DNA of 64,000 bases from an uncultured virus (IMG/VR IMGVR_UViG_3300027973_000060) (lineage: Duplodnaviria > Heunggongvirae > Uroviricota > Caudoviricetes). The notes under the pieces are model-generated. The model saw nothing but the letters and a program-made list of their open reading frames with translations. It did not search any database and was not told the DNA's origin. The position numbers and the translations under genes are program-made. This document shows, one piece after another, positions 1 through 64,000 of the stretch. Location: IMG/VR virus record IMGVR_UViG_3300027973_000060; one strand, given 5' to 3'. Positions within the stretch are counted from its first letter, which is position 1; the number at the start of each line of letters is the position of its first letter.

Positions 1-112
1 AACATTCTAAAAGGTTATCACGCACTAGAACAAAAACTCGGCTCCAAGTTCCGCCCAAGACATAAAGCCGATACAATCAAACAAGTTTGGGCAAAACATA
101 GGAAATTAGATC
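1..112 (+). repeat. 112-bp exact direct repeat, copy 1
   Basis: Identical to 37224-37335; first difference at agatcC vs agatcT. Confidence 0.95.
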
Positions 113-117
113 CATGA
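1..117 (+). CDS. 3' end of FmdB-like small protein (partial)
   Basis: Same sequence as the 3' end of 37047..37340; TGA at 115-117. Confidence 0.75.
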   Translation, partial: NILKGYHALEQKLGSKFRPRHKADTIKQVWAKHRKLDP

Positions 118-305
118 GTGATATATATATTCGTCGCGAATTAAGAGCAAAAGGGAAGCCTGTCCGGATTGATGCTGGAACAGAAGCCACCACACTGGAA
201 TTCATCACGACCGCAACTACTGGGACTTTTGTCTCTGGTACTGCGACCCTGGGAATTACGGTTCGTCTCAACGGCACTTCGTACAAGATCCCGGTCTACA
301 GCTAA
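114..305 (+). CDS. Small putative virion protein
   Basis: ATGA-coupled ORF; homolog at 37337..37528. Confidence 0.75.
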   Translation: MSDIYIRRELRAKGKPVRIDAGTEATTLEFITTATTGTFVSGTATLGITVRLNGTSYKIPVYS

Positions 306-541
306 TGTCTGCCGATTTAGATCGTTTTGGAGCTAGGAACGGTTTTACCGTTGGCACCACAGGCGTTGCCGGGCAGGCATATTGGGCAATCCAAATGCTG
401 GCCGACACGACCTTCAGCGCTATCGCAGGAGACTACGATGGCACACTGACAGGCGTGACGATCGGTTCCGGTAACATAATCTACGGACAGTTTAACAGCT
501 TCACTGCTGGAACTGGACGTGTGATTGCCTACAAGGGCTAA
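305..541 (+). CDS. Small putative virion protein
   Basis: TAATG-coupled ORF; homolog at 37528..37764. Confidence 0.75.
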   Translation: MSADLDRFGARNGFTVGTTGVAGQAYWAIQMLADTTFSAIAGDYDGTLTGVTIGSGNIIYGQFNSFTAGTGRVIAYKG

Positions 542-551
542 TTACCTATTA

Positions 552-594
552 GCAGTCAACCCGCCAAAGGTTCAAGTCCTTGGCGGGTGATTGC
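552..594 (+). other. Intergenic hairpin capped by a tRNA T-loop-like motif (GG-TTCAAGT-CC)
   Basis: Stem CCGCCAAAGG/CCTTGGCGG plus outer GCAGTCA/TGATTGC pairing; conserved at 37775-37817. Confidence 0.6.
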
Positions 595-605
595 ATTGTA
601 ATTTT

Positions 606-1040
606 ATGCCAAGATTATCTCTAGGACTAGGAGTGCAAAACATCCGCAAGGTTGGTGGTGGAGCCGCACCTAGCGGGATTCCTGTGGCGAGTACGGCTAG
701 CGTTATTATTTTAGGTGCTGGTATATATATTGGTACATATACAAAAAAAATACCAGAACAAGGCTTTCCAATTAGCAATGGACATAACTCATACATAAAA
801 ACTGGAATTTGTTATTCGTTAGGTAATTATTTATTACTTTCACCAAATGCTCAAATATGGGATGACGAAGTCGGAGCAATATTGGATTCTCCGTTTGGAG
901 CATGGAAACTAATTGACCCAAGTTTTGACCTAGATTCAGATAGTTGGGTTTATTCTGTTTACGCCTCGAATGCATCCACAGACGCAAACTACATCCCCAC
1001 ATCTGGATGGTCTCCATCAATCACCATCACCGCAGCTTGA
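606..1040 (+). CDS. Putative virion/receptor-binding protein with a variable AT-rich cassette
   Basis: N-terminus MPRLSLGLGV..GGGAAP shared with 37829; APSGIPVAST and NAST..NYIPT.GW..ITITAA shared with 38718. Confidence 0.7.
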   Translation: MPRLSLGLGVQNIRKVGGGAAPSGIPVASTASVIILGAGIYIGTYTKKIPEQGFPISNGHNSYIKTGICYSLGNYLLLSPNAQIWDDEVGAILDSPFGAWKLIDPSFDLDSDSWVYSVYASNASTDANYIPTSGWSPSITITAA

Positions 1041-1168
1041 TGAATATTCCGCTGGTCATCCTATGCCTTGCTTTTTCATCCTGCTCACCACGCAAGCAAG
1101 ATAACAATGCTTTGCCAGTCTACTCGGACATGGGTGCTACATCTGACCTTGGGGCTACTAAGCCATGA
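1040..1168 (+). CDS. Small lipoprotein (42 aa)
   Basis: MNIPLVILCLAFSSC lipobox-like signal; homolog at 39179..39316. Confidence 0.65.
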   Translation: MNIPLVILCLAFSSCSPRKQDNNALPVYSDMGATSDLGATKP

Positions 1169-1392
1169 GTGAGGAGCAAGTTTGGAGCATAGAAATCAAA
1201 TTGGCCCGGATGGAAGAGCGCCAGGTCCAGTTGTACCAAATGGTCGAGACCAGCTTGTCAAACTACGCGGATGTGGTAAATAGAGTTTCTGCCCTAGAAC
1301 ACCTCCGTTCTAGGATATTCGCAATTGCTGGGGTCGCCGGGCTACTGTTTTCCGTTGCCTGGGACCTAGTCAAAAACAGGATGAACCACTAA
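1165..1392 (+). CDS. Coiled-coil plus C-terminal TM protein (holin/XhlA-like)
   Basis: LARMEERQ coiled coil and IFAIAGVAGLLFSVAW TM segment; near-identical at 39578..39805. Confidence 0.6.
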   Translation: MSEEQVWSIEIKLARMEERQVQLYQMVETSLSNYADVVNRVSALEHLRSRIFAIAGVAGLLFSVAWDLVKNRMNH

Positions 1393-1925
1393 TGGCTACA
1401 CTCGGCACACAGACAATCAGCACAAGCTACACCCAACTCCTAAAGACGTTTGGTAGCAACATTGTCGACGGAACACTGCGAGCCGTTTCTAGTGGAGACG
1501 AGGCTGGAGTCTCGGCCCTACAGATATCGACGACAGGGGTAAAGAGCACCGGGTCGCTTGCGGTGGATGGGCTTGCCACAGTTGGTACTCTGAAAGTTGG
1601 TGCATCTGGTCCAAGCCTTACGGCGGTAACATTTGCAACCGCAGCATACACTGGCGGGACAGTATTGGATATTGACCACGCAACAACAGGATTGAATGTA
1701 AGCACTGGAACGCTTGCGGCATCTGGGGTTGTTCTTGGCGACATGGTCATTGGCAGTATAAATTCAATTGGATCTACAACTGGAGCAACGCCTGCTGGAT
1801 TATTGCAAGACTTTAGGATTGAGTCAGCGGGTGTATTGCGTTTTACAATTTTCAATTCCACCCAAACAAACGGCACAATACCAGCGGGAACAATCTTCGC
1901 AACCGCAATGAGGTTTACAACTTAA
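1392..1925 (+). CDS. Thr/Gly-rich virion (fibre-like) protein
   Basis: Both ends homologous to 39805..40680. Confidence 0.65.
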   Translation: MATLGTQTISTSYTQLLKTFGSNIVDGTLRAVSSGDEAGVSALQISTTGVKSTGSLAVDGLATVGTLKVGASGPSLTAVTFATAAYTGGTVLDIDHATTGLNVSTGTLAASGVVLGDMVIGSINSIGSTTGATPAGLLQDFRIESAGVLRFTIFNSTQTNGTIPAGTIFATAMRFTT

Positions 1926-1926
1926 T

Positions 1927-3519
1927 ATGGCAAACGTACTCGATCGCAATTTCGACTTCGCAACCAACGGCACGGTCACGGCAGCTGGTCTGCACAACCT
2001 TATCGACGAGACCAATATTTATGCCGGGCTAATCTCGACTCAGGAAGCAAAGACAACTGTAGGCACTGGAGATTTATTGCTCATTGCGGACTCGTCATCG
2101 ATAGGAAGTCCCCAGGTGGCCGCGAACCGGGTAACGGTGCAGAAACTGTTTTCCGATACACTGACCAACGGCACGTTCTCTGGCGCAACGATTACGAATG
2201 GCACGATTGCTACCCTTAACAGCACTACTGGCACGATCCCAACCCTTACCACTGGAACTACCACATCAACCAATGAAGTCGTTACGAACGGAACGATTAC
2301 AAATCTTTCCGCAACCACATCAACATTCCTTGGAACGATTACTGGATCTACAAATGTAATTAACATTGGAAGTGGGCAGATTTACAAGGCAGCGAGTGGA
2401 AATGTTGGGATTGGGACTACGAGTCCTGCCGACACAAATAATTTTGGTAGGTCTTTGGATATTAGAAGCAGTACTGGTGCGGCAACATATTTTCGAGATT
2501 CCGATGATGCCAGTAAATACTCCGTTACTGGTTTTTTTGGTGCAGACAGTAACGCTTATCTTGGCTCATGGGGAGCTAGTACTGGGGCAGTAATTTATAC
2601 ATCAGGCACAGAACGCCTCCGCATTGATTCGAGTGGCAATGTTGGGATTGGGACTAATTCTCCAGTTAATAATGGTTCCGCATATTCAACGCTATCAATA
2701 AATGGATCGACGGGTGGAGCGCAACAATTTATGACCGCTGGCTCAACAATAGCACAAATATATAATGACTCGAATGCTTTATTCATAAATGCATTCAGCG
2801 GAAAACTTACAATCTTTCAAACAGCAGGAACAGAACGCCTCCGCATTGATTCGAGTGGGAATTTGTTGGTTGGGAAAACATCACCAAGCACATCAACTGT
2901 TGGATTTCAATTTTCTCCTTCTGATAACAAAATTGCGTGTGGAGCTGCTAGTGGTCCATCTGCATTTTTTAATAGAAATACTGATGATGGAATCATAGTT
3001 CAAATTGCGCAAGATGGAACTGTTGAGGGAACAATATCAGTAAGTGGAACAACTGTTTCATATAACGGAGGCCATCTTTCGAGATTTTCGCAGTTGCCAT
3101 CTGGTCAGCGAGATCCAGCAATTAAAAAAGGAACTGTATTATCCAATCTTGACGCAATGTGTGAATGGAGAGATGCGGATGGGAACCTTCTCCCTAACGA
3201 GCAGTTAAACAAAGTTAAAATTTCAGACGTTGAAGGCGATTTGAATACAGCAGGCGTGTTTGTTAATTGGGATAATGACGATCAAGACAATCCATTTGAT
3301 CTCAATATGGCAATGACAGGAGATATGATTATCCGTATTGCTCAAGGAACAAGCGTTAATCGTGGTGATTTGTTAATGTCTGCTGGCGATGGAACCGCCA
3401 AGCCCCAAGGCGATGACATTATCCGATCCAAGACTATCGCCAAGGTTACTTCAACAAATGTAACTTGCACTTACGAGGACGGAAGCTATTGCGTCCCCTG
3501 TGTGCTGATGGCCTGCTAA
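1927..3519 (+). CDS. Tail fibre protein
   Basis: Repeats GTERLRIDSSGNVGIGT; C-terminal ...DDIIRSKTIAKVTS...YCVPCVL typical of fibre chaperone-like ends. Confidence 0.85.
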   Translation: MANVLDRNFDFATNGTVTAAGLHNLIDETNIYAGLISTQEAKTTVGTGDLLLIADSSSIGSPQVAANRVTVQKLFSDTLTNGTFSGATITNGTIATLNSTTGTIPTLTTGTTTSTNEVVTNGTITNLSATTSTFLGTITGSTNVINIGSGQIYKAASGNVGIGTTSPADTNNFGRSLDIRSSTGAATYFRDSDDASKYSVTGFFGADSNAYLGSWGASTGAVIYTSGTERLRIDSSGNVGIGTNSPVNNGSAYSTLSINGSTGGAQQFMTAGSTIAQIYNDSNALFINAFSGKLTIFQTAGTERLRIDSSGNLLVGKTSPSTSTVGFQFSPSDNKIACGAASGPSAFFNRNTDDGIIVQIAQDGTVEGTISVSGTTVSYNGGHLSRFSQLPSGQRDPAIKKGTVLSNLDAMCEWRDADGNLLPNEQLNKVKISDVEGDLNTAGVFVNWDNDDQDNPFDLNMAMTGDMIIRIAQGTSVNRGDLLMSAGDGTAKPQGDDIIRSKTIAKVTSTNVTCTYEDGSYCVPCVLMAC

Positions 3520-3522
3520 TTT

Positions 3523-3654
3523 ATGAAACTCGACCTATCCATCCAAGAAGTAAACACCATCCTCGCCTGCCTTGGTCGTGCGCCTTATGAGGCAGTGTTT
3601 GAGTTGGTAGATAAGATTCGCAGCCAAGCTAAAGAGCAGTCCGAAGCTAAATGA
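3523..3654 (+). CDS. Small tail-fibre-associated protein (43 aa)
   Basis: MKLDLSIQEVNTILACLGRAPYEAVFELVDKIRSQA...; fills the gap and is ATGA-coupled to the next gene. Confidence 0.7.
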   Translation: MKLDLSIQEVNTILACLGRAPYEAVFELVDKIRSQAKEQSEAK

Positions 3655-4349
3655 CCCTAACTGAAATCGCGCAATACGCTGGCGAGAAGGTTGGCAAGAC
3701 CGACTCGGATACGCTTACCTTCTTGCAGAAGTCGGCATCGCTAAACTACCGACGCGTGTGGAACTTTGCCCCCTGGAGGGAAAGCATCACAAACTCAACG
3801 TACTCAGTCTCAACTTCGACCAGGACGGTTACTCTCGGTTCTCTTGTGGAAAATCCTTTATCCGTAGCCTACGGAGACAGCGAACTTTTATCTGTGGATC
3901 TTCAGACAATCGTAAGCCAAGACGCTGACTTGCTTGACTCTGAAAGGACCGGGACTCCGACTCAGTATTATTTCAAGGGCCGGAATACGTCAGGGACTGC
4001 AGAGATCGACCTGTACCCACTGCTCAATACGTCCAGCACAACCACGTTGAAGGTGATAGAAAAAGTTACATGCGTTACAAGGCAGAATAATATTGTTGAG
4101 TTTCCTCCGAGTTCTTCCGCTCTTAACGACGAGTTGAGACTACCGCACGTCCAGCACGTTGTCCTAGCACTTACTCACGCCGACGCCTTGGAGCGTGAAC
4201 GTCAGTACGCCAAGGCTCAGGCAGTCGTGTCGACAGCTAATGCTGACTTAGCGCAGATGGCTCAATACGAGATGAGCCAGGTCGGGGGAATAAAGGTCAT
4301 CACACCGTCAAGTTTAGGCGAATACAGCATCACAGACATAGGGGTTTAG
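3651..4349 (+). CDS. Head-tail adaptor / tail tubular protein A-like
   Basis: Position, size and GTP..YY..IDLYP motif; homolog at 42876. Confidence 0.7.
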   Translation: MTLTEIAQYAGEKVGKTDSDTLTFLQKSASLNYRRVWNFAPWRESITNSTYSVSTSTRTVTLGSLVENPLSVAYGDSELLSVDLQTIVSQDADLLDSERTGTPTQYYFKGRNTSGTAEIDLYPLLNTSSTTTLKVIEKVTCVTRQNNIVEFPPSSSALNDELRLPHVQHVVLALTHADALERERQYAKAQAVVSTANADLAQMAQYEMSQVGGIKVITPSSLGEYSITDIGV

Positions 4350-4352
4350 TCC

Positions 4353-6203
4353 GTGCCATATTTCCAGGACAATTTAGACGAAGTCTTGTCCTTTGACGGA
4401 ATTCGCAATTTTACCGGGGGCCAGGCCAGCGGACTGCAATCTGATCTGCTTGGCGAAAATCAAGTACAACAGTTATACAACATGACCCTGTCTCCAAAGG
4501 GCAATCTTGAGACTAGGGTCGGAACTTCAAGTTTTGCCACCGGGGCAACCAGTGGGACAGGATCTATCGGTGGGATGCGGTACTACGAAACAGGATCTAC
4601 ATCGCAATTGCTTACCGTGACAAACGGAAGATTCTACAGCATCAATTCAAGCGGGAGCGCGACAATACATCCGGCAGATTCAACATGGATCGCAAACACA
4701 AGCCTGTTTGGAACGAGTACACAAAAATGGGCTAGCGGATATTCTATTGGTTCTGCCGTTGAAGTGAGCATGGCGCAATTCAATAACAAGATGTACATAG
4801 CCGACGCTGACGGTGATCTGCACTATTGGGACGGAGATGTTGTGGTTAGGCAGGCAGGAAAGGTCAGGGCAATCACGATAACCAGTGGTGGCACCGGGTA
4901 TACTAGTGCAACGGCAATCGTGACAGGACCACAGTGGGGCGGACAATTCCCTACGCTTATTACCCAGGTCGCAGGGGGCGTCGTCACAGGCGTGACTGTC
5001 GTCGAAGGAGGGTCTGGATATTCCGCAGCCCCAACGGTGACAATTATTGGGGACGGATCTGGAGCGACGGCAACGGCAACCGTTAGTCCGCCACCTCAAA
5101 ATTTGAGGCTTTTAATAAATACAGAGAACAGGCTTTTTGCGGTTGGGTCTGGAGACACTAGGAACACACTTTACGCTTCCGACATCCTAGACCCATCCGT
5201 GTGGGATACAACAAACAGCATCGTCGTGAACGGAGACGACGGAGACCAGATCACGGCAATCGTCCCATACTATAAAAACAGAATCATCGTATTTAAGAAA
5301 CGCCGAGTCTTCCAGGTGGACATTCCTAGCGACGCCACAACGGCAGCCGATTGGATCGTGTCCATCATATCGAATAACACTGGCTGCGTAGCATCCGGGA
5401 CTGCAGTCCAGGTAAGTAGCGATATCCTGTTTTTATCAGACAACGGAATTAGATCCTTAGTTCGCTCAGTTGCGGACGACTTTAGCTCGGTAGGAGTGCC
5501 AATCTCAGAAGTTGTCAAGGACGTCATCCAAACCATCAACACTGATTCAATCAGAATTTCCACAGCAATTTACTACGACAACAGATATTTCCTGGCAGTG
5601 CCAACAGGATCAAGCAACGTCAACGACACGCTTATAGTTTACAACACTGTGCTTGGCGCATTCGAGGGTACCTGGAGCCCAAGGATAATGCAGTTTACTC
5701 TTACCAACTTTAACCAGGCCGGAACCAGGGCGATGTTCAAAAAGGTAAACGGAGTTATTGAGCAATATGCAGGCTACAAGTCCCCGGCTGGAACGGTCTC
5801 GTCCGACTACCAAGATGCTGGGACAAACTACGAATCCTATGTTCGCACAAAAGATTTTAATTTTGGGGATACGTTTGCTGCCAAATATGGATCGCATTTC
5901 GAGGTAATTTTTGATGACTCGTTTTCTAGCAGTGCAAATATTTTCATTCAGAGAGATGTGGACACTGGAGACATCAGCGTTCAGTCCGGGCTGAACATTG
6001 CGAGCTCAGTGCTGACTCTTCCGTTTGTGCTCCCGGCGGCCCTTCCGACTTCAGTAAAGAAACGGATTGCAAGCGATCTTCGCAAGTACGAAAAGTGGCG
6101 CCTATTGAATATGAAGATCTCAAGCACTGCAAACAAAATGGCGATTCGCCAAATTATTGCGGCCGCTAACCCAGACACGATCGAGATTCAGAAGGTAATA
6201 TGA
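4353..6203 (+). CDS. Tail tubular protein B / nozzle (stabilisation protein)
   Basis: Beta-propeller-like 616 aa; LYASDILDP, IIVFK, GCVA and ILFLSDNGIRSL motifs. Confidence 0.75.
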   Translation: MPYFQDNLDEVLSFDGIRNFTGGQASGLQSDLLGENQVQQLYNMTLSPKGNLETRVGTSSFATGATSGTGSIGGMRYYETGSTSQLLTVTNGRFYSINSSGSATIHPADSTWIANTSLFGTSTQKWASGYSIGSAVEVSMAQFNNKMYIADADGDLHYWDGDVVVRQAGKVRAITITSGGTGYTSATAIVTGPQWGGQFPTLITQVAGGVVTGVTVVEGGSGYSAAPTVTIIGDGSGATATATVSPPPQNLRLLINTENRLFAVGSGDTRNTLYASDILDPSVWDTTNSIVVNGDDGDQITAIVPYYKNRIIVFKKRRVFQVDIPSDATTAADWIVSIISNNTGCVASGTAVQVSSDILFLSDNGIRSLVRSVADDFSSVGVPISEVVKDVIQTINTDSIRISTAIYYDNRYFLAVPTGSSNVNDTLIVYNTVLGAFEGTWSPRIMQFTLTNFNQAGTRAMFKKVNGVIEQYAGYKSPAGTVSSDYQDAGTNYESYVRTKDFNFGDTFAAKYGSHFEVIFDDSFSSSANIFIQRDVDTGDISVQSGLNIASSVLTLPFVLPAALPTSVKKRIASDLRKYEKWRLLNMKISSTANKMAIRQIIAAANPDTIEIQKVI

Positions 6204-6589
6204 CCGCTATAGAATACATTGAAGCGTCCGGGGTGCCGGAATCGCGTTGGCCGAATTTTAGGGAATGGTTCTCCTGGTACGAGCGCAACAACCTGGTCGG
6301 AGTGGTCAAGGAAGGACAAGAGGTGGTTGGAGTGGCTGTTGCGAGGGCTGTCGACGGAACGCAAGACGTTAAGCATTATGTCCATATGCCAGACGGTCAA
6401 GATGCCTATATTGACTTGACTGTGACCTCAATTGATGGTACATCTACGGCTCGTAGTCGTTTGGCTATGAAACGACTGTTGTCCATCCTGTGGGATGAAT
6501 TGGGCCCCAGAAGGAGCCTAATTTTTAGCCGGAACGGAACAAGAAAAACTTACGATTATATGAAATTTATGAAAAAGGCTTTAGTTTAA
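6200..6589 (+). CDS. GNAT-fold-like morphogenesis protein
   Basis: Sits between nozzle and ejection genes; homolog at 45434. Confidence 0.5.
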   Translation: MTAIEYIEASGVPESRWPNFREWFSWYERNNLVGVVKEGQEVVGVAVARAVDGTQDVKHYVHMPDGQDAYIDLTVTSIDGTSTARSRLAMKRLLSILWDELGPRRSLIFSRNGTRKTYDYMKFMKKALV

Positions 6590-6590
6590 C

Positions 6591-7067
6591 ATGGGTGGCG
6601 CACCTTCTATTCCTGCACCTCCTCCCCCGCCAGATCCTAGCGCGGTAGCGCAGGCCAATGCCGAGGCTTACAAGAAAAACATTGAAACGTACATGGAGAA
6701 GGCTCCCGGCATGGCCGAGCTCGAAAACAAGCTACGAATTCAGTACATGCCACAACAACGTTCCCTGGAGCGCCAATTATCAGCACTCGACCAGCAGGCT
6801 GGGGTACAGGCCGGGATGCAACTTGAGCGTCAGTACGGACCTCAACGCACTCTGGAGGGATTGCGTAGGGCGTATGAACAGAGTCCCCAGGCTTATGCCT
6901 TGAACCGTGGATTAGGCGATCAGATGACCCGCCAGTTCGAGCGTCTTTACGGAACTAGCCCATACGCATCGGTTGAAAAGAATGTGGCGAATAATCCACA
7001 ATCCGGACCATTTGATGTCTATGGCACAATCGGAACAAGCATTTCTAATCCAAATTTACAGGGATAA
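6591..7067 (+). CDS. Internal virion/ejection protein (small)
   Basis: MGG..P.PPPPPDP..VA.AN start typical of small ejection proteins; homolog at 46191. Confidence 0.65.
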   Translation: MGGAPSIPAPPPPPDPSAVAQANAEAYKKNIETYMEKAPGMAELENKLRIQYMPQQRSLERQLSALDQQAGVQAGMQLERQYGPQRTLEGLRRAYEQSPQAYALNRGLGDQMTRQFERLYGTSPYASVEKNVANNPQSGPFDVYGTIGTSISNPNLQG

Positions 7068-7069
7068 AT

Positions 7070-8908
7070 ATGGCAATAAACTACAACTCCGAGTTTACGG
7101 CAGACATGATTAAAGATCCTGATGCTCCAATCAAAAAAGAAGCTCTATCAAAAGAAAAATTCTTTTATGATGTGTATAAGCCGAGCATTGGAGGCGATGC
7201 TGGCTTATTGTCATTTTTTCCTAGTGGCGGAAGGGGTGCTGGGCAAGTTGACGGAAGCCCTAGGGTTCCAGATTATAATCAATTCTTAGCAGGATCTTCA
7301 ACTTACTCACATAGGCATGACGGCAAGGTGTACAACATGTCGGCTAAACAAGATACTAAAAAGATGTTTAATGATGCCTTTGAAAGCTACAAAACAAATC
7401 TTGAATCTGAAAATGTTTCCGCGCAGAAAAATTACGAAACTGAGCTTGGGTACAGTACGGCCGCTCGTGGATTGTCAAATATAACCAACACATCAAGAGT
7501 AAATCTTGAGCCAGTAAATCAAGCCGTTGCCGCGCTTTCGGCCAAAAGAAACTATGGAGTTTCAGATTATGCTTCTAAATTAAATTTTCAAGTTTCCGAC
7601 GAACAAATTCTTCAAGACTTAAATGCGGCAAAAATTTCTAAACTTAATAATATAGTTAATTCTGGTAATGCCCAAATTGTTGGGATTAGGCAACGCATTG
7701 ATGATGCCTCCAAATTAGTCGGAAGCTTAAAGGCTGGAGATGCTCGCAGAACAACCGCAGAGAAGGCCATCGCCTCAATGACTTCCGACTTGAATAGCGT
7801 CAACCAGGCAATATCTGAGGCAAATGAAAACATAAAAAACTATAAGCCACTTACGGCATCTGATGAGATGGGATTAAAGGATATTGTTGCTTTCCGTGAG
7901 TTTATCCAATTACCCGAAGAGCGAGCGTCACAACAGCTTTACCAGATCGATCCAGATTCTTATCGCACCGCGGTTAGCCTGGGCCAGAAGTACAGGGAAA
8001 TGGCGACTCAACCGATCGAGCCAACAACAACTCCCGAGACAGAGCAACTTCGCAGGACAATTGAGGATGAGGCAATCAACCAATTGCAACTCGGGTCGAC
8101 CATTGGTGCCGAAGAACGTCGCGGGTACGAGCAGGCAATCCGCGGGGCTCAAACTGCCCGGGGAAATATTTTCGGTCTTGGACCGGCAGTGCAAGAGGCC
8201 GCGCAGATTGGGGCAGCCGGAGAGCAACGCAAGCTGGCCAGGTTTGGGGCCGCGCAACAGTTCCTTGGTTCTGGCGAAACTTCCGGCGCAGCCAGAGCTC
8301 GGGATCTTTTACTTCGTGAAGGCATCCAGCAGAATAGGCTTGGAGCCGCGTCCGGGTTTATTGCTGGCGGACCTTCTATCTACAACCTAGCTGGCGCACG
8401 CACCGCACAGCAACAGAATGCAATACAGGGCTACATCCAAGCCAATCAAGCTCTACCTGGTGGCTTTAACCAACAGCCTTCTACGGCTTCTAACTTCTAT
8501 CAGACTGTTGATCCAGGCATTCCTGTTGCCCTTACCGGTGAATTCAACAAACTCTACAATACGCAATCTAATTACTTGGCTAATACTTATGGAGCGCAAG
8601 TTGATGCCCTATCTCGCGTTGCTGTTGCAAATTCATTTCCTAACTATCTCAGCGCTGGCGCTGACATATTTAAGGGAGTTGGATCGTTGGGCGGAACAGC
8701 AGGAATATTTGCATGCTGGGTGGCTCGCGAGGTTTATGGTGCTGACAATCCTAAGTGGCTTGAATTTAGGGAGTGGATGTTTACGAAGGCATCAGACAAC
8801 TTGAGAAACTTCTACCTCGAATATGGAGAAAGAATTGCCAAGTCAATACGCAACAAACCCAAAATAAAAGCAGTCATCCGCAAGTGGATGGACAGCAAGA
8901 TAGGATAA
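7070..8908 (+). CDS. Internal virion/ejection protein with C-terminal CWVAREVYG domain
   Basis: A/Q-rich helical protein; homolog at 46669. Confidence 0.7.
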   Translation: MAINYNSEFTADMIKDPDAPIKKEALSKEKFFYDVYKPSIGGDAGLLSFFPSGGRGAGQVDGSPRVPDYNQFLAGSSTYSHRHDGKVYNMSAKQDTKKMFNDAFESYKTNLESENVSAQKNYETELGYSTAARGLSNITNTSRVNLEPVNQAVAALSAKRNYGVSDYASKLNFQVSDEQILQDLNAAKISKLNNIVNSGNAQIVGIRQRIDDASKLVGSLKAGDARRTTAEKAIASMTSDLNSVNQAISEANENIKNYKPLTASDEMGLKDIVAFREFIQLPEERASQQLYQIDPDSYRTAVSLGQKYREMATQPIEPTTTPETEQLRRTIEDEAINQLQLGSTIGAEERRGYEQAIRGAQTARGNIFGLGPAVQEAAQIGAAGEQRKLARFGAAQQFLGSGETSGAARARDLLLREGIQQNRLGAASGFIAGGPSIYNLAGARTAQQQNAIQGYIQANQALPGGFNQQPSTASNFYQTVDPGIPVALTGEFNKLYNTQSNYLANTYGAQVDALSRVAVANSFPNYLSAGADIFKGVGSLGGTAGIFACWVAREVYGADNPKWLEFREWMFTKASDNLRNFYLEYGERIAKSIRNKPKIKAVIRKWMDSKIG

Positions 8909-8912
8909 TTTT

Positions 8913-9878
8913 ATGGCAGACAGAATTCAAAGACCATTAGTCACGATGCCCTGGAGCGAGAAGTACTATGCGGACGCAGAAAGGGCTCAGGCTGTTGAAG
9001 ATGAAGATCGTCAACTTCGCGTTGAAATGCTGAAGCAAAAACTCTATCCAGCAGACACTGCACAAAAGGCAGCGGAAGAATTAATGCAGACCACAGACTC
9101 GGCGAGAAGGGCTGCGCTAATGCAGACTCTTTACGAGACAACTGGCACAACAACAATTCCAGGAACTAGCCTGAATGTTCCAGCCGGAACACCGGAAGAG
9201 GACCAGTATAACTATCTTGAGGGCATGATGGACAGAGTTGCCAGATACGAAAGAATGGCAGGGCTAGAAACTGATCCGATCAAGAGGGACATGAAGATGA
9301 AGACAGTCGACATGGCGAAGAAGTCCATCCAGGCCAAGGGCAAGGAATTGACCGCTGCCGATGTCGCTTTCGAGATGAATGCCACCGACGCCTATAGGCT
9401 GGCAGACGAACTTGAGGACGTAGTTAAGAAATACGGCAATTACGAAATATCAAATCCAGAAGGAAGCGCGGCCCTTCGTCAGAAACCGTATTTCCTTGCA
9501 GTGGCTTTAGCCAAGGCGCTTGACCCAGGATCTGTCGCAAGAGAAAGTGAAGTCAAATCATTCCTAGAGACGATGGCATTGGGAACAAGTCCGGTTGAGG
9601 TTCCCGGATTAGATCTGCCGATTGCTGGGCCAAGAACTGCGACGACCCTCGAAGGAATTAAGATGCTCAGGAATCGGCTCGATATTAAGGCCAACGATTA
9701 CAAGAGAATTTCCGGGAGAACAATTGAATTGCCAAAGAGGAACAGGGAAGACGCAACTGCTCCGGCTCAGGCACAACAGCCGTACCAGGCCCCAATGCAA
9801 CAGCAATCGCAACCGATGAGCCCATCCGGATTTGGCGGATACGATCCTCGCACTCGAAGAGTAATTCCAAACCGTTAG
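8913..9878 (+). CDS. Internal virion/ejection protein
   Basis: AKALDPGSVARESE motif; diverged homolog at 48398. Confidence 0.65.
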   Translation: MADRIQRPLVTMPWSEKYYADAERAQAVEDEDRQLRVEMLKQKLYPADTAQKAAEELMQTTDSARRAALMQTLYETTGTTTIPGTSLNVPAGTPEEDQYNYLEGMMDRVARYERMAGLETDPIKRDMKMKTVDMAKKSIQAKGKELTAADVAFEMNATDAYRLADELEDVVKKYGNYEISNPEGSAALRQKPYFLAVALAKALDPGSVARESEVKSFLETMALGTSPVEVPGLDLPIAGPRTATTLEGIKMLRNRLDIKANDYKRISGRTIELPKRNREDATAPAQAQQPYQAPMQQQSQPMSPSGFGGYDPRTRRVIPNR

Positions 9879-9884
9879 TCGGTC

Positions 9885-12800
9885 ATGGCCGACGAAATCA
9901 TCCAGGATAAACGCGAGGCGGCAAACTATCTGCTTCGCCAGTATCGCGAAAATCCTCAGTTTGAGTTCACGCAGGACGAGGCAAGGATCGTCCACGAATC
10001 GTATGAAGGCAAGGTTCAATTTGTAGATTCAAAACCAATATTTGCGGACGAGTTGACTTCTGCCGAGTTTATTAGATCTCAGGACGAATCAGACCCAAAC
10101 TTTATAGCAAGTGAAGACGAGTTTCTTCTTCTAAAAAGAACCGAACCCACATTCAGTAAGAAATTTGAAACCGGGTATGAGGGCGGGAAGCAGTACTTTA
10201 AAGATGCTTTTGGCAAGGCTGGGCAAGATATTGCAGAATATTACAAAAAGCCTATTGAGTTTGGTGACGAAATAAAACCCCTCGCAACGGCAGCCGAAGC
10301 GCTAGCAAGAGGCACCATGGATCTCGGCACGACAGTAGTCGGTGCGTCGAAATTTATTGAGAAGGCACCTTACATGGCCGCCGGAGCGCTCGGTCTCCAG
10401 GCGGATTATAAATCGTACTTAAACCAAAAGACGATCGACCAAAACTACCAGATGCAGGCAGTTGAGAAGATAAACGCCGAAAGAGCTCAGGGGAAAAGCA
10501 TTATTGGATTGCCGAAGGAGTCGATCATGCCGGGGGTTGCAGAGGTTGGATCAATGTTCCTCGACCCCACAACATTTGCACCACTCGTCGGTCCAGGAGC
10601 GAGGGCTACATCCGCCGCGTCAAAAGCTAGCAGGGGATTAAGAGTTGGGACTAAGGTTGCCGAAGGAGTTGAAACTGGAGCTAGGGCTGTTGGGAACGTG
10701 ATTGATCTTGGAGTCGAAAAGGTTGGGCAGGGCATCCAGCGCGTTCTGCCTGGCGTAACTGCGCCAAAGACTGCAGGAGCAATTGCTACAGGAGCGGCTG
10801 CGGTAGGCATTCCTGGAGCGTTCCCGGTCGGAGCCAAGATTGCAGCGACCAGGGCTGGAGCAGAGGTTATAGAAAAAGGAGCCCAGGCCGCGAGCATTAT
10901 GGGCGAAGAAGCAATGACAGGACCTTCTCGCATGAACCTTATGCAGAGGATTGCCAAGAATCAGAAGAATCCAGAATGGTTGCGCCGGGCTGCGAACACA
11001 TCAGTTCTATCGTCTCCAATAACTGCCAAAACTGCTGAACTTGGACTAGACATAGGGGTGGGATCGGCAAAGGGAGCGGTCGTTGGAGCAGGATTAGGCT
11101 ACGTTGGGTCCGGTGGCGAAGAAGAAGGCATTGGTGGCGGAGTGGCAATTGGATCTAGGATGGGGGCAGTCGGAGGAGGATTTAGAGGAATTTCCCAACA
11201 GCCAGCCAGGAAAGCCCTGGCAAAGCAGGGTGACGTTAACAGGCTATTTGCAAAGCAGGCAGAATTAGGATTGGACGTTGAGAGCATAGCCAACTACGTC
11301 CGAAAAGATAATCGTCCATTCCTAGACGCCGCGACGCTCCAGATGATGGCACCTGACGTCCAGGTTGAATTCCATAGTCGCGATTCGTTTATGATGCCAG
11401 AGAATGCCGGGATCAACGCGGCCGGAGTTGTCAAGGGAGTGCAGGACAGGAGCGGAAAATTCAGACTGCTGATCAACATGGACGACAAGAGGTCTACCGG
11501 AGACACGGTGAGACATGAGATTTTACACGCAATTCAAAAGTCTCCAGCGATTAACAAGTCCGAGGGTCGTATGGCAGTCATGACTGAGTACGGTGAAGAA
11601 GGTCTTCGCAGGAGAGGGAACGAGTACGCCAGGAAACTTCTTGAGGGTGAGCGCCAGGGCAGAGGAGCCCCAACCGAGGCCGAGGTGCGAGCCAAGGCGA
11701 ACGAACTAAGAGAAGCGTCTCAGCGGTCCGAGCCTGGAGCCGGGGATCTTGATTGGATCGCGGACGAGGTCCTGGCGGAGCAGTTTGTTGGCGAGTCCCG
11801 CGGTAGGGATCTTGACTCACTTCGTCGCAGAACCTTGCCAGGAACGAATCTTCTGTCTCTCCAGGAAGGATTCTTGGCCCCTGTTGGCAGGCTTTTGAAT
11901 AAGTTTGGGATCGATACGACAGGGCCTAAGCCGACGAATATTGACACGCTATTCAAGGACAATCCACTGGTTCCGTCTAAACAGCTTCGAGAGTTGACCG
12001 CAAGATGGTTCCGGGATCGCGACAAGTATCTTGACGGACTAGAGAAGGCAGAGAAGCAGAAGGACGTGACGCTAGTCCCAGGCCCAGGAAACAGAAACCT
12101 AGCGAACAATCCAGCAATCCAGTTTACTCGCAACAGAAAGACAAATCTCGAAGAGAACGATTTTGCGGTCAGGTTCCCGGACGGAACTGTTCGAGCCAAG
12201 GATCCGGCATCGATCCTGGCGGTTGACAAGGCCAGGGTGGCGGACGTTGGGCGCCTATATAATCCGGACGCTGTCCTGGAGCGTGGGAGCCCTGAGTTTG
12301 GCGTCAAAATTCAGTCCGACGGCAAACCATACGTCGGTGGAAATACTCTCCCAGAGGGATTCTTCAGTCTCGACAGTTTTAATGATTTTACAAAGGAAGT
12401 AGCCAAGGCCCTTCAAGATAGTCGCCGGGATGGCAAGACATATTCTGTCTGGTACCAAAAGGTCGGCACAGGCGAGGATGGTAGCTGGGCTCAGTCTGTT
12501 AAGCGCGGACTAGGCAATATTAAGGTTGGACAATCCGAGATCGCGTTCCTTGGCTGGCGCCTGTCAAAGGCCGGGAACATCCTGGCGCAAGCTGTAGACA
12601 TTTCCGCCCTGCGCGGTCGCATGCTTGATTTTGCTAGGAGTGGCAAGGGCCGGATCAACGAGGTGTGGGGCGGAGACCTGGCATCCTACGAGAAGGACGT
12701 CATGCAGTACCTGGACAACCACGCCAACGAAAGGCCAGGCGAGACAGGGATCGGGATCGATAAGCGCAACGCGATCAACTACCTATTCGGCATCACAAAC

Positions 12801-15800
12801 ATTGCCAACAAAAATGCGAACCCAATGTACGCAGCCGAAGGACGCCCTCCGGGGAGCCTAGTCAAATCCTATCGCCTGGACCGCATTGCCAACTCTCGCG
12901 ATACCGGACGCACAGGATTTTTCTTCGACTACCAGAAGCAAGCTGCGAACTTGGCGCCCGGAGATGTGTCGCTCCAGAAGGCTATTCGCGACAAGATGCC
13001 AAGACTTGCCACTCCGGAGCAAGTAAAGGCAATTATTAAGCCAGGCCAGACTCGCGGGGTGAACGAGGAGGATATTAAGTGGTCAGGAATTAATGAAGAG
13101 ATTGATAGACTTGCAAGTGAAAACGCTGGGAAAGTACCAAGAGATAAGCTGGAAGAATTCCTGGCCGGGAAGGGCAAGGTCAAGATTGAGGAGACTAGGT
13201 ATGGGACATCGAAAGGCCAGAAGGTTCCGCTAAACGAACAGGAGGCATCAAGGCTCAAGGAGCTTGAGACTGCAGACTTAGCGAATCCCCTTGGAGGAAT
13301 GGATGACGAGATGGGGGATGGTGCATACGGTGAAATGATGGATTTGCAAAATCGTCGCGATAATATTTACACATCCAGCCAACTCACAAGAATGGCAATG
13401 ATTGCAGAGGAAGACGCCAGGAATTTCTTGAAAAACTCTCCAACAAATCTTGGGAAAATTGGCGAAAGCAAGATTTATGATGCCTTTGATCGCATGATGA
13501 AAAAAGCAGAGCACTTGAACGCAAGGGCAGAACGATTGGAATATGCAAAAACTTCAGGCAATGCTCCAAGATTTGGGTCATTCACGACTCCTGGTGGTAA
13601 AAATTATAGAGAAGTTGTTTTGTCGTTGAAGCAGGATTCGAAAACAAAAAGAACAGAACCATACAAAATTGAATTTAAGAACGCACAAGATGCAGATGAT
13701 TTCCTTACAGACATAAGCGCAGCCGGGCTAGATGAACTTGATTATGGAAGAATTAGCGGAGATGACATTACAACAAACGACAGAATTGTTGAATTTGGAG
13801 ACATTGTTACGCAAGAAGTTGTTGATTTAGCTAAAAAGTATGACGCAAAATTGCCTGACATGCCAATTGATAAAGCATACATGTCGAAACATTATCCGAT
13901 ACCAGGCTACATCGCGCACATGCGCCTAGATGAAAGGCCAGACATAAAGGGACGCGAAGGTCTTTTTATGCAGGAAAATCAAAGCGATTTGCATCAAGCC
14001 GGAAGAAAATACGGGTACATTGGAGAGTCAAGCAAAAACATGCCGTCAAAGAGTGATTACGAGGCGTACGACAGCGATTTGGGATATAGGAGGAACGATC
14101 CAAATCTAACTGAAAATGAAATGGCGATTATATCCAGAATAGATGCATTCGCCAATGCGGAGCCAAGAGGATATGGTCAGGACAAGGTTCCAGACGCTCC
14201 GTTCCGTAAGGATTGGCCTGTTCAGAATTTTAAGAGGGCATTGGTTGAGGCAGTAGAATCCGATAAGGAGTGGATTGGATGGACGACAGGCGCAGAGCAA
14301 GTGGACAGATACCCCGGAATATCTGAAGACGGCAAAAAAGGCATGACAAAGTTTTACGACGAAATGCTTCCATCTGAAATTGGCAAGTACATGAAGCAGT
14401 ACGGATCTCCAGTAGAAAAGTCTGCAATCGTAAATGATCGTTGGTATGTTGTAACCGAGGACGGAAGAACAATTCCAGCGGATGGAAAGAAAAATGCCAT
14501 GGAGTCAATGGCTGCCAACCCTGGATCTAGGATTGTTGCGCCAGACAAGATTCCAATATGGTCTGTTGACATCACCCCAGAGGTTGTCGCCGGGGTTCGT
14601 AAGATGCAGGAGATGGAGAAAGAGTTTTCCGGTACTGCCAAGAATGAACCAAAGTTTACTAGCTTAATCGGTGGCGAAGAGCAGAAGCAGTTTGCCCCGG
14701 CAAGTCCGGCTGAAAAGAAGGACGAACAATTTTGGGTGAGTCAGAGGAGCCCAAAGGCAGTAAGGGCGACCGAAGACCCTATTAAAGAAAATCTTACAAT
14801 TGGTTTAGATACAGTTTTGAGAGACAAAGATTTGGCTAAAAAACAAGCAGATATTGTTAAGAATTATATTGGATTTAGCCCAAAAAGCAAAACGACCGAA
14901 GGAATTTTGAAAGAATTTGTTGATCACGCAAAAAGCAATCTTCTTTATTTGTACGATTCTTTTGCACCAAGACTAAGGGAGGAGGCAAAGAAGTGGTACG
15001 ACGGAGCCAGGAAAATGTCCGAAGAATTGTCAAAGAACTATAAAATTGCCACAAGACAAGTTGCCGGAGTATTTGCCGTACTTTCACCGCAAAAAGATTG
15101 GTTCATGAATATATCTCTTGCAAGAAGAGTCATCGACATTCACGGAACCAAATCAAACGAAATATTTACACCTCAAATGTTGAATTGGTTAAAGTCAAAA
15201 AAGGCAACAAGACAGTTCGCCAGGCATGCGAAGGAAAATCTTCTTGGGAAGCGCTATAGCGAAATAGCTGACACATTTGACAAAGCTATATTTGTCCGGG
15301 CTTTTGATGAGGTGAATAATTCAAGAGCGTTCGACGTCTATAGTCCGAGCGGAGAGATTCTTGGGAAAAAGCTAAAGGGCAACGGAAAAGAATCAAAGGT
15401 CGGATGGGGGTCATTCTCGCAAATAGAAAAGGCAATCAGCATATTAATGGATGGATCGAAGGAGAATATCCACAAGCAACTTGGTGGTGAACACAAGGTA
15501 AGGAACTTTTTTAACAACATACTTCAGCCGAATGCGAAGTATGGTGATTCTACAATTGACACTCATGCCGTAGCGGCTGCGCTTTATCGACCGCTGTCAG
15601 GATCGTCGATAGAGGTTAAGCACAACCTCGGCGGAGGTCCATCGTCTGCGATTCTCGGGATATCTGGCATGTACGGACTATTTGCCGAGGCTTACAGGAA
15701 CGCAGCAAAGGAGCGCGGAGTGCTCCCCCGGGAAATGCAGAGTATAACTTGGGAGGCAATCCGTGGACTATTTAGGCCAGCATTCAAGGCCCAGGCTAAA

Positions 15801-16121
15801 AATAAAGCATTTGTAAACAGCGTATGGAAGAGCTATACTAAAGGAAGGATAAGTATCGATGAAGCAAGAAACACAATCAGCAAATTCGCCGGAGGAATTG
15901 AGGACCCTAGCTGGGCAGGACGGAGCGGTAAGGTTCCTGCTCCGGGAGGGACTTCCGCTAACCCGGGAAAACTATCTCAGCGTAGCATGGCCGGACAGAA
16001 CGATAGAGGACGAGATGGACGCGGAGTTCGAGGCGCAACTTCCGGAAATGTTCCGGCTCAAGAGTTGGAGACAGCAGTAAAGTCTAGGCTAATTAAAAAG
16101 CAATTGGAGGCCAAAAAATGA
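9885..16121 (+). CDS. Giant internal virion (ejection) protein of large polyvalent type, 2078 aa
   Basis: G/A-rich membrane-like region; GGKNYRE..QSD.HQ..PDAPF domain; C-terminal WY..LSPQ..W..N..KV.NF..TIDTHA..MQSITW domain. Confidence 0.8.
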   Translation: MADEIIQDKREAANYLLRQYRENPQFEFTQDEARIVHESYEGKVQFVDSKPIFADELTSAEFIRSQDESDPNFIASEDEFLLLKRTEPTFSKKFETGYEGGKQYFKDAFGKAGQDIAEYYKKPIEFGDEIKPLATAAEALARGTMDLGTTVVGASKFIEKAPYMAAGALGLQADYKSYLNQKTIDQNYQMQAVEKINAERAQGKSIIGLPKESIMPGVAEVGSMFLDPTTFAPLVGPGARATSAASKASRGLRVGTKVAEGVETGARAVGNVIDLGVEKVGQGIQRVLPGVTAPKTAGAIATGAAAVGIPGAFPVGAKIAATRAGAEVIEKGAQAASIMGEEAMTGPSRMNLMQRIAKNQKNPEWLRRAANTSVLSSPITAKTAELGLDIGVGSAKGAVVGAGLGYVGSGGEEEGIGGGVAIGSRMGAVGGGFRGISQQPARKALAKQGDVNRLFAKQAELGLDVESIANYVRKDNRPFLDAATLQMMAPDVQVEFHSRDSFMMPENAGINAAGVVKGVQDRSGKFRLLINMDDKRSTGDTVRHEILHAIQKSPAINKSEGRMAVMTEYGEEGLRRRGNEYARKLLEGERQGRGAPTEAEVRAKANELREASQRSEPGAGDLDWIADEVLAEQFVGESRGRDLDSLRRRTLPGTNLLSLQEGFLAPVGRLLNKFGIDTTGPKPTNIDTLFKDNPLVPSKQLRELTARWFRDRDKYLDGLEKAEKQKDVTLVPGPGNRNLANNPAIQFTRNRKTNLEENDFAVRFPDGTVRAKDPASILAVDKARVADVGRLYNPDAVLERGSPEFGVKIQSDGKPYVGGNTLPEGFFSLDSFNDFTKEVAKALQDSRRDGKTYSVWYQKVGTGEDGSWAQSVKRGLGNIKVGQSEIAFLGWRLSKAGNILAQAVDISALRGRMLDFARSGKGRINEVWGGDLASYEKDVMQYLDNHANERPGETGIGIDKRNAINYLFGITNIANKNANPMYAAEGRPPGSLVKSYRLDRIANSRDTGRTGFFFDYQKQAANLAPGDVSLQKAIRDKMPRLATPEQVKAIIKPGQTRGVNEEDIKWSGINEEIDRLASENAGKVPRDKLEEFLAGKGKVKIEETRYGTSKGQKVPLNEQEASRLKELETADLANPLGGMDDEMGDGAYGEMMDLQNRRDNIYTSSQLTRMAMIAEEDARNFLKNSPTNLGKIGESKIYDAFDRMMKKAEHLNARAERLEYAKTSGNAPRFGSFTTPGGKNYREVVLSLKQDSKTKRTEPYKIEFKNAQDADDFLTDISAAGLDELDYGRISGDDITTNDRIVEFGDIVTQEVVDLAKKYDAKLPDMPIDKAYMSKHYPIPGYIAHMRLDERPDIKGREGLFMQENQSDLHQAGRKYGYIGESSKNMPSKSDYEAYDSDLGYRRNDPNLTENEMAIISRIDAFANAEPRGYGQDKVPDAPFRKDWPVQNFKRALVEAVESDKEWIGWTTGAEQVDRYPGISEDGKKGMTKFYDEMLPSEIGKYMKQYGSPVEKSAIVNDRWYVVTEDGRTIPADGKKNAMESMAANPGSRIVAPDKIPIWSVDITPEVVAGVRKMQEMEKEFSGTAKNEPKFTSLIGGEEQKQFAPASPAEKKDEQFWVSQRSPKAVRATEDPIKENLTIGLDTVLRDKDLAKKQADIVKNYIGFSPKSKTTEGILKEFVDHAKSNLLYLYDSFAPRLREEAKKWYDGARKMSEELSKNYKIATRQVAGVFAVLSPQKDWFMNISLARRVIDIHGTKSNEIFTPQMLNWLKSKKATRQFARHAKENLLGKRYSEIADTFDKAIFVRAFDEVNNSRAFDVYSPSGEILGKKLKGNGKESKVGWGSFSQIEKAISILMDGSKENIHKQLGGEHKVRNFFNNILQPNAKYGDSTIDTHAVAAALYRPLSGSSIEVKHNLGGGPSSAILGISGMYGLFAEAYRNAAKERGVLPREMQSITWEAIRGLFRPAFKAQAKNKAFVNSVWKSYTKGRISIDEARNTISKFAGGIEDPSWAGRSGKVPAPGGTSANPGKLSQRSMAGQNDRGRDGRGVRGATSGNVPAQELETAVKSRLIKKQLEAKK
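15859..16080 (+). CDS. Overprinted small acidic protein nested in the giant gene (73 aa)
   Basis: AAGGAAGG SD at 15841-15848; ~18 synonymous codon changes versus 55311..55532 in this frame. Confidence 0.8.
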   Translation: MKQETQSANSPEELRTLAGQDGAVRFLLREGLPLTRENYLSVAWPDRTIEDEMDAEFEAQLPEMFRLKSWRQQ

Positions 16122-16123
16122 CC

Positions 16124-16396
16124 TCACTCGACGTCTTTGAGCCTATCGGTCAACCCGGAGAATCTACCGCGGGAATCGAACACGGTTCCGTCCTTTGTAA
16201 TGAAACCGTCAAATCTTCCGCTCCGATTGCTAACCCAACCCCTGTTCCTGGAAACCATTCCGTCAATAGCCCCTGTTCTTGTTGTGCGAATACCCCGATC
16301 CAACATGCCGGAGTAGGTTCCTGTCTCGTCCAGGAGGAGATCCCCGGCGAAACAACGACCGAGTGATAATGCTGTAACCAATAGGATTTTCTTCAT
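16124..16396 (-). CDS. Exported small beta-repeat protein (90 aa), possible superinfection-exclusion factor
   Basis: Signal peptide MKKILLVTALSLGRCFA; D.xG.Y/F.G repeats; same-length homolog at 55576..55848. Confidence 0.75.
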   Translation of the reverse strand: MKKILLVTALSLGRCFAGDLLLDETGTYSGMLDRGIRTTRTGAIDGMVSRNRGWVSNRSGRFDGFITKDGTVFDSRGRFSGLTDRLKDVE

Positions 16397-17219
16397 GGCG
16401 AACATTCTAACACAGATCCCGGAACTAAGCGCAAGCAGAAATTTCACCCCATTTGGGGCGGGGGAATTTGACAGGCAAAACGCGTCCAGGCCCATGCAGG
16501 AACCACAGAGGGCGGGGTGGACAGACGAGAAGGGTCAGCGCCTGGTCGCAATGTCTGAGCGCATGCGGTCCGCGGCGACGATGGACGATATCCGCGCAGA
16601 GACAGCGCAAAGAGCAATGGAGGACGAGGTGACTAAAAACATTATGCAAGACCAAAACTTAATCGGACCGAAGATCCCGAAGAACGAATACGACGCGGCC
16701 TTAGCAACGGTCGACATGGAGGCTAGGAAAGACAAGGCCGGAAACGTCATGGTCTACAATCTTCCTTCCGGGGATATGGGCGGGAGCTACGAAGTCGCCG
16801 GGATCAACGACAAGTATCATCCCGCGGCCGCGCAGATGCTGAAGAACCTTCCGCCTGGAGAACGTCGAGACGCCGCGGCCAAGTACGTCGTAGAATATAC
16901 CAGGCCCATCACGTCTAAACTTCCAGAACCTTACAGGCTTTTTTTCCAGGACCTAACGTTCAATAGGGGTCCGGCGGGTGCAACAAAGTTCCTGCAACGC
17001 GCGATCGGGGTGAAGGATGACGGAGCCCTTGGGCCTCAGACGCTCAAGGCCCTGGAAGGACTGAACCCATCAGATGTAATGAAGAACGTTTCCGTCGAGC
17101 AAATGACCTACGAGAGAAGGCTTGCGGAGCAGAACCCGGAACGTAAAAAGTTTCTCAATGGTCTCCAGAATAGAGTCTCGAACAGATATAGACTTTTCGG
17201 GAATGCTCCAACCGGGTAA
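16395..17219 (+). CDS. GH108-like lysozyme with peptidoglycan-binding C-terminus and ~100-aa N-terminal extension
   Basis: D.GG.YEVAGIN, FNRGP..ATKFLQRAIGVKDDG.LGP.TL and KFLNGLQNRV motifs. Confidence 0.8.
   Translation: MANILTQIPELSASRNFTPFGAGEFDRQNASRPMQEPQRAGWTDEKGQRLVAMSERMRSAATMDDIRAETAQRAMEDEVTKNIMQDQNLIGPKIPKNEYDAALATVDMEARKDKAGNVMVYNLPSGDMGGSYEVAGINDKYHPAAAQMLKNLPPGERRDAAAKYVVEYTRPITSKLPEPYRLFFQDLTFNRGPAGATKFLQRAIGVKDDGALGPQTLKALEGLNPSDVMKNVSVEQMTYERRLAEQNPERKKFLNGLQNRVSNRYRLFGNAPTG
16404..16412 (-). promoter_or_regulatory. Extended -10 (TGtTAGAAT) 7 nt upstream of the minus-strand ATG; leaderless-type promoter
   Basis: Copy B has TGtTAGAGT at the same spacing (55856-55864). Confidence 0.5.
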
Positions 17220-17592
17220 TCGTCAGACAGGAGCAGTAGGAGTCGCCAGGGTAATCGCAGGACTCCTCGCTTCCGGGTGGAACGTGTTGACCCCATTCGA
17301 GGACAACGCTGGGTACGATATTGTCGCGGAGAAGAATGGGGCATTCAAAAGAATCCAGGTCAAGTCGTGTGGCGCTCCACGGTTGCACAGTAATGGCAGA
17401 AGGGGCCCGAGCTACAAGTTCAGCACCGGGCGCGGAGTCGACAAGAGGAAGTACGGCAAGTGTATCGACCTAATATTCTTGGTTGCGCTGGACAAAGACT
17501 TACTGTGGGTATTTGATTCAAACAAAATAAAGTCTACGCGAAGCGCGTCTCCAGAGGACTCAATTGCCTGGATGAGTTTGTCGAAGATATAG
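17203..17592 (+). CDS. PD-(D/E)XK endonuclease
   Basis: GAVG..V..L..G.V..P..DN..YDIV..RIQVKS motif; homolog at 56655. Confidence 0.75.
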   Translation: MLQPGNRQTGAVGVARVIAGLLASGWNVLTPFEDNAGYDIVAEKNGAFKRIQVKSCGAPRLHSNGRRGPSYKFSTGRGVDKRKYGKCIDLIFLVALDKDLLWVFDSNKIKSTRSASPEDSIAWMSLSKI

Positions 17593-17629
17593 CAAGTCAA
17601 GCTAATTAAAATTTCCCTAAAATAATATA

Positions 17630-17658
17630 TTGACTCGAATGCCGTGTCTCGGCAGAGT
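17630..17658 (+). promoter_or_regulatory. Sigma70-like promoter TTGACT-17-CAGAGT with TGCCG-N5-CGGCA palindrome
   Basis: Conserved at 57082-57110; AT-rich upstream tract; AAGGAGG SD follows. Confidence 0.6.
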
Positions 17659-17686
17659 CCGGTGATCTTGAAACAAGGAGGTCACC

Positions 17687-18100
17687 ATGGGCGGAGGAAA
17701 AATGTCACGCAACAAGGGGAAACGCGGTGAACGCGAGGTCTCAAGCCTGCTCAGTGAGGCTGGATGGAAGGCTAGGCGCGCCCAGCAGTTCTGCGGGTCA
17801 CCGGATGGGGGAGCTAGTGATGTACTGGTCGAATCAGAATTCTGGCCCTACCACGTCGAGGTCAAGTACTGCCAGCAAACCAAAATTTACGATTGGATGC
17901 AACAATCTTCAAACGATTCAAAAGCTGGTAAGACGCCTATCGTGTGCCATCGAAGAAATCAAACAGAATGGCACGTCACGATGAAATTCAAGGATTGGAT
18001 CGATTTGGTAAACAATAGTCTTCCGATCGTGTTGCCAGCAGTCACATACGCAAAAGACATTCGCCAGACTTCACCTCAGATAAACCCAAATAAACCATAA
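17687..18100 (+). CDS. Holliday junction resolvase-like PD-(D/E)XK nuclease
   Basis: SRNKGKRGEREV..SDV..HVEVK motif. Confidence 0.75.
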   Translation: MGGGKMSRNKGKRGEREVSSLLSEAGWKARRAQQFCGSPDGGASDVLVESEFWPYHVEVKYCQQTKIYDWMQQSSNDSKAGKTPIVCHRRNQTEWHVTMKFKDWIDLVNNSLPIVLPAVTYAKDIRQTSPQINPNKP

Positions 18101-18113
18101 AGGAGACACACAT

Positions 18114-18731
18114 ATGGCACTAGTACTAAGCGAGAAAAGCACAAAAGAAAGACCGATCGTAGAGGCGGGAGCGCATCCTGCAATCTGCTATTCGGTCGTT
18201 GACCTCGGAACCCAAAAGAGCACCTACCAAGGTGAGACGAAGGAGTTGAAGAAGATCCGGATCGCGTTTGAGATCTGCGATCAGAACGACGACTTTGAAC
18301 AAGTAGAGAATGGCAAGGTCACCATCATCAAAAAGCCGTTGGTCTGTTCCGCGGAGTTTACCGCGTCGATCGGACCGAAGGCGTCGCTTCGGAAGTTCGT
18401 TGAAGGCTGGCTCGGATCAGCGCTCAACGCGAAGCAACTTGCCTCATTCAAGGTGACAGACTTCCTTGGGAAGTCGGCACTGCTCAACGTAGTTCACAAG
18501 GTTAGCCAGACGTCCGGCAAGACCTACGCTGCGATCGGATCGGCATCCAAATTGCCAAAAGGCATGGTTGTCCCCGAGCGCGTAAACAATCTTGTCTCAT
18601 ACGAGATCGAGCAGGGCCAGGGTGGCGAGTTTGTCAACTTGCCCAAGTGGCTACAGGAGAAAATTCTCCTATCGAAGGAACTCGGTGGAGTCAAGTCGAC
18701 CGTAGCGACCGACGACGGAGCACCGTTCTAA
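18114..18731 (+). CDS. Putative ssDNA-binding/replication protein
   Basis: AGAHPAICYSVVDLGTQ start; acidic C-terminal DDGAPF tail. Confidence 0.65.
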   Translation: MALVLSEKSTKERPIVEAGAHPAICYSVVDLGTQKSTYQGETKELKKIRIAFEICDQNDDFEQVENGKVTIIKKPLVCSAEFTASIGPKASLRKFVEGWLGSALNAKQLASFKVTDFLGKSALLNVVHKVSQTSGKTYAAIGSASKLPKGMVVPERVNNLVSYEIEQGQGGEFVNLPKWLQEKILLSKELGGVKSTVATDDGAPF

Positions 18732-19603
18732 TGGCACTGGAACTCTCTACACATTCGGAAACGCCGACGAGGCTTGTGTCTGCGGAATTTTCCGCACACT
18801 GGTACTCGACTGATGGAGAGGCTTACCACACAGTCCCAGACGCTGAAGGACGCGATCGTCCAACAACGCTCCGGGACGTGAGGAAGCTAGCCAAGGAGGG
18901 GATTGATTTGCTTCCGTCGGTCACTTCAGTGATGAAGGTAAAGGACGCCCCACAACTCAATGCCTGGAAAATAACCCAGGTCCTACTCGCAGCCGACGAG
19001 CGCCCGAGACTTCCCGGGGAGACCCTGGAAGATTGGGCGTCGGCAGTTGAGGAGTTGAGCAAGGCAGTGACTAAGAAAGCGTCGAACCATGGCACTGCTA
19101 TGCATGATGTCCAGGAGAGACTACTTCCACTACTGCGCGAGAAGAAGGAGCCTGTATCCATAAATGATATTGAGATTCGCGAGGATCTCCTCCCCTTTGC
19201 GGAGCACATGGTGAAGTGGATCAACTCTGAGGTCATCTCCTCCCATTGGGAAGAGAAGGTGCTGGTCGGTGCTGGATACGCTGGAAAGGCGGACGCACTG
19301 ATCGATCACTCCGAGTATGGCACATGCCTAATCGATCTGAAGAACAGATCGTTCGACCCGGAGAAGGTCACAGCATCAAAGCGCCCGATTTATGCCCACG
19401 ACGCCATGCAATTGGGGGCCTATAGGAAGGCCCTTGGTAAGGAAGTGCACTGCATGTCGGTGATCCTGTCGTCGAAGACTCCGTCCGCTCCGTTTGTTTA
19501 CAAGTGGAGCGAGCAGGAGTTGGAAGATGGCTGGAGTGCTTTTCAGCACTGCCTGGCACTGTGGTGCTTTGACAAGAAATTCAAACCTAAAGGTGTGGTT
19601 TAA
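18731..19603 (+). CDS. RecB/Cas4-like PD-(D/E)XK exonuclease
   Basis: LPSVT, GTAMH, YAGKAD, IDLK and QLGAY motifs. Confidence 0.8.
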   Translation: MALELSTHSETPTRLVSAEFSAHWYSTDGEAYHTVPDAEGRDRPTTLRDVRKLAKEGIDLLPSVTSVMKVKDAPQLNAWKITQVLLAADERPRLPGETLEDWASAVEELSKAVTKKASNHGTAMHDVQERLLPLLREKKEPVSINDIEIREDLLPFAEHMVKWINSEVISSHWEEKVLVGAGYAGKADALIDHSEYGTCLIDLKNRSFDPEKVTASKRPIYAHDAMQLGAYRKALGKEVHCMSVILSSKTPSAPFVYKWSEQELEDGWSAFQHCLALWCFDKKFKPKGVV

Positions 19604-19620
19604 CAAAAGGAGAAATAAAA

Positions 19621-19779
19621 ATGAAACCAGGACTATACGCAAACATACACAAGAAGAGGGCCAGGATTAAGGCTGGCTCGAAAGAGAAAATGAGGAAACC
19701 CGGCTCTAAAGGAGCGCCGACCGCGGAAGCATTCGAGAGGTCAAAGCTAACTGCAAAGGAGATTGGTTATGGCAGATAG
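19621..19779 (+). CDS. Small basic phage protein (52 aa)
   Basis: MKPGLYANIHKKRARIKAGS...; AAGGAG SD; homolog at 59074..59232. Confidence 0.75.
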   Translation: MKPGLYANIHKKRARIKAGSKEKMRKPGSKGAPTAEAFERSKLTAKEIGYGR

Positions 19780-20041
19780 TCCAGCATGGCAAAGGGCCCT
19801 GGGTAAAAACCCGGAAGGTGGGCTGAATGAGGCCGGACGTCGTAGCTACAATCGGTCTACAGGCGGGAACCTAAAGGCCCCGGTCAGCAGGAAGCAGGCT
19901 GCCAGATCCGAGACCTCGGCCGCAAGGCGCAAATCTTTTTGTGCTCGCATGTCGGGCATGAAGAAGAAGTTGACCTCGGCCAAGACTGCCCGGGACCCAA
20001 ACAGCAGGATCAATAAAAGCCTGAGAAAGTGGGACTGTTAA
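19769..20041 (+). CDS. Basic phage protein (DUF6321-like), unit A only
   Basis: PAWQR..GKNPEGGLN..RRKSFCARM..SLRKW.C motif. Confidence 0.7.
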   Translation: MADSPAWQRALGKNPEGGLNEAGRRSYNRSTGGNLKAPVSRKQAARSETSAARRKSFCARMSGMKKKLTSAKTARDPNSRINKSLRKWDC

Positions 20042-20042
20042 T

Positions 20043-20414
20043 ATGAGTACTGAATCAATCATGGAAGCAATCGATTCGCTGGGCACAGCAGTCCGCGAGC
20101 TCCAGGAGGGGCTCCCGGTCAAGGATCATACAGAACCAACAATCGAAGACGTAGCCACCTATGCCAGCAGTGTGATCAGAAAGATCATGAACCGCGGGTC
20201 AAACAAGTCCAGGTTCGGCGAGTGGTTCCACAAGAACTCACTTCGCTACAACTCCGACCGGGCAATTGCCCACATGACCCGAGCGATGCAACAGATCGAT
20301 GGCAACACGTCTTCTCCGGACGGTTCCGGCGAAACATGCATCGACCACCTGGAGCGCGCACTGGTCCGAGCAGTGTTCACGCTCTACAAGGCCAAGGAAG
20401 GAAAGATACGATAA
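20043..20414 (+). CDS. Possible dATP/dGTP diphosphohydrolase-like (DUF5664-like) protein
   Basis: IM.RG..K..GEW..AIAH..D.SG..HL..A pattern; homolog at 59222. Confidence 0.45.
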   Translation: MSTESIMEAIDSLGTAVRELQEGLPVKDHTEPTIEDVATYASSVIRKIMNRGSNKSRFGEWFHKNSLRYNSDRAIAHMTRAMQQIDGNTSSPDGSGETCIDHLERALVRAVFTLYKAKEGKIR

Positions 20415-20545
20415 TGGCTGGGCACATCATTGAGTTGATATTCTTAATCGGATTAATCACAACTATCGTGATTGTGCTTGCACCATTGGTTTGGGTGACC
20501 ATGATCACGGTCGATAAAATTGACAAAATCCGTGACGACAAATAG
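20414..20545 (+). CDS. Small membrane protein
   Basis: Long hydrophobic stretch; TAATG coupling; homolog at 59599. Confidence 0.6.
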   Translation: MAGHIIELIFLIGLITTIVIVLAPLVWVTMITVDKIDKIRDDK

Positions 20546-20717
20546 TACCAGCATCCATATTGGCCCGAAGACAACGACCTGGGAGGACCCACTCGCAGTG
20601 TTCCTCCACAAGGACGAGTCGACCAGGATGGAGCGCATCATGGAGTATCTATCATGGGAAAACTATCGACTGCATCAGATCATCCAGAGATTCATGGACG
20701 AAAGGAAGTCGACATGA
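20532..20717 (+). CDS. Hypothetical protein
   Basis: Conserved at 59717..59902. Confidence 0.55.
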   Translation: MTTNSTSIHIGPKTTTWEDPLAVFLHKDESTRMERIMEYLSWENYRLHQIIQRFMDERKST

Positions 20718-20866
20718 TCTTTGTCCAGTGGGGCGAAAGGTACTACGCGGTGACTTCCAACGGAGATATTTTTGATTCTGGCGGAAAGCTAACGATTATC
20801 CCGGAGGGGTTAAAGAAAGCAATTAAGGAGGCAGGCATCAATGAAGAGGCAAATAGTAACAGTTAG
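20714..20866 (+). CDS. Hypothetical protein
   Basis: AAGGAAG SD; identical protein at 59899. Confidence 0.6.
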   Translation: MIFVQWGERYYAVTSNGDIFDSGGKLTIIPEGLKKAIKEAGINEEANSNS

Positions 20867-21485
20867 CTGCCAACTGCCGGAATGGTTTGAGAAACATTCC
20901 CTCCCAAGGATGGAAGAATCTTCTAAACGGTGGGACGCTAGTCTTGTAGTCATCAAGCCAGAGAAGCCGATCGGACTGCTAGCAAAGATGTCACTGGTCG
21001 ACGCGGTGAAGAATGCTGACAGGACCCTGTTCGTTGACAGCGATGTATTGATTTCGCGCGAGTGCGTAAACCCATTCGAGACTTTTCCACAGGGACACTT
21101 CTATGCTTGCGCCGACGCCCCTCACGGTGACCAGCTACATTGGGGCCGGGCCAACGAGATGATCCTATCCCAGGCAATGCTCGGATCGGTCAGGTGGACG
21201 CAAGGCTACTTTAACACCGGGGTGATGGTGTGCGACAGGCAACATGCAGGCGCCTGGGACAACTTCGTGTACGCACCGTTTGCGTTCCCGGAACAGACGT
21301 TCACCAACTACCGGGCGAGGATGCTGGGTTACTCCATTCGATTCCTGAGTTGGGAATGGAATGCGATGGAGATTAATACCCCGAAGGACAAGAAGCAGTC
21401 AGATGCATTCATGCCACACGCAGCCGGGATCTACGGAGACGACCGCGCGAAGTGGATTGAGGAAATGGACAAGGTACTACCATGA
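20841..21485 (+). CDS. GT-A fold glycosyltransferase (GT8-like)
   Basis: LFVDSD (DxD), YFNTGVMV, EQT..N, WN and H.AG motifs. Confidence 0.8.
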   Translation: MKRQIVTVSCQLPEWFEKHSLPRMEESSKRWDASLVVIKPEKPIGLLAKMSLVDAVKNADRTLFVDSDVLISRECVNPFETFPQGHFYACADAPHGDQLHWGRANEMILSQAMLGSVRWTQGYFNTGVMVCDRQHAGAWDNFVYAPFAFPEQTFTNYRARMLGYSIRFLSWEWNAMEINTPKDKKQSDAFMPHAAGIYGDDRAKWIEEMDKVLP

Positions 21486-22546
21486 GAATATTGACCCTAA
21501 AAGATCCCATGATGTTAGATGATCGTCTGCATCATCCACACGATTCTGTAGTAGTTCCGAATGAAGTTAAGGGAGTGCCCGGGACACATGCCGATGCCTA
21601 CACAATTCCTTACCGGGTTGGTTGCGCCTCGGGCGGATACGCGGCCCTATACCGCGGTGGAGCGATCGGGGATCAGTTCATCGCCATGGGTGTCGCCAGA
21701 GCGATGCAACACTACGAGGGAGACGGAAGGATCGAGGCTTACGTTCCGCAGCGGCACTTGCCATTGTGGGAAGGATTCGCCGGAGTCAGGGTCATGCCGT
21801 TGGCCCCTACGATTGCTACATGGAAATCTTACAAGGGTCACGTTTGCCTGGACGATATCCTGTCAAAGACCGCGCACCTGGACGGCAACGTGTACGACTA
21901 CGTCTACAGATCCTGGGGCGTCGAGGTCGACGACAACTTTAAGAAGCCTTACGCCAAGTTGCTAGAGAAAGATCAGCATGAGTTGGCTACGATAGGATTC
22001 GACGTTGAAGGACCGTTCCTGCTTTATTCGATCAGCGGATCTAGCCTGTGGAAGAGTTACCCAACCCACGAGGCAGGGCTGTTCATCAAGTCGTTCTTAA
22101 AGGAGAACAAGGATTGGCAAGTCGTAGCAGTGGGCCACGACGATCCTCCCTTATCCATCACGCACAGCAGACTGATCAATCTCCAGGGAAGACTACGCAA
22201 CGTCAGGACGCTGTTGCACCTGGCTGCGCGTTGCGACATGGCAGTTTGCCCGGAGTCGGCAGTCATGCACATGACAGCGATATTCGACGCGCCAACCGTT
22301 GGACTGTACGGACCCTACGGACCTGAGCACACGTCGAAGTACTACAATTACGTGAAGCCAATCTTTCCTAAAGATGTTTGTCCCCACGCCCCATGCTCGG
22401 TGTACGAGCAACCCAAGGACAAATGTAAAGACGCGGTCAACGCAATACAGGGAGAACCCAAATGGTGCAACGTTCTAAGGTCAATCAAGCCAGAAGATAT
22501 CCTGGCAAAGACAAAAGAAATCCAGGCAAACTTAAAGCAGGTCTAA
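21482..22546 (+). CDS. Glycosyltransferase family 9 (heptosyltransferase-like)
   Basis: GAIGD, WKSYP, INLQG, ESAVMH..A...PTVGLYGP and C..PC motifs. Confidence 0.85.
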   Translation: MRILTLKDPMMLDDRLHHPHDSVVVPNEVKGVPGTHADAYTIPYRVGCASGGYAALYRGGAIGDQFIAMGVARAMQHYEGDGRIEAYVPQRHLPLWEGFAGVRVMPLAPTIATWKSYKGHVCLDDILSKTAHLDGNVYDYVYRSWGVEVDDNFKKPYAKLLEKDQHELATIGFDVEGPFLLYSISGSSLWKSYPTHEAGLFIKSFLKENKDWQVVAVGHDDPPLSITHSRLINLQGRLRNVRTLLHLAARCDMAVCPESAVMHMTAIFDAPTVGLYGPYGPEHTSKYYNYVKPIFPKDVCPHAPCSVYEQPKDKCKDAVNAIQGEPKWCNVLRSIKPEDILAKTKEIQANLKQV

Positions 22547-22722
22547 TCAGAATCGTTTCTGAGAAGAAAGTTGTCTGCTACGAGTTGGGCCTGGACGTGG
22601 ACAAAGACGTCTACGAATCAATCGTTGAGGCCGGGCGCATCCACATTGCGAACGATAAGGATGCCCTGTTCCAGTACGCGCTGAAGACCGCGCTCAAGGA
22701 GATTAGACATGAGCGACTTTAA
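22462..22722 (+). CDS. Hypothetical protein overlapping the GT9 3' end
   Basis: GGAG SD; conserved at 61647..61901. Confidence 0.55.
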   Translation: MVQRSKVNQARRYPGKDKRNPGKLKAGLIRIVSEKKVVCYELGLDVDKDVYESIVEAGRIHIANDKDALFQYALKTALKEIRHERL

Positions 22723-23272
22723 GCAGAAGATCTTAACGGCAGTGTGCGAGCCGGACGTGTTGACGCAGGGGCAGTGCAATATGATCCGCGATGATGCCGA
22801 GGTCATAGGCATGAAGAGGTCTCACGTTATGAAGAAGGACGGAACGACCAAGTCTTCATTCACCAGGACATGCTCATCTTGCTGGGTGCCGTTCGCAGAA
22901 CATTACAAGTGGCTATACGACGTTGTCAGAAGTGTTGCCATGGACCTAAACGAAGAGCACTACAAGTTTGACATCACTGGCATTCAGCAACTGCAGATCC
23001 TGCGCTATAGGCCCGGGCAGTTTTTCCTGCCACACTTCGACTGCTTCGATGGTAGCGATCGCAAGCTAACGATGGTGATCAACCTATCAGATCCAACAGA
23101 GTTCCTGGGCGGAGGACTCCGGGTTGAGTGCGACTTGCACAACGCGAAGGATGTGAAGAAGCGGGGATCGGCAACTATGTTTCCTACCTACATAAAGCAC
23201 CAGGCACTGCCAGTGTTCTTTGGCTCCAGGTGGGTGCTGGTCGCCTGGCTTACAGGAGGACAGTGGCGATGA
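22709..23272 (+). CDS. 2OG-Fe(II) oxygenase (prolyl-hydroxylase-like)
   Basis: HxD (PHFD), RKLT, H..PV..G.R..LV.W motifs. Confidence 0.9.
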   Translation: MSDFKQKILTAVCEPDVLTQGQCNMIRDDAEVIGMKRSHVMKKDGTTKSSFTRTCSSCWVPFAEHYKWLYDVVRSVAMDLNEEHYKFDITGIQQLQILRYRPGQFFLPHFDCFDGSDRKLTMVINLSDPTEFLGGGLRVECDLHNAKDVKKRGSATMFPTYIKHQALPVFFGSRWVLVAWLTGGQWR

Positions 23273-23349
23273 GCGATTTCTTTATAATCATGTTTTGGAT
23301 GGTTGTCTTTGGAGTACTCCTCATGTACTGCGACAAGCTGAACAAATGA
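23269..23349 (+). CDS. 26-aa membrane peptide
   Basis: AGGAGG SD, ATGA coupling at both ends, conserved at 62454. Confidence 0.55.
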   Translation: MSDFFIIMFWMVVFGVLLMYCDKLNK

Positions 23350-23525
23350 GAGCGCTAGCCTGGACTTTCTATTGGATAGGAGACTTGATCTCAAGGACGT
23401 TCATGCGGTTTGGATATGGGTATTCGATCTACAGCAAGGTCATGAACTGGTCTCTTGGTTTTGATAAGGACGAATCAGTTTGGAAGAAGGTTAAGAACAA
23501 TTTGCCCCAGAAGAAGGTCAAATGA
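23346..23525 (+). CDS. Hypothetical protein
   Basis: ATGA coupling; conserved at 62531..62710. Confidence 0.6.
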   Translation: MRALAWTFYWIGDLISRTFMRFGYGYSIYSKVMNWSLGFDKDESVWKKVKNNLPQKKVK

Positions 23526-24112
23526 CCCACGCAGCCAACCTTCCGCGCCACCTATACGTCAAGGTCGACATGGCGTTTGTATCTGACGGTGAGAAGCAGG
23601 AGATAGAAGACGCTGTCTGGTTTGGACTGACCGCGATCCCTGGCCGGGCTTGGGGATGCACTGTCATGCTCAAGTGTGGCGCGATCTACCGCGGACTTCC
23701 ACTGCATGCCTTGGCTCACGGTGACATTGCGATCATGGATTGGGATCTCAACGACGCGCAGAGGTGGGACTGTTTCGGATGGAACTTTGTGACGATCGAG
23801 TATGAGTATCTGATGGGCCTATCGTGCAAGGTTTGGATTGCTAGCAGGAAAATTTGGGAGATTGGGCGATACATGTTTACCGCAGAACCTTACGGAGATG
23901 GATTCTCCATGGCCCCGGAGCAGACAAAGTCTCACCATTTTATTAAACTGAACAACGGAAGGATCACGGCAGTTCCTGGTAACAACGTACTATGGAACGA
24001 GTCGAGCTTCACTACTCTAGGCGATAAGCCTAAGTGGCTGCGCGGACAGCGGGAGACCTGGCACGGTGAAGGGGCGACCTGGGACGACGTAGTGGGTGAG
24101 GAGACAGCGTAA
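23522..24112 (+). CDS. Conserved hypothetical phage protein
   Basis: Homolog at 62707..63297. Confidence 0.75.
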   Translation: MTHAANLPRHLYVKVDMAFVSDGEKQEIEDAVWFGLTAIPGRAWGCTVMLKCGAIYRGLPLHALAHGDIAIMDWDLNDAQRWDCFGWNFVTIEYEYLMGLSCKVWIASRKIWEIGRYMFTAEPYGDGFSMAPEQTKSHHFIKLNNGRITAVPGNNVLWNESSFTTLGDKPKWLRGQRETWHGEGATWDDVVGEETA

Positions 24113-24143
24113 TGTCGGTAAACCATAAACAGAAAGGACACAT

Positions 24144-24299
24144 ATGCCATTAGGAAAGAACGTATCGAAGAACATGAGGGAACTGATGAAGGATAACAAG
24201 AAGAAGGGCAAGGAGCGCGGGGCCGGAGGTAAGGCCCGGAGCTTTGAGCAGATGGTCGCGATCGCACTCAACGCAGCTGGCAAGAGCAAGAATCGGTGA
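24144..24299 (+). CDS. Small basic protein (51 aa)
   Basis: MPLGKNVSKNMREL..QMVAIAL..AGK; AAAGGA SD; homolog at 63333. Confidence 0.7.
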   Translation: MPLGKNVSKNMRELMKDNKKKGKERGAGGKARSFEQMVAIALNAAGKSKNR

Positions 24300-24541
24300 G
24301 CTTGGCGAACACCCTCAAATGGCAACGTGATATCCTCGAGGCGACTAAGAGGATGCTCATTGTCGAGCGCGATAAGGCTGACCACACTCACGCTCCAGGA
24401 ATCCGGCAGATCATTACAAACGTCGACGCGGCCCTGCTGTTCAACAAAGAACTAAGTGAAAATCTACAAGATAACCTCCGTCAAGTTCGGGGCGCTTGTG
24501 AAGGAGTTCGGGCTGGCCCCGGGGAGTCTGTTCCCTCTTGA
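24296..24541 (+). CDS. Hypothetical protein
   Basis: GTGA coupling; conserved at 63485. Confidence 0.55.
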   Translation: MSLANTLKWQRDILEATKRMLIVERDKADHTHAPGIRQIITNVDAALLFNKELSENLQDNLRQVRGACEGVRAGPGESVPS

Positions 24542-24707
24542 GTTCGGCAACCAAGGAAGAATAATCAACGCGATGCTTTACGATTACTGGCACGGCAATG
24601 GATATAAGCTGGACATGTTGACAGGAAGTTTTGTAGAAGATAAGACAACAACCCCAACGAAAGGAACCCCACCATGCAATCAACCAGACTCACGAAAGGA
24701 GACCTGA
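24456..24707 (+). CDS. Hypothetical protein
   Basis: Conserved at 63645; substitutions in the overlap favour this frame. Confidence 0.6.
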   Translation: MKIYKITSVKFGALVKEFGLAPGSLFPLEFGNQGRIINAMLYDYWHGNGYKLDMLTGSFVEDKTTTPTKGTPPCNQPDSRKET

Positions 24708-25036
24708 CCGAACGGTACAGGCAACTAGCAGGAGAGGTCGTCGTGCAGATGATCTCAGATATTAAACTACTTAACCGCAGGAGAATCCTGTCCGGCTTAG
24801 TACAGATCGCCAAGCCAGTACGCACTGCCTGGCAAGGCGACGGATACAAAACGTATACGGAGTCCGAGGAACTAGTGCGCGCGGTCCGCGGGGAACCAAT
24901 GGCTACATGGCTCATGGTCGCAGGGGCCAACGTGGACCACCGCGACGTCGTCAGGCGCCTAGAGAAGTTGACCCCTGAGAAGTGTATCGAGAGTGAGCAC
25001 AGGAAGTTCCATCAGTCCAGGAAGGGCAATAAATGA
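24674..25036 (+). CDS. Hypothetical protein
   Basis: AAAGGA SD; homolog begins at 63863. Confidence 0.65.
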   Translation: MQSTRLTKGDLTERYRQLAGEVVVQMISDIKLLNRRRILSGLVQIAKPVRTAWQGDGYKTYTESEELVRAVRGEPMATWLMVAGANVDHRDVVRRLEKLTPEKCIESEHRKFHQSRKGNK

Positions 25037-25197
25037 AGATGGACGACTACAAGTGCTCGGTCCCTAACGAACTAAAGAAACTTGCGGAACAGTTCCAGGT
25101 TGAGAAGTGCTGGTCGTTTCCTCCCAACGTGTGGACCGTGATTGTGGAAATGCGTAAGACTGCCTGGAGGAACATGTGGGGGACGCAACCGCAATGA
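25033..25197 (+). CDS. Hypothetical protein (54 aa)
   Basis: ATGA-coupled at both ends. Confidence 0.55.
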   Translation: MKMDDYKCSVPNELKKLAEQFQVEKCWSFPPNVWTVIVEMRKTAWRNMWGTQPQ

Positions 25198-26612
25198 ACC
25201 CGGACTCCTACGGACCTCCGCGGGACAATGAGGCTGAGTGGGCAGTGCTGTCAGCATGCTTCACTGATCCCGAGATCCTGGAGCGCAACAAGGCTGAGAT
25301 CCTGGACCCACACAACTACTACCAACCAGTAGCCCGGTGCGTCGCCCGGGGGCTCCGGGACGGTGTGCCACCTGACGCTGTCGCCATGGGTGAGTTTGTG
25401 GCGAAGGAGCATCCAAAGTATGTGCACGAATTCAGTCTGAAGATTATGTCAGGATCGGTCACGTCCGCGTCGAAGATGGACTATTGGTTGCCCAGGTTGA
25501 GGAAGACAACTCGGATGCGGAACATGCATACGGCTGCGCTCAAGGCGCTCGGTGCGATGGAGGAGCAGGACGCGTGCCCGGAAGATATTAGGAACATCCT
25601 GGCCGGAGCCAGCAAGCCGTGGGGCAGTGGGAATCTCCCACTCATCATGGAGGCGGGTGCCTTGGACGAATTGCCGATTGAGAAGCCGGAGGAGATTATC
25701 TACGGAGCCCTGCACCGCGGTTGCAAGATGGTGCTAGGCGGGACCAGCAAGAGCATGAAGACCTGGACGCTGTTGCAGTTAGCGATATGTGTGGCGTCGG
25801 GCACAAAGTTTTGGGAGATGCCCACTCGCAAGACGCGGGTGCTGTTCATCAACTTTGAAATCCAGCAGTACTCATTCCGCGAGCGGATCAGATCAGTGTG
25901 CCGGGCACTAGGCATTCAGATACCTAGCGATCAGTTGTTCGTTTGGAATCTGCGAGGACACTCGGCGGACCTGAGCGCGTTGCGGCCCAAGATCATTGAC
26001 CAGCTACGGATCGGAGAGTTTGGACTGATCTGCTTTGACCCGATCTACAAGCTGTACGGAGAGAGAGATGAGAACAGCGCCGGAGAGATGGCAACGTTAA
26101 TGAACGAGGTGGACAGCATTGCGGTGGAGACCAACGCGAGCGTCGTGTTCGGGCATCACTTCAGCAAGGGCCACGGCAACAGGGCCGGGTTTGATAAGAT
26201 GTCGGGCAGTACAGTATTCGCCCGGGACCCGGACAGCATCTTCGTCATGCATCCTCACAAGGAAGAGAATGTGCTGATCGTCGAGCCAACGATGAGAGAC
26301 TTTTCTCCGATCGATCCGTTTTGTGTGCAGTGGGAATTTCCGTTGATGAAACGCACAGCAGAATTTAATCCGGACGATGCGCGACCAACCGAAGGATCGA
26401 AGAAGGCATATGAGGACGAGGAAGTGATGGCATGCGTCGACAAAGAAAAAGGGTCGTCGTTCAAGGAGGTGTGGGAGAAGGCAGATCCTGCCATGGGAAT
26501 CCCGCGGGGAACACTCTCGAGATATCTCACGCGCTTGGTGAAGTCCGGCAAGTTGCTGAAAGATAAAACGCAGTTCGGCGAGGTTTACCGCGTTCCGACG
26601 CCAGGTTTTTAG
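25194..26612 (+). CDS. Replicative helicase: DnaB-like N-terminus, RepA-type AAA domain, C-terminal wHTH
   Basis: EAEWAVL N-domain; Walker A GTSKSMKT; LICFDP Walker B; HHFSKG; GIPRGTLSRYL HTH. Confidence 0.85.
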   Translation: MNPDSYGPPRDNEAEWAVLSACFTDPEILERNKAEILDPHNYYQPVARCVARGLRDGVPPDAVAMGEFVAKEHPKYVHEFSLKIMSGSVTSASKMDYWLPRLRKTTRMRNMHTAALKALGAMEEQDACPEDIRNILAGASKPWGSGNLPLIMEAGALDELPIEKPEEIIYGALHRGCKMVLGGTSKSMKTWTLLQLAICVASGTKFWEMPTRKTRVLFINFEIQQYSFRERIRSVCRALGIQIPSDQLFVWNLRGHSADLSALRPKIIDQLRIGEFGLICFDPIYKLYGERDENSAGEMATLMNEVDSIAVETNASVVFGHHFSKGHGNRAGFDKMSGSTVFARDPDSIFVMHPHKEENVLIVEPTMRDFSPIDPFCVQWEFPLMKRTAEFNPDDARPTEGSKKAYEDEEVMACVDKEKGSSFKEVWEKADPAMGIPRGTLSRYLTRLVKSGKLLKDKTQFGEVYRVPTPGF

Positions 26613-26665
26613 AAAAAGTATTTCATTCTATATCAACAACTTACGCCTGGTAGTGAAAATACTTG

Positions 26666-26694
26666 TAGACATAACCCAGCGGATGGGTTAAATT
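26666..26694 (+). promoter_or_regulatory. Promoter TAGACA-17-TAAATT with TAACCCA-N5-TGGGTTA operator-like palindrome; leaderless ATG 6 nt later
   Basis: Read directly from the intergenic sequence. Confidence 0.6.
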
Positions 26695-26700
26695 CTAACC

Positions 26701-26967
26701 ATGAGCAACACAACAACCAGCACCGAAGCAACCCCGGTCAAAGTGGGTCGCACTCAAGCATCTTGGGAAAAACTCGGAGTTAAGTTCAAGCAGACTGAAA
26801 GCATTGGCTTTAGTTTGAGTGGCGGATTCAGTGAGCCCCACTTAACCTGGGTCGCAGTATGCAAAGGTCAGTATGTGGCAAGTGGCGGAAGAGCGCTCGA
26901 GCCACTGATCGAGTGGATGAACAAGAAGGAAGACAAGATCATCGCCAAGATCAAGTCCATCAAATAA
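26701..26967 (+). CDS. Hypothetical early protein
   Basis: ORF directly after the promoter. Confidence 0.6.
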   Translation: MSNTTTSTEATPVKVGRTQASWEKLGVKFKQTESIGFSLSGGFSEPHLTWVAVCKGQYVASGGRALEPLIEWMNKKEDKIIAKIKSIK

Positions 26968-26995
26968 CCCAACCAACCAAGAAAGACCAACCAAC

Positions 26996-27451
26996 ATGAT
27001 CAATAAAGACACACTCAACATAATTCGTAACCAGATTGACCCGCTCCTGGCAGAGCTCAACAAGGTCAACAAGCAGTTCAACCTCAAGCTAGGCAACTGC
27101 ACCTACAACGCGGACACTGCCACATTCAAGATGGAGGTTCGGTCGGTTGAGGAAGGCGGAGAGATTGTGACCAAAGACCTGGCAGACTTGCGGTCGATTG
27201 TTCGCCATGGATTCGACGGACTAAAGGAGGAGCACTTGACCAAGGAGTTTAAGACCCCCAAGGGCACTTCTCGCCTGTGCGGATACAGGGGCCGGGCGAA
27301 CAAGTCGTTCGTCTTCGAGGTGCTCGACGGAGTTAACAAGGGCAAGAAGTTTGTGACGGACACAAAGGGCATCCAGTTCTACCTGGGCATCGAGGCGCCC
27401 TCGATCCTGAAGGTGACTGAGTGGAAGAAGGAGGTTGTATGTCAGAGCTAA
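26996..27451 (+). CDS. Hypothetical protein
   Basis: 151-aa ORF in operon orientation. Confidence 0.7.
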   Translation: MINKDTLNIIRNQIDPLLAELNKVNKQFNLKLGNCTYNADTATFKMEVRSVEEGGEIVTKDLADLRSIVRHGFDGLKEEHLTKEFKTPKGTSRLCGYRGRANKSFVFEVLDGVNKGKKFVTDTKGIQFYLGIEAPSILKVTEWKKEVVCQS

Positions 27452-27515
27452 TCCTATTGACCCCATGCGGAATTCTATGCACCGTGTTTATGTGGAAAAT
27501 GTACTGGAGGAAACC

Positions 27516-27791
27516 ATGAACTACTACGACGACAAAGAAGAGGGAGCGCTCACGTTCGAGCAGATTGTTCCGGGCAAGTACTACCGATACAACCGGGACT
27601 ATGGGATCTGCGAGATCATGGAGAGTGCTAGCAACAAGCCGAAGATCCTGCGCTATCTAAATCGGGACGGTGGACTGCTCGGAGGTAATGGAGATCTGTT
27701 CGAAATCGACATGACCGACAGGCTCCTGGAAGTGCTGAAGGAGCGTCGGGATAAGACGATCGGGTTCATCGACGAGATGGGGACATGGTGA
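27516..27791 (+). CDS. Hypothetical protein
   Basis: GGAGG SD before ATG 27516. Confidence 0.6.
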   Translation: MNYYDDKEEGALTFEQIVPGKYYRYNRDYGICEIMESASNKPKILRYLNRDGGLLGGNGDLFEIDMTDRLLEVLKERRDKTIGFIDEMGTW

Positions 27792-28453
27792 GTTTACGCG
27801 CAGATAGCTCAATAGTAGAGCTTCCCCTATTCCAAGGGGACGATGGAGGTGCAATTCCTACCTCTGCGCTCCAACTTAAATTCCGGGCCATAGGGTCCAA
27901 GACGATGAATGAAGTAGTCGTCGCCAACCACTACGCGCACCGGGCCGTGCCGTGCAACTGGTCGTTCGGGTGCTTCCATGGCAATGAACTGCTGGGAGTA
28001 ATCTCGTTCGGCAAACCCGCGTCGCCTCATCTATGCAGGGGCATATGCGGGGCAGAGAATGCGTCCAGGGTCTACGAGTTGAACAGATTGTGGCTCGACG
28101 ATCGGTGTCCTAAGAACTCTGAAAGCAGATTCATATCCTGGAGCATTCGAGAGTTAACAAAGTTGCGACCGTACTTGATCCTGGTTAGCTATGCAGACAC
28201 CGGGGCCGGGCACAATGGAATGATCTACTCGGCAACGAACTGGATCTATACCGGACTGTCCGACAAGAGATCTTCCGGGGACAAGGTGGTCGGCAACAAG
28301 CACAGCAGGCACTCGCGGACCATGGAAGAGGCAGTGATCGTTCCGCGGACCAGGAAGCATAGGTTTGTCTATTTCTGCAATCAGAAGGACAAGGCTTTAC
28401 TGAAATGGGAGATACAAAACTGGAAAGAATGGAAAGAATGGAGGGAAGAATGA
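27785..28453 (+). CDS. mom: Mom-family DNA adenine modification enzyme (GNAT fold)
   Basis: NHY..H, LLGVISFG.P, YELNRLW, KNSESRFIS, LVSYAD...GH.G.IY.ATNW.Y.G and KHRFVY motifs. Confidence 0.8.
   Translation: MVSLRADSSIVELPLFQGDDGGAIPTSALQLKFRAIGSKTMNEVVVANHYAHRAVPCNWSFGCFHGNELLGVISFGKPASPHLCRGICGAENASRVYELNRLWLDDRCPKNSESRFISWSIRELTKLRPYLILVSYADTGAGHNGMIYSATNWIYTGLSDKRSSGDKVVGNKHSRHSRTMEEAVIVPRTRKHRFVYFCNQKDKALLKWEIQNWKEWKEWREE
27798..27873 (+). tRNA. Non-canonical tRNA-Gly(TCC)-like element nested in the mom-like CDS
   Basis: 76 nt; acceptor GCGCAGA/TCTGCGC, T discriminator, encoded CCA; D arm GCTC/GAGC; TCC at positions 34-36; atypical T arm GGAGG-TGCAATT-CCTACC. Confidence 0.75.
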
Positions 28454-28647
28454 GTAAATCAATTGAATGTCCTAACTGTAGATGTGAGGTCCCGGTGGCG
28501 CTGTTCACGTCCAGAATCGGCAGGGTGAGGTCGGAGGCTAAGGCCAAGGCATCGATCGCTAATGGTAAGAAGGGTGGGGCGCCTAAAGGTAACAGGAATT
28601 GGGCCGGGAAAGAGCTCCCGGTGGTTGGTTTTAGTGCTCAAAACTAG
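28450..28647 (+). CDS. Small putative DNA-binding protein (CPNC plus AKAKASIANGKKGGAPK)
   Basis: ATGA coupling; basic NGKKGG.P motif. Confidence 0.6.
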   Translation: MSKSIECPNCRCEVPVALFTSRIGRVRSEAKAKASIANGKKGGAPKGNRNWAGKELPVVGFSAQN

Positions 28648-28678
28648 GCTAAAACAGCCATTTCGGGCTACTCTGTTA

Positions 28679-28975
28679 AACCCGGGTTCTACACTGTTTC
28701 ACCATTTCGTTCCCCTTATATGTATATAATGGTGAAACAGACCCCTGTTAGAGCGGGGGACTAAAGTCCCCCCGCTTCGCTGCGCTAGCGGTACCGCTCC
28801 AACCGCGGGGTCTTTTCAGTTTACCATATGCCTTTTTAATTCTTACCAGAAAGAATAGGTGAAACACGAAAGGCTTGCGCGTTGGCCCGGATGCAATACT
28901 TTGACGCAAGCCAGTTCTTATGGGGTGGGTTGGGGAACTGGCTGCGACCCGGGAGGGGTGAAAGTGGTTCCCGGG
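28679..28975. other. Non-coding palindrome-rich region, putative replication origin/control region
   Basis: 13-bp inverted repeat 28694-28706/28728-28740 around TATATGTATATA; third GGTGAAACA at 28858; GC hairpin 28752-28776; AGCGGTACCGCT 28787-28798. Confidence 0.55.
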
Positions 28976-29002
28976 CGCGGGGTTTTCTAACTACCGGGAG
29001 GG

Positions 29003-29206
29003 TTGCATGTGTCAGACGAAGCTAAAATCAAATCGATCATCGCTGAGAACGTTAAGCTCAAGTCAGCATGCTCATCGTTCTGGAAGTTGCTTACCAATTG
29101 CAACAGGAAGTGCAGCGACGAAGTTGGGGAGACGCTAGTTAATGAATGCATCTGGAAACTCCAGCGACTTGCCAATTACTACGAGTCCAAAGGATCTAGT
29201 CTCTGA
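29003..29206 (+). CDS. Hypothetical protein
   Basis: GGGAGG SD; ORF precedes terS; start uncertain. Confidence 0.45.
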   Translation: MHVSDEAKIKSIIAENVKLKSACSSFWKLLTNCNRKCSDEVGETLVNECIWKLQRLANYYESKGSSL

Positions 29207-29804
29207 TCCGATCCCGGCCATAGTGCCGAGGCAAAAGAAGCGCAGGATGAAGCTGCGCGTTCCCGAGAAGAAGATTGAGAAGGTGGATGAGAAGCGCCTG
29301 GACAAAGAGCGCAGACTCATGAATGAAGTTCCGAATTACATCCCGGACGTTGAACTAGGCGCCAGGGGATTGCCCAAGATTACCGAGGAGCACCTGACAA
29401 TAGTCGAGACTGCGCTGAGTAAAGGGTTCCCATATGCCATGATTGCGGACTTACTTGGAATCGCAAAGTCCACGCTATCAGCATTCCTATCCGCCAGGCC
29501 CCACATCACCGAACGCTTAAAAAAAGCAGAGTCGCTCCACATCACCCGCGCGTTGGAAGTCATTGACAGGGCGGCAGAAAAGGGGACCTGGCAAGCGGCC
29601 GCATGGCGCATCGAACGCAGGGCTCAGGAGCATTTCGGTCAGCAGGCAAGAGTCCAGGTCGGAGGATCGGTGGCGAACGTACATTTTACCGCGGCCGACG
29701 CTGCGCTGTTAGTCAACGCAAACAAAATTAAGTATGCCGGGAAGTCGGGGTCGAAGTCTGTTATTGAGGCAAATACCACACAAGACTCATTGTGCGACAA
29801 ATGA
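29142..29804 (+). CDS. terS: Terminase small subunit
   Basis: HTH (IADLLGIAKSTLS), WQAAAWRIERR..E.FG motif, directly upstream of terL. Confidence 0.75.
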   Translation: MNASGNSSDLPITTSPKDLVSDPIPAIVPRQKKRRMKLRVPEKKIEKVDEKRLDKERRLMNEVPNYIPDVELGARGLPKITEEHLTIVETALSKGFPYAMIADLLGIAKSTLSAFLSARPHITERLKKAESLHITRALEVIDRAAEKGTWQAAAWRIERRAQEHFGQQARVQVGGSVANVHFTAADAALLVNANKIKYAGKSGSKSVIEANTTQDSLCDK

Positions 29805-29837
29805 AACGACCAATATTAGAATTATATTATATGGGGT

Positions 29838-31397
29838 TTGGAAGTCAATAAAATTGTGAAGACGACACCCCAGGAAAATCCGACCCCCCACGACACCCCC
29901 CCCGGGGGGCCCCCACCACGCGCGCGCGCGCGCGCGACCCCCATCAGAAATTCGGCTAGAAATAAAAAGGGGTCATCGAAACCCGGCCCGGCATCCAAGG
30001 TTGACGAACAGGCTACCCCGGCAGGATTCGCGGAGGGCGTGCTCAGATTAAACCTATACCCCTGGCAAAAAGAGGTCATGAATAACCTGGCCCCGATCTA
30101 TAGCAGGGTAGCGCTGGTGGCTGCGAACGGTTCCGGCAAGACGTCAAATGTCATCGCCCCGGCCCTGGTCTGGCACATGGTATGCTTTGAGGAGTCTCTG
30201 AGCGTCGTTACAGCGTCTGTGTATCGCCAAGTGGAATCCGTACTCTGGCCTGCGATTAAAGCCCTTCTAAGGCCCTTCGGCGACATGGTTGAGGTCACCA
30301 GTGGGGAAATCCGCTTCAAGCACGCCTCGGGGCGTATAAGCCGAATTTTGGGGTTTACAGCAGGCAATGACAACGAGTCAGCAGGCAGAGCGGAGGGTTT
30401 CCACGCTGCGAACCATGAAAGCGCTCCCCTTCTGTACGTTGTCGACGAAGCCAAGACCGTCCAAGATCCGATCTACGTTTCAGTGTTTCGGTGCCAACCA
30501 ACTAGATTACTAGTCGCCAGTTCGCCGGGGGCTCCGGTAGGTCAGTTCTACCGATGCTTTACAAAGGAGGCAGATCTGTGGAAAAAGACCCGGGCGACAG
30601 CCTGGGACTGTCCCCATATCAGCCCTTTGTACATACAAGAAATTCAGCAACGCTACGGCATCAACAGCCCATTTACTCAGTCGATGCTCAAGGCAGAATT
30701 TATGGACTTGGGCGAAGAGCGCCTGGTCGTGAGCTTAGGCAGCTACGACAATTGCGTAAACAACCCTCCTGTCCCTAATGGAACAGACAGGGCAGCTGGC
30801 ATTGACTTTTCCGCGGGTGGCGACGAGAACGTGATCGCAATCCGGGAGGGCAACCGAATCCTTCCGCTGATCACATGGCGCGAAAGAGACACGATGGCAA
30901 CGGTCGGGCGGATCATTATGGAGCTAAAGAAAGCCGGGGTTAAGCCGGAGCAAGTATTCGCCGATGCCGGGGGCCTGGGTCTGCCGATGTGCGACGCGCT
31001 GAGCGAAGCTGGGTGGACCGTGAATCGGATTAACTTTGGTGGCAACGCCAGGGACAACGACGCGTATCAGAACAAGGGTTCCGAGATGTGGCACAGGCTG
31101 GCCCGGAAGATCGACACTTGCGACATCATCCTGCCCGAAGACGATATTCTCAAAAGCCAACTAGTGACCAGGAGAGCTCAAGCCACGTCCCGCGGGAAGC
31201 TGGGCCTGGAGTCAAAAGACGCAATGCGGTCTAGGGGGGTGGCATCTCCGGACAGGGCCGACGCGGTCGCAATGGCATGCGACAACTCTGGGATTGACTA
31301 CGACTTGACAATGGCATACACGCGTCCATCTTTGCTTGAACTAATGAAGCAGGCATCCGCGGACAACGAAATGTCCGGCTGGGATGTCGGGGGATAA
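29838..31397 (+). CDS. terL: Terminase large subunit (start uncertain)
   Basis: LYPWQ, Walker A AANGSGKT, VVDEA, nuclease GIDF..GDE and SPDRADA. Confidence 0.92.
   Translation: MEVNKIVKTTPQENPTPHDTPPGGPPPRARARATPIRNSARNKKGSSKPGPASKVDEQATPAGFAEGVLRLNLYPWQKEVMNNLAPIYSRVALVAANGSGKTSNVIAPALVWHMVCFEESLSVVTASVYRQVESVLWPAIKALLRPFGDMVEVTSGEIRFKHASGRISRILGFTAGNDNESAGRAEGFHAANHESAPLLYVVDEAKTVQDPIYVSVFRCQPTRLLVASSPGAPVGQFYRCFTKEADLWKKTRATAWDCPHISPLYIQEIQQRYGINSPFTQSMLKAEFMDLGEERLVVSLGSYDNCVNNPPVPNGTDRAAGIDFSAGGDENVIAIREGNRILPLITWRERDTMATVGRIIMELKKAGVKPEQVFADAGGLGLPMCDALSEAGWTVNRINFGGNARDNDAYQNKGSEMWHRLARKIDTCDIILPEDDILKSQLVTRRAQATSRGKLGLESKDAMRSRGVASPDRADAVAMACDNSGIDYDLTMAYTRPSLLELMKQASADNEMSGWDVGG
29884..29942. 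repeat. C-run / C8G6C5 / (CG)9 low-complexity tract
   Basis: (CG)9 at 29919-29936; C runs at 29884, 29896, 29910 and 29938. Confidence 0.9.
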
Positions 31398-31414
31398 ACC
31401 GGGAGGAAAACAAC

Positions 31415-31576
31415 ATGAACTGGAAAACAACTGCAACTGGAGTTTTGTCAATCGTAGTAGCTATTGCTGGGGCAGCGGTGGAATTTTTGAAGACAGGCAA
31501 AGTGCCTGACCTTGGAATACTCATCGCCGCGATCATCGCCGGAGTCGGGTTGATCAAGGCTGCCGACGCAAAATAA
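31415..31576 (+). CDS. Holin (53 aa, two TM segments)
   Basis: MNWKTTATGVL..GVGLIKAAD; GGAGG SD; precedes the spanins. Confidence 0.75.
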   Translation: MNWKTTATGVLSIVVAIAGAAVEFLKTGKVPDLGILIAAIIAGVGLIKAADAK

Positions 31577-31582
31577 CATTTT

Positions 31583-31807
31583 GTGTTTTCGTGGATTGGC
31601 GCTCTTATCGAATTGCTCAAGGCAATTGTAGGATTGTTCCCCGGGGAACGTGAGCGCAATGAGTCTGCGATTAGGAAAGAATGGGCGGAGGGTCGTAGTA
31701 GGATTGATTCTGCCTTTGGCACTAGCACTTGGTGGATGCGCAACCGTAGACCCAGTGGTGAGAACGTCGGGGAACGCGGACAGACTTCTGAACGACCCAA
31801 GGTTTGA
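31583..31807 (+). CDS. Putative inner-membrane spanin (Rz-like)
   Basis: N-terminal hydrophobic helix; overlaps a lipoprotein ORF in another frame. Confidence 0.55.
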   Translation: MFSWIGALIELLKAIVGLFPGERERNESAIRKEWAEGRSRIDSAFGTSTWWMRNRRPSGENVGERGQTSERPKV

Positions 31808-31919
31808 AGAGGTCACAAGATCTACCCCTAACGTTCAATCCTGGGCATACGACGCAATCAACACGGTAAACGATTTAGAATACGAAGTAAGGGTAAGGAA
31901 TAATGGAACCAATAAATAA
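31659..31919 (+). CDS. Putative outer-membrane spanin lipoprotein (Rz1-like)
   Basis: Basic N-region and LALALGGC lipobox. Confidence 0.7.
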   Translation: MSLRLGKNGRRVVVGLILPLALALGGCATVDPVVRTSGNADRLLNDPRFEEVTRSTPNVQSWAYDAINTVNDLEYEVRVRNNGTNK

Positions 31920-33810
31920 CGAACTTCATACGCGCATCCTCCGGGATCTGAAGAACCGCGCGACATGGGACGCCCGGCAGAGGCAGTTCTATGAGATGCG
32001 CACGTTCGGAATGCGTCGGAAGGTTAAGCCATGGCCCACCGCGGCGGACATGCACGTCGCGCTGATTGATCGTATTATCGAAAGACTCAAACCCAACTAT
32101 GTCAACTCAGCCCTTGGCAACGACGTCGTCGCCGGGTTTGTTCCTATGCGCCAGCAGTTGGTTCCGCTTACCGTTACGGCAGAACGATACTTTGACTACA
32201 AGATCCGGGAGCGCACCGCATTTCAATTTGAGATCGTTCGCCTAATTGACGACATGCTCTTGTTCGGTCGGGCAGTACTCAAATCAATTTGGGACGAGGG
32301 CAAGAAGGAGATCATTTTCCAGGCGATTGATCCGACCAGGTTCATTGTGCCGGACCAGACCGTCGCCCTGGACGACGCCGATTATCTTTGTCACGTCATG
32401 GTGCTATCGGTGGAGCAGTATAAGCGCGTAGCGGCCTACAACCAAGACGAGGATTTCATCAAAAGGATTGCTGGACGCGGAACCAAGTTCGAGGGCATTA
32501 ATACCGAAAAGGAACAGGCAGTTTACCAGCGCGAAGGCATTACCTACGACTCTCGCCCAGACCGGATCATTCTTTGGGAGATCTACACCAGGAACGAAGA
32601 CGACGAGTGGAACGTTGCGACGTACTCGCCCCTAGCGACAACTGACCCGGTGCGTGAAGATTTTGTCCTTCCCTACAAGCACAAGCAGTGCCCATTCACA
32701 GAGTTTAGCTATGAGTTGACCAACGGAGGATTCTACTCATCCCGCGGACTTGCAGAGATCTTGGCTGCCAATGAGATGACCCTGGCGAAGTTAAAGAACT
32801 CCATGCTCGACTTCTTGGAACTGGCGAACCGTCCGTTGTTCCAGGCCGACAATCCTGTCTCCCTCAACATGGCGAATCTGAAAATGCAGCCCGGGCAAAT
32901 CCTGCCCCAGGGCATCAAGCCTGTTCAGATGACGACCCCTCCGATGGACTTCATGCGAGTCATGTACGACGAACGTGCAGAGGCGGAGCAGAGAGTTGGA
33001 ACAATCGATTTTGGCGTAGGCAACAACCCCTCGGAACCCGGTAGCTCCAGAAAAACAGCAACTGAAATTCAAGCGTTGGTGAACACCGGGTCCGCGGGTG
33101 CTGATTTAAGAAACCGTCTGTTCCGCATGTCGCTAGGTCGCCTGTTCCGTCAGTGCTGGTCGATCTATCTGCAGTACGACAAGAAGGATCTGAACTTTCG
33201 CTATGCTGAAGATACCGGGACCGTACCCCCGGAAGCATTGCACGAACAGTATTCGATCATGCCCAAGGGTGGGTACGATTTCCAGACTCGCCAGTTTCAA
33301 TTGCAAAAGGCAGTAGCCCGGATGCAACTGCTCGGTCAGTCTCCGTTCATTAACCAGGCCGAACTTGTTAAGTCCGTGCTCGAGCTCGACGATCCCAGCT
33401 TGGTACGTCGTCTGGTCCAGGACCCGATGATGAACCAACAGGAGCAGAGGGAAGAGCAGGCGAAGGAACTCGCCGCGATGATGACGACCGCGTTCCCGAT
33501 TGCGATCAAACCGACCGACGATCACCGGGCCCATCTTGAGATCATCTTTGACTTCCAGCAAGCGGCCGAAAAAGGATTCCGCCAGGTTGACCAGGCTACA
33601 GCACAGGCGATCGGTCAGCATTTGGATCAGCACTTGCAGGCGTTGGAACAGATCGATCCGAACACTGCCAGGGCGATTACTGCCGAGCTCAAGAAAATGA
33701 ACAAGGCGAAACAGCAACAGCAGGGAGAACTGCAGGGCGCGCAGGGGCAACTCCCGCCCCCGGGAATGACTGGACAAATGCCTCCCGAGATGGCACAACC
33801 GATGGCGTGA
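31903..33810 (+). CDS. Portal protein
   Basis: 635 aa after terL; CPF..GFY..GL.E and KTATEI motifs; Q-rich tail. Confidence 0.85.
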   Translation: MEPINNELHTRILRDLKNRATWDARQRQFYEMRTFGMRRKVKPWPTAADMHVALIDRIIERLKPNYVNSALGNDVVAGFVPMRQQLVPLTVTAERYFDYKIRERTAFQFEIVRLIDDMLLFGRAVLKSIWDEGKKEIIFQAIDPTRFIVPDQTVALDDADYLCHVMVLSVEQYKRVAAYNQDEDFIKRIAGRGTKFEGINTEKEQAVYQREGITYDSRPDRIILWEIYTRNEDDEWNVATYSPLATTDPVREDFVLPYKHKQCPFTEFSYELTNGGFYSSRGLAEILAANEMTLAKLKNSMLDFLELANRPLFQADNPVSLNMANLKMQPGQILPQGIKPVQMTTPPMDFMRVMYDERAEAEQRVGTIDFGVGNNPSEPGSSRKTATEIQALVNTGSAGADLRNRLFRMSLGRLFRQCWSIYLQYDKKDLNFRYAEDTGTVPPEALHEQYSIMPKGGYDFQTRQFQLQKAVARMQLLGQSPFINQAELVKSVLELDDPSLVRRLVQDPMMNQQEQREEQAKELAAMMTTAFPIAIKPTDDHRAHLEIIFDFQQAAEKGFRQVDQATAQAIGQHLDQHLQALEQIDPNTARAITAELKKMNKAKQQQQGELQGAQGQLPPPGMTGQMPPEMAQPMA

Positions 33811-34331
33811 TAGCGCTGATGAGACCAGAAGAGCAATTAAAAGCTCTTCATGCATTATATGCCTGGGCAAACGAATCCGGAGCCAATGAATCTGCAGTTG
33901 AGGTTGGTACATTTTCAGGTGAGAACGCGGTGGTCATGGCCCAATATTTCAAAAGCGTAGTCACGGTTGATCCTTGGGCGAATGGATACGACAAAGACGA
34001 TCACGCCTCGAATGCGGATATGGCAGAGGTTGAGAAAAAGTATTTTGAGCGTACCAAAGATCTCAAAAATATTTCACACCTAAAACTCACTAGCCTAGAA
34101 GCCTCTGGCAAGTTTGAGGACGCATCCTTGGATTTTGTGTACCTAGACGGAGACCATCAGACAGATGCCGTAGTCGCGGACATCGACGCTTGGAAACCAA
34201 AGATCAGAAAAGGTGGCATTCTTGCGGGGCACGACATTAATGTGGAAAAGGTGCATAATGCTCTAAGGCAAAGACTTAATGGAGTTGCTGCGAAGTTATT
34301 CAAGGATAGTTCATGGGGGATAATCATATGA
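33807..34331 (+). CDS. Class I SAM-dependent methyltransferase (Methyltransf_24-like)
   Basis: VEVGTFSG, VDPW, LDFVYLDGDH and GGILAGHD motifs. Confidence 0.85.
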   Translation: MIALMRPEEQLKALHALYAWANESGANESAVEVGTFSGENAVVMAQYFKSVVTVDPWANGYDKDDHASNADMAEVEKKYFERTKDLKNISHLKLTSLEASGKFEDASLDFVYLDGDHQTDAVVADIDAWKPKIRKGGILAGHDINVEKVHNALRQRLNGVAAKLFKDSSWGIII

Positions 34332-34615
34332 CAAAACTAAGAGCAATATTAAACTTTATACGCTTTACCAAGTGGGTAGACGAACCCGAGTGGACCGAGG
34401 AGGACGCCAGGTCACTCGGCAGTTTTATGAGATCAGAGCATGGCGTAAGGTTCGCCGCGATTCTCAGGAACATGACCATTAGGCAAGATTCTAGCGCAGT
34501 TCAAAAAGGCGACTTGACAGCCTGTGGGTTTGCCATAGGTTTCAGATCTGCAGTGGCAGTTATCGATTCCCTTGGAATTGATGCCACTCATCCCGCGGGA
34601 GGGGCAGACGACTAG
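34328..34615 (+). CDS. Hypothetical head-module protein
   Basis: ATGA-coupled ORF between portal and scaffold. Confidence 0.6.
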   Translation: MTKLRAILNFIRFTKWVDEPEWTEEDARSLGSFMRSEHGVRFAAILRNMTIRQDSSAVQKGDLTACGFAIGFRSAVAVIDSLGIDATHPAGGADD

Positions 34616-34697
34616 AGGTTACCCGCGGAGTACATAGACTAGTCACAATCCCGCCTGAGATCGTTAACCATCTCGGGGCTGGAGTAAAGGGGTTAGC

Positions 34698-35654
34698 ATG
34701 GGTAATGGAATAGAACTGACGGCGGAATCGTTACGAAGAGCGGCCATGATTGAGGATGGGATTATCCCTCCAGATAGAGTGGAAGCAAAACCGGAAGCGA
34801 CACCAACGTCGGAACCAGTGGAGAAGATCGAGTCGAACCCCACGTCGACGACAGAACCTAAAACAGAAAATTCGCCTTCTACGACCGAAGTCGTGGACAA
34901 AAAAGGTGATAGTTCTTTAACAACGACAGAGTCTGAGAGTCCGGTTGAGTCATCCGACAAGGCCAAGGAACCCAGCAAGTACGAGAAGCTAAAGAACCGC
35001 CAGCAGAAAGAATGGGATGCCATTCAGCAAGCTAAGGCGGAATCTAAGGCCGAAAAGGAACGCTTGGAACGTGAGCGCCAGGAATTCATGCGCGAACGTG
35101 ATGAGGCGCGGAAGGCAGACCAGGAGAGACCAGCAGGCAAGTTCGACGCGACCGACTACCGAAACGCTGCGAAGCAGTTCCGGGAAGAGGGTCGAGAAGA
35201 TCTAGCCGAGCAGGCCGATAAGAGAGCTCAAGAGGTTGAAAAGTACGAAGTACAATCTCAAGAGAGAAAAGTTAAGGAGATGGGCGAGAAGGCTTGGAAC
35301 GAGAATCTAAACAGATTGGTTGATAAGCATCCAGATCTAAAGGATTCAAATTCAAACCTACATAAAAAAGTAGCAGAACTACTTAATTCAAAAGCAGTCC
35401 TTCGCCAGTATCCTGACGGCATCGTCGATGCAGTCGAGATCGCACAGCTTGCTCTTAAAACGGATAACTCAACCGGATTAGCAGATGAAGTCGAAAAGCT
35501 CCGCAAAGAAAATGCGGAGTTCAAAAAACGTTTACAACCTGGAGTTGGTTCACCGTCAACCCCGGCGCCTAAGAAGCAGTTTAAGGATTTATCCGTAGCT
35601 GAACAAGGTGTCGAACTTCGCCGAATGGCGATGGAATTTGACGACGCTAACTAA
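34698..35654 (+). CDS. Capsid scaffolding protein
   Basis: Acidic disordered N-terminus and coiled coil, directly upstream of MCP. Confidence 0.75.
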   Translation: MGNGIELTAESLRRAAMIEDGIIPPDRVEAKPEATPTSEPVEKIESNPTSTTEPKTENSPSTTEVVDKKGDSSLTTTESESPVESSDKAKEPSKYEKLKNRQQKEWDAIQQAKAESKAEKERLERERQEFMRERDEARKADQERPAGKFDATDYRNAAKQFREEGREDLAEQADKRAQEVEKYEVQSQERKVKEMGEKAWNENLNRLVDKHPDLKDSNSNLHKKVAELLNSKAVLRQYPDGIVDAVEIAQLALKTDNSTGLADEVEKLRKENAEFKKRLQPGVGSPSTPAPKKQFKDLSVAEQGVELRRMAMEFDDAN

Positions 35655-35681
35655 GGTTTAGACAACAGGAGATAAAATTAT

Positions 35682-36698
35682 ATGGCACTAGTAACCTCTG
35701 GCTCGCTTGCAGCGGCCTACCAGGAGTACTTCTCGAAAGAGTTGCTCCAACGTCAATTGCCCATCCTTCAGATGGAACAATTCGGAATGAAAGCGGCGCT
35801 TCCCCGGAAAAACGGAAACAAGCAGATTCGCTTTTTTAGATACGACAACCCGAGCATTAGCTCGATCATCGAAGTAACGTCGGAAGGCACAAACCCTGGA
35901 AATAACGAACGTCAGTTGACTCTGTCGACTGTACAGGCATCATTGCAACAGTTTGCCAGCTTGGTCAAGCTGTCTGATATCTTGCAAGCCACAAACTTGT
36001 TTGATTCCATGGCACAGGCCACGACTCAATTGGCGGAAGATCATGCGTTGCATGCCGACACATTGGTGCACCGTGTGCTCACGACCGGAACTACCTCCGG
36101 AACTGGCACTCTGTCCACCTCGGTCCGCTACGCGCAGAACAGCAACTCGACGGCATTCATCGCCGCGACTGCAGCCAACTCGTCATTCACGGCACTCGAC
36201 TTGCTCGATTCCGTGACTGCTCTCCGAGTTGACAAGGCTCCTACAATCAAAGGCGGATACGTCCTGGTTGCAGATCCTCGTACTGCTCGTTCGATCCTCA
36301 ACGATGACGACTATATCCAGGCTCATCGTTACTCGAACGTGGATAGCTTGCTGAAGGGTGAAGTTGGAACGTACTACGGAGTGAAGACTCTGTTGTCGCA
36401 CAACATCCTGTCCTTCGGCTCTGCTTCTGCTAATGCCATCTCTGGCACTGCGGCAGCGTCCTACAACTCCAGCACTGCGCCTTTCTTGGCGAACATTGTG
36501 CTCGGTGACCAGGCATTCGGCGTACCTAGCCTCACAGGCGACTCGCCCTATAGCCCCAAGGTCCTAATTGCAGAAGGTCCTGACAAGTCCGACCCTCTGG
36601 ATTTGGTAACCTCGGTCGCTGTCAAAACGTACTACACCGCGATTCAGTTGAACGGAGCGTTCTACCGAGTCGTGTTTAGTCGTTCTGAAGTCAGCTAA
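35682..36698 (+). CDS. Major capsid protein (N4 gp56-like)
   Basis: LP..NG.K.I.F.RY, EG..P, GEVG.Y.GV, V.G..AFG and DKSDPL motifs. Confidence 0.88.
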   Translation: MALVTSGSLAAAYQEYFSKELLQRQLPILQMEQFGMKAALPRKNGNKQIRFFRYDNPSISSIIEVTSEGTNPGNNERQLTLSTVQASLQQFASLVKLSDILQATNLFDSMAQATTQLAEDHALHADTLVHRVLTTGTTSGTGTLSTSVRYAQNSNSTAFIAATAANSSFTALDLLDSVTALRVDKAPTIKGGYVLVADPRTARSILNDDDYIQAHRYSNVDSLLKGEVGTYYGVKTLLSHNILSFGSASANAISGTAAASYNSSTAPFLANIVLGDQAFGVPSLTGDSPYSPKVLIAEGPDKSDPLDLVTSVAVKTYYTAIQLNGAFYRVVFSRSEVS

Positions 36699-36702
36699 TT
36701 AA

Positions 36703-37047
36703 ATGGGCGCGATCGTATTAATGATCGGGCCCGAAGCGAAGGTCCGGGGAGGCAAAAATCTCCCCGGGCCCGAGCCTAAAAGCAAGGGGTCAAAAATGGC
36801 TAACATGGTAAATATTCCGATCGAGAATCTAACCATCTCGCAAGAGACCGAACAGGCCGAGCCTGCAATCGGCGATATGGTTGAATTGACCGGAGAAGTT
36901 GTTGAAATCAAAGAAGGCGTTGCCATGGTTCGCGTAAGCGAAGCAGAGGGAGAGATTGAAAAAGAAAATCCTAAAGCTGAAAGCGATGGAGAACGTCTTC
37001 GGAATGAAGCCGTCAAGATGGACGGCGGAGAAATGACGGAAGACTGA
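36703..37047 (+). CDS. Hypothetical acidic protein; a GC hairpin (36741-36770) lies in its 5' part
   Basis: ORF after MCP; stem GGTCCGGGGAG/CTCCCCGGGCC. Confidence 0.55.
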   Translation: MGAIVLMIGPEAKVRGGKNLPGPEPKSKGSKMANMVNIPIENLTISQETEQAEPAIGDMVELTGEVVEIKEGVAMVRVSEAEGEIEKENPKAESDGERLRNEAVKMDGGEMTED

Positions 37048-37340
37048 TGCCACTCTACGAGTATGAAGACAGGGACACCGGGGGAGTTGTAACGCTCGAG
37101 CGTCCAGTAGATGAAAGGGACAATGTCCCAAGTAAGCTAAAAAGACGCAATTTTCCCTCTAGCTTCAGACTTGTTAATTGTGGTTCAGAACCAGCATATC
37201 ATCCAGCGGCCATGGACGGTCGCAACATTCTAAAAGGTTATCACGCACTAGAACAAAAACTCGGCTCCAAGTTCCGCCCAAGACATAAAGCCGATACAAT
37301 CAAACAAGTTTGGGCAAAACATAGGAAATTAGATCTATGA
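37047..37340 (+). CDS. FmdB-like small protein lacking the zinc-ribbon cysteines
   Basis: MPLYEYEDRDTG start in place of MPxYEYxCxxCG. Confidence 0.6.
   Translation: MPLYEYEDRDTGGVVTLERPVDERDNVPSKLKRRNFPSSFRLVNCGSEPAYHPAAMDGRNILKGYHALEQKLGSKFRPRHKADTIKQVWAKHRKLDL
37224..37335 (+). repeat. 112-bp exact direct repeat, copy 2
   Basis: Identical to 1-112. Confidence 0.95.
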
Positions 37341-37528
37341 GTCAAATCAACATTCGCCGCGAATTGAAAGCAAAAGGCAAGCCTGTTCGGATTAATTCTG
37401 GAACAGAAGCTACCGCAATGGAATTCACCACAACTGCAACTACCGGAACATTTGTTTCTGGTACTTCGACCCTGGGAATTACCGTTAAGCTCAACGGCAC
37501 CTCGTACAAGATTCCGGTCTACAGCTAA
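37337..37528 (+). CDS. Small putative virion protein
   Basis: Homolog of 114..305. Confidence 0.75.
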   Translation: MSQINIRRELKAKGKPVRINSGTEATAMEFTTTATTGTFVSGTSTLGITVKLNGTSYKIPVYS

Positions 37529-37764
37529 TGTCTGCCGATACGGATAGGTTTGGGGCCAGGAATGGTTTCACAGTTGGCACCGCAAGTGTCGCTGGAAGTG
37601 GCTATTGGGCGATTCAAATGCTCGCCGATACTACATTCAGCGCTATTTCTGGTAACTATGATGGGACTCTGACTGGCATTACAATTGGATCTGGCAACAT
37701 CATTTACGGTGAGTTTAACAGCTTCACTGCTGGAACTGGCCGAGTGATTGCCTACAAGGGCTAA
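37528..37764 (+). CDS. Small putative virion protein
   Basis: Homolog of 305..541. Confidence 0.75.
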   Translation: MSADTDRFGARNGFTVGTASVAGSGYWAIQMLADTTFSAISGNYDGTLTGITIGSGNIIYGEFNSFTAGTGRVIAYKG

Positions 37765-37828
37765 TTACCTATTAGCAGTCAAACCGTCCAAGGTTCAATC
37801 CCTTGGCGGATGATTGCATTTTAATTAT

Positions 37829-38227
37829 ATGCCAAAATTGTCTCTAGGTTTAGGAGTGCAGACTATCCGTAAGGTTGGTGGTGGAGCCGCACCTCTTGGC
37901 CTTCCAGCATCATTCACAATGACATTGACTCCAAGCAATACTGAAAATCTTGCTGGAGGATGGATTAAAGAAACTGGAAATTATGCTTACGCTTGGATTT
38001 TTGGTTTTTATTACAGAACAAATGACTCAAGACTTAGTGAAGGTGATCCCTATGGAATGTATGGGTATGTAAATGATAATTGGGAATTCAGAGGATGGGA
38101 TGGTGACGGTGGTGATCTATATTCAAATACATATCCAGTATCTCAAGCATCAACAAATCAAACGTCTGTTCCAAGAACACAAACTCTTTTTCATGGAACT
38201 GGCGACAAGACAATGACAAATTCATAA
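37829..38227 (+). CDS. Variable-cassette virion protein
   Basis: Shares the first 22 aa with 606..1040, then an unrelated aromatic-rich body. Confidence 0.7.
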   Translation: MPKLSLGLGVQTIRKVGGGAAPLGLPASFTMTLTPSNTENLAGGWIKETGNYAYAWIFGFYYRTNDSRLSEGDPYGMYGYVNDNWEFRGWDGDGGDLYSNTYPVSQASTNQTSVPRTQTLFHGTGDKTMTNS

Positions 38228-38250
38228 TGCATTTTCACCATCACCGCCGC

Positions 38251-38279
38251 TTGATGAACACCCCCTAGCGTGATAAACT
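38251..38279 (+). promoter_or_regulatory. Promoter TTGATG-17-TAAACT (with extended TG)
   Basis: Upstream of AAAGGA SD and ATG 38295. Confidence 0.5.
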
Positions 38280-38294
38280 AAAAAGGACAAATAT

Positions 38295-38708
38295 ATGGGC
38301 TGGCAAACACAACGCATTCTTCAAACCGTAGGCACTGCAACAGGCGGAACGCAAAGCATTAACTACAACCTGGATGCAATTGAGGCTTTGATGGTCACGC
38401 TCCAGGCCGACGTTGCTGATGGCATTCGTCCGCCTAACTCTACAACTGGCGGAACTGGTCCCACTGCATTTACCAGCACTAGCTACGGAACGATTGCAAC
38501 TTCGTCAACAGCTAGGCTCGGATGTACTATTTTCAATGAAGGTGCTGGTAGGTTATATGCAACTCTGGGTACTGGAACAACCTCAACAACTTCATACACC
38601 GTTAGCGTTGGAAGCGGAGAGTATTATGAAGTGCCAATGAACTACACTGGACTTATTGGCGGAATATTTGGCACAGCAGGAACAGCCAGAGTAACAGTAT
38701 TGAGCTAG
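38295..38708 (+). CDS. Thr/Gly-rich virion protein, unit B only
   Basis: R.G.TIFNEG..LY..LG...S..SYTV....YYEVP..YTG.I.GIF pattern. Confidence 0.7.
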   Translation: MGWQTQRILQTVGTATGGTQSINYNLDAIEALMVTLQADVADGIRPPNSTTGGTGPTAFTSTSYGTIATSSTARLGCTIFNEGAGRLYATLGTGTTSTTSYTVSVGSGEYYEVPMNYTGLIGGIFGTAGTARVTVLS

Positions 38709-38717
38709 AGGTAAACT

Positions 38718-39179
38718 GTGCCTCTGTACTCAACAGCTTGCCCACTTCCGATTAATAGGAGGATTTCCAGGCAGAGAGGATCAACACCAGCACCCAGCGG
38801 GATTCCTGTGGCGAGTACGACTCAAGTAAATTTAACAGTTCCATTTAATTTTTATTTTGATGGAATAGGTACTAAAAGAACATCTGGAAGTATTTCGGAT
38901 GGAATTGAAATAATTGGTGCAGGAGTAGGGTATTATACAGGTGGATACGGCAATGCTTACCCAACTTTCATTTTATCTCCAAATACATCTGTTTATGATC
39001 ATTACGGAGATCAAGAACTTATACCATCAGAAGCAGGCTGGAATCTTTGGTGGTTTGGGTATGATTACGATAGTGGTCAATGGTCTCTAAATGGTAAACA
39101 GTCAGCAAACGCATCAACAAATATTAATTACATCCCCACAACTGGCTGGTATCTAGCCATCACCATCACCGCTGCTTAA
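38718..39179 (+). CDS. Variable-cassette virion protein
   Basis: APSGIPVAST...NAST..NYIPT.GW..ITITAA shared with 606..1040. Confidence 0.7.
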   Translation: MPLYSTACPLPINRRISRQRGSTPAPSGIPVASTTQVNLTVPFNFYFDGIGTKRTSGSISDGIEIIGAGVGYYTGGYGNAYPTFILSPNTSVYDHYGDQELIPSEAGWNLWWFGYDYDSGQWSLNGKQSANASTNINYIPTTGWYLAITITAA

Positions 39180-39316
39180 TGAACCTCCTCCTCCTCATCG
39201 CCCTCTTGCTCTGCTCCTGCTCGCCAAAGCCAGCAGACAGCAATGTATTACCGCGCTACTCGGACATGGGTGCTGCGTCCGATGCTGGAGCAGTAAGTTC
39301 TGGTAATGCCAAATGA
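39179..39316 (+). CDS. Small lipoprotein (45 aa)
   Basis: MNLLLLIALLLCSC; LP.YSDMGA shared with 1040..1168. Confidence 0.65.
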   Translation: MNLLLLIALLLCSCSPKPADSNVLPRYSDMGAASDAGAVSSGNAK

Positions 39317-39585
39317 AGCGCATCGCAACATGGATCACAGTCCTAGGTTTGCGTTTATTGCTGACGGCAAAGGATTACGCCTGTTTCAAGGAGGCACTGA
39401 AGTGTGCCGAGGACAACAACAGGCTTGCAAGGGGAACGAAGTATATCGGTGCAGTAAAGCATCTTCTGTCAGTCAACAGATCGATCAAAAGGATGGTAGA
39501 CGACGGCAGGGACCGGGACGAGGTCGTCGGTGCGGTCGTACATCTTGCGGTCAGTCTCAAGTACCTGGAGTCTCGCAATGAGTGA
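39313..39585 (+). CDS. Hypothetical protein, unit B only
   Basis: ATGA-coupled; overlaps the start of the next gene. Confidence 0.6.
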   Translation: MKRIATWITVLGLRLLLTAKDYACFKEALKCAEDNNRLARGTKYIGAVKHLLSVNRSIKRMVDDGRDRDEVVGAVVHLAVSLKYLESRNE

Positions 39586-39805
39586 AGACCAGGTGTGGGG
39601 CATAGAGGTCAAATTGGCCCGGATGGAAGAGCGCCAGGTCCAGTTGTATCAAATGGTCGAGACCAGCTTGTCAAACTACGCAGATGTGGTAAATAGAGTT
39701 TCTGCCCTGGAACACCTCCGTTCCAGGATATTTGCAATTGCTGGGGTCGCCGGGCTGCTGTTTTCCGTTGCCTGGGACCTAGTTAAAAACAGGATGAACC
39801 ACTAA
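39578..39805 (+). CDS. Coiled-coil plus TM protein (holin/XhlA-like)
   Basis: Homolog of 1165..1392. Confidence 0.6.
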   Translation: MSEDQVWGIEVKLARMEERQVQLYQMVETSLSNYADVVNRVSALEHLRSRIFAIAGVAGLLFSVAWDLVKNRMNH

Positions 39806-40680
39806 TGGCTACACTAGGAACGCAGAACATTTCGACCAGTTACGTCCAGCTAATTAAAACTAGCGGTCTTACTGGCATAGACCCAACGATCCAGACCATC
39901 ACCGATGGCAACAACGTATCCTCTGCGCTTCAGCTATCTACGACAGGCGTAAACTCAACTGGCACGCTTAATGCGGTTGGTGCGACCACCCTGGCGTCTA
40001 GCTTGGCTGTCACCGGGGCAGCTACGTTCAGTTCTAGCGTAAACATTTCAAGCGGAACAACCACAATTGGCACCCTGTCTGCAAGCACTGCCACCATCTC
40101 TACTGCCACCATATCAACCGCCACTATTCCAGTCCAGCTTGGGGCAATTACATTTGGATCTCACATAACAGCATCTACCGGGACAGCAACGATTGGCACA
40201 GCCACAATCAGCACAGCTACAATCAGCACAGCTACGATCCCCACAATCAACGGAGTGACAACCTTTGCTACTGGCTTCACATCTTCTACTGGAACGAACA
40301 CGCTTGGGACGATTGCCTCCACGACAATTAGCAATACTGGTGTAGTAACAGTTGGAAGCCTTGAGATTGGTGGTTCAGCCGGACCAACACTTACAAAAGT
40401 ATCCTATACTACGGCAACCTTTGGATCAGCTGTTGTCGCGGCGTATAATGTGGCAGACACGACAACCGGAACATTTTCGCTATCCGGAGTTGAGTTGGGG
40501 GACATAGTCATCGGATCAATTAATTCGCTCGGATCGACAACTGGCACAGTGCAGATTATGACCAATTTTTATCCAATTGCTTCAAATGTTGCAAGGTATG
40601 TCGTCAATAGCAAAGGAGCAACCGCAGGCACAATTCCCGCAGGAACAATATTCGCAACCGCAATGAGGTTTATAACATGA
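39805..40680 (+). CDS. Thr-rich virion fibre-like protein with ATIST repeats
   Basis: Homolog of 1392..1925, ~114 aa longer. Confidence 0.7.
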   Translation: MATLGTQNISTSYVQLIKTSGLTGIDPTIQTITDGNNVSSALQLSTTGVNSTGTLNAVGATTLASSLAVTGAATFSSSVNISSGTTTIGTLSASTATISTATISTATIPVQLGAITFGSHITASTGTATIGTATISTATISTATIPTINGVTTFATGFTSSTGTNTLGTIASTTISNTGVVTVGSLEIGGSAGPTLTKVSYTTATFGSAVVAAYNVADTTTGTFSLSGVELGDIVIGSINSLGSTTGTVQIMTNFYPIASNVARYVVNSKGATAGTIPAGTIFATAMRFIT

Positions 40681-41648
40681 GCAAATTTAACGCGGGTCAA
40701 TCTTTTGCTGATGGCGATCAGGTAACAGGAGCCAAGCTCAACAACATTACTGGATTGCTGGACATCTATACTGGGCTTATCTCCGAACAGTCGGCAATGG
40801 TTGCGACTGTAAGCACGGCAGACCAGCTTCTTATTGCAGACACAGATAATGGCGATAGCGGTGCGGCCAATAGGGTTACGATTCAAAAATTGTTAAACGA
40901 CACTCTTACCAATGGCACTTACACCAATGCTAACCTATCTGGCACAATTACATCCAACCGCACTGTTGCCACCAGCGCAACGATTACTACTGGTACGATC
41001 CCAACCCTAGTATCCAATAATGCTACGATTGGAACTACAACTGGAACCTTGGGGAATTTTACTTCGGCTGCGATTACATCCGGAACAATTACTTCTGGCC
41101 TTATTCCAACCCTTACCGCCGGAACTACAACTGGAACTGCTGGCGTATTTACGTCTGGAACCGTTGCAACTCTTAACAGCACAAATGCAACGATTTCTAG
41201 TCTTAATAGCGCAACCTCAACGATCACAAATCTTTCCACTACACTCGCTGGCGATCTTACAATTAGCCAAGGCACAGCCACCGCAAGCACCGCAACTGTT
41301 GCAAAACTTGCTTCGGCTCAAGAATATACTGCAACACATAATTTCAACGCGACAACCCTGACAAGCGGCGCATCTATCTCCTGGAATCTTGCAAGCAATC
41401 AGGTTACGAGACTTGTTTTGTCAACAAACGGAACTATGGCGGAGGCAACAAACAAAGTAGATGGAGCAACATATATTCTAATTGTTACGCAAGGTACTGG
41501 ATCAAATACATTGGCGTGGGATGCAACATATAAGTGGCCCGGGGCAACCGCTCCAACGCTTACAACAGGCTCGGCAAAATCAGACATTTTTACATTTGTT
41601 TCAAATGGAACATCCTTATTCGGAGTAGCATCGCAGAATTACTCGTAA
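40677..41648 (+). CDS. Tail fibre protein (alternative C-terminus)
   Basis: N-terminus homologous to 1927; C-terminal Y.L.V.Q..G..TL.W...KWPG.TAPTLT domain. Confidence 0.8.
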   Translation: MSKFNAGQSFADGDQVTGAKLNNITGLLDIYTGLISEQSAMVATVSTADQLLIADTDNGDSGAANRVTIQKLLNDTLTNGTYTNANLSGTITSNRTVATSATITTGTIPTLVSNNATIGTTTGTLGNFTSAAITSGTITSGLIPTLTAGTTTGTAGVFTSGTVATLNSTNATISSLNSATSTITNLSTTLAGDLTISQGTATASTATVAKLASAQEYTATHNFNATTLTSGASISWNLASNQVTRLVLSTNGTMAEATNKVDGATYILIVTQGTGSNTLAWDATYKWPGATAPTLTTGSAKSDIFTFVSNGTSLFGVASQNYS

Positions 41649-41652
41649 GTTT

Positions 41653-42504
41653 ATGGCGTGGCCAGTATTTCCTGTTTCATTTTTTGGATCGCAAGTACCG
41701 CCTAGCGTTGAGTATGTAATTGTAGCTGGTGGTGGTGGTGGTGGTTATATACCTAATGAAGGAGGACTCAACGCCTCTGGTGGTGGAGGTGCTGGGGGCT
41801 ACAAATCTTCAGTATCTGGAGAAACATCTGGATCTAATTCTTCTATTTTATCTCCATTATCCATCCTATCTGGAAGGGAATACACAATAACTGTTGGTGC
41901 GGGTGCTTCTCAAGCTGGACAAGGAAGTGACTCTTTATTATATTCTACAGTATCAACAATTTCATGCTTGGGTGGTGGGCGAGGTGGAGGCTCAACTGAA
42001 GCCGGCGTGGGTGGCGGATCGGGTGGTGGAGGCGGACAAGCATATGGAACTGATAGGGGAGGTGGTTCTGGAACGGCTGGACAAGGATTTAATGGCGGGG
42101 CAGGCAGAAGCGATACAGTGACTTATAGGTGCGGTGGAGCGGGCGGCGGGGCAGGCGGAGGAGGTTATGATGGATACTCAAGGGGGAATGGGACTGGTGG
42201 TGCTGGAATTTCAAGTTCAATTTCTGGATCTTCTGTTACAAGAGGAAAAGGCGGTGATAATGGAGCAAGTAGCTCTGGAGAAACTGGATTTAACGGAACT
42301 GCAAATACTGGGAATGGTGGCATGGGCATTGGAAATCTTCAATATAATGGAGCTCAAAATGGCGGGGCCGGAGGAAAGGGAGTTGTTATTATAAGGCATC
42401 TTGCCTCATACAAGTCAGCCATAACAACAGGATCTCCGACCACAACAACAAGCGGAAATTACAAAATATACATATTTAACGATTCTGGAACAATTACCTG
42501 GTAA
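41653..42504 (+). CDS. Glycine-rich tail fibre-associated protein
   Basis: VEY.IVAGGGGGG..GGGGAGG..GGKGVVIIR..YIFNDSGTI. Confidence 0.8.
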   Translation: MAWPVFPVSFFGSQVPPSVEYVIVAGGGGGGYIPNEGGLNASGGGGAGGYKSSVSGETSGSNSSILSPLSILSGREYTITVGAGASQAGQGSDSLLYSTVSTISCLGGGRGGGSTEAGVGGGSGGGGGQAYGTDRGGGSGTAGQGFNGGAGRSDTVTYRCGGAGGGAGGGGYDGYSRGNGTGGAGISSSISGSSVTRGKGGDNGASSSGETGFNGTANTGNGGMGIGNLQYNGAQNGGAGGKGVVIIRHLASYKSAITTGSPTTTTSGNYKIYIFNDSGTITW

Positions 42505-42508
42505 TTTT

Positions 42509-42889
42509 ATGGGATATTTTGCAAAAATTGAGGATAATTTAGTAGTTTATGTTATTTCAATAAATAATTTAACTCTAGGCGAGCCAGAAAAAACATTTCC
42601 AGAAACAGAAGGCATTGGTTTGGATTTCATAAAAAACACATTGAAGCTGGATGGACGATGGAAGCAGACAAGCTACAATAATTCATTCAGAGGGAATTAT
42701 GCAGGAATTGGTTATTCTTATAATAATGAAAAAGATATATTTATACCTCCAAAATTATTTAATTCATTTGTATGGGATGATGCAATATTTTCTTGGGTTG
42801 CTCCAATTGAAATGCCAAATGATGGGAAAACATATCGTTGGGATGAGCCAACAATTAGCTGGATTGAGGTAAAAAATGACATTAACTGA
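42509..42889 (+). CDS. Tail-fibre-associated small protein
   Basis: YFAKI..WKQTSYN..FR.NYAGIGY.Y....D.FIPP motif. Confidence 0.75.
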   Translation: MGYFAKIEDNLVVYVISINNLTLGEPEKTFPETEGIGLDFIKNTLKLDGRWKQTSYNNSFRGNYAGIGYSYNNEKDIFIPPKLFNSFVWDDAIFSWVAPIEMPNDGKTYRWDEPTISWIEVKNDIN

Positions 42890-43574
42890 AATTGCCCAAT
42901 ACGCAGGCGAGAAGATTGGCAAAACCGACTCGGATACGCTTAACTTCTTGCAAAAATCGGCCAGCCTAAATTATAGGCGGGTGTGGAACTTTGCCCCATG
43001 GAGGGAGAGCATCACAAATTCAACTTATTCAGTTTCGACTGGAACCAGGACAGTTTCACTTGGCTCCCTGGTCGAAAATCCTTTGTCCGTAGCTTACGGA
43101 GACAGCGAGCTCATGTCTGTTGATCTTCAGACAATTGTCAGTCAAGACGCGGACTTGCTTGATTCGGATAGAACCGGGACTCCGAGTCAGTATTATTTCA
43201 AGGGGAGGAATACTTCTGGGACTGCCGAAATTGACTTGTATCCACTACTCAACACGACCAGCACAACTACATTGAAAGTGATAGAAAAGGTTACTTGCAT
43301 CACAAGACAAAATAACATTGTTGATTTTCCCCCAAGCTCTGCCGCTATCACAGACGAATTGCGTCTCCCGCACGTCCAGCACGTTGTTCTTGCCCTTACC
43401 CATGCAGACGCTCTCGAGCGAGAGCGCCAATACGCCAAGGCCCAGGCAGTTGTGTCGTCTGCAAATGCCGACTTGGCGCAAATGGCTCAGTACGAGATGA
43501 GCCAGGTTGGTGGAATTAAGGTTATTACTCCGTCAAGTTTAGGCGAATACAGCATCACAGACATAGGGGTTTAG
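42876..43574 (+). CDS. Head-tail adaptor / tail tubular A-like
   Basis: Homolog of 3651..4349. Confidence 0.7.
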   Translation: MTLTEIAQYAGEKIGKTDSDTLNFLQKSASLNYRRVWNFAPWRESITNSTYSVSTGTRTVSLGSLVENPLSVAYGDSELMSVDLQTIVSQDADLLDSDRTGTPSQYYFKGRNTSGTAEIDLYPLLNTTSTTTLKVIEKVTCITRQNNIVDFPPSSAAITDELRLPHVQHVVLALTHADALERERQYAKAQAVVSSANADLAQMAQYEMSQVGGIKVITPSSLGEYSITDIGV

Positions 43575-43577
43575 TTC

Positions 43578-45437
43578 GTGCCATACTTCCAAGACAATCT
43601 GGACGATGTCCTGGCGTTCGACGGAATCCGTCAATTCAATGGCGGCCAGGCCAGTGGCATTCAATCGGAAAATTTGGCAGAAAACCAATCTCAAGAGTTA
43701 AGGAATATGACCCTGTCTCCACAGGGAAGGGCAGAAACTAGGTACGGATTCGCAACCTTCTCAACCGGAGGCACAACAACCGGGACAACTTCAGTCGGTG
43801 GGATGGGTTATTACGACACCGCAAGCAACGAGCAATTGCTTACAGTTTCCGGTGGAAGATTGTTCTCTGTAAACAATGGCGGAGTTGCAACAAGGCAACC
43901 AACGCTTGCAACCTGGTCGGCCACAACCTCGACCTGGGGCACAACAAGTCAGATATGGGAGAGTGGTTATCTGGTTTCATCTACAGCAAAAGTAAATATG
44001 ACCCAGTTTAATGACTTTGAGTATCTTGTGGATGGGGTCGGACCATTGACGGTTTGGGATGGAACGAGCATAAAACAACAAGGGGGAAAGCTACGAGCAA
44101 TTACAGTTTCATCTGCTGGTACTGGTTATACTTCGGCCACGGCAATCATTACAGGACCAGACCTTGGCGGAACGCCTCCAACCCTGGTTACGACTGTAGC
44201 TGGAGGGGCTGTAACAGCTATTGAAGTATCGAACAATTCTGATGCAAGATATTCATTTGCCCCGACTGTCACAATTATTGGCAATGGATCTGGTGCCACC
44301 GCAACTCCCTCTATGGGCCTGCCTCCTGTTGGGCTTCGTATTATTGTTGCCACCGGAGGGAATAGGCTATTCGGAGTTGGTAGCGGAGTAGAGCGCAACA
44401 CGCTTTATTGCTCGGATATTCTCGATACTGCCCTGTGGGCATCAAATAACAGCATTGTCGTTGGGAATGGTGATGGGCAAGAAATAACTGCAATTGTCCC
44501 ATACTACGCAAATCGGATTATTGTGTTCAAGGCGTCTAAAATTTATCAGGTAACTATACCAACCGATATGACTTCTGCCGCAGATTGGGTGGTTGAACAA
44601 GTAAGCTCAACAGTTGGATGTGCGGCTGAAAAGACAGCAGTACAGGTCAATTCGGACGTGTTTTTCTTGGCATCAGATGGAATACGTTCGCTCAGTCGGT
44701 CTGTTGCCGACGACTTTACTTCAGTCGGACTTCCACTCAGCGAAACTATTAAAGACGTTATCCTTTCTATTAATCCTGTTGAAATTCAAAAATCATACGC
44801 AATATTTCATGACAATCGGTATATACTTTCCGTAGCTACAGGCACAAGCGACGCCTGCGACACAATGATAGTTTACAACACAATCCTACAATGCTTTGAG
44901 GGAACCTGGAGTTACGCAGCAGTCCAATTAGAGCAAACAAATTTCAGTGCGTTAGGTCGCAGGCTTGCAGCCAAGTCTCCCAATGGCTTAATTACAAATT
45001 ATAATGGATATAAGACGCTAAATTCAACAGTTGAAAGTGATTACAAGGACGCCGGTTCTTATTACGAGTCCTACGTTTCTACCAGGGCCTTTATTTTTGA
45101 AGATCCATTTGCCAGTAAATATGGTAGCCATTTCGAGGTCAGCTTTGATAAGACATTTAGCGAAGACGTTGACATATTTATCCAGCGAGACACGGACTCA
45201 TCATTTATATCAGTGCTTGCTAATCTGGACCCATCAAATATTGAGCTCTCGATTCCTTTTTACCTCCCGGCAATTCTTACCTCCCCAGAAAGAAAGAGAG
45301 TTGCCAATGATTTGCGCGCTTATGAGAAGTGGCGAAGCCTAGCCATTAAGGTGGCAAGCTCGACAGGACAATTCTCACTTCGCCAAATCATGGCAGCAGC
45401 AAACCCGGACACATTAGTACTTCAGAAGTCGCTATGA
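43578..45437 (+). CDS. Tail tubular protein B / nozzle
   Basis: Diverged homolog of 4353..6203. Confidence 0.75.
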   Translation: MPYFQDNLDDVLAFDGIRQFNGGQASGIQSENLAENQSQELRNMTLSPQGRAETRYGFATFSTGGTTTGTTSVGGMGYYDTASNEQLLTVSGGRLFSVNNGGVATRQPTLATWSATTSTWGTTSQIWESGYLVSSTAKVNMTQFNDFEYLVDGVGPLTVWDGTSIKQQGGKLRAITVSSAGTGYTSATAIITGPDLGGTPPTLVTTVAGGAVTAIEVSNNSDARYSFAPTVTIIGNGSGATATPSMGLPPVGLRIIVATGGNRLFGVGSGVERNTLYCSDILDTALWASNNSIVVGNGDGQEITAIVPYYANRIIVFKASKIYQVTIPTDMTSAADWVVEQVSSTVGCAAEKTAVQVNSDVFFLASDGIRSLSRSVADDFTSVGLPLSETIKDVILSINPVEIQKSYAIFHDNRYILSVATGTSDACDTMIVYNTILQCFEGTWSYAAVQLEQTNFSALGRRLAAKSPNGLITNYNGYKTLNSTVESDYKDAGSYYESYVSTRAFIFEDPFASKYGSHFEVSFDKTFSEDVDIFIQRDTDSSFISVLANLDPSNIELSIPFYLPAILTSPERKRVANDLRAYEKWRSLAIKVASSTGQFSLRQIMAAANPDTLVLQKSL

Positions 45438-45814
45438 CCGCCATAGAATACATTGAGGCGTCCGGGGTTCCGGAGGGAATGTGGCACAACCTAGCTGATT
45501 GGTTTAGATGGTTTGAAAGGCAGGGCATGGTCGGAATTGTCGAGGATTCGGATGGCATTGCCGGTGTAGCATTAGCCAGATGCCTTAAAGAGGGCCAGAA
45601 GCCCGATCACTACGTTCACTCCGAGGATGGGGACAATGTCTTTGTAGACTTGACGGTGTCATCAAAGGGTGCTATCTCCTTGAGGTGCCTGTTGCTTCTC
45701 CTTTGGGAGCGTTTTGGCATTCGTAAGCGTATTACGTTTAATCGTTCCGGGAAACCAAGGAGTTACGACTATATGACATTTATGCGAAAGGCATTCATCG
45801 GGTCAAAATTATGA
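45434..45814 (+). CDS. GNAT-fold-like morphogenesis protein
   Basis: Homolog of 6200..6589. Confidence 0.5.
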   Translation: MTAIEYIEASGVPEGMWHNLADWFRWFERQGMVGIVEDSDGIAGVALARCLKEGQKPDHYVHSEDGDNVFVDLTVSSKGAISLRCLLLLLWERFGIRKRITFNRSGKPRSYDYMTFMRKAFIGSKL

Positions 45815-46191
45815 CTCAAGAATCAGACATGATGAGAAGTCTTTACAAGATTTCAAGCAAATGGGACACCCTTGATTTTTGGTTGGAATGGGCAAAATCA
45901 AATAAACTGCTTTTCAAGATATTTGACAAAAATGAATTTGCAGGATTTATTGTAGTAAGACCAGTAAGCGACTTGAACAGAATTGAAGATTATTTTTATA
46001 TGGAACAAAATGGTGACACATTATGGGCAGATATTGCTTGCTCAAAAATATATGGCGGAACCAAAATGTTATGGGCAATGATTGCAGAAAAATTCAAGAA
46101 TTTTAAGTACGTTGCATTTAGGAGAAATGGTGGGAAAATGAAAACATATAATTTTGATAGATTCACAGAACTCATGAAAGTTGGTGCATAA
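45811..46191 (+). CDS. AT-rich paralog of the preceding gene, unit B only
   Basis: Same length (126 aa); shared W..W, GD....D, F.R.G...Y....F pattern. Confidence 0.6.
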   Translation: MTQESDMMRSLYKISSKWDTLDFWLEWAKSNKLLFKIFDKNEFAGFIVVRPVSDLNRIEDYFYMEQNGDTLWADIACSKIYGGTKMLWAMIAEKFKNFKYVAFRRNGGKMKTYNFDRFTELMKVGA

Positions 46192-46667
46192 TGGGTGGAT
46201 CACCCTCTATTCCGTCACCGCCTCCCCCTCCAGACCCGCGAGAGGTGGCTCGGGCTAATGCTGAAGCCTATAGGATGAACATTGATACTTACATCGAAAA
46301 GTCTCCAGCAATGGCAGCTTTAGAAAACAAACTTCGCATTCAGTATCTACCCCAGCAACGCTCGCTAGAACGCCAATTGTCAGCCTTAGATCAGCAAGCT
46401 GGCGTACAATCTGGAATGCAACTAGAGCGTCAATATGGTCCGCAGAGGACTCTGGAAGGGTTGCGCAGATCGTATGAACAAAGCCCACAAGCGTATGCCC
46501 TAAACCGAGGACTAGGCGATCAAATGACTAAGCAGTTCGAACGTCTTTACGGAACTAGCCCCTATGGCTCAGTTGAGCAGAATGTAGCGTTTAACCGCCA
46601 ACCAGGACCAGTTGATTTTTATGGAACAGTTGGAACGAACATCAGCAACCCAGAACTAAAGGCTTAA
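46191..46667 (+). CDS. Internal virion/ejection protein (small)
   Basis: Homolog of 6591..7067. Confidence 0.65.
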   Translation: MGGSPSIPSPPPPPDPREVARANAEAYRMNIDTYIEKSPAMAALENKLRIQYLPQQRSLERQLSALDQQAGVQSGMQLERQYGPQRTLEGLRRSYEQSPQAYALNRGLGDQMTKQFERLYGTSPYGSVEQNVAFNRQPGPVDFYGTVGTNISNPELKA

Positions 46668-46668
46668 T

Positions 46669-48393
46669 ATGGGGAATCAACAAAAACCAAGGCCAACAAG
46701 ATACAGGATCAATAGCAATGGAGACATTGAAACAGCAGATGTAAATCAAAGCGGGATTTACAATTATGACAAATATGGAGGGGAATTTCCATACACAAAC
46801 ATAGCTGATGTTCAGAATGAAATTTCAAGAAGGCAAAATGCCAATATTAAAAATCTTCAAGACACCTACGAAAAGCGTCTTGCTGAAGTTACTAGCCAAG
46901 AAAACACCCGCAACTCTCTTGCCTCGCAAATCCAGGCATTAACTGCTGGAGGCTTGGGAATGCAAAATCCTAATGCTGGTCCAGAGTTTAACCAGGCCTT
47001 ATCACAACTTTCTGCTGGTCGTAATTATGGATCGTCTGACCTTGGCTCAATGCTAAACTTCCAAGTATCCGACAATCAGATCGTTGATGATTACAATAAC
47101 TCAAAGTTATCCCGCCTCAACAGCGTGATTGAGCGTGGCAACACGCAGATTGCTGGTATTACCGAAAGGCTTAACTCTGCCAACAAACTTCTTGCCGATC
47201 TTCCCGCTGGCGATGCTAGGCGTACTTCTTCAGAAGTATTCATCAAGCAACTTAGCAATGACTTAAAAAGCGTAACTAGCGCAGTTACTGACGCGCAGGA
47301 TATGCAAAAGAATTTCACTCCGATTACGATGGACAGCCCAGAAGGGTTAAAAGAGATCACGGCATTTAGATCATTTGTTCAATTGCCCGAAGAACGCGCT
47401 TCTCAGCAACTTTATCAGATTGATCCGGATTCTTATCGTACCGCGGTTAGCCTGGGCCAACAGTACAGGGATATGGCTACTCAACCGCTTGGGCCCACAA
47501 CCACTCCAAAGACAGAGCAACTTCGCGCCACAATTGAAGAAGAGGCGATGAACCAGCTTCGGCTTGGATCTACGATTGGTGCCGAAGAACTTCGCGGGTA
47601 CGAGCAAGCAATCCGAGGGGCTCAAACTGCCCGGGGCAATATTTTTGGCCTTGGACCAGCAGTGCAGGAGGCCGCGCAGATTGGCGCAGCCGGGGAACAG
47701 CGCAAACTGGCTCGGTTCGGGGCTGCGCAACAGTTCCTTGGATCTGGCGAAACTACTGGCGCAGCAAGGGCTCGCGATCTTTTACTTCGTGAAGGCGTCA
47801 AGCAGAACAGGCTCGGGGCCGCGGCTGGATTCATTGCCGGAGGGCCTAGTATTGGAAACCTGGCTCAAGCAAGAACAGCACAACAGCAGGGCGCGATGCA
47901 GGGCTATATCCAAGCGAACCAATCTCTTCCTGGTGGGTTTAATCAGCAGGCATCTACCGCTGCGCCTTTCTACCAAGCAGTTGATCAAAACATTCCTGTC
48001 GCCCTTACTCAGGCGTTTAATGATCTTTATCGCTCGCAAGCCAATTACCAGGCCAGCACATACGGAGCCCAAGTTGGGGCGCAGGCCCAGGTTGATAGCG
48101 CGAATTCATTGCCTAACTATCTTTCCGCCGCCGGAGGCATCCTTGGAAAGGTTTCTCCAGGAGGCATATTTGGTGGATCTGGTGGTGGGCCAATTTTCTG
48201 TTGGGTCGCTAGAGAAGTCTATGGAGAAGAAAATCCTAAGTGGCTTCAGTTCCGCGAGTGGATGCTAACCAAAGCGTCCGATAATCTAAGAAACTTCTAC
48301 ACTGAGTATGGGGAAAGAATTGCGGAATCGATACGCAACAAACCAAAAATCAAGTCCATCATCCGCAAATGGATGGACAGCAAGATAGGATAA
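46669..48393 (+). CDS. Ejection protein with C-terminal CWVAREVYG domain
   Basis: Homolog of 7070..8908. Confidence 0.7.
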   Translation: MGNQQKPRPTRYRINSNGDIETADVNQSGIYNYDKYGGEFPYTNIADVQNEISRRQNANIKNLQDTYEKRLAEVTSQENTRNSLASQIQALTAGGLGMQNPNAGPEFNQALSQLSAGRNYGSSDLGSMLNFQVSDNQIVDDYNNSKLSRLNSVIERGNTQIAGITERLNSANKLLADLPAGDARRTSSEVFIKQLSNDLKSVTSAVTDAQDMQKNFTPITMDSPEGLKEITAFRSFVQLPEERASQQLYQIDPDSYRTAVSLGQQYRDMATQPLGPTTTPKTEQLRATIEEEAMNQLRLGSTIGAEELRGYEQAIRGAQTARGNIFGLGPAVQEAAQIGAAGEQRKLARFGAAQQFLGSGETTGAARARDLLLREGVKQNRLGAAAGFIAGGPSIGNLAQARTAQQQGAMQGYIQANQSLPGGFNQQASTAAPFYQAVDQNIPVALTQAFNDLYRSQANYQASTYGAQVGAQAQVDSANSLPNYLSAAGGILGKVSPGGIFGGSGGGPIFCWVAREVYGEENPKWLQFREWMLTKASDNLRNFYTEYGERIAESIRNKPKIKSIIRKWMDSKIG

Positions 48394-48397
48394 CTTT

Positions 48398-49363
48398 ATG
48401 GCAGGACCAAGAGCTTTATTCCCATTTCCATCTCAGGCCGAAGAATACAGAAAAGAAGATGCTCGCCAGGCGATGGAAGATCAAGATCGCGCGCTTAGAG
48501 TTGAGATGCTCAAGCAAAAACTTTACCCCGAGCAAGAAGCAAAAAGAGTTGGTCAAGCCCTCATGGCATCGAGCGATCCTGTCGAACAGGCTGCGCTAAT
48601 GAATAGGCTGGCAGAGACGACAGGAACAAGGGCAGCGCCCGGCACAAGCATCGTAGTTCCCGCCGGACTTTCAGAAGAACTTGTCGACGCCTACGTCGAT
48701 CGCCAGGTCAACAAGGTTAAGTACTACAAAGAAAAGGCGATGATGGAGCAGGACCCGGAGAAGCGAAGAATCATGATGAACGTCGCTGACGCCGGGGAGA
48801 AAGCCCTTGTCGCCAAGGGTAAGGAGTTGACGCAGGCAGATTTTGCGTTTGAGTCAAACATCCGCGAGGCATATCGCATGGCAGACGAGCTTGAGAATAC
48901 TGTAAAAAAGTACGGAAATTTTGAAACTGTTGACCCAGATGGGTCCGCAACACTGAAGCAAATTCCATACCTATTCGCAGTATCTCTAGCGAAAGTTCTT
49001 GATCCTGGATCTGTAGCAAGAGAAGGCGAAGTTGAGGCAGCCAGGAAGTTTGCCATCCCAATGGGGACAACTCCTGTATCTGTTGGATTCAACAATCCCC
49101 TCACAGGGCCAACCACGGCAACGACGCTCGCCGCGATTAAGAGCATGAGGACAAGACTGAAGGCAAGGGCCGAAGACTACAAGAGCATTGCTGGAAGAAC
49201 CGTTGAATTGCCCAAGTCGAACTTGGACGATCAATCGCAGGGCCAACAAGCCGGGCAGGCTGGGCAACAGCAGATGCCGCAACAACCCGCACAACGTCCA
49301 ATGAGTCCTACCGGATTCGGCGGATACGATCCTCGCACTCGCAAGGTAATTCAAAACCGCTAG
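48398..49363 (+). CDS. Ejection protein
   Basis: Homolog of 8913..9878. Confidence 0.65.
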   Translation: MAGPRALFPFPSQAEEYRKEDARQAMEDQDRALRVEMLKQKLYPEQEAKRVGQALMASSDPVEQAALMNRLAETTGTRAAPGTSIVVPAGLSEELVDAYVDRQVNKVKYYKEKAMMEQDPEKRRIMMNVADAGEKALVAKGKELTQADFAFESNIREAYRMADELENTVKKYGNFETVDPDGSATLKQIPYLFAVSLAKVLDPGSVAREGEVEAARKFAIPMGTTPVSVGFNNPLTGPTTATTLAAIKSMRTRLKARAEDYKSIAGRTVELPKSNLDDQSQGQQAGQAGQQQMPQQPAQRPMSPTGFGGYDPRTRKVIQNR

Positions 49364-49369
49364 TCGGTC

Positions 49370-52300
49370 ATGGCCGACGAAATCATCCAGGATCCATTGG
49401 AGGCAGCAAATTATTTGCTGCGCCAGTACCGCGACAATCCGAATTTTGAGTTTACGCAAGAAGAAGCGTCGCTAGTTCATAGCGCCTACGGTGGGGGAGT
49501 TTCATTTGTAGACTCTAAGCCTGTCATGGACGAGGCGTCGACCTCGTCATTCCTAAGATCTCAAGATGAATCAGATCCTTCGTTCATAGCTAGCGAAGAA
49601 GAGTTTTCGATTCTCAAGGCTACTGAGCCTGGAGCAATCAGCAGAATTGGTGCTGGAATGACCGGGGCCGCGGAGTATCTTGGCCCTGTAATCAAAGAAG
49701 GCATCCCGGAACTAATCAAAACGGCATCGATGCGCGAGCCGAGGCCGGGCGATCCTTCACTTCCAGCTACATTGCTAGAAGCCGGGGCCAGGGGAACTGT
49801 CGACCTTGGCACAATGGCAGTCGGAGCATCTAAATTTATTGAAAAGGCTCCGTTCATGGTGGCTGGAGCGCTTGGAATGCAGGACGACTACAAGTCCTAC
49901 CTAAACCAAAAGACGATCGACCAAAACTACCAGATGCAGGCGATCGACAAGATGAACGCCGAAAGAGCCCAGGGCAAAAGCATTGTCGGATTGCCGGAAG
50001 GGACGTTCGCACCAAAGGCCGCGGAGGCCGCGAGCATGGTCCTAGATCCGACGCTCGCAGTTCCATTCATTGGGCCAGGAGCGAAGGCGGCAGGAATTGC
50101 CGGAAGAGGATTAGGCGCCACAACTAAAATCGCCCGGGGGATTGAGACCGCGGCCCGGGCAACAGGCGGAGCCATTGATCTTGGAGTCGAAAAGGTTGGG
50201 CAAGGTATCCAGCGCGTTCTGCCTGGCGTAACTGCGCCAAAGACTGCAGGAGCAATCGCCACAGGAGCGGCCGCAATAGGTATCCCCGGGGCATTTCCAA
50301 TTGGAGCTAAGATAGCCGGGGTTAGGGCTGGAGCAGAGGTTGTGGAGCGCGGAGCCCAGGCAGTCCGGATCGCTGGAGAAGAGGCGATGACAGGACCATC
50401 CAGGATGACCGTCATGGAGCGCGTCGCGAAGAATCAGAAGAATCCCGAGTGGCTTAGAAAGGCCGCGAACACATCGATTGTATCTTCTCCGATCACGCAA
50501 GGGGCCGCGGAGCTTGGCCTGGAGACAGGCAAGGGCGCTGTCAAATCTGCGGCCGTCGGCGCAGGGTTGGGCTATGTTGCGTCTGGAGGAGAGGAAGAGG
50601 GTATCGGTGGCGGATTGGTTATTGGGAGTGGTCTTGGCACGATTGGAGGAGCGGTCAAGGGAGTCGCAGCGATCCCAGCAAAGAAGGCGCTTGCCAAGCA
50701 GGGTGACGTCAACAGACTTTTCGCAAGGCAGGCGGATCTTGGCCTAGACGTAAACAAGATTGCCGACTATGTCCGCAAGGACAATCGCCCATTCCTAGAC
50801 GCCGCGACTCTCCAGATGATGGCGCCCGACGTCCAAGTTGAATTCCACGGTCGAGACTCGTTCATGATGCCCGAAAATGCTGGGATCAACGCGGCCGGAG
50901 TTGTCAAAGCAGTTCCAGATAAGTCAGGCACGACAAGGCTCCTAGTAAACATGGACGACATGCGGTCCTCCGGGGATACGGTTAAGCATGAGATCATGCA
51001 TGCCATCATGAAGTCTCCGGCAATTAATAAGGCTGAAGGTCGGATGGCAGTCATGTCAGAATATGGTGAAGAGGGCCTGCGCAGATTTGGAAATGAGTAC
51101 GCCAGGAAACTTTTGGAAGGCGAGCGCCAAGGCCGGGGCACACCGACCGAGGCCGAAATAAGGGCAAAGGCAAACGAGCTCCGAGAAGGATCTCAGCGGT
51201 CCGAGCCTGGGGCCGGGGATCTTGATTGGATAGCGGACGAGGTTCTGGCAGAACAGTTTGTGGGCGAGTTCCGCGGGAAGGATTTAGATTCTCTGCGACG
51301 CAAGACCCTCCCGGGCACAGATCTGCTCTCGCTCCAGGAAGGATTCTTAGCCCCTGTTGGCAGGCTCTTGAATAAGTTTGGGATCGACACAACCGGGCCT
51401 AAGCCGACGAATATTGATACTCTATTCAAAGACAATCCTCTTGTTCCGTCTAAACAGCTTCGAGAGTTAACCTCAAGATGGTTCCGGGACCGCGACAAGT
51501 ATCTTGACGGACTAGAGAAGGCAGAAAAGCAGAAGGACGTGACGCTAGTCCCGGGGCCAGGAAACAGAAACCTGGCTAACAATCCAGCAATCCAATTTAC
51601 TCGCAACAGAAAGACAAATCTTGAGGAAAACGATTTTGCGGTAAGGTTCCCGGACGGTACTGTTCGAGCCAAAGACCCGGCATCGATTCTGGCAGTTGAC
51701 AAGGCCCGGGTGGCAGACGTTGCCAAAATGTACGACCCCAACGCGGTCCTGGAGCGCGGGAGCCCTGAGTTTGGCGTCAAGATTCAGTCCGATGGCAAAC
51801 CATACGTCGGTGGCAATACCCTCCCGGAGGGATTCTTTAACCTCGACAGTTTTAACGATTTCACGAAGGAAGTAGCCAAGACCCTCCAGGACAGCCGTCA
51901 GGAGGGTAAGACATATTCTGTCTGGTACCAAAAGATCGGCACAGGCGAGGATGGGAGTTGGGCTCAGTCTGTTAAGCGCGGACTAGGCAACATTAAGGTT
52001 GGACAATCCGAGATCGCGTTCTTGGGTTGGCGCCTATCCAAGGCCGGGAACATCTTGGCTCAGGCAGTGGACATATCTGCTCTGCGCGGTCGCATGCTTG
52101 ATTTTGCCAGGAGCGGAAAGGGCCGGATCAATGAAGTGTGGGGTGGAGACCTGTCGTCTTACGAGAAGGACGTCATGCAGTACCTGGACAACCATGCCAA
52201 CGAAAGACCAGGCGAGACAGGGATCGGCATCGATAAGCGCAACGCGATCAACTACCTATTCGGCATCACAAACATTGCCAACAAAAATGCGAATCCCATG

Positions 52301-55300
52301 TACGTAGCCGAAGGGCGTCCCCCGGGGAGCCTGGTCAAATCCTATCGCCTGGACCGTATTGCTAACTCTCGCGATACCGGGCGTACAGGATTCTTCTTTG
52401 ACTACCAGAAGCAAGCCGCGAACTTGGCGCCTGGAGACGTGTCACTCCAGAAGGCTATTCGCGACAAGATGCCAAGACTTGCCACTCCAGAGCAAGTAAA
52501 GGCAATTATTAAGCCAGGCCAGACCCGCGGGGTAAACGAGGAGGATGTTAAGTGGTCAGGAATTAATGAAGAGATTGATAGGCTTGCAAGTGAAAACGCA
52601 GGGAAAGTACCAAGAGATAAGCTGGAAGAATTCCTGGCTGGAAAGGGCAAGGTCCAGCTTGAAGAGACAAGATACGGTTCAGCAAAAGGCTCAAAAACTG
52701 CCTTAAACGAGCAGGATATTGCAAGACTGAATGAGCTTGAGGTCGCAGATTCAGCTAATCCACTGGGAGGAATGGACGACGAGATGGGCGATGGTGCCTA
52801 CGGTGAAATGATGGACTTGCAGAATCGTCGCGACAATATTTCTACATCCAGCCAACTCACAAGGATGGCAATGGCTGCGGAAGAGGAAGCAAGGGCTTTC
52901 CTAAAGAATTCTCCAACAAATCTTGGAAAAATTGGTGAAAGCAAGGTTTACGAAACTTTTGATCGCATGATGAAAAAAGCAGAGCACTTGAACGCAAGGG
53001 CAGAGCAATTTGATAGGGCATCAGTGTCAGGGAATGCGCCAAGGTTTGGTGGGTTCACAATTCCTGGCGGGAAGAATTACAGAGAAGTTGTGCTGTCCAG
53101 GAAACAGGACCAAGGAACAAAAAGAAAAGGTGCCTACAGAATTGAATTTAAGAACGCAAAAGATGCGGATGGTTTCCTGACAGACATAAGCGCAGCCGGA
53201 TTGGATGAACTTGATTACGGAAGAATTAGTGGCGAGGACATATCAACGAATGACAGGGTCGTTGAGTTTAACGACACGGTGACACAGGAAATTGTTGACC
53301 TTGCAAGAGCATACGACGCGAAACTTCCAAATGAGTCAATTGAAAAAGCATACATTTCAAAGCATTACCCAAAGGTTACCGACTATATCGCGCACATGCG
53401 TTTGGACGAAAGGCCCGATTCTTTTGGTAGAGATGGATTATTCATTGAAGAGATTCAAAGCGATAGGCACCAGGCGGGAAGAAAGTACGGATATAAAGAG
53501 GATGATAATCTTGTAAAATTAGAAAATGAATTCAGAAAGAAGTACGGTGATCCCATTGAATTTGACAAGTTAAGCAGAGAGGATCAAACGAGATGGTACA
53601 GGGCCGAAGGAGAGAGCAAAATAGATCCGTACAAAAGCGTCCCGGACGCACCGTTCCGGAAAGATTGGCCGATTCAAATGTTCAAAAGGGCCCTGGCCGA
53701 GGCAGTTGACTCAGGGAAGAAATGGATCGGATGGACAATTGGCGCGGAACAGCAAGAGAGATATCCTGGCATGGCAGGGAGTAGCAAGATGGGAATGGCA
53801 AAGTTTTATGACGAAATGTTGCCATCCGAGATTGGCAAGTACATGAAGCAGTATGGAGCCCCTGTAGAGAAGTCATCCATAACAAACGACCGCTACTATG
53901 TAATAACCCAGGATGGCAGGACGTTGCCAATGGATGGCGAGAAAAGCGCAATGGAATCAAGGGCGTCTAATCCTGGGTCAAGAATTGTAGAGCCAGATCA
54001 AATCCCAATGTGGAAAATTGACATTACCCCAGAGGTTTTCGCCGGGGTTCGCAAGATGCAGGAGATGGAGAAAGAGTTTTCCGGGACCGCTAAGACTGAG
54101 CCAAAGTTTACTAGCCTAATCGGTGGCGAAGAGCAGAAACAGTTTGCTCCGGCTAGCCAAGCCGAAAAGAAAGACGAAGAGTTTTGGGTTAGCCAAAGGA
54201 ATCCAAAGGCAGTTAAGGCGACAGAGAATCCGCTTACCGAGAAGCTGACGATTGGCCTAGACGTTATCCTGAAGGACAAAGAACTAGCTAAAAAACAGGC
54301 GGACCTTGTTAAGAAGTACCCTGGATTTAGCCCAAAGAGCAAGACCACCGAAGGGGTTCTCGGGGAATTCGTCGATCACGTTAAGGGCAATCTTTTGTAT
54401 CTTTACGACTCATTCAAACCCGAGCTTAGGGAGCAGGCCAAGAAGTGGTACGACGGAGCCAGAAAGATTTCCGAGGAGTGGTCCGGGAAGTATGGGACCG
54501 AAACTAGGCAGAATGCAGGAGTGCTCGCTGTGCTATCCCCGCAGAAGGATTGGTTTATGAACGTGTCGCTTGCGGACAGAGTAATTGACATCAACACAAA
54601 CAAATCCAAAGAGGTGTTTTCTCAGGAAATGTTTAACTGGTTAAAGTCTGACCCCAAGAGGGGCATGCTAGTAAATTCGGCGAGGAAGAATCTTCTCGGC
54701 AAGCGCTACAGCGAGGTCAAGGATTCGTTCGACAAGGCTATCTTCCTGCGCGCTTGGGACGAGGTCAACAATTCTAGATCCTTCGACGTCTATAACCCAG
54801 ACGGAAAGATATTAGGCAAGAAGCTCAACGATGACGGAACCGAGGGCAAGGTTGGTTGGGGGTCATTCTCGCAGATTGAGAAGGGGATTAGTATTCTTGA
54901 GAACGGAGCCAGGGAAAACATTCACAACCAGCTTGGCGAGGAACACAAGGTCAGAAACTTCTTCAACAATATCCTCCAGCCCAATTCCAAGTTCGGAGAC
55001 GTTACTATTGATACGCATGCAGTCGCGGCCGGGCTACTCCGTCCCTTGTCCGGCGGGTCTACAGAGGTGCTTCATAACCTTGGCGGAGGCCCCTCCTCTA
55101 AGATAGTTGGAGCGTCTGGCACCTACGCACTATTTGCCGAGGCTTACAGAAACGCTGCGAAAGAGCGCAAAGTACTTCCCCGGGAGATGCAGAGCATTAC
55201 CTGGGAGGCAATCCGGGGCCTGTTCAAGCCAACGTTCAAGGGCCAGGCCAAAAATAAAGAATTTGTCGACAGCGTCTGGAAGAGCTATACTAAAGGAAGG

Positions 55301-55573
55301 GTAAAAATAAATGAAGCAAGAAACACAATCAGCAGATTTGCAGGAGGAATTGAAGACCCTAGCTGGGCAAGACGGAGCGGTCAGGTTCCTACTGAGGGAG
55401 GGACTGCCCCTAACGCGGGAGAACTACCTAAGCGTAGCATGGCCGGACAGGACAGCGGAGGACGAACTGGACGCGGAGTTCGAGGCGCAACTGCCAGAAA
55501 TGTTCAGACTCAAAACCTCGAATCAGCAGTAAAGTCTAGGCTAATTAAAAAACAACTGGAGGCCAAAAAATGA
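49370..55573 (+). CDS. Giant internal virion polyvalent protein, 2067 aa
   Basis: Homolog of 9885..16121. Confidence 0.8.
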   Translation: MADEIIQDPLEAANYLLRQYRDNPNFEFTQEEASLVHSAYGGGVSFVDSKPVMDEASTSSFLRSQDESDPSFIASEEEFSILKATEPGAISRIGAGMTGAAEYLGPVIKEGIPELIKTASMREPRPGDPSLPATLLEAGARGTVDLGTMAVGASKFIEKAPFMVAGALGMQDDYKSYLNQKTIDQNYQMQAIDKMNAERAQGKSIVGLPEGTFAPKAAEAASMVLDPTLAVPFIGPGAKAAGIAGRGLGATTKIARGIETAARATGGAIDLGVEKVGQGIQRVLPGVTAPKTAGAIATGAAAIGIPGAFPIGAKIAGVRAGAEVVERGAQAVRIAGEEAMTGPSRMTVMERVAKNQKNPEWLRKAANTSIVSSPITQGAAELGLETGKGAVKSAAVGAGLGYVASGGEEEGIGGGLVIGSGLGTIGGAVKGVAAIPAKKALAKQGDVNRLFARQADLGLDVNKIADYVRKDNRPFLDAATLQMMAPDVQVEFHGRDSFMMPENAGINAAGVVKAVPDKSGTTRLLVNMDDMRSSGDTVKHEIMHAIMKSPAINKAEGRMAVMSEYGEEGLRRFGNEYARKLLEGERQGRGTPTEAEIRAKANELREGSQRSEPGAGDLDWIADEVLAEQFVGEFRGKDLDSLRRKTLPGTDLLSLQEGFLAPVGRLLNKFGIDTTGPKPTNIDTLFKDNPLVPSKQLRELTSRWFRDRDKYLDGLEKAEKQKDVTLVPGPGNRNLANNPAIQFTRNRKTNLEENDFAVRFPDGTVRAKDPASILAVDKARVADVAKMYDPNAVLERGSPEFGVKIQSDGKPYVGGNTLPEGFFNLDSFNDFTKEVAKTLQDSRQEGKTYSVWYQKIGTGEDGSWAQSVKRGLGNIKVGQSEIAFLGWRLSKAGNILAQAVDISALRGRMLDFARSGKGRINEVWGGDLSSYEKDVMQYLDNHANERPGETGIGIDKRNAINYLFGITNIANKNANPMYVAEGRPPGSLVKSYRLDRIANSRDTGRTGFFFDYQKQAANLAPGDVSLQKAIRDKMPRLATPEQVKAIIKPGQTRGVNEEDVKWSGINEEIDRLASENAGKVPRDKLEEFLAGKGKVQLEETRYGSAKGSKTALNEQDIARLNELEVADSANPLGGMDDEMGDGAYGEMMDLQNRRDNISTSSQLTRMAMAAEEEARAFLKNSPTNLGKIGESKVYETFDRMMKKAEHLNARAEQFDRASVSGNAPRFGGFTIPGGKNYREVVLSRKQDQGTKRKGAYRIEFKNAKDADGFLTDISAAGLDELDYGRISGEDISTNDRVVEFNDTVTQEIVDLARAYDAKLPNESIEKAYISKHYPKVTDYIAHMRLDERPDSFGRDGLFIEEIQSDRHQAGRKYGYKEDDNLVKLENEFRKKYGDPIEFDKLSREDQTRWYRAEGESKIDPYKSVPDAPFRKDWPIQMFKRALAEAVDSGKKWIGWTIGAEQQERYPGMAGSSKMGMAKFYDEMLPSEIGKYMKQYGAPVEKSSITNDRYYVITQDGRTLPMDGEKSAMESRASNPGSRIVEPDQIPMWKIDITPEVFAGVRKMQEMEKEFSGTAKTEPKFTSLIGGEEQKQFAPASQAEKKDEEFWVSQRNPKAVKATENPLTEKLTIGLDVILKDKELAKKQADLVKKYPGFSPKSKTTEGVLGEFVDHVKGNLLYLYDSFKPELREQAKKWYDGARKISEEWSGKYGTETRQNAGVLAVLSPQKDWFMNVSLADRVIDINTNKSKEVFSQEMFNWLKSDPKRGMLVNSARKNLLGKRYSEVKDSFDKAIFLRAWDEVNNSRSFDVYNPDGKILGKKLNDDGTEGKVGWGSFSQIEKGISILENGARENIHNQLGEEHKVRNFFNNILQPNSKFGDVTIDTHAVAAGLLRPLSGGSTEVLHNLGGGPSSKIVGASGTYALFAEAYRNAAKERKVLPREMQSITWEAIRGLFKPTFKGQAKNKEFVDSVWKSYTKGRVKINEARNTISRFAGGIEDPSWARRSGQVPTEGGTAPNAGELPKRSMAGQDSGGRTGRGVRGATARNVQTQNLESAVKSRLIKKQLEAKK
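55311..55532 (+). CDS. Overprinted small acidic protein (73 aa)
   Basis: Homolog of 15859..16080 with conserved SD and synonymous divergence. Confidence 0.8.
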   Translation: MKQETQSADLQEELKTLAGQDGAVRFLLREGLPLTRENYLSVAWPDRTAEDELDAEFEAQLPEMFRLKTSNQQ

Positions 55574-55575
55574 CC

Positions 55576-55848
55576 TCACTCGACGTCGGTATCTCCAAAC
55601 CTGGAAATAAAACCTCCGTAGGCCCCCTTGGCGTCGACAATGCTTCCATTCCTTGTGAGGCATCCAGCGTAGTTTCCGGAGGCGTCGGAGAGACTCCTGT
55701 TCCTAAAGATGGAACCACCGTATTCCCCTGTGGATGTACTGTAGGAAGTGCGGTAGACGGAACCACCGTAGTTCCCGGTTGCATCTGTGAGATCCCCGGC
55801 GAAACAGTGACCGAGTGACAAGACGACCAACAATAGGATTTTCTTCAT
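55576..55848 (-). CDS. Exported small beta-repeat protein (90 aa)
   Basis: Signal peptide; diverged homolog of 16124..16396. Confidence 0.75.
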   Translation of the reverse strand: MKKILLLVVLSLGHCFAGDLTDATGNYGGSVYRTSYSTSTGEYGGSIFRNRSLSDASGNYAGCLTRNGSIVDAKGAYGGFISRFGDTDVE

Positions 55849-56671
55849 GGCTAATACTCTAACACAGATCCCGGAACTAAGCGCAAGCAGAAATTTTACC
55901 CCATTTGGGGCCGGAGAATTCGACAGGCAAAACGCGTCCAGGCCGATGCAAGAGCCACAGAGGGCGGGGTGGACCGACGAGAAGGGTCAGCGCCTGGTCG
56001 CAATGTCTGAGCGCATGCGATCCGCGGCGACGATGGACGACATCCGGTCAGAGACAACACAAAGAGCAATGGAGGATCAAGTGACTAAAAATATTATGCA
56101 GGATCAAAACTTAATCGGGCCAAAGGTGCCCAAGAATGAATACGACTCAGCCCTGGCGACAGTTGACATGGAGGCCAGGAAGGACAAGTCCGGGAACGTA
56201 ATGGTCTACAATCTCCCTTCCGGGGATATGGGCGGTAGCTACGAAGTCGCCGGGATCAACGACAAGTATCATCCAGCGGCCGCGGAGATGCTGAAGAATC
56301 TTCCAGCGGGGGAGCGCAGGGACGCAGCTGCCAGGTACGTCGTAGAATATGCCAGGCCCTTCACGTCTAAACTTCCTGAGCCTTACCGACCCTTCTTCCA
56401 GGACCTGGCATTCAACCGCGGGGTCGGAGGGGCAACGAAGTTCCTGCAACGCGCGATCGGCGTGAAGGATGACGGAGCGCTTGGGCCTCAGACGCTCAAG
56501 GCCCTGGAGGGACTGAACCCATCAGAGGTAATGAGGAACGTTTCTGTCGAGCAGATGACCTACGAGAGAAGGCTTGCGGAGCAGAACCCAGAACGTAAAA
56601 AGTTCCTCAATGGTCTCCAGAATAGAGTCTCGAACAGATATCGGCTTTTCGGGAATGCCCCAACCGGGTAA
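55847..56671 (+). CDS. GH108-like lysozyme
   Basis: Homolog of 16395..17219. Confidence 0.8.
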   Translation: MANTLTQIPELSASRNFTPFGAGEFDRQNASRPMQEPQRAGWTDEKGQRLVAMSERMRSAATMDDIRSETTQRAMEDQVTKNIMQDQNLIGPKVPKNEYDSALATVDMEARKDKSGNVMVYNLPSGDMGGSYEVAGINDKYHPAAAEMLKNLPAGERRDAAARYVVEYARPFTSKLPEPYRPFFQDLAFNRGVGGATKFLQRAIGVKDDGALGPQTLKALEGLNPSEVMRNVSVEQMTYERRLAEQNPERKKFLNGLQNRVSNRYRLFGNAPTG

Positions 56672-57044
56672 TCGTCAGACAGGAGCGGTAGGAGTCGCTA
56701 GGGTAATCGCAGGACTCCTCGCTTCCGGGTGGAACGTGTTGACCCCATTTGAGGACAACGCCGGGTACGACATCGTTGCGGAGAAGGACGGAACATTCAA
56801 AAGAATCCAGGTCAAGTCGTGTGGCGCCCCGCGGCTACACAGCAATGGCAGAAGGGGCCCGAGCTACAAGTTCAGCACCGGGCGCGGAGTCGACAAGAGG
56901 AAGTATGGCAAGTGCATCGACCTAATATTCCTGGTCGCGCTGGACAAGGATTTGCTTTGGGTATTTGACTCAAGAAAAATGAAAGCGACGCGTTCCGCAT
57001 CTCCAGAAGATTCAATTGCCTGGATGAGTTTGGCTAAAATATAG
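56655..57044 (+). CDS. PD-(D/E)XK endonuclease
   Basis: Homolog of 17203..17592. Confidence 0.75.
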   Translation: MPQPGNRQTGAVGVARVIAGLLASGWNVLTPFEDNAGYDIVAEKDGTFKRIQVKSCGAPRLHSNGRRGPSYKFSTGRGVDKRKYGKCIDLIFLVALDKDLLWVFDSRKMKATRSASPEDSIAWMSLAKI

Positions 57045-57081
57045 CAAGTCAAGCTAATTAAAGTTTCCCAAAAATAATGTG

Positions 57082-57110
57082 TTGACCTAGTTGCCGTGTT
57101 TCGGCAGAGT
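57082..57110 (+). promoter_or_regulatory. Promoter TTGACC-17-CAGAGT with TGCCG-N5-CGGCA palindrome
   Basis: Homolog of 17630-17658. Confidence 0.6.
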
Positions 57111-57138
57111 CCGGTGATCTTGAAACAAGGAGGTCACC

Positions 57139-57552
57139 ATGGGCGGAGGAAAGATGTCACGCAACAAGGGGAAACGCGGTGAACGCGAGGTATCAAGCCT
57201 GCTCAGTGAGGCTGGATGGAAGGCTAGGCGCGCCCAGCAATTCTGCGGGTCTCCGGATGGCGGAGCTAGTGACGTACTGGTCGAATCAGAATTCTGGCCC
57301 TTCCACGTCGAGGTCAAGTACTGCCAGCAAACCAAAATTTACGACTGGATGCAACAGTCTACCAACGATTCAAAAACTGGTAAAACACCTATCGTCTGTC
57401 ATCGAAGAAATCAAACAGGATGGCACGTCACAATGAAATTTAAGGATTGGATCGATTTAGTAAATAATAGTCTTCCGATCGTGTTGCCAGCAGTTACACA
57501 CGCAAAAGACATTCATCAGACTTCACCTCAAATAAACCCAAATAAACCATAA
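57139..57552 (+). CDS. Holliday junction resolvase-like nuclease
   Basis: Homolog of 17687..18100. Confidence 0.75.
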   Translation: MGGGKMSRNKGKRGEREVSSLLSEAGWKARRAQQFCGSPDGGASDVLVESEFWPFHVEVKYCQQTKIYDWMQQSTNDSKTGKTPIVCHRRNQTGWHVTMKFKDWIDLVNNSLPIVLPAVTHAKDIHQTSPQINPNKP

Positions 57553-57566
57553 AGGAGAATACACAT

Positions 57567-58184
57567 ATGGCATTAGTACTAAGCGAGAAAAGCACAAAAG
57601 AAAGACCGATCGTAGAGGCGGGAGCGCATCCTGCAATCTGCTATTCGGTAATTGACATGGGAACCCAAAAGAGCACCTACCAAGGTGAGACGAAGGAGTT
57701 AAAGAAGATCCGGATCGCGTTTGAGATCTGCGACCAGAACGACGACTTCGAGCAAGTAGAGAATGGTAAGGTCACCATCATCAAAAAGCCGTTGGTCTGT
57801 TCCGCGGAGTTTACCGCGTCGATCGGACCGAAGGCGTCGCTTCGGAAGTTCATTGAGGGTTGGCTAGGATCAGCGCTCAACGCGAAGCAACTCGCCTCAT
57901 TCAAGGTGACTGACTTCCTGGGGAAGTCGGCACTACTCAACGTAGTCCACAAGGTTAGCCAAACCTCCGGCAAGACCTACGCTGCGATTGGATCTGCATC
58001 CAAAATGCCTAAAGGCATGGCAGTTCCCGAGCGCGTAAACAATCTTATCTCGTATGAGATTGAGCAAGGCCAGGGTGGCGAGTTTAACAACTTGCCGAAG
58101 TGGCTACAGGAAAAAGTTCTTCTGTCGAAAGAGCTCGGTGGAGTCAAGTCGACCGTAGCGACTGACGACGGAGCACCGTTCTAA
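57567..58184 (+). CDS. Putative ssDNA-binding/replication protein
   Basis: Homolog of 18114..18731. Confidence 0.65.
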   Translation: MALVLSEKSTKERPIVEAGAHPAICYSVIDMGTQKSTYQGETKELKKIRIAFEICDQNDDFEQVENGKVTIIKKPLVCSAEFTASIGPKASLRKFIEGWLGSALNAKQLASFKVTDFLGKSALLNVVHKVSQTSGKTYAAIGSASKMPKGMAVPERVNNLISYEIEQGQGGEFNNLPKWLQEKVLLSKELGGVKSTVATDDGAPF

Positions 58185-59056
58185 TGGCACTGGAACTCTC
58201 TACTTATTCGGAAACGCCGACGAAACTTGTGTCAGCGGAATTTTCCGCGCACTGGTACTCGACTGACGGAGAGGCTTACCACACGGTCCCGGACGCTGAA
58301 GGGCGCGATCGTCCAACAACGCTCCGGGACGTGAGGAAGTTAGCCAAGGAAGGAATTGATCTTCTTCCGTCGGTCACTTCAGTGATGAAAGTGAAGGACG
58401 CTCCACAGCTTAACGCGTGGAAAATATCTCAGTGTCTACTCGCAGCCGACGAGCGCCCAAGACTTCCCGGGGAGTCCCTGGAAGATTGGGCCTCAGTGAT
58501 TGAAGAGTTGAGCAAGGCAGTCACCAAGAAGGCGTCGAACCATGGCACTGCTATGCACGACGTCCAGGAGAGGCTACTACCACTGCTACGCGAGAAGAAG
58601 GAGCCTGTATCCGTAAAGGATATTAAGATCCGGGAAGATCTTGTTCCGTTTGCCGAACACATGGTGAAGTGGATCAACTCCGATGTCGTCAAGGCGCATT
58701 GGGAAGAGAAGGTGCTGGTCGGTGCTGGATACGCTGGGAAGGCGGACGCGCTGATTGATCACTCCGAGTATGGCACATGCCTAATCGATCTGAAGAACAG
58801 ATCGTTCGACCCAGATAAGGTGACAGCATCAAGGCGCCCGGTCTACCCACACGACGCTATGCAGTTAGGGGCATACAGGAAGGCCCTTGGCAAGGAAGTG
58901 CACTGCATGTCAGTGATCCTGTCTTCGAAGACTCCATCTGCTCCGTTTGTTCACAAGTGGAGTGAGCAGGAGTTGGAAGATGGCTGGAGTGCTTTTCAGC
59001 ACTGTCTGGCCCTGTGGTGCTTTGACAAGAAATTCAAACCCAAGGGTGTGGTTTAG
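58184..59056 (+). CDS. RecB/Cas4-like exonuclease
   Basis: Homolog of 18731..19603. Confidence 0.8.
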   Translation: MALELSTYSETPTKLVSAEFSAHWYSTDGEAYHTVPDAEGRDRPTTLRDVRKLAKEGIDLLPSVTSVMKVKDAPQLNAWKISQCLLAADERPRLPGESLEDWASVIEELSKAVTKKASNHGTAMHDVQERLLPLLREKKEPVSVKDIKIREDLVPFAEHMVKWINSDVVKAHWEEKVLVGAGYAGKADALIDHSEYGTCLIDLKNRSFDPDKVTASRRPVYPHDAMQLGAYRKALGKEVHCMSVILSSKTPSAPFVHKWSEQELEDGWSAFQHCLALWCFDKKFKPKGVV

Positions 59057-59073
59057 CAAAAGGAGTAATAAAA

Positions 59074-59232
59074 ATGAAACCAGGACTATACGCAAACATA
59101 CATAAGAAGAGGGCCAGGATTAAGGCTGGCTCAAAAGAAAGAATGAGAAAGCCGGGATCTGAGGGAGCTCCAACTGCAAAAGCATTTGAAAGATCCAAGT
59201 TGACAGCGAAGGAGGTTGGTTATGGCAGATAG
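59074..59232 (+). CDS. Small basic phage protein
   Basis: Homolog of 19621..19779. Confidence 0.75.
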   Translation: MKPGLYANIHKKRARIKAGSKERMRKPGSEGAPTAKAFERSKLTAKEVGYGR

Positions 59233-59599
59233 TACTCAATCAATCATGGAAGCGATCGATTCGCTAGGAACAGCAGTTCGAGAGCTCCAGGAGGGGCTCC
59301 CGGTCAGAGAGCATACAGAACCAACGATCGAAGACGTAGCTACTCATGCGAGCACCGTGATCAGAAAGATCATGAGCCGGGGGTCAAACAAGTCTAGGTT
59401 TGGAGAGTGGTTCCACAAGAATTCGCTCCGCTACAACTCGGACAGGGCAATTGCCCACATGACCCGGGCAATGCAACAGATCGATGGCAACACGTCTTCT
59501 CCGGATGGTTCCGGCGAAACTTGTATCGACCACCTGGAGCGAGCACTGGTTCGGGCCGTGTTTACGCTCTACAAGGCGAAGGAAGGGAAAATACATTAA
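59222..59599 (+). CDS. DUF5664-like protein starting with MADS
   Basis: Homolog of 20043..20414. Confidence 0.45.
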   Translation: MADSTQSIMEAIDSLGTAVRELQEGLPVREHTEPTIEDVATHASTVIRKIMSRGSNKSRFGEWFHKNSLRYNSDRAIAHMTRAMQQIDGNTSSPDGSGETCIDHLERALVRAVFTLYKAKEGKIH

Positions 59600-59730
59600 T
59601 GGCTGGGCGCATCGTTGAGTTGATATTTCTGATTGGGCTAATCACAACTGTCGTGATTGTGCTTGCGCCATTGGTTTGGGTAACCATGATCGCGGTTGAA
59701 AAAATTGACAAAATCCGTGACGACAAATAG
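59599..59730 (+). CDS. Small membrane protein
   Basis: Homolog of 20414..20545. Confidence 0.6.
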   Translation: MAGRIVELIFLIGLITTVVIVLAPLVWVTMIAVEKIDKIRDDK

Positions 59731-59902
59731 CACCAGCATCCATATTGGTCCAAAGACAAAGACCTGGGAGGACCCTCTTGCAGTGTTCCTCCATAAGGAC
59801 GAGTCGACCAGGATGGAGCGCATCATGGAGTATCTGTCATGGGAAAATTATCGACTGCATCAGATCATCCAGAGATTTATGGACGAGAGGAAGTCAACAT
59901 GA
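59717..59902 (+). CDS. Hypothetical protein
   Basis: Homolog of 20532..20717. Confidence 0.55.
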   Translation: MTTNSTSIHIGPKTKTWEDPLAVFLHKDESTRMERIMEYLSWENYRLHQIIQRFMDERKST

Positions 59903-60051
59903 TCTTTGTCCAGTGGGGCGAAAGGTACTACGCGGTGACTTCAAATGGAGATATTTTTGATTCTGGCGGAAAGCTAACGATCATCCCAGAGGGGTTAAAG
60001 AAAGCAATCAAGGAGGCAGGCATTAATGAAGAGGCAAATAGTAACAGTTAG
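59899..60051 (+). CDS. Hypothetical protein
   Basis: Homolog of 20714..20866. Confidence 0.6.
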   Translation: MIFVQWGERYYAVTSNGDIFDSGGKLTIIPEGLKKAIKEAGINEEANSNS

Positions 60052-60670
60052 TTGCCAGTTGCCGGAATGGTTTGAGAAGCATTCCCTGCCAAGGATGGAA
60101 GAATCTTCTAAGCGTTGGGACGCTAATCTTGTGGTCATCAAGCCGGAGAACCCGATCGGACTGCTAGCCAAGATGTCGTTAGTCGACGCGGTGCAGAATT
60201 CTGACAGGACTCTGTTCGTTGACAGCGATGTATTGATTTCGCGCGAGTGTGTAAACCCATTCGAGACTTTCCCTCACGGACACTTCTACGCTTGTGCCGA
60301 CGCTCCTCACGGAGACCAGTTGCATTGGGGCCGGGCGAACGAGATGATCTTATCCCAGGCCATGCTCGGATCGGTCAAGTGGACTCAAGGCTATTTCAAT
60401 ACCGGGGTCATGGTTTGCGACAAGCAACATGCAGGCGCCTGGGCAAATTTCGTGTACGCACCGTTCGCTTTCCCTGAGCAGACTTTCACAAACTACCGGG
60501 CCAGAATGCTCGGTTACTCTATCCGTTTCCTAAGCTGGGAATGGAACGCGATGGAGATCAATACTCCAAAGGACAAGAAACAGTCGGACGGATTCATGCC
60601 ACACGCAGCCGGGATCTACGGAGATGCCAGGGCAAAGTGGATTGAGGAAATGGACAAGGTATTACCATGA
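60026..60670 (+). CDS. GT8-like glycosyltransferase
   Basis: Homolog of 20841..21485. Confidence 0.8.
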   Translation: MKRQIVTVSCQLPEWFEKHSLPRMEESSKRWDANLVVIKPENPIGLLAKMSLVDAVQNSDRTLFVDSDVLISRECVNPFETFPHGHFYACADAPHGDQLHWGRANEMILSQAMLGSVKWTQGYFNTGVMVCDKQHAGAWANFVYAPFAFPEQTFTNYRARMLGYSIRFLSWEWNAMEINTPKDKKQSDGFMPHAAGIYGDARAKWIEEMDKVLP

Positions 60671-61731
60671 GAATATTGACCCTAAAAGATCCCATGATGT
60701 TGGACGATCGGCTCCACCATCCGCACGATTCAATCGTAGTCCCGGATGAAGTCCGCGGGATACCCGGCACACATGCAGACGCGTACACGATACCGTACAG
60801 GGTTGGTTGTGCCTCTGGAGGATATGCTTGCCTGTACCGGGGCGGGGCGATTGGAGATCAGTTCATCGCCATGGGCATTGCCAGGGCAATGCAACACTAC
60901 GAGGGAGACGGAAGGATCGATGTCTACGTTCCCCAACGTCATCTTGGATTGTGGGAAGGATTTGCAGGAGTCAGGGCGCTACCATTAGCACCCACAATCT
61001 CCACCTGGAAGTCGTACAAAGGCCACGTCTGTCTTGACGATATCTTGTCGAAGACCGCACACCTAGACGGAAACGTGTATGACTACGTCTACAGATCCTG
61101 GGGCGTAGAGGTTGACGATCAGTTTAAGAAGCCATACGCAAAGCTGATGGAAAAGGATCAGCATGAACTTGCTACGGTTGGATTTGACGTTGCCGGACCA
61201 TTCCTGCTCTATTCGATCAGTGGATCTAGCCTGTGGAAGAGCTACCCAACATACGAGGCAGGACTATTCATCAAGTCGTTCCTAAAGGAGAATAAGGATT
61301 GGCACGTTGTAGCAGTAGGCCACGACGATCCTCCCCTATCCATCACGCACAACAGGCTAATCAATCTCCAGGGAAGACTGCGCAACGTTAGGTCTCTGCT
61401 ACACCTTGCGGCTCGATGCGACATGGCTGTTTGCCCAGAGTCGGCAGTGATGCACATGACCGCGGTATTCGACGCGCCAACCGTAGGGCTGTACGGACCT
61501 TACGGACCTGAGCACACATCGAAGTACTACAAATATGTGAAGCCAATCTTCCCTAAAGATGTTTGTCCCAACGCCCCATGCTCGGTGTACGAGCAACCCA
61601 AGGACAAATGCAAAGATGCAGTCAACTCGATAAAAGGAGACCCCAAATGGTGCAACGTTCTAAGGTCAATCAAGCCAGAAGATATTCTGGCAAAGACAAA
61701 AGAAATCCAAGCAAACCTAAAGAAAATCTAA
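60667..61731 (+). CDS. GT9 glycosyltransferase
   Basis: Homolog of 21482..22546. Confidence 0.85.
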   Translation: MRILTLKDPMMLDDRLHHPHDSIVVPDEVRGIPGTHADAYTIPYRVGCASGGYACLYRGGAIGDQFIAMGIARAMQHYEGDGRIDVYVPQRHLGLWEGFAGVRALPLAPTISTWKSYKGHVCLDDILSKTAHLDGNVYDYVYRSWGVEVDDQFKKPYAKLMEKDQHELATVGFDVAGPFLLYSISGSSLWKSYPTYEAGLFIKSFLKENKDWHVVAVGHDDPPLSITHNRLINLQGRLRNVRSLLHLAARCDMAVCPESAVMHMTAVFDAPTVGLYGPYGPEHTSKYYKYVKPIFPKDVCPNAPCSVYEQPKDKCKDAVNSIKGDPKWCNVLRSIKPEDILAKTKEIQANLKKI

Positions 61732-61901
61732 TCAGAATTGTTTCTGAGAAGAAAGTTGTCTGCTATGAGTTGGGCCTGGACGTGGACAAGGACGTCTACG
61801 AGGCAATCGCCGAGGCTGGGCGCGTTCATATTGCTAACGACAAGGAAGCACTATTCCAGTACGCACTAAAGACCGCGCTCAAGGAGATGGCAAATGAATA
61901 A
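61647..61901 (+). CDS. Hypothetical protein
   Basis: Homolog of 22462..22722. Confidence 0.55.
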   Translation: MVQRSKVNQARRYSGKDKRNPSKPKENLIRIVSEKKVVCYELGLDVDKDVYEAIAEAGRVHIANDKEALFQYALKTALKEMANE

Positions 61902-62457
61902 CTTCAAACAAAAGATTCTTACGGCAGTGTGTGAGCCGGACGTGTTGACGCAGGGCCAGTGCAATATGATCCGTGATGATGCCGAGGTCATAGGCATGAA
62001 AAGATCTCACGTCATGAAGAAGGATGGCACGACTAGGTCTTCCTACACCAGGACATGTTCATCGTGCTGGGTACCGTTCGCGGAACACTACAAGTGGCTA
62101 TACGAAGTGGTGAGGAATGTCGCTAGCGACCTAAACGAAGAGCACTACAAGTTTGACATCACTGGCATTCAGCAACTGCAGATCCTGCGCTACAGGCCGG
62201 GTCAGTTCTTCCTTCCACACTTCGACTGCTTCGACGGTAGCGACCGCAAGCTAACGATGGTGATCAACCTATCAGATCCATCAGAGTTCCTGGGCGGAGG
62301 GCTTAGGGTTGAGTGCGACTTGCATAACGGAAAAGATGTAAAGAAGCGTGGATCGGCAACGATGTTCCCCGCCTACATCAGGCACCAAGCACTGCCAGTG
62401 TTCTTTGGCTCTAGGTGGGTGCTGGTCGCCTGGCTTACAGGAGGACAGTGGCGATGA
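61894..62457 (+). CDS. 2OG-Fe(II) oxygenase
   Basis: Homolog of 22709..23272. Confidence 0.9.
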   Translation: MNNFKQKILTAVCEPDVLTQGQCNMIRDDAEVIGMKRSHVMKKDGTTRSSYTRTCSSCWVPFAEHYKWLYEVVRNVASDLNEEHYKFDITGIQQLQILRYRPGQFFLPHFDCFDGSDRKLTMVINLSDPSEFLGGGLRVECDLHNGKDVKKRGSATMFPAYIRHQALPVFFGSRWVLVAWLTGGQWR

Positions 62458-62534
62458 GCGATTTCTTTATAATTATGTTTTGGATGGTTGTCTTTGGAGT
62501 ACTTCTCATGTACTGCGACAAGCTGAATAAATGA
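62454..62534 (+). CDS. 26-aa membrane peptide
   Basis: Homolog of 23269..23349. Confidence 0.55.
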   Translation: MSDFFIIMFWMVVFGVLLMYCDKLNK

Positions 62535-62710
62535 GAGCGCTAGCCTGGACTTTTTATTGGATAGGAGACTTGATCTCAAGGACGTTCATGCGGTTTGGAT
62601 ATGGGTATTCGATCTACAACAAGGTCATGAACTGGTCTCTTGGATTCGATAAGGACGAGTCAGTCTGGAAGAAGGTTAAGAACGATTTGCCCCAGAAGAA
62701 GGTCAAATGA
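62531..62710 (+). CDS. Hypothetical protein
   Basis: Homolog of 23346..23525. Confidence 0.6.
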   Translation: MRALAWTFYWIGDLISRTFMRFGYGYSIYNKVMNWSLGFDKDESVWKKVKNDLPQKKVK

Positions 62711-63297
62711 CCCACGCAGCCAGCCTTCCTCGCCACCTATACGTCAAGGTCGACATGGCATTTGTGTCGGACGGTGTGAAGCAGGAGATAGATGACGCTG
62801 TCTGGTTTGGGCTGACTGCGATCCCTGGCCGGGCCTGGGGATGCACGGTTATGCTCAAGTGTGGCGCGATCTACCGCGGACTTCCACTGCATGCCTTGGC
62901 TCATGGAGAGGTAGCTATTGCCGATTGGGATCTGAACGACGCGCAGAGGTGGGATTGTTTTGGGTGGAACTTCACGACGATCGAATACGAATATCTGATG
63001 GGTCTGTCCTGCAGGGTGTGGATCGCTAGCAAGAAGACATGGGAGGTTGGGCGCTACATGTTTACTGCTGAACCTTACGGAGACGGATTCTCCATGGCCC
63101 CGGAGCAGACTAAGTCTCACCACTTCATTAGACTAAACAACGGCAGGATCACTGCTGTCCCGGGCAACAACGTCCTGTGGAACGAGTCGAGCTTCACTAC
63201 CCCAGGCGACAAGCCTAAGTGGCTGCGCGGACAGCGCGAGACCTGGCACGGTGAGGAAGCGACCTGGGACGATGTAGTCGGAGAAGAAACAGCGTAA
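62707..63297 (+). CDS. Conserved hypothetical phage protein
   Basis: Homolog of 23522..24112. Confidence 0.75.
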   Translation: MTHAASLPRHLYVKVDMAFVSDGVKQEIDDAVWFGLTAIPGRAWGCTVMLKCGAIYRGLPLHALAHGEVAIADWDLNDAQRWDCFGWNFTTIEYEYLMGLSCRVWIASKKTWEVGRYMFTAEPYGDGFSMAPEQTKSHHFIRLNNGRITAVPGNNVLWNESSFTTPGDKPKWLRGQRETWHGEEATWDDVVGEETA

Positions 63298-63332
63298 TGT
63301 CGGTAAACAACAAACAGAAAGGAAACTAAACT

Positions 63333-63488
63333 ATGCCACTCGGAAAGAACGTATCGAAGAACATGCGGGAACTGATTAAGGATAATAAGAAGAAAGGCAA
63401 GGAGCGCGGGGCCGGAGGCAAGGCCCGGAGCTTTGAACAGATGGTTGCGATCGCACTTCGTTCAGCTGGCAAGAGCAAGAATCGGTGA
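63333..63488 (+). CDS. Small basic protein
   Basis: Homolog of 24144..24299. Confidence 0.7.
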   Translation: MPLGKNVSKNMRELIKDNKKKGKERGAGGKARSFEQMVAIALRSAGKSKNR

Positions 63489-63727
63489 GCTTGGCGAACA
63501 CCCTCAAATGGCAACGTGATATCCTCGAGGCAACTAAGAGGATGCTCGTTGTCGAGCGCGATAAGGCTGACCACACTCACGCTCCAGGAATCCGGCAGAT
63601 CATTACAAACGTCGACGCGGCCCTGCTGTTCAACAAAGAACTAAGTGAAAATCTACAAGATAACCTCGGTCAAGTTCGGGGCGCTTGTGAAGGATCTTGG
63701 CCTCGCTCCGGGGAACTTGTTCCCTGA
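63485..63727 (+). CDS. Hypothetical protein
   Basis: Homolog of 24296..24541. Confidence 0.55.
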   Translation: MSLANTLKWQRDILEATKRMLVVERDKADHTHAPGIRQIITNVDAALLFNKELSENLQDNLGQVRGACEGSWPRSGELVP

Positions 63728-63896
63728 AGAATTCGGCAACCAAGGAAGAATAATCAACGCGATGCTTTACGATTACTGGCACGGAAATGGATATAAGCTG
63801 GACATGTTGACAGGATGTTTTGTAGAAGATAAGACAACAACCCCAACGAAAGGAACCCCACAATGCAATCCACCAGACTCACAAAAGGAGACCTGA
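63645..63896 (+). CDS. Hypothetical protein
   Basis: Homolog of 24456..24707. Confidence 0.6.
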   Translation: MKIYKITSVKFGALVKDLGLAPGNLFPEEFGNQGRIINAMLYDYWHGNGYKLDMLTGCFVEDKTTTPTKGTPQCNPPDSQKET

Positions 63897-64000
63897 CCGA
63901 AAGGTATAGGCAACTCGCAGGAGAGGTCGTCGTGCAGATGATCTCAGACATTAAACTACTGAATCGCAGAAAGATTCTGTCCGGGCTCGTATCAATAGCC
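63863..64000 (+). CDS. Hypothetical protein (partial, runs off the window)
   Basis: Homolog of 24674..25036. Confidence 0.6.
   Translation, partial: MQSTRLTKGDLTERYRQLAGEVVVQMISDIKLLNRRKILSGLVSIA

What the first reader, a model, noticed from the sequence alone, without database searches (positions are those of the whole stretch)
27785..28453. tRNA-Gly(TCC)-like RNA encoded in frame inside the 5' end of a Mom-family adenine-modification gene
Seen: 27798-27873 folds as a 76-nt cloverleaf. It has a perfect 7-bp acceptor stem GCGCAGA/TCTGCGC, a T discriminator, an encoded CCA, D arm GCTC/GAGC and TCC at positions 34-36. The T arm is atypical (loop TGCAATT instead of TTCRAAT, bulged stem) and the anticodon stem is irregular. 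The same bases encode ..ADSSIVELPLFQGDDGGAIPTSALQ of the Mom-like ORF. Established: Mu Mom makes N6-carbamoylmethyl-adenine, a glycinamide-like adduct; G1-C72, C2-G71, U73 and C35C36 are bacterial GlyRS identity elements; staphylococcal non-proteinogenic tRNA-Gly used in wall synthesis have altered T arms that weaken EF-Tu binding. From memory, and needing verification, Mom has been reported to use Gly-tRNA-Gly as donor. Inference: the gene carries its own non-ribosomal glycyl-donor tRNA. Because excising the tRNA would destroy the mRNA, the overlap could also time or limit expression of a toxic enzyme.
Basis: partly seen in the sequence, partly recalled or inferred. Interest (0 to 1): 0.92.

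Follow-up and report, generated by a model that had tools for sequence, protein, structure and literature searches.

The report
Glycine-tRNA look-alike inside phage Mom genes
A conserved look-alike of glycine tRNA is written into the coding sequence of a phage DNA-modifying enzyme (Mom) that is known to need glycine-charged tRNA, so the phage probably brings its own private glycine carrier.

Summary
Window 27798-27873 (+) is a 76-nt cloverleaf that scores above Rfam's tRNA threshold (35.3 bits against 29), although ARAGORN misses it. It lies in frame 10-13 nt after the start codon of a Pfam Mom gene (E 2e-40).

It is not a chance fold. The same element sits beside or inside Mom genes in more than 150 viral contigs. 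Stem covariation is very strong: in 101 aligned copies, 98.4% of cells pair and 14 of 21 pairs change on both sides.

The element keeps the bacterial GlyRS determinants (G1-C72, C2-G71, U73, C35, C36) and an encoded CCA. It has lost features needed for translation:
- U33 is not conserved.
- The anticodon loop has 5-8 nt.
- The T stem carries a one-base bulge.
- The T loop often reads UGC instead of UUC, as in the staphylococcal cell-wall tRNA-Gly.

It occurs at the 5' end of Mom ORFs, at their 3' end, unfused, and in tandem, including in a cultured Psychrobacter phage.

Mom uses Gly-tRNA-Gly as donor (Silva et al. 2026). The best reading is a dedicated, non-ribosomal glycyl carrier RNA co-encoded with its enzyme. 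Processing and charging are untested. I found no report of it in print.

The parts
27798..27873 (+). tRNA-Gly(UCC)-like RNA, 76 nt: acceptor stem, D arm, anticodon arm with an 8-nt loop UAUUCCAA, 4-nt variable region, T arm with bulged A and UGC T loop, discriminator U, encoded CCA
   Evidence: Rfam tRNA 35.3 bits. Cloverleaf is the minimum-free-energy fold. Own model R1 scores 103.9 bits. Covariation shown. Closest cellular hits of R1 are tRNA-Gly genes.
27785..28453 (+). Mom-family ORF (222 aa from ATG 27785; 221 aa from GTG 27788) that reads through the tRNA-like element
   Evidence: ORF list. Pfam Mom E 2.2e-40. Profile hit to Mu Mom 8bv8, E 6e-27. AF2 model with mean pLDDT 79.
27785..27790 (+). 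Two adjacent candidate start codons, ATG 27785 and GTG 27788. The GTG is the one kept in relatives that have CTG in place of the ATG.
27797..27874 (+). 26 codons (residues 5-30, RADSSIVELPLFQGDDGGAIPTSALQ) that are both peptide and tRNA-like RNA. The peptide is predicted disordered.
   Evidence: Residues 1-23 have pLDDT below 50, and residues 1-27 have no secondary structure. Codon variants per column are 1-6 here against 5-19 downstream.
27875..28420 (+). Mom (GNAT-fold) catalytic domain, residues 31-212
   Evidence: R101 and S114 are invariant and align with Mu Mom R111 and S124.
27435..27791 (+). Upstream ORF (118 aa, no family assigned here) whose stop TGA 27789-27791 overlaps the Mom start codons
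27793..28483 (+). Stretch that one metatranscriptome contig of a relative lacks as a single block: tRNA-like plus Mom, replaced by 29 other letters
   Evidence: tables 5 and 5c. One contig at depth 3.55, so weak.

Best explanation
The 76-nt element is a derived tRNA-Gly(UCC) gene that serves Mom as a dedicated glycyl carrier outside translation.

The proposed pathway, all inferred:
1. The element is transcribed as part of the mom mRNA.
2. It folds into a cloverleaf and is released by the host's tRNA-processing enzymes: RNase P at G1, and 3' trimming to the encoded CCA.
3. Host GlyRS charges it with glycine.
4. It escapes EF-Tu and the ribosome, so its glycine stays available to Mom, which transfers it to N6 of adenine in phage DNA.

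What is shown here: the fold, purifying selection on the RNA, retention of the GlyRS determinants and CCA, decay of translation features, and near-exclusive linkage to Mom genes in several arrangements.

Because the RNA overlaps the ORF, releasing it would remove the start codon (5' arrangement) or the stop codon (3' arrangement). If so, one transcript gives either enzyme or carrier.
For: (1) The RNA is real.
- In 26 distinct copies, 98.0% of cells pair, against 44-54% when partners are slid, and 5 pairs change on both sides.
- In 101 copies, 98.4% pair against 35-46%; 14 of 21 pairs and 549 cells change on both sides; the covariation score is 0.605 against 0.139 for shuffles.
- Among 69 distinct ORFs, amino-acid-identical pairs use different codons at a rate of 0.177 in the 26 tRNA codons, against 0.47 and 0.48 downstream.
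- L148 has a 2-nt D-loop deletion, so its acceptor and D arm are read in another frame while the nucleotides stay conserved.
- The encoded peptide is predicted disordered.

(2) The identity is glycine.
- G1-C72, C2-G71 and G3-C70 are present in 26 of 26 copies, and U73 in 25 of 26, in a set whose search pattern did not include the acceptor stem.
- The same features are present in the 5 divergent copies found through the protein.
- CC stands in the anticodon loop in 98 of 101 copies.
- In two bacterial genomes, model R1's best cellular hits are tRNA-Gly genes at 56.2 and 59.5 bits; the next best are Val and Thr at about 40 bits.
- Compared with a cellular tRNA-Gly(UCC), the window copy differs mainly by one extra base in the anticodon loop, the T-stem bulge, G for U in the T loop and A for G in the D loop.

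(3) It is unfit for translation.
- The base before the anticodon is U in only 47 of 97 loops.
- Loop length is 7 nt in 57 of 101 copies, 8 nt in 29, and 5-6 nt in others.
- The T-stem bulge is present in 101 of 101, though this is partly fixed by the search pattern.
- A majority of T loops begin TGC instead of TTC (all). This is the same deviation as in the EF-Tu-avoiding staphylococcal tRNA-Gly (PMC7826273).

(4) It is linked to Mom.
- A protein-blind RNA pattern gave 82 viral stretches. All 70 distinct ORFs around them resemble the window's Mom, and 28 of 28 tested are Pfam Mom.
- Of the best 80 loci from a search with the Mom domain alone, 34 carry the element directly 5' of the domain.
- Of 120 loci from a second pattern: 43 are 5'-embedded, 3 have the start codon inside the element, 1 is unfused, and 42 are 3'-embedded. 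Pfam adds 5 full and 8 partial Mom genes upstream of the element. 18 loci remain unresolved.
- Tandem copies follow Mom in L267 and in the cultured Psychrobacter phage vB_PmaS_Y8A.

(5) The biochemistry fits. Mom uses Gly-tRNA-Gly and rejects Gly-tRNA-Ala (PMC13219725).
Against: - No processed or charged RNA was seen. In three metatranscriptomes, contigs run across both borders of the element. This shows the unprocessed form, or carried-over DNA, and nothing about maturation.
- Mu Mom works with all three host tRNA-Gly isoacceptors, so a private carrier is not strictly required.
- Of the 80 Mom loci, 46 lack the element. So do four cultured-phage Mom loci and the second Mom of phage Y8A.
- Excision would destroy the mRNA in most arrangements, which looks costly.
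- A pure 'separate RNA gene' reading does not explain why the ORF so often reads through the element, and in one frame: 43 of 43 5' loci and 41 of 42 read-through 3' loci.
- Both pattern searches fix part of the sequence, so conservation of those parts is by ascertainment.
- Verrucomicrobia phage P8625 has a copy, with a T-stem mismatch, but no Mom anywhere in its genome.
Confidence: 0.55

Rival explanations
1. The element is a cis-acting tRNA mimic. It stays in the mom mRNA and is bound by Mom itself, or by GlyRS or another tRNA-binding factor, to set translation or mRNA stability of a potentially toxic enzyme. Known parallels are tRNA-like operators in synthetase mRNAs and the structure-dependent control of mom translation in Mu; both parallels are recalled, not checked here.
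For: - The fold begins 4-19 nt after the start codon in 41 of 43 5'-type loci, and ends 1-43 nt before the stop codon in 41 of 42 read-through 3'-type loci. Ribosomes must therefore melt it.
- In three loci the start codon lies in the D loop.
- In L166 the Shine-Dalgarno sequence follows the CCA by 5 nt.
- Mom discriminates the tRNA-Gly body, so a mimic would need the same features.
Against: - The element works from either end of the gene, unfused, and in tandem intergenic copies. That is unusual for an operator tied to a start site.
- Conservation of C35, C36 and of a 3' CCA followed by variable sequence fits a charged free RNA better than an internal mimic.
- The two readings are not exclusive.
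Confidence: 0.2
2. The conservation reflects a peptide. The N- or C-terminal tail (..ELPLFQG..GGxxPT..LQ) would be the functional unit, and the cloverleaf a by-product.
For: - The same frame (GGxxPT) is used in 43 of 43 5'-type loci and 41 of 42 read-through 3'-type loci.
- That frame is open in 41 of 42 unique read-through 3'-type copies, against 13 and 23 of 42 for the other two frames. In 5'-type copies it is open in 32 of 32, against 9 of 64.
- Truncating 20 N-terminal residues lowers Mu Mom activity.
Against: - Residues change wherever the stems covary: A to G, A to P, and many more.
- Synonymous changes come in compensating pairs.
- L148 reads part of the element in another frame.
- Copies outside any ORF exist: L166, L270 and phage Y8A.
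- The tail is predicted disordered.
- The frame counts are partly circular, and the 3' type forms only two clades.
Confidence: 0.05
3. The element is a phage tRNA with another use: a decoding tRNA (for example a +1 frameshift suppressor, given the 8-nt loop), a decoy against host tRNA-targeting defences, or a decaying pseudo-tRNA or recombination hot spot.
For: - The window copy has an 8-nt anticodon loop.
- Phage mosaics break exactly at its 3' end: the same upstream sequence and RNA are joined to Mom bodies of 35-83% identity.
- P8625 keeps a copy without any Mom.
Against: - Loop size and the base before the anticodon vary freely, and the T stem is bulged. This argues against decoding.
- Strong covariation over deep divergence argues against decay.
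- The near-exclusive Mom linkage is not expected for a general decoy.
- The P8625 copy has a T-stem mismatch and sits in a leftover tail resembling a Mom C-terminus, which fits a remnant.
Confidence: 0.08

Closest known systems
Non-proteogenic tRNA-Gly(UCC) of Staphylococcus aureus and S. epidermidis (NP1-3), the glycine donors for the peptidoglycan transferases FmhB, FemA and FemB (PMC7826273)
   Same: - UCC-type tRNA-Gly still fit for GlyRS.
- TGC instead of TTC in the T loop.
- Altered D and T regions.
- A role as a private donor for an aminoacyl-tRNA-dependent transferase that competes with EF-Tu (role inferred here).
   Different: - Phage-encoded rather than chromosomal.
- The partner enzyme modifies DNA, not cell wall.
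- It has a T-stem bulge and variable anticodon-loop size, and some copies lack a D arm.
- The gene overlaps its partner's ORF.
- It is not a member of the staphylococcal lineage.
Phage Mu Mom with host Gly-tRNA-Gly (Silva et al. 2026, PMC13219725; PDB 8bv8)
   Same: The window ORF is a Mom-family protein with the aligned catalytic Arg and Ser. The chemistry presumably matches: glycyl transfer to N6-adenine, then rearrangement.
   Different: Mu relies on host tRNA-Gly, and the paper mentions no tRNA-like element ('tRNA-like' and 'embedded' each occur 0 times in the main text). Here the gene carries its own. In the profile match, homology with Mu Mom starts at residue 30 of Mu Mom and profile position 29, directly after the tRNA-coded peptide, so Mu's first 29 residues do not align with that peptide.
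Ordinary phage-encoded tRNA genes
   Same: Cloverleaf, encoded CCA, tandem copies in some phages, location between gene modules.
   Different: ARAGORN does not call it in the window, and reports a tRNA at the element's position in only 1 of the 37 close relatives' loci. It departs from decoding features. It is tied to one enzyme family and usually lies inside that enzyme's reading frame.
Aminoacylatable tRNA-like structures attached to messages (3' TLS of plant RNA viruses; tmRNA)
   Same: A tRNA-like module is physically joined to a coding RNA. The window copy gives a weak, sub-threshold Rfam match to the Tymovirus TLS (17.4 bits against 40).
   Different: This is a DNA phage. The module is a full four-arm cloverleaf of glycine identity, lies inside the ORF at either end, and its partner is a DNA-modifying transferase.

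Membership tests
tRNA (Rfam RF00005) | Covariance-model score at or above the gathering score | tested here: met
   35.3 bits against 29. Of 20 relatives' loci, 12 also pass and 8 do not.
tRNA (Rfam RF00005) | Four-helix cloverleaf supported by covariation | tested here: met
   98% of cells pair, and 14 of 21 pairs show changes on both sides.
tRNA (Rfam RF00005) | Canonical elbow and decoding features: G18G19, U55, U33, 7-nt anticodon loop, unbulged 5-bp T stem | tested here: not met
   The window copy has A-G in the D loop, G in place of the second T-loop U, an 8-nt anticodon loop and a bulged T stem. ARAGORN returns 0.
Bacterial tRNA-Gly (GlyRS substrate) | Identity determinants G1-C72, C2-G71, U73, C35, C36 (PMC10464925) | tested here: met
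   All are present in the window and conserved in relatives. R1's best cellular hits are tRNA-Gly genes.
Bacterial tRNA-Gly (GlyRS substrate) | Actual glycylation, and a free 3' CCA end after processing | not testable with these tools
   Only RNA-library contigs were available. They span the element and cannot show RNA ends or charging.
Non-proteogenic tRNA-Gly (staphylococcal type) | UCC anticodon with TGC or TGT in place of TTC in the T loop | tested here: met
   The window T loop is TGCAATT and the loop carries UCC.
Non-proteogenic tRNA-Gly (staphylococcal type) | Weak EF-Tu and ribosome binding; preferred by the partner transferase | not testable with these tools
   Inferred only, from the T-stem bulge and the irregular anticodon loop.
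Non-proteogenic tRNA-Gly (staphylococcal type) | Membership of the lineage confined to staphylococci | tested here: not met
   Found in freshwater viral contigs and in a Psychrobacter phage. It works like that family but is not a member of it.
Mom family (Pfam PF25680; Mu Mom, PDB 8bv8) | Profile match above the cut-off over the whole domain | tested here: met
   138.9 bits against 27.1, profile positions 2-199 of 202. Match to 8bv8 at E 6e-27.
Mom family (Pfam PF25680; Mu Mom, PDB 8bv8) | Catalytic Arg and Ser (Mu R111, S124; essential according to the abstract of PMC13219725) | tested here: met
   R101 and S114 of the window protein are invariant in 32 sequences. They align with the Arg of ELNR and with the mutated Ala of NSEA in the S124A crystal chain. 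The numbering offset of 9 between chain and native protein is my inference.
Mom family (Pfam PF25680; Mu Mom, PDB 8bv8) | Adenine N6 carbamoylmethylation of DNA | not testable with these tools
   Needs LC-MS of nucleosides.

The most novel reading that the evidence does not exclude
The overlap is itself the mechanism. The transcript would be bifunctional: maturation of the glycyl-carrier RNA by the host's tRNA-processing enzymes removes the start codon (5' arrangement) or the stop codon (3' arrangement) of mom. Each transcript then yields either enzyme or carrier. The enzyme-to-carrier ratio and the shut-off of a toxic enzyme would be hard-wired. The Mom subfamilies that carry the RNA would have co-evolved to prefer this private carrier, which EF-Tu does not see, over host tRNA-Gly.
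Probability: 0.3. Interest if true: 0.92.

Novelty: new variant of a known kind. Interest (0 to 1): 0.88.

Why it matters
The discovery that Mom uses charged tRNA to modify DNA was published only in 2023 (preprint) and 2026. This finding adds an unrecognised partner to that system.

- It is a large, covarying family of glycine-tRNA look-alikes hard-linked to Mom genes. Rfam holds it only as a marginal tRNA match, and ARAGORN called none in the window or in the two cultured-phage loci that carry it.
- It would be the second known case of a tRNA set aside for an aminoacyl-tRNA-dependent transferase, after the staphylococcal cell-wall tRNA-Gly. It would be the first such case in a virus and the first for DNA modification.
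- It is a rare example of a structured RNA gene nested in frame inside the gene of its partner protein.
- Natural variation shows which tRNA parts matter for GlyRS and Mom, and which for EF-Tu and the ribosome.
- A cultured host-phage pair, Psychrobacter phage vB_PmaS_Y8A, makes the question directly testable.
- For annotation, these elements are currently hidden inside 'hypothetical protein' tails or in unannotated gaps.

Tried and rejected
- ARAGORN: 0 tRNAs in the window; 1 odd call ('tRNA-???', two-base anticodon) in 37 loci; 0 in 53 distant Mom loci; 0 in the two cultured-phage loci. It cannot be used for this family.
- Whole genome of the window: none is held, so no host tRNA-Gly comparison was possible. 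Two unrelated genomes served as stand-ins.
- Earlier notes of this scan: nothing on record.
- RNA evidence: 6 RNA runs hold 7-15% of the sampled words. Four were laid, all as contigs. Contigs bridge 27798 and 27873 in X19, X20 and X24. This gives no information on ends, strand, level or processing, and the material may include DNA.
- Genome-collection scan with the first pattern: 2 hits. One (L120) is a chance match inside an unrelated ORF. The other (L121) is a real, divergent copy on a 2.8-kb contig binned with an Omnitrophota genome. I do not take that binning as a host assignment.
- Cultured phages, by the window sequence: blastn of 27785-27890 gave no match. tblastn gave 309 records with Mom-like hits, all under 60% identity; the 40 listed start at query residue 30 or later. 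R1 with filters off on four of those loci gave only noise under 7 bits.
- Cultured phages, by other family members: queries found phages Y8A and P8625. One query found nothing. One found only generic phage tRNAs.
- Attachment-site or packaging-site reading: rejected. No integrase lies adjacent in the window's ORF layout around the element. The full cloverleaf covaries, and CCA and the GlyRS determinants have no role in such sites. I did not search the window for an integrase by family.
- Internal start codon after the element: none is conserved. The first in-frame ATG lies a median of 47 codons after A76 in 66 distinct ORFs, and the first ATG, GTG or TTG a median of 10 codons. In the 5' type, translation therefore most likely starts upstream.
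- A custom scan for an acceptor stem plus NCCA in the 46 negative Mom loci found 4 matches that look like chance.
- Complex prediction was not used, because it takes no RNA chain.
- Prior art: searches; text finds in both versions of the Mom paper; and 2 of its 3 supplementary files (the third is a picture-only PDF that could not be read). None mentions a tRNA-like element in or beside mom genes.
Full report
**What is in the window**

Bases 27798-27873 (+) read as follows:
- acceptor stem GCGCAGA/TCTGCGC
- UA
- D arm GCUC-AAUAGUA-GAGC
- anticodon arm UCCCC-UAUUCCAA-GGGGA
- a 4-nt variable region
- T arm GGAGG-UGCAAUU-CCU-A-CC
- U, then CCA

Rfam's tRNA model matches positions 1-70 of 71 at 35.3 bits (gathering score 29). 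E is 1.2e-5 on 701 bases. It is the only family above threshold in the 64-kb window, at E 0.0011. The thermodynamic optimum is the cloverleaf at -30.9 kcal/mol, z = -3.06, and it survives in a 181-nt context. ARAGORN finds nothing, which the bulged T stem and the 8-nt anticodon loop explain.

The same bases are codons 5-30 of ORF 27785-28453. This ORF is a Mom-family protein:
- Pfam PF25680 at E 2.2e-40, domain at residues 31-212.
- A profile match to Mu Mom 8bv8 at E 6e-27 that starts right after the tRNA-coded peptide.
- The Arg and Ser that align with Mu R111 and S124 are invariant in 32 relatives.

**It is conserved as RNA, not as peptide**

A protein search of IMG/VR gave 37 loci at 45-100% identity. 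All carry the element in frame. L037, at 45% protein identity, has an almost identical 76-mer, and its sequence diverges immediately after the CCA.

A protein-blind pattern covering the anticodon loop to the T loop gave 82 viral stretches. Together with the earlier loci these make 120 records, 26 distinct 76-mers without indels, and 70 distinct ORFs. All 70 are in the same frame, with a start codon 10 or 13 nt before G1, and are 35-100% identical to the window's Mom. 28 of 28 divergent ones are Pfam Mom.

On the 26 distinct copies, 98.0% of cells pair, against 44-54% with slid partners. Each of the four helices has at least one pair changed on both sides. Many of these changes are paired synonymous substitutions: AGC/GAG to AGU/GAA, and GGA/CCU to GGC/CCG. 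Others change the amino acid to keep the pair: Ala to Gly together with Ala to Pro.

Amino-acid-identical pairs use different codons at a rate of 0.177 in the 26 tRNA codons, against 0.47 in the next 26 and 0.48 in the rest. Caveat: this set was ascertained by a pattern covering roughly codons 10-21.

AlphaFold, run with a 32-row alignment, leaves residues 1-23 below pLDDT 50 and without secondary structure. The domain itself scores about 90.

**The family is large and diverse**

A search with the Mom domain alone (alignment A2) kept the best 80 of 546 relatives. My covariance model R1 finds the element directly 5' of the domain in 34 of those 80: 29 hits at 97-106 bits and 5 divergent ones at 45-65 bits.

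The five divergent copies:
- L148 has a 2-nt D-loop deletion. Its acceptor and D arm are therefore translated in a different frame while the nucleotides stay conserved.
- L200 has a 5-nt anticodon loop.
- L166 has a more canonical D loop and T loop. It lies upstream of the ORF, with the Shine-Dalgarno sequence and start codon following the CCA.
- L172 and L171 complete the five.

The other 46 loci have no such element.

On 101 copies aligned to the model:
- 98.4% of cells pair, against 35-46% with slid partners.
- 14 of 21 pairs and 549 cells change on both sides.
- The covariation score is 0.605 against 0.139 for shuffles.

Here the T stem and positions 70-76 are fixed by the pattern, and the alignment is fitted to the model.

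**What is kept and what is lost**

Kept:
- G1-C72, C2-G71 and G3-C70 in 26 of 26 copies, and U73 in 25 of 26, in the set whose pattern left the acceptor free. The five protein-found divergent copies have them too.
- CCA throughout.
- CC in the anticodon loop in 98 of 101, mostly followed by A (71 of 97).

These are the published bacterial GlyRS determinants (PMC10464925, passages).

Lost or loose:
- The base before the anticodon is U 47, G 21, A 20, C 9.
- Anticodon loops are 7 nt in 57 copies and 8 nt in 29, with some of 5-6 nt and some longer.
- Position 8 is A in about half of the copies.
- A majority of T loops begin TGC, not TTC.
- Every copy has a one-base bulge in the T stem, within the stretch of stem that an abstract seen in a search listing (PMC3239215) names as the main EF-Tu contact.
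- A 69-nt class lacks a D stem.

TGC or TGT in place of TTC is exactly the deviation reported for the staphylococcal non-proteogenic tRNA-Gly, which avoid EF-Tu and feed FmhB (PMC7826273).

In two unrelated bacterial genomes, R1's best cellular hits are tRNA-Gly genes at 56.2 and 59.5 bits, against about 40 bits for the next tRNAs. Aligned to them, the window copy looks like tRNA-Gly(UCC) with one extra base in the anticodon loop, one bulge in the T stem, and single changes in the D and T loops.

**Arrangements**

The 120 loci of the second pattern divide as follows:

| Arrangement | Loci |
|---|---|
| Start codon upstream (-4 to -52), ORF reads through the element into the Mom domain | 43 |
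| Stop just upstream of the element, first start codon inside the D loop | 3 |
| Unfused, upstream of the ORF | 1 |
| Element after the Mom domain; ORF reads through it and stops 1-43 nt after the CCA (one at 136 nt) | 42 |
| Full Pfam Mom upstream, stop between -12 and +7 of G1 | 5 |
| Partial Mom C-terminus upstream | 8 |
| Unresolved | 18 |

Most of the unresolved loci have only 300-nt flanks or contig ends. One of them, L223, has a glycosyltransferase-like ORF upstream.

In a tree of 59 Mom domains, the 3' arrangement forms two well-supported clades (97/97 and 100/99). The 5' arrangement lies between them, and the minimum number of changes is two. The partnership is therefore old and has survived rearrangement.

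Other observations:
- Tandem copies occur in L267.
- In the cultured Psychrobacter phage vB_PmaS_Y8A, two copies fill an unannotated gap between a Mom gene annotated as hypothetical (Pfam E 1.8e-55) and the small terminase gene.
- Verrucomicrobia phage P8625 has one copy, with a T-stem mismatch, inside a 64-aa ORF whose tail resembles a Mom C-terminal tail. No Mom exists anywhere in its genome. I read this as a remnant.
- One metatranscriptome contig of a relative lacks 27793-28483 as a block.

**Mechanism**

Mom transfers glycine from Gly-tRNA-Gly to N6-adenine in double-stranded DNA and rejects Gly-tRNA-Ala (PMC13219725). Together with the anatomy above, the best reading is a dedicated glycyl carrier. 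It would still be recognisable by GlyRS, by RNase P and by Mom (acceptor-T minihelix, CCA, C35 and C36). It would be poorly recognised by EF-Tu and the ribosome, which gives Mom a pool of activated glycine that translation cannot drain.

Shown here: the fold, selection on the RNA, retention of the determinants, and the linkage to Mom. Inferred: excision, charging, avoidance of EF-Tu, and use by Mom.

Unexplained: why the ORF so often runs through the element, and in one frame. This holds for 43 of 43 5'-type and 41 of 42 read-through 3'-type loci. That frame is open in 32 of 32 and 41 of 42 unique copies, against 9 of 64 and 36 of 84 for the other frames. These counts are partly circular and reflect few independent origins.

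One attractive reading is that excision removes the start codon or the stop codon, so a transcript yields enzyme or carrier but not both. A cis-acting mimic that binds Mom is the main rival, and it may coexist with the carrier role.

**Limits**

- No host genome is held.
- The RNA data are contigs only. They span the element and are silent on processing.
- Both pattern searches fix parts of the sequence.
- The 34 of 80 figure comes from the 80 relatives most like the query, not from a census.
- I found no mention of such an element in the literature searches, in either version of the Mom paper, or in its readable supplements (one file was unreadable).

Noticed in passing
window 1-24795 versus 37224-63984: The window holds two diverged copies (76-92% identity in blastn pieces) of the same phage gene block. 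The unique middle part, with replication genes, tRNA-like plus Mom, and terminase, lies between them. It looks like two related phage genomes, or a concatemer of variants, assembled in one record.
   Followed up: partly
L336 1090-1157 and 1162-1230 (OQ059336.1, about 7786-7926): Cultured Psychrobacter phage vB_PmaS_Y8A carries two tandem tRNA-like copies (34.5 bits each) in an unannotated gap between a Mom gene annotated as hypothetical and the small terminase gene. A second Mom at 39405-40049 has none.
   Followed up: yes
L335 1501-1576 (NC_029047.1 1995-2070): Verrucomicrobia phage P8625 has a copy with a T-stem mismatch inside the 64-aa gp04, after a ParB-N6-methylase gene. No Mom exists in the whole genome. 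It is probably a remnant left after Mom was replaced.
   Followed up: yes
L267 726-793 and 801-869 (minus strand): Two tandem tRNA-like copies follow a Mom C-terminus. The ORF appears to read through both.
   Followed up: partly
L223 755-829 (oriented coordinates): This tRNA-like copy (63 bits) has a 255-aa ORF upstream with a weak glycosyltransferase-1 match (E 1.7e-5, below the cut-off) instead of Mom. It may have a different partner, or Mom may lie further away.
   Followed up: no
L217, L221, L236, L257, L265, L267, L271, L274, L284, L286, L332, L333: A 69-nt class lacks a D stem; the segment AAAGAGCAGG stands in its place. It keeps the acceptor-T minihelix and a CC-containing anticodon arm.
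   Followed up: no
window 27792/28484: One metatranscriptome contig (run X21, depth 3.55) joins these two places with 29 other letters between them. A relative therefore lacks tRNA-like plus Mom as one cassette, and the next ORF (with a CxxC motif) has a different N-terminus.
   Followed up: no
window 28452-28647: A small ORF directly after Mom starts MSKSIECPNCRC, which is zinc-ribbon-like with a basic tail. I did not test whether it relates to Mom control, as Com does in Mu (recalled).
   Followed up: no
upstream of type-A copies, e.g. L030, L045, L051, L067, L111: An identical upstream leader and tRNA-like element are joined to Mom bodies only 37-83% identical to the window's. Mosaic break points therefore lie at the 3' end of the element.
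   Followed up: partly
L120 3001-3030: Chance match of the first search pattern inside an unrelated ORF of an alphaproteobacterial genome. It is not a family member.
   Followed up: yes
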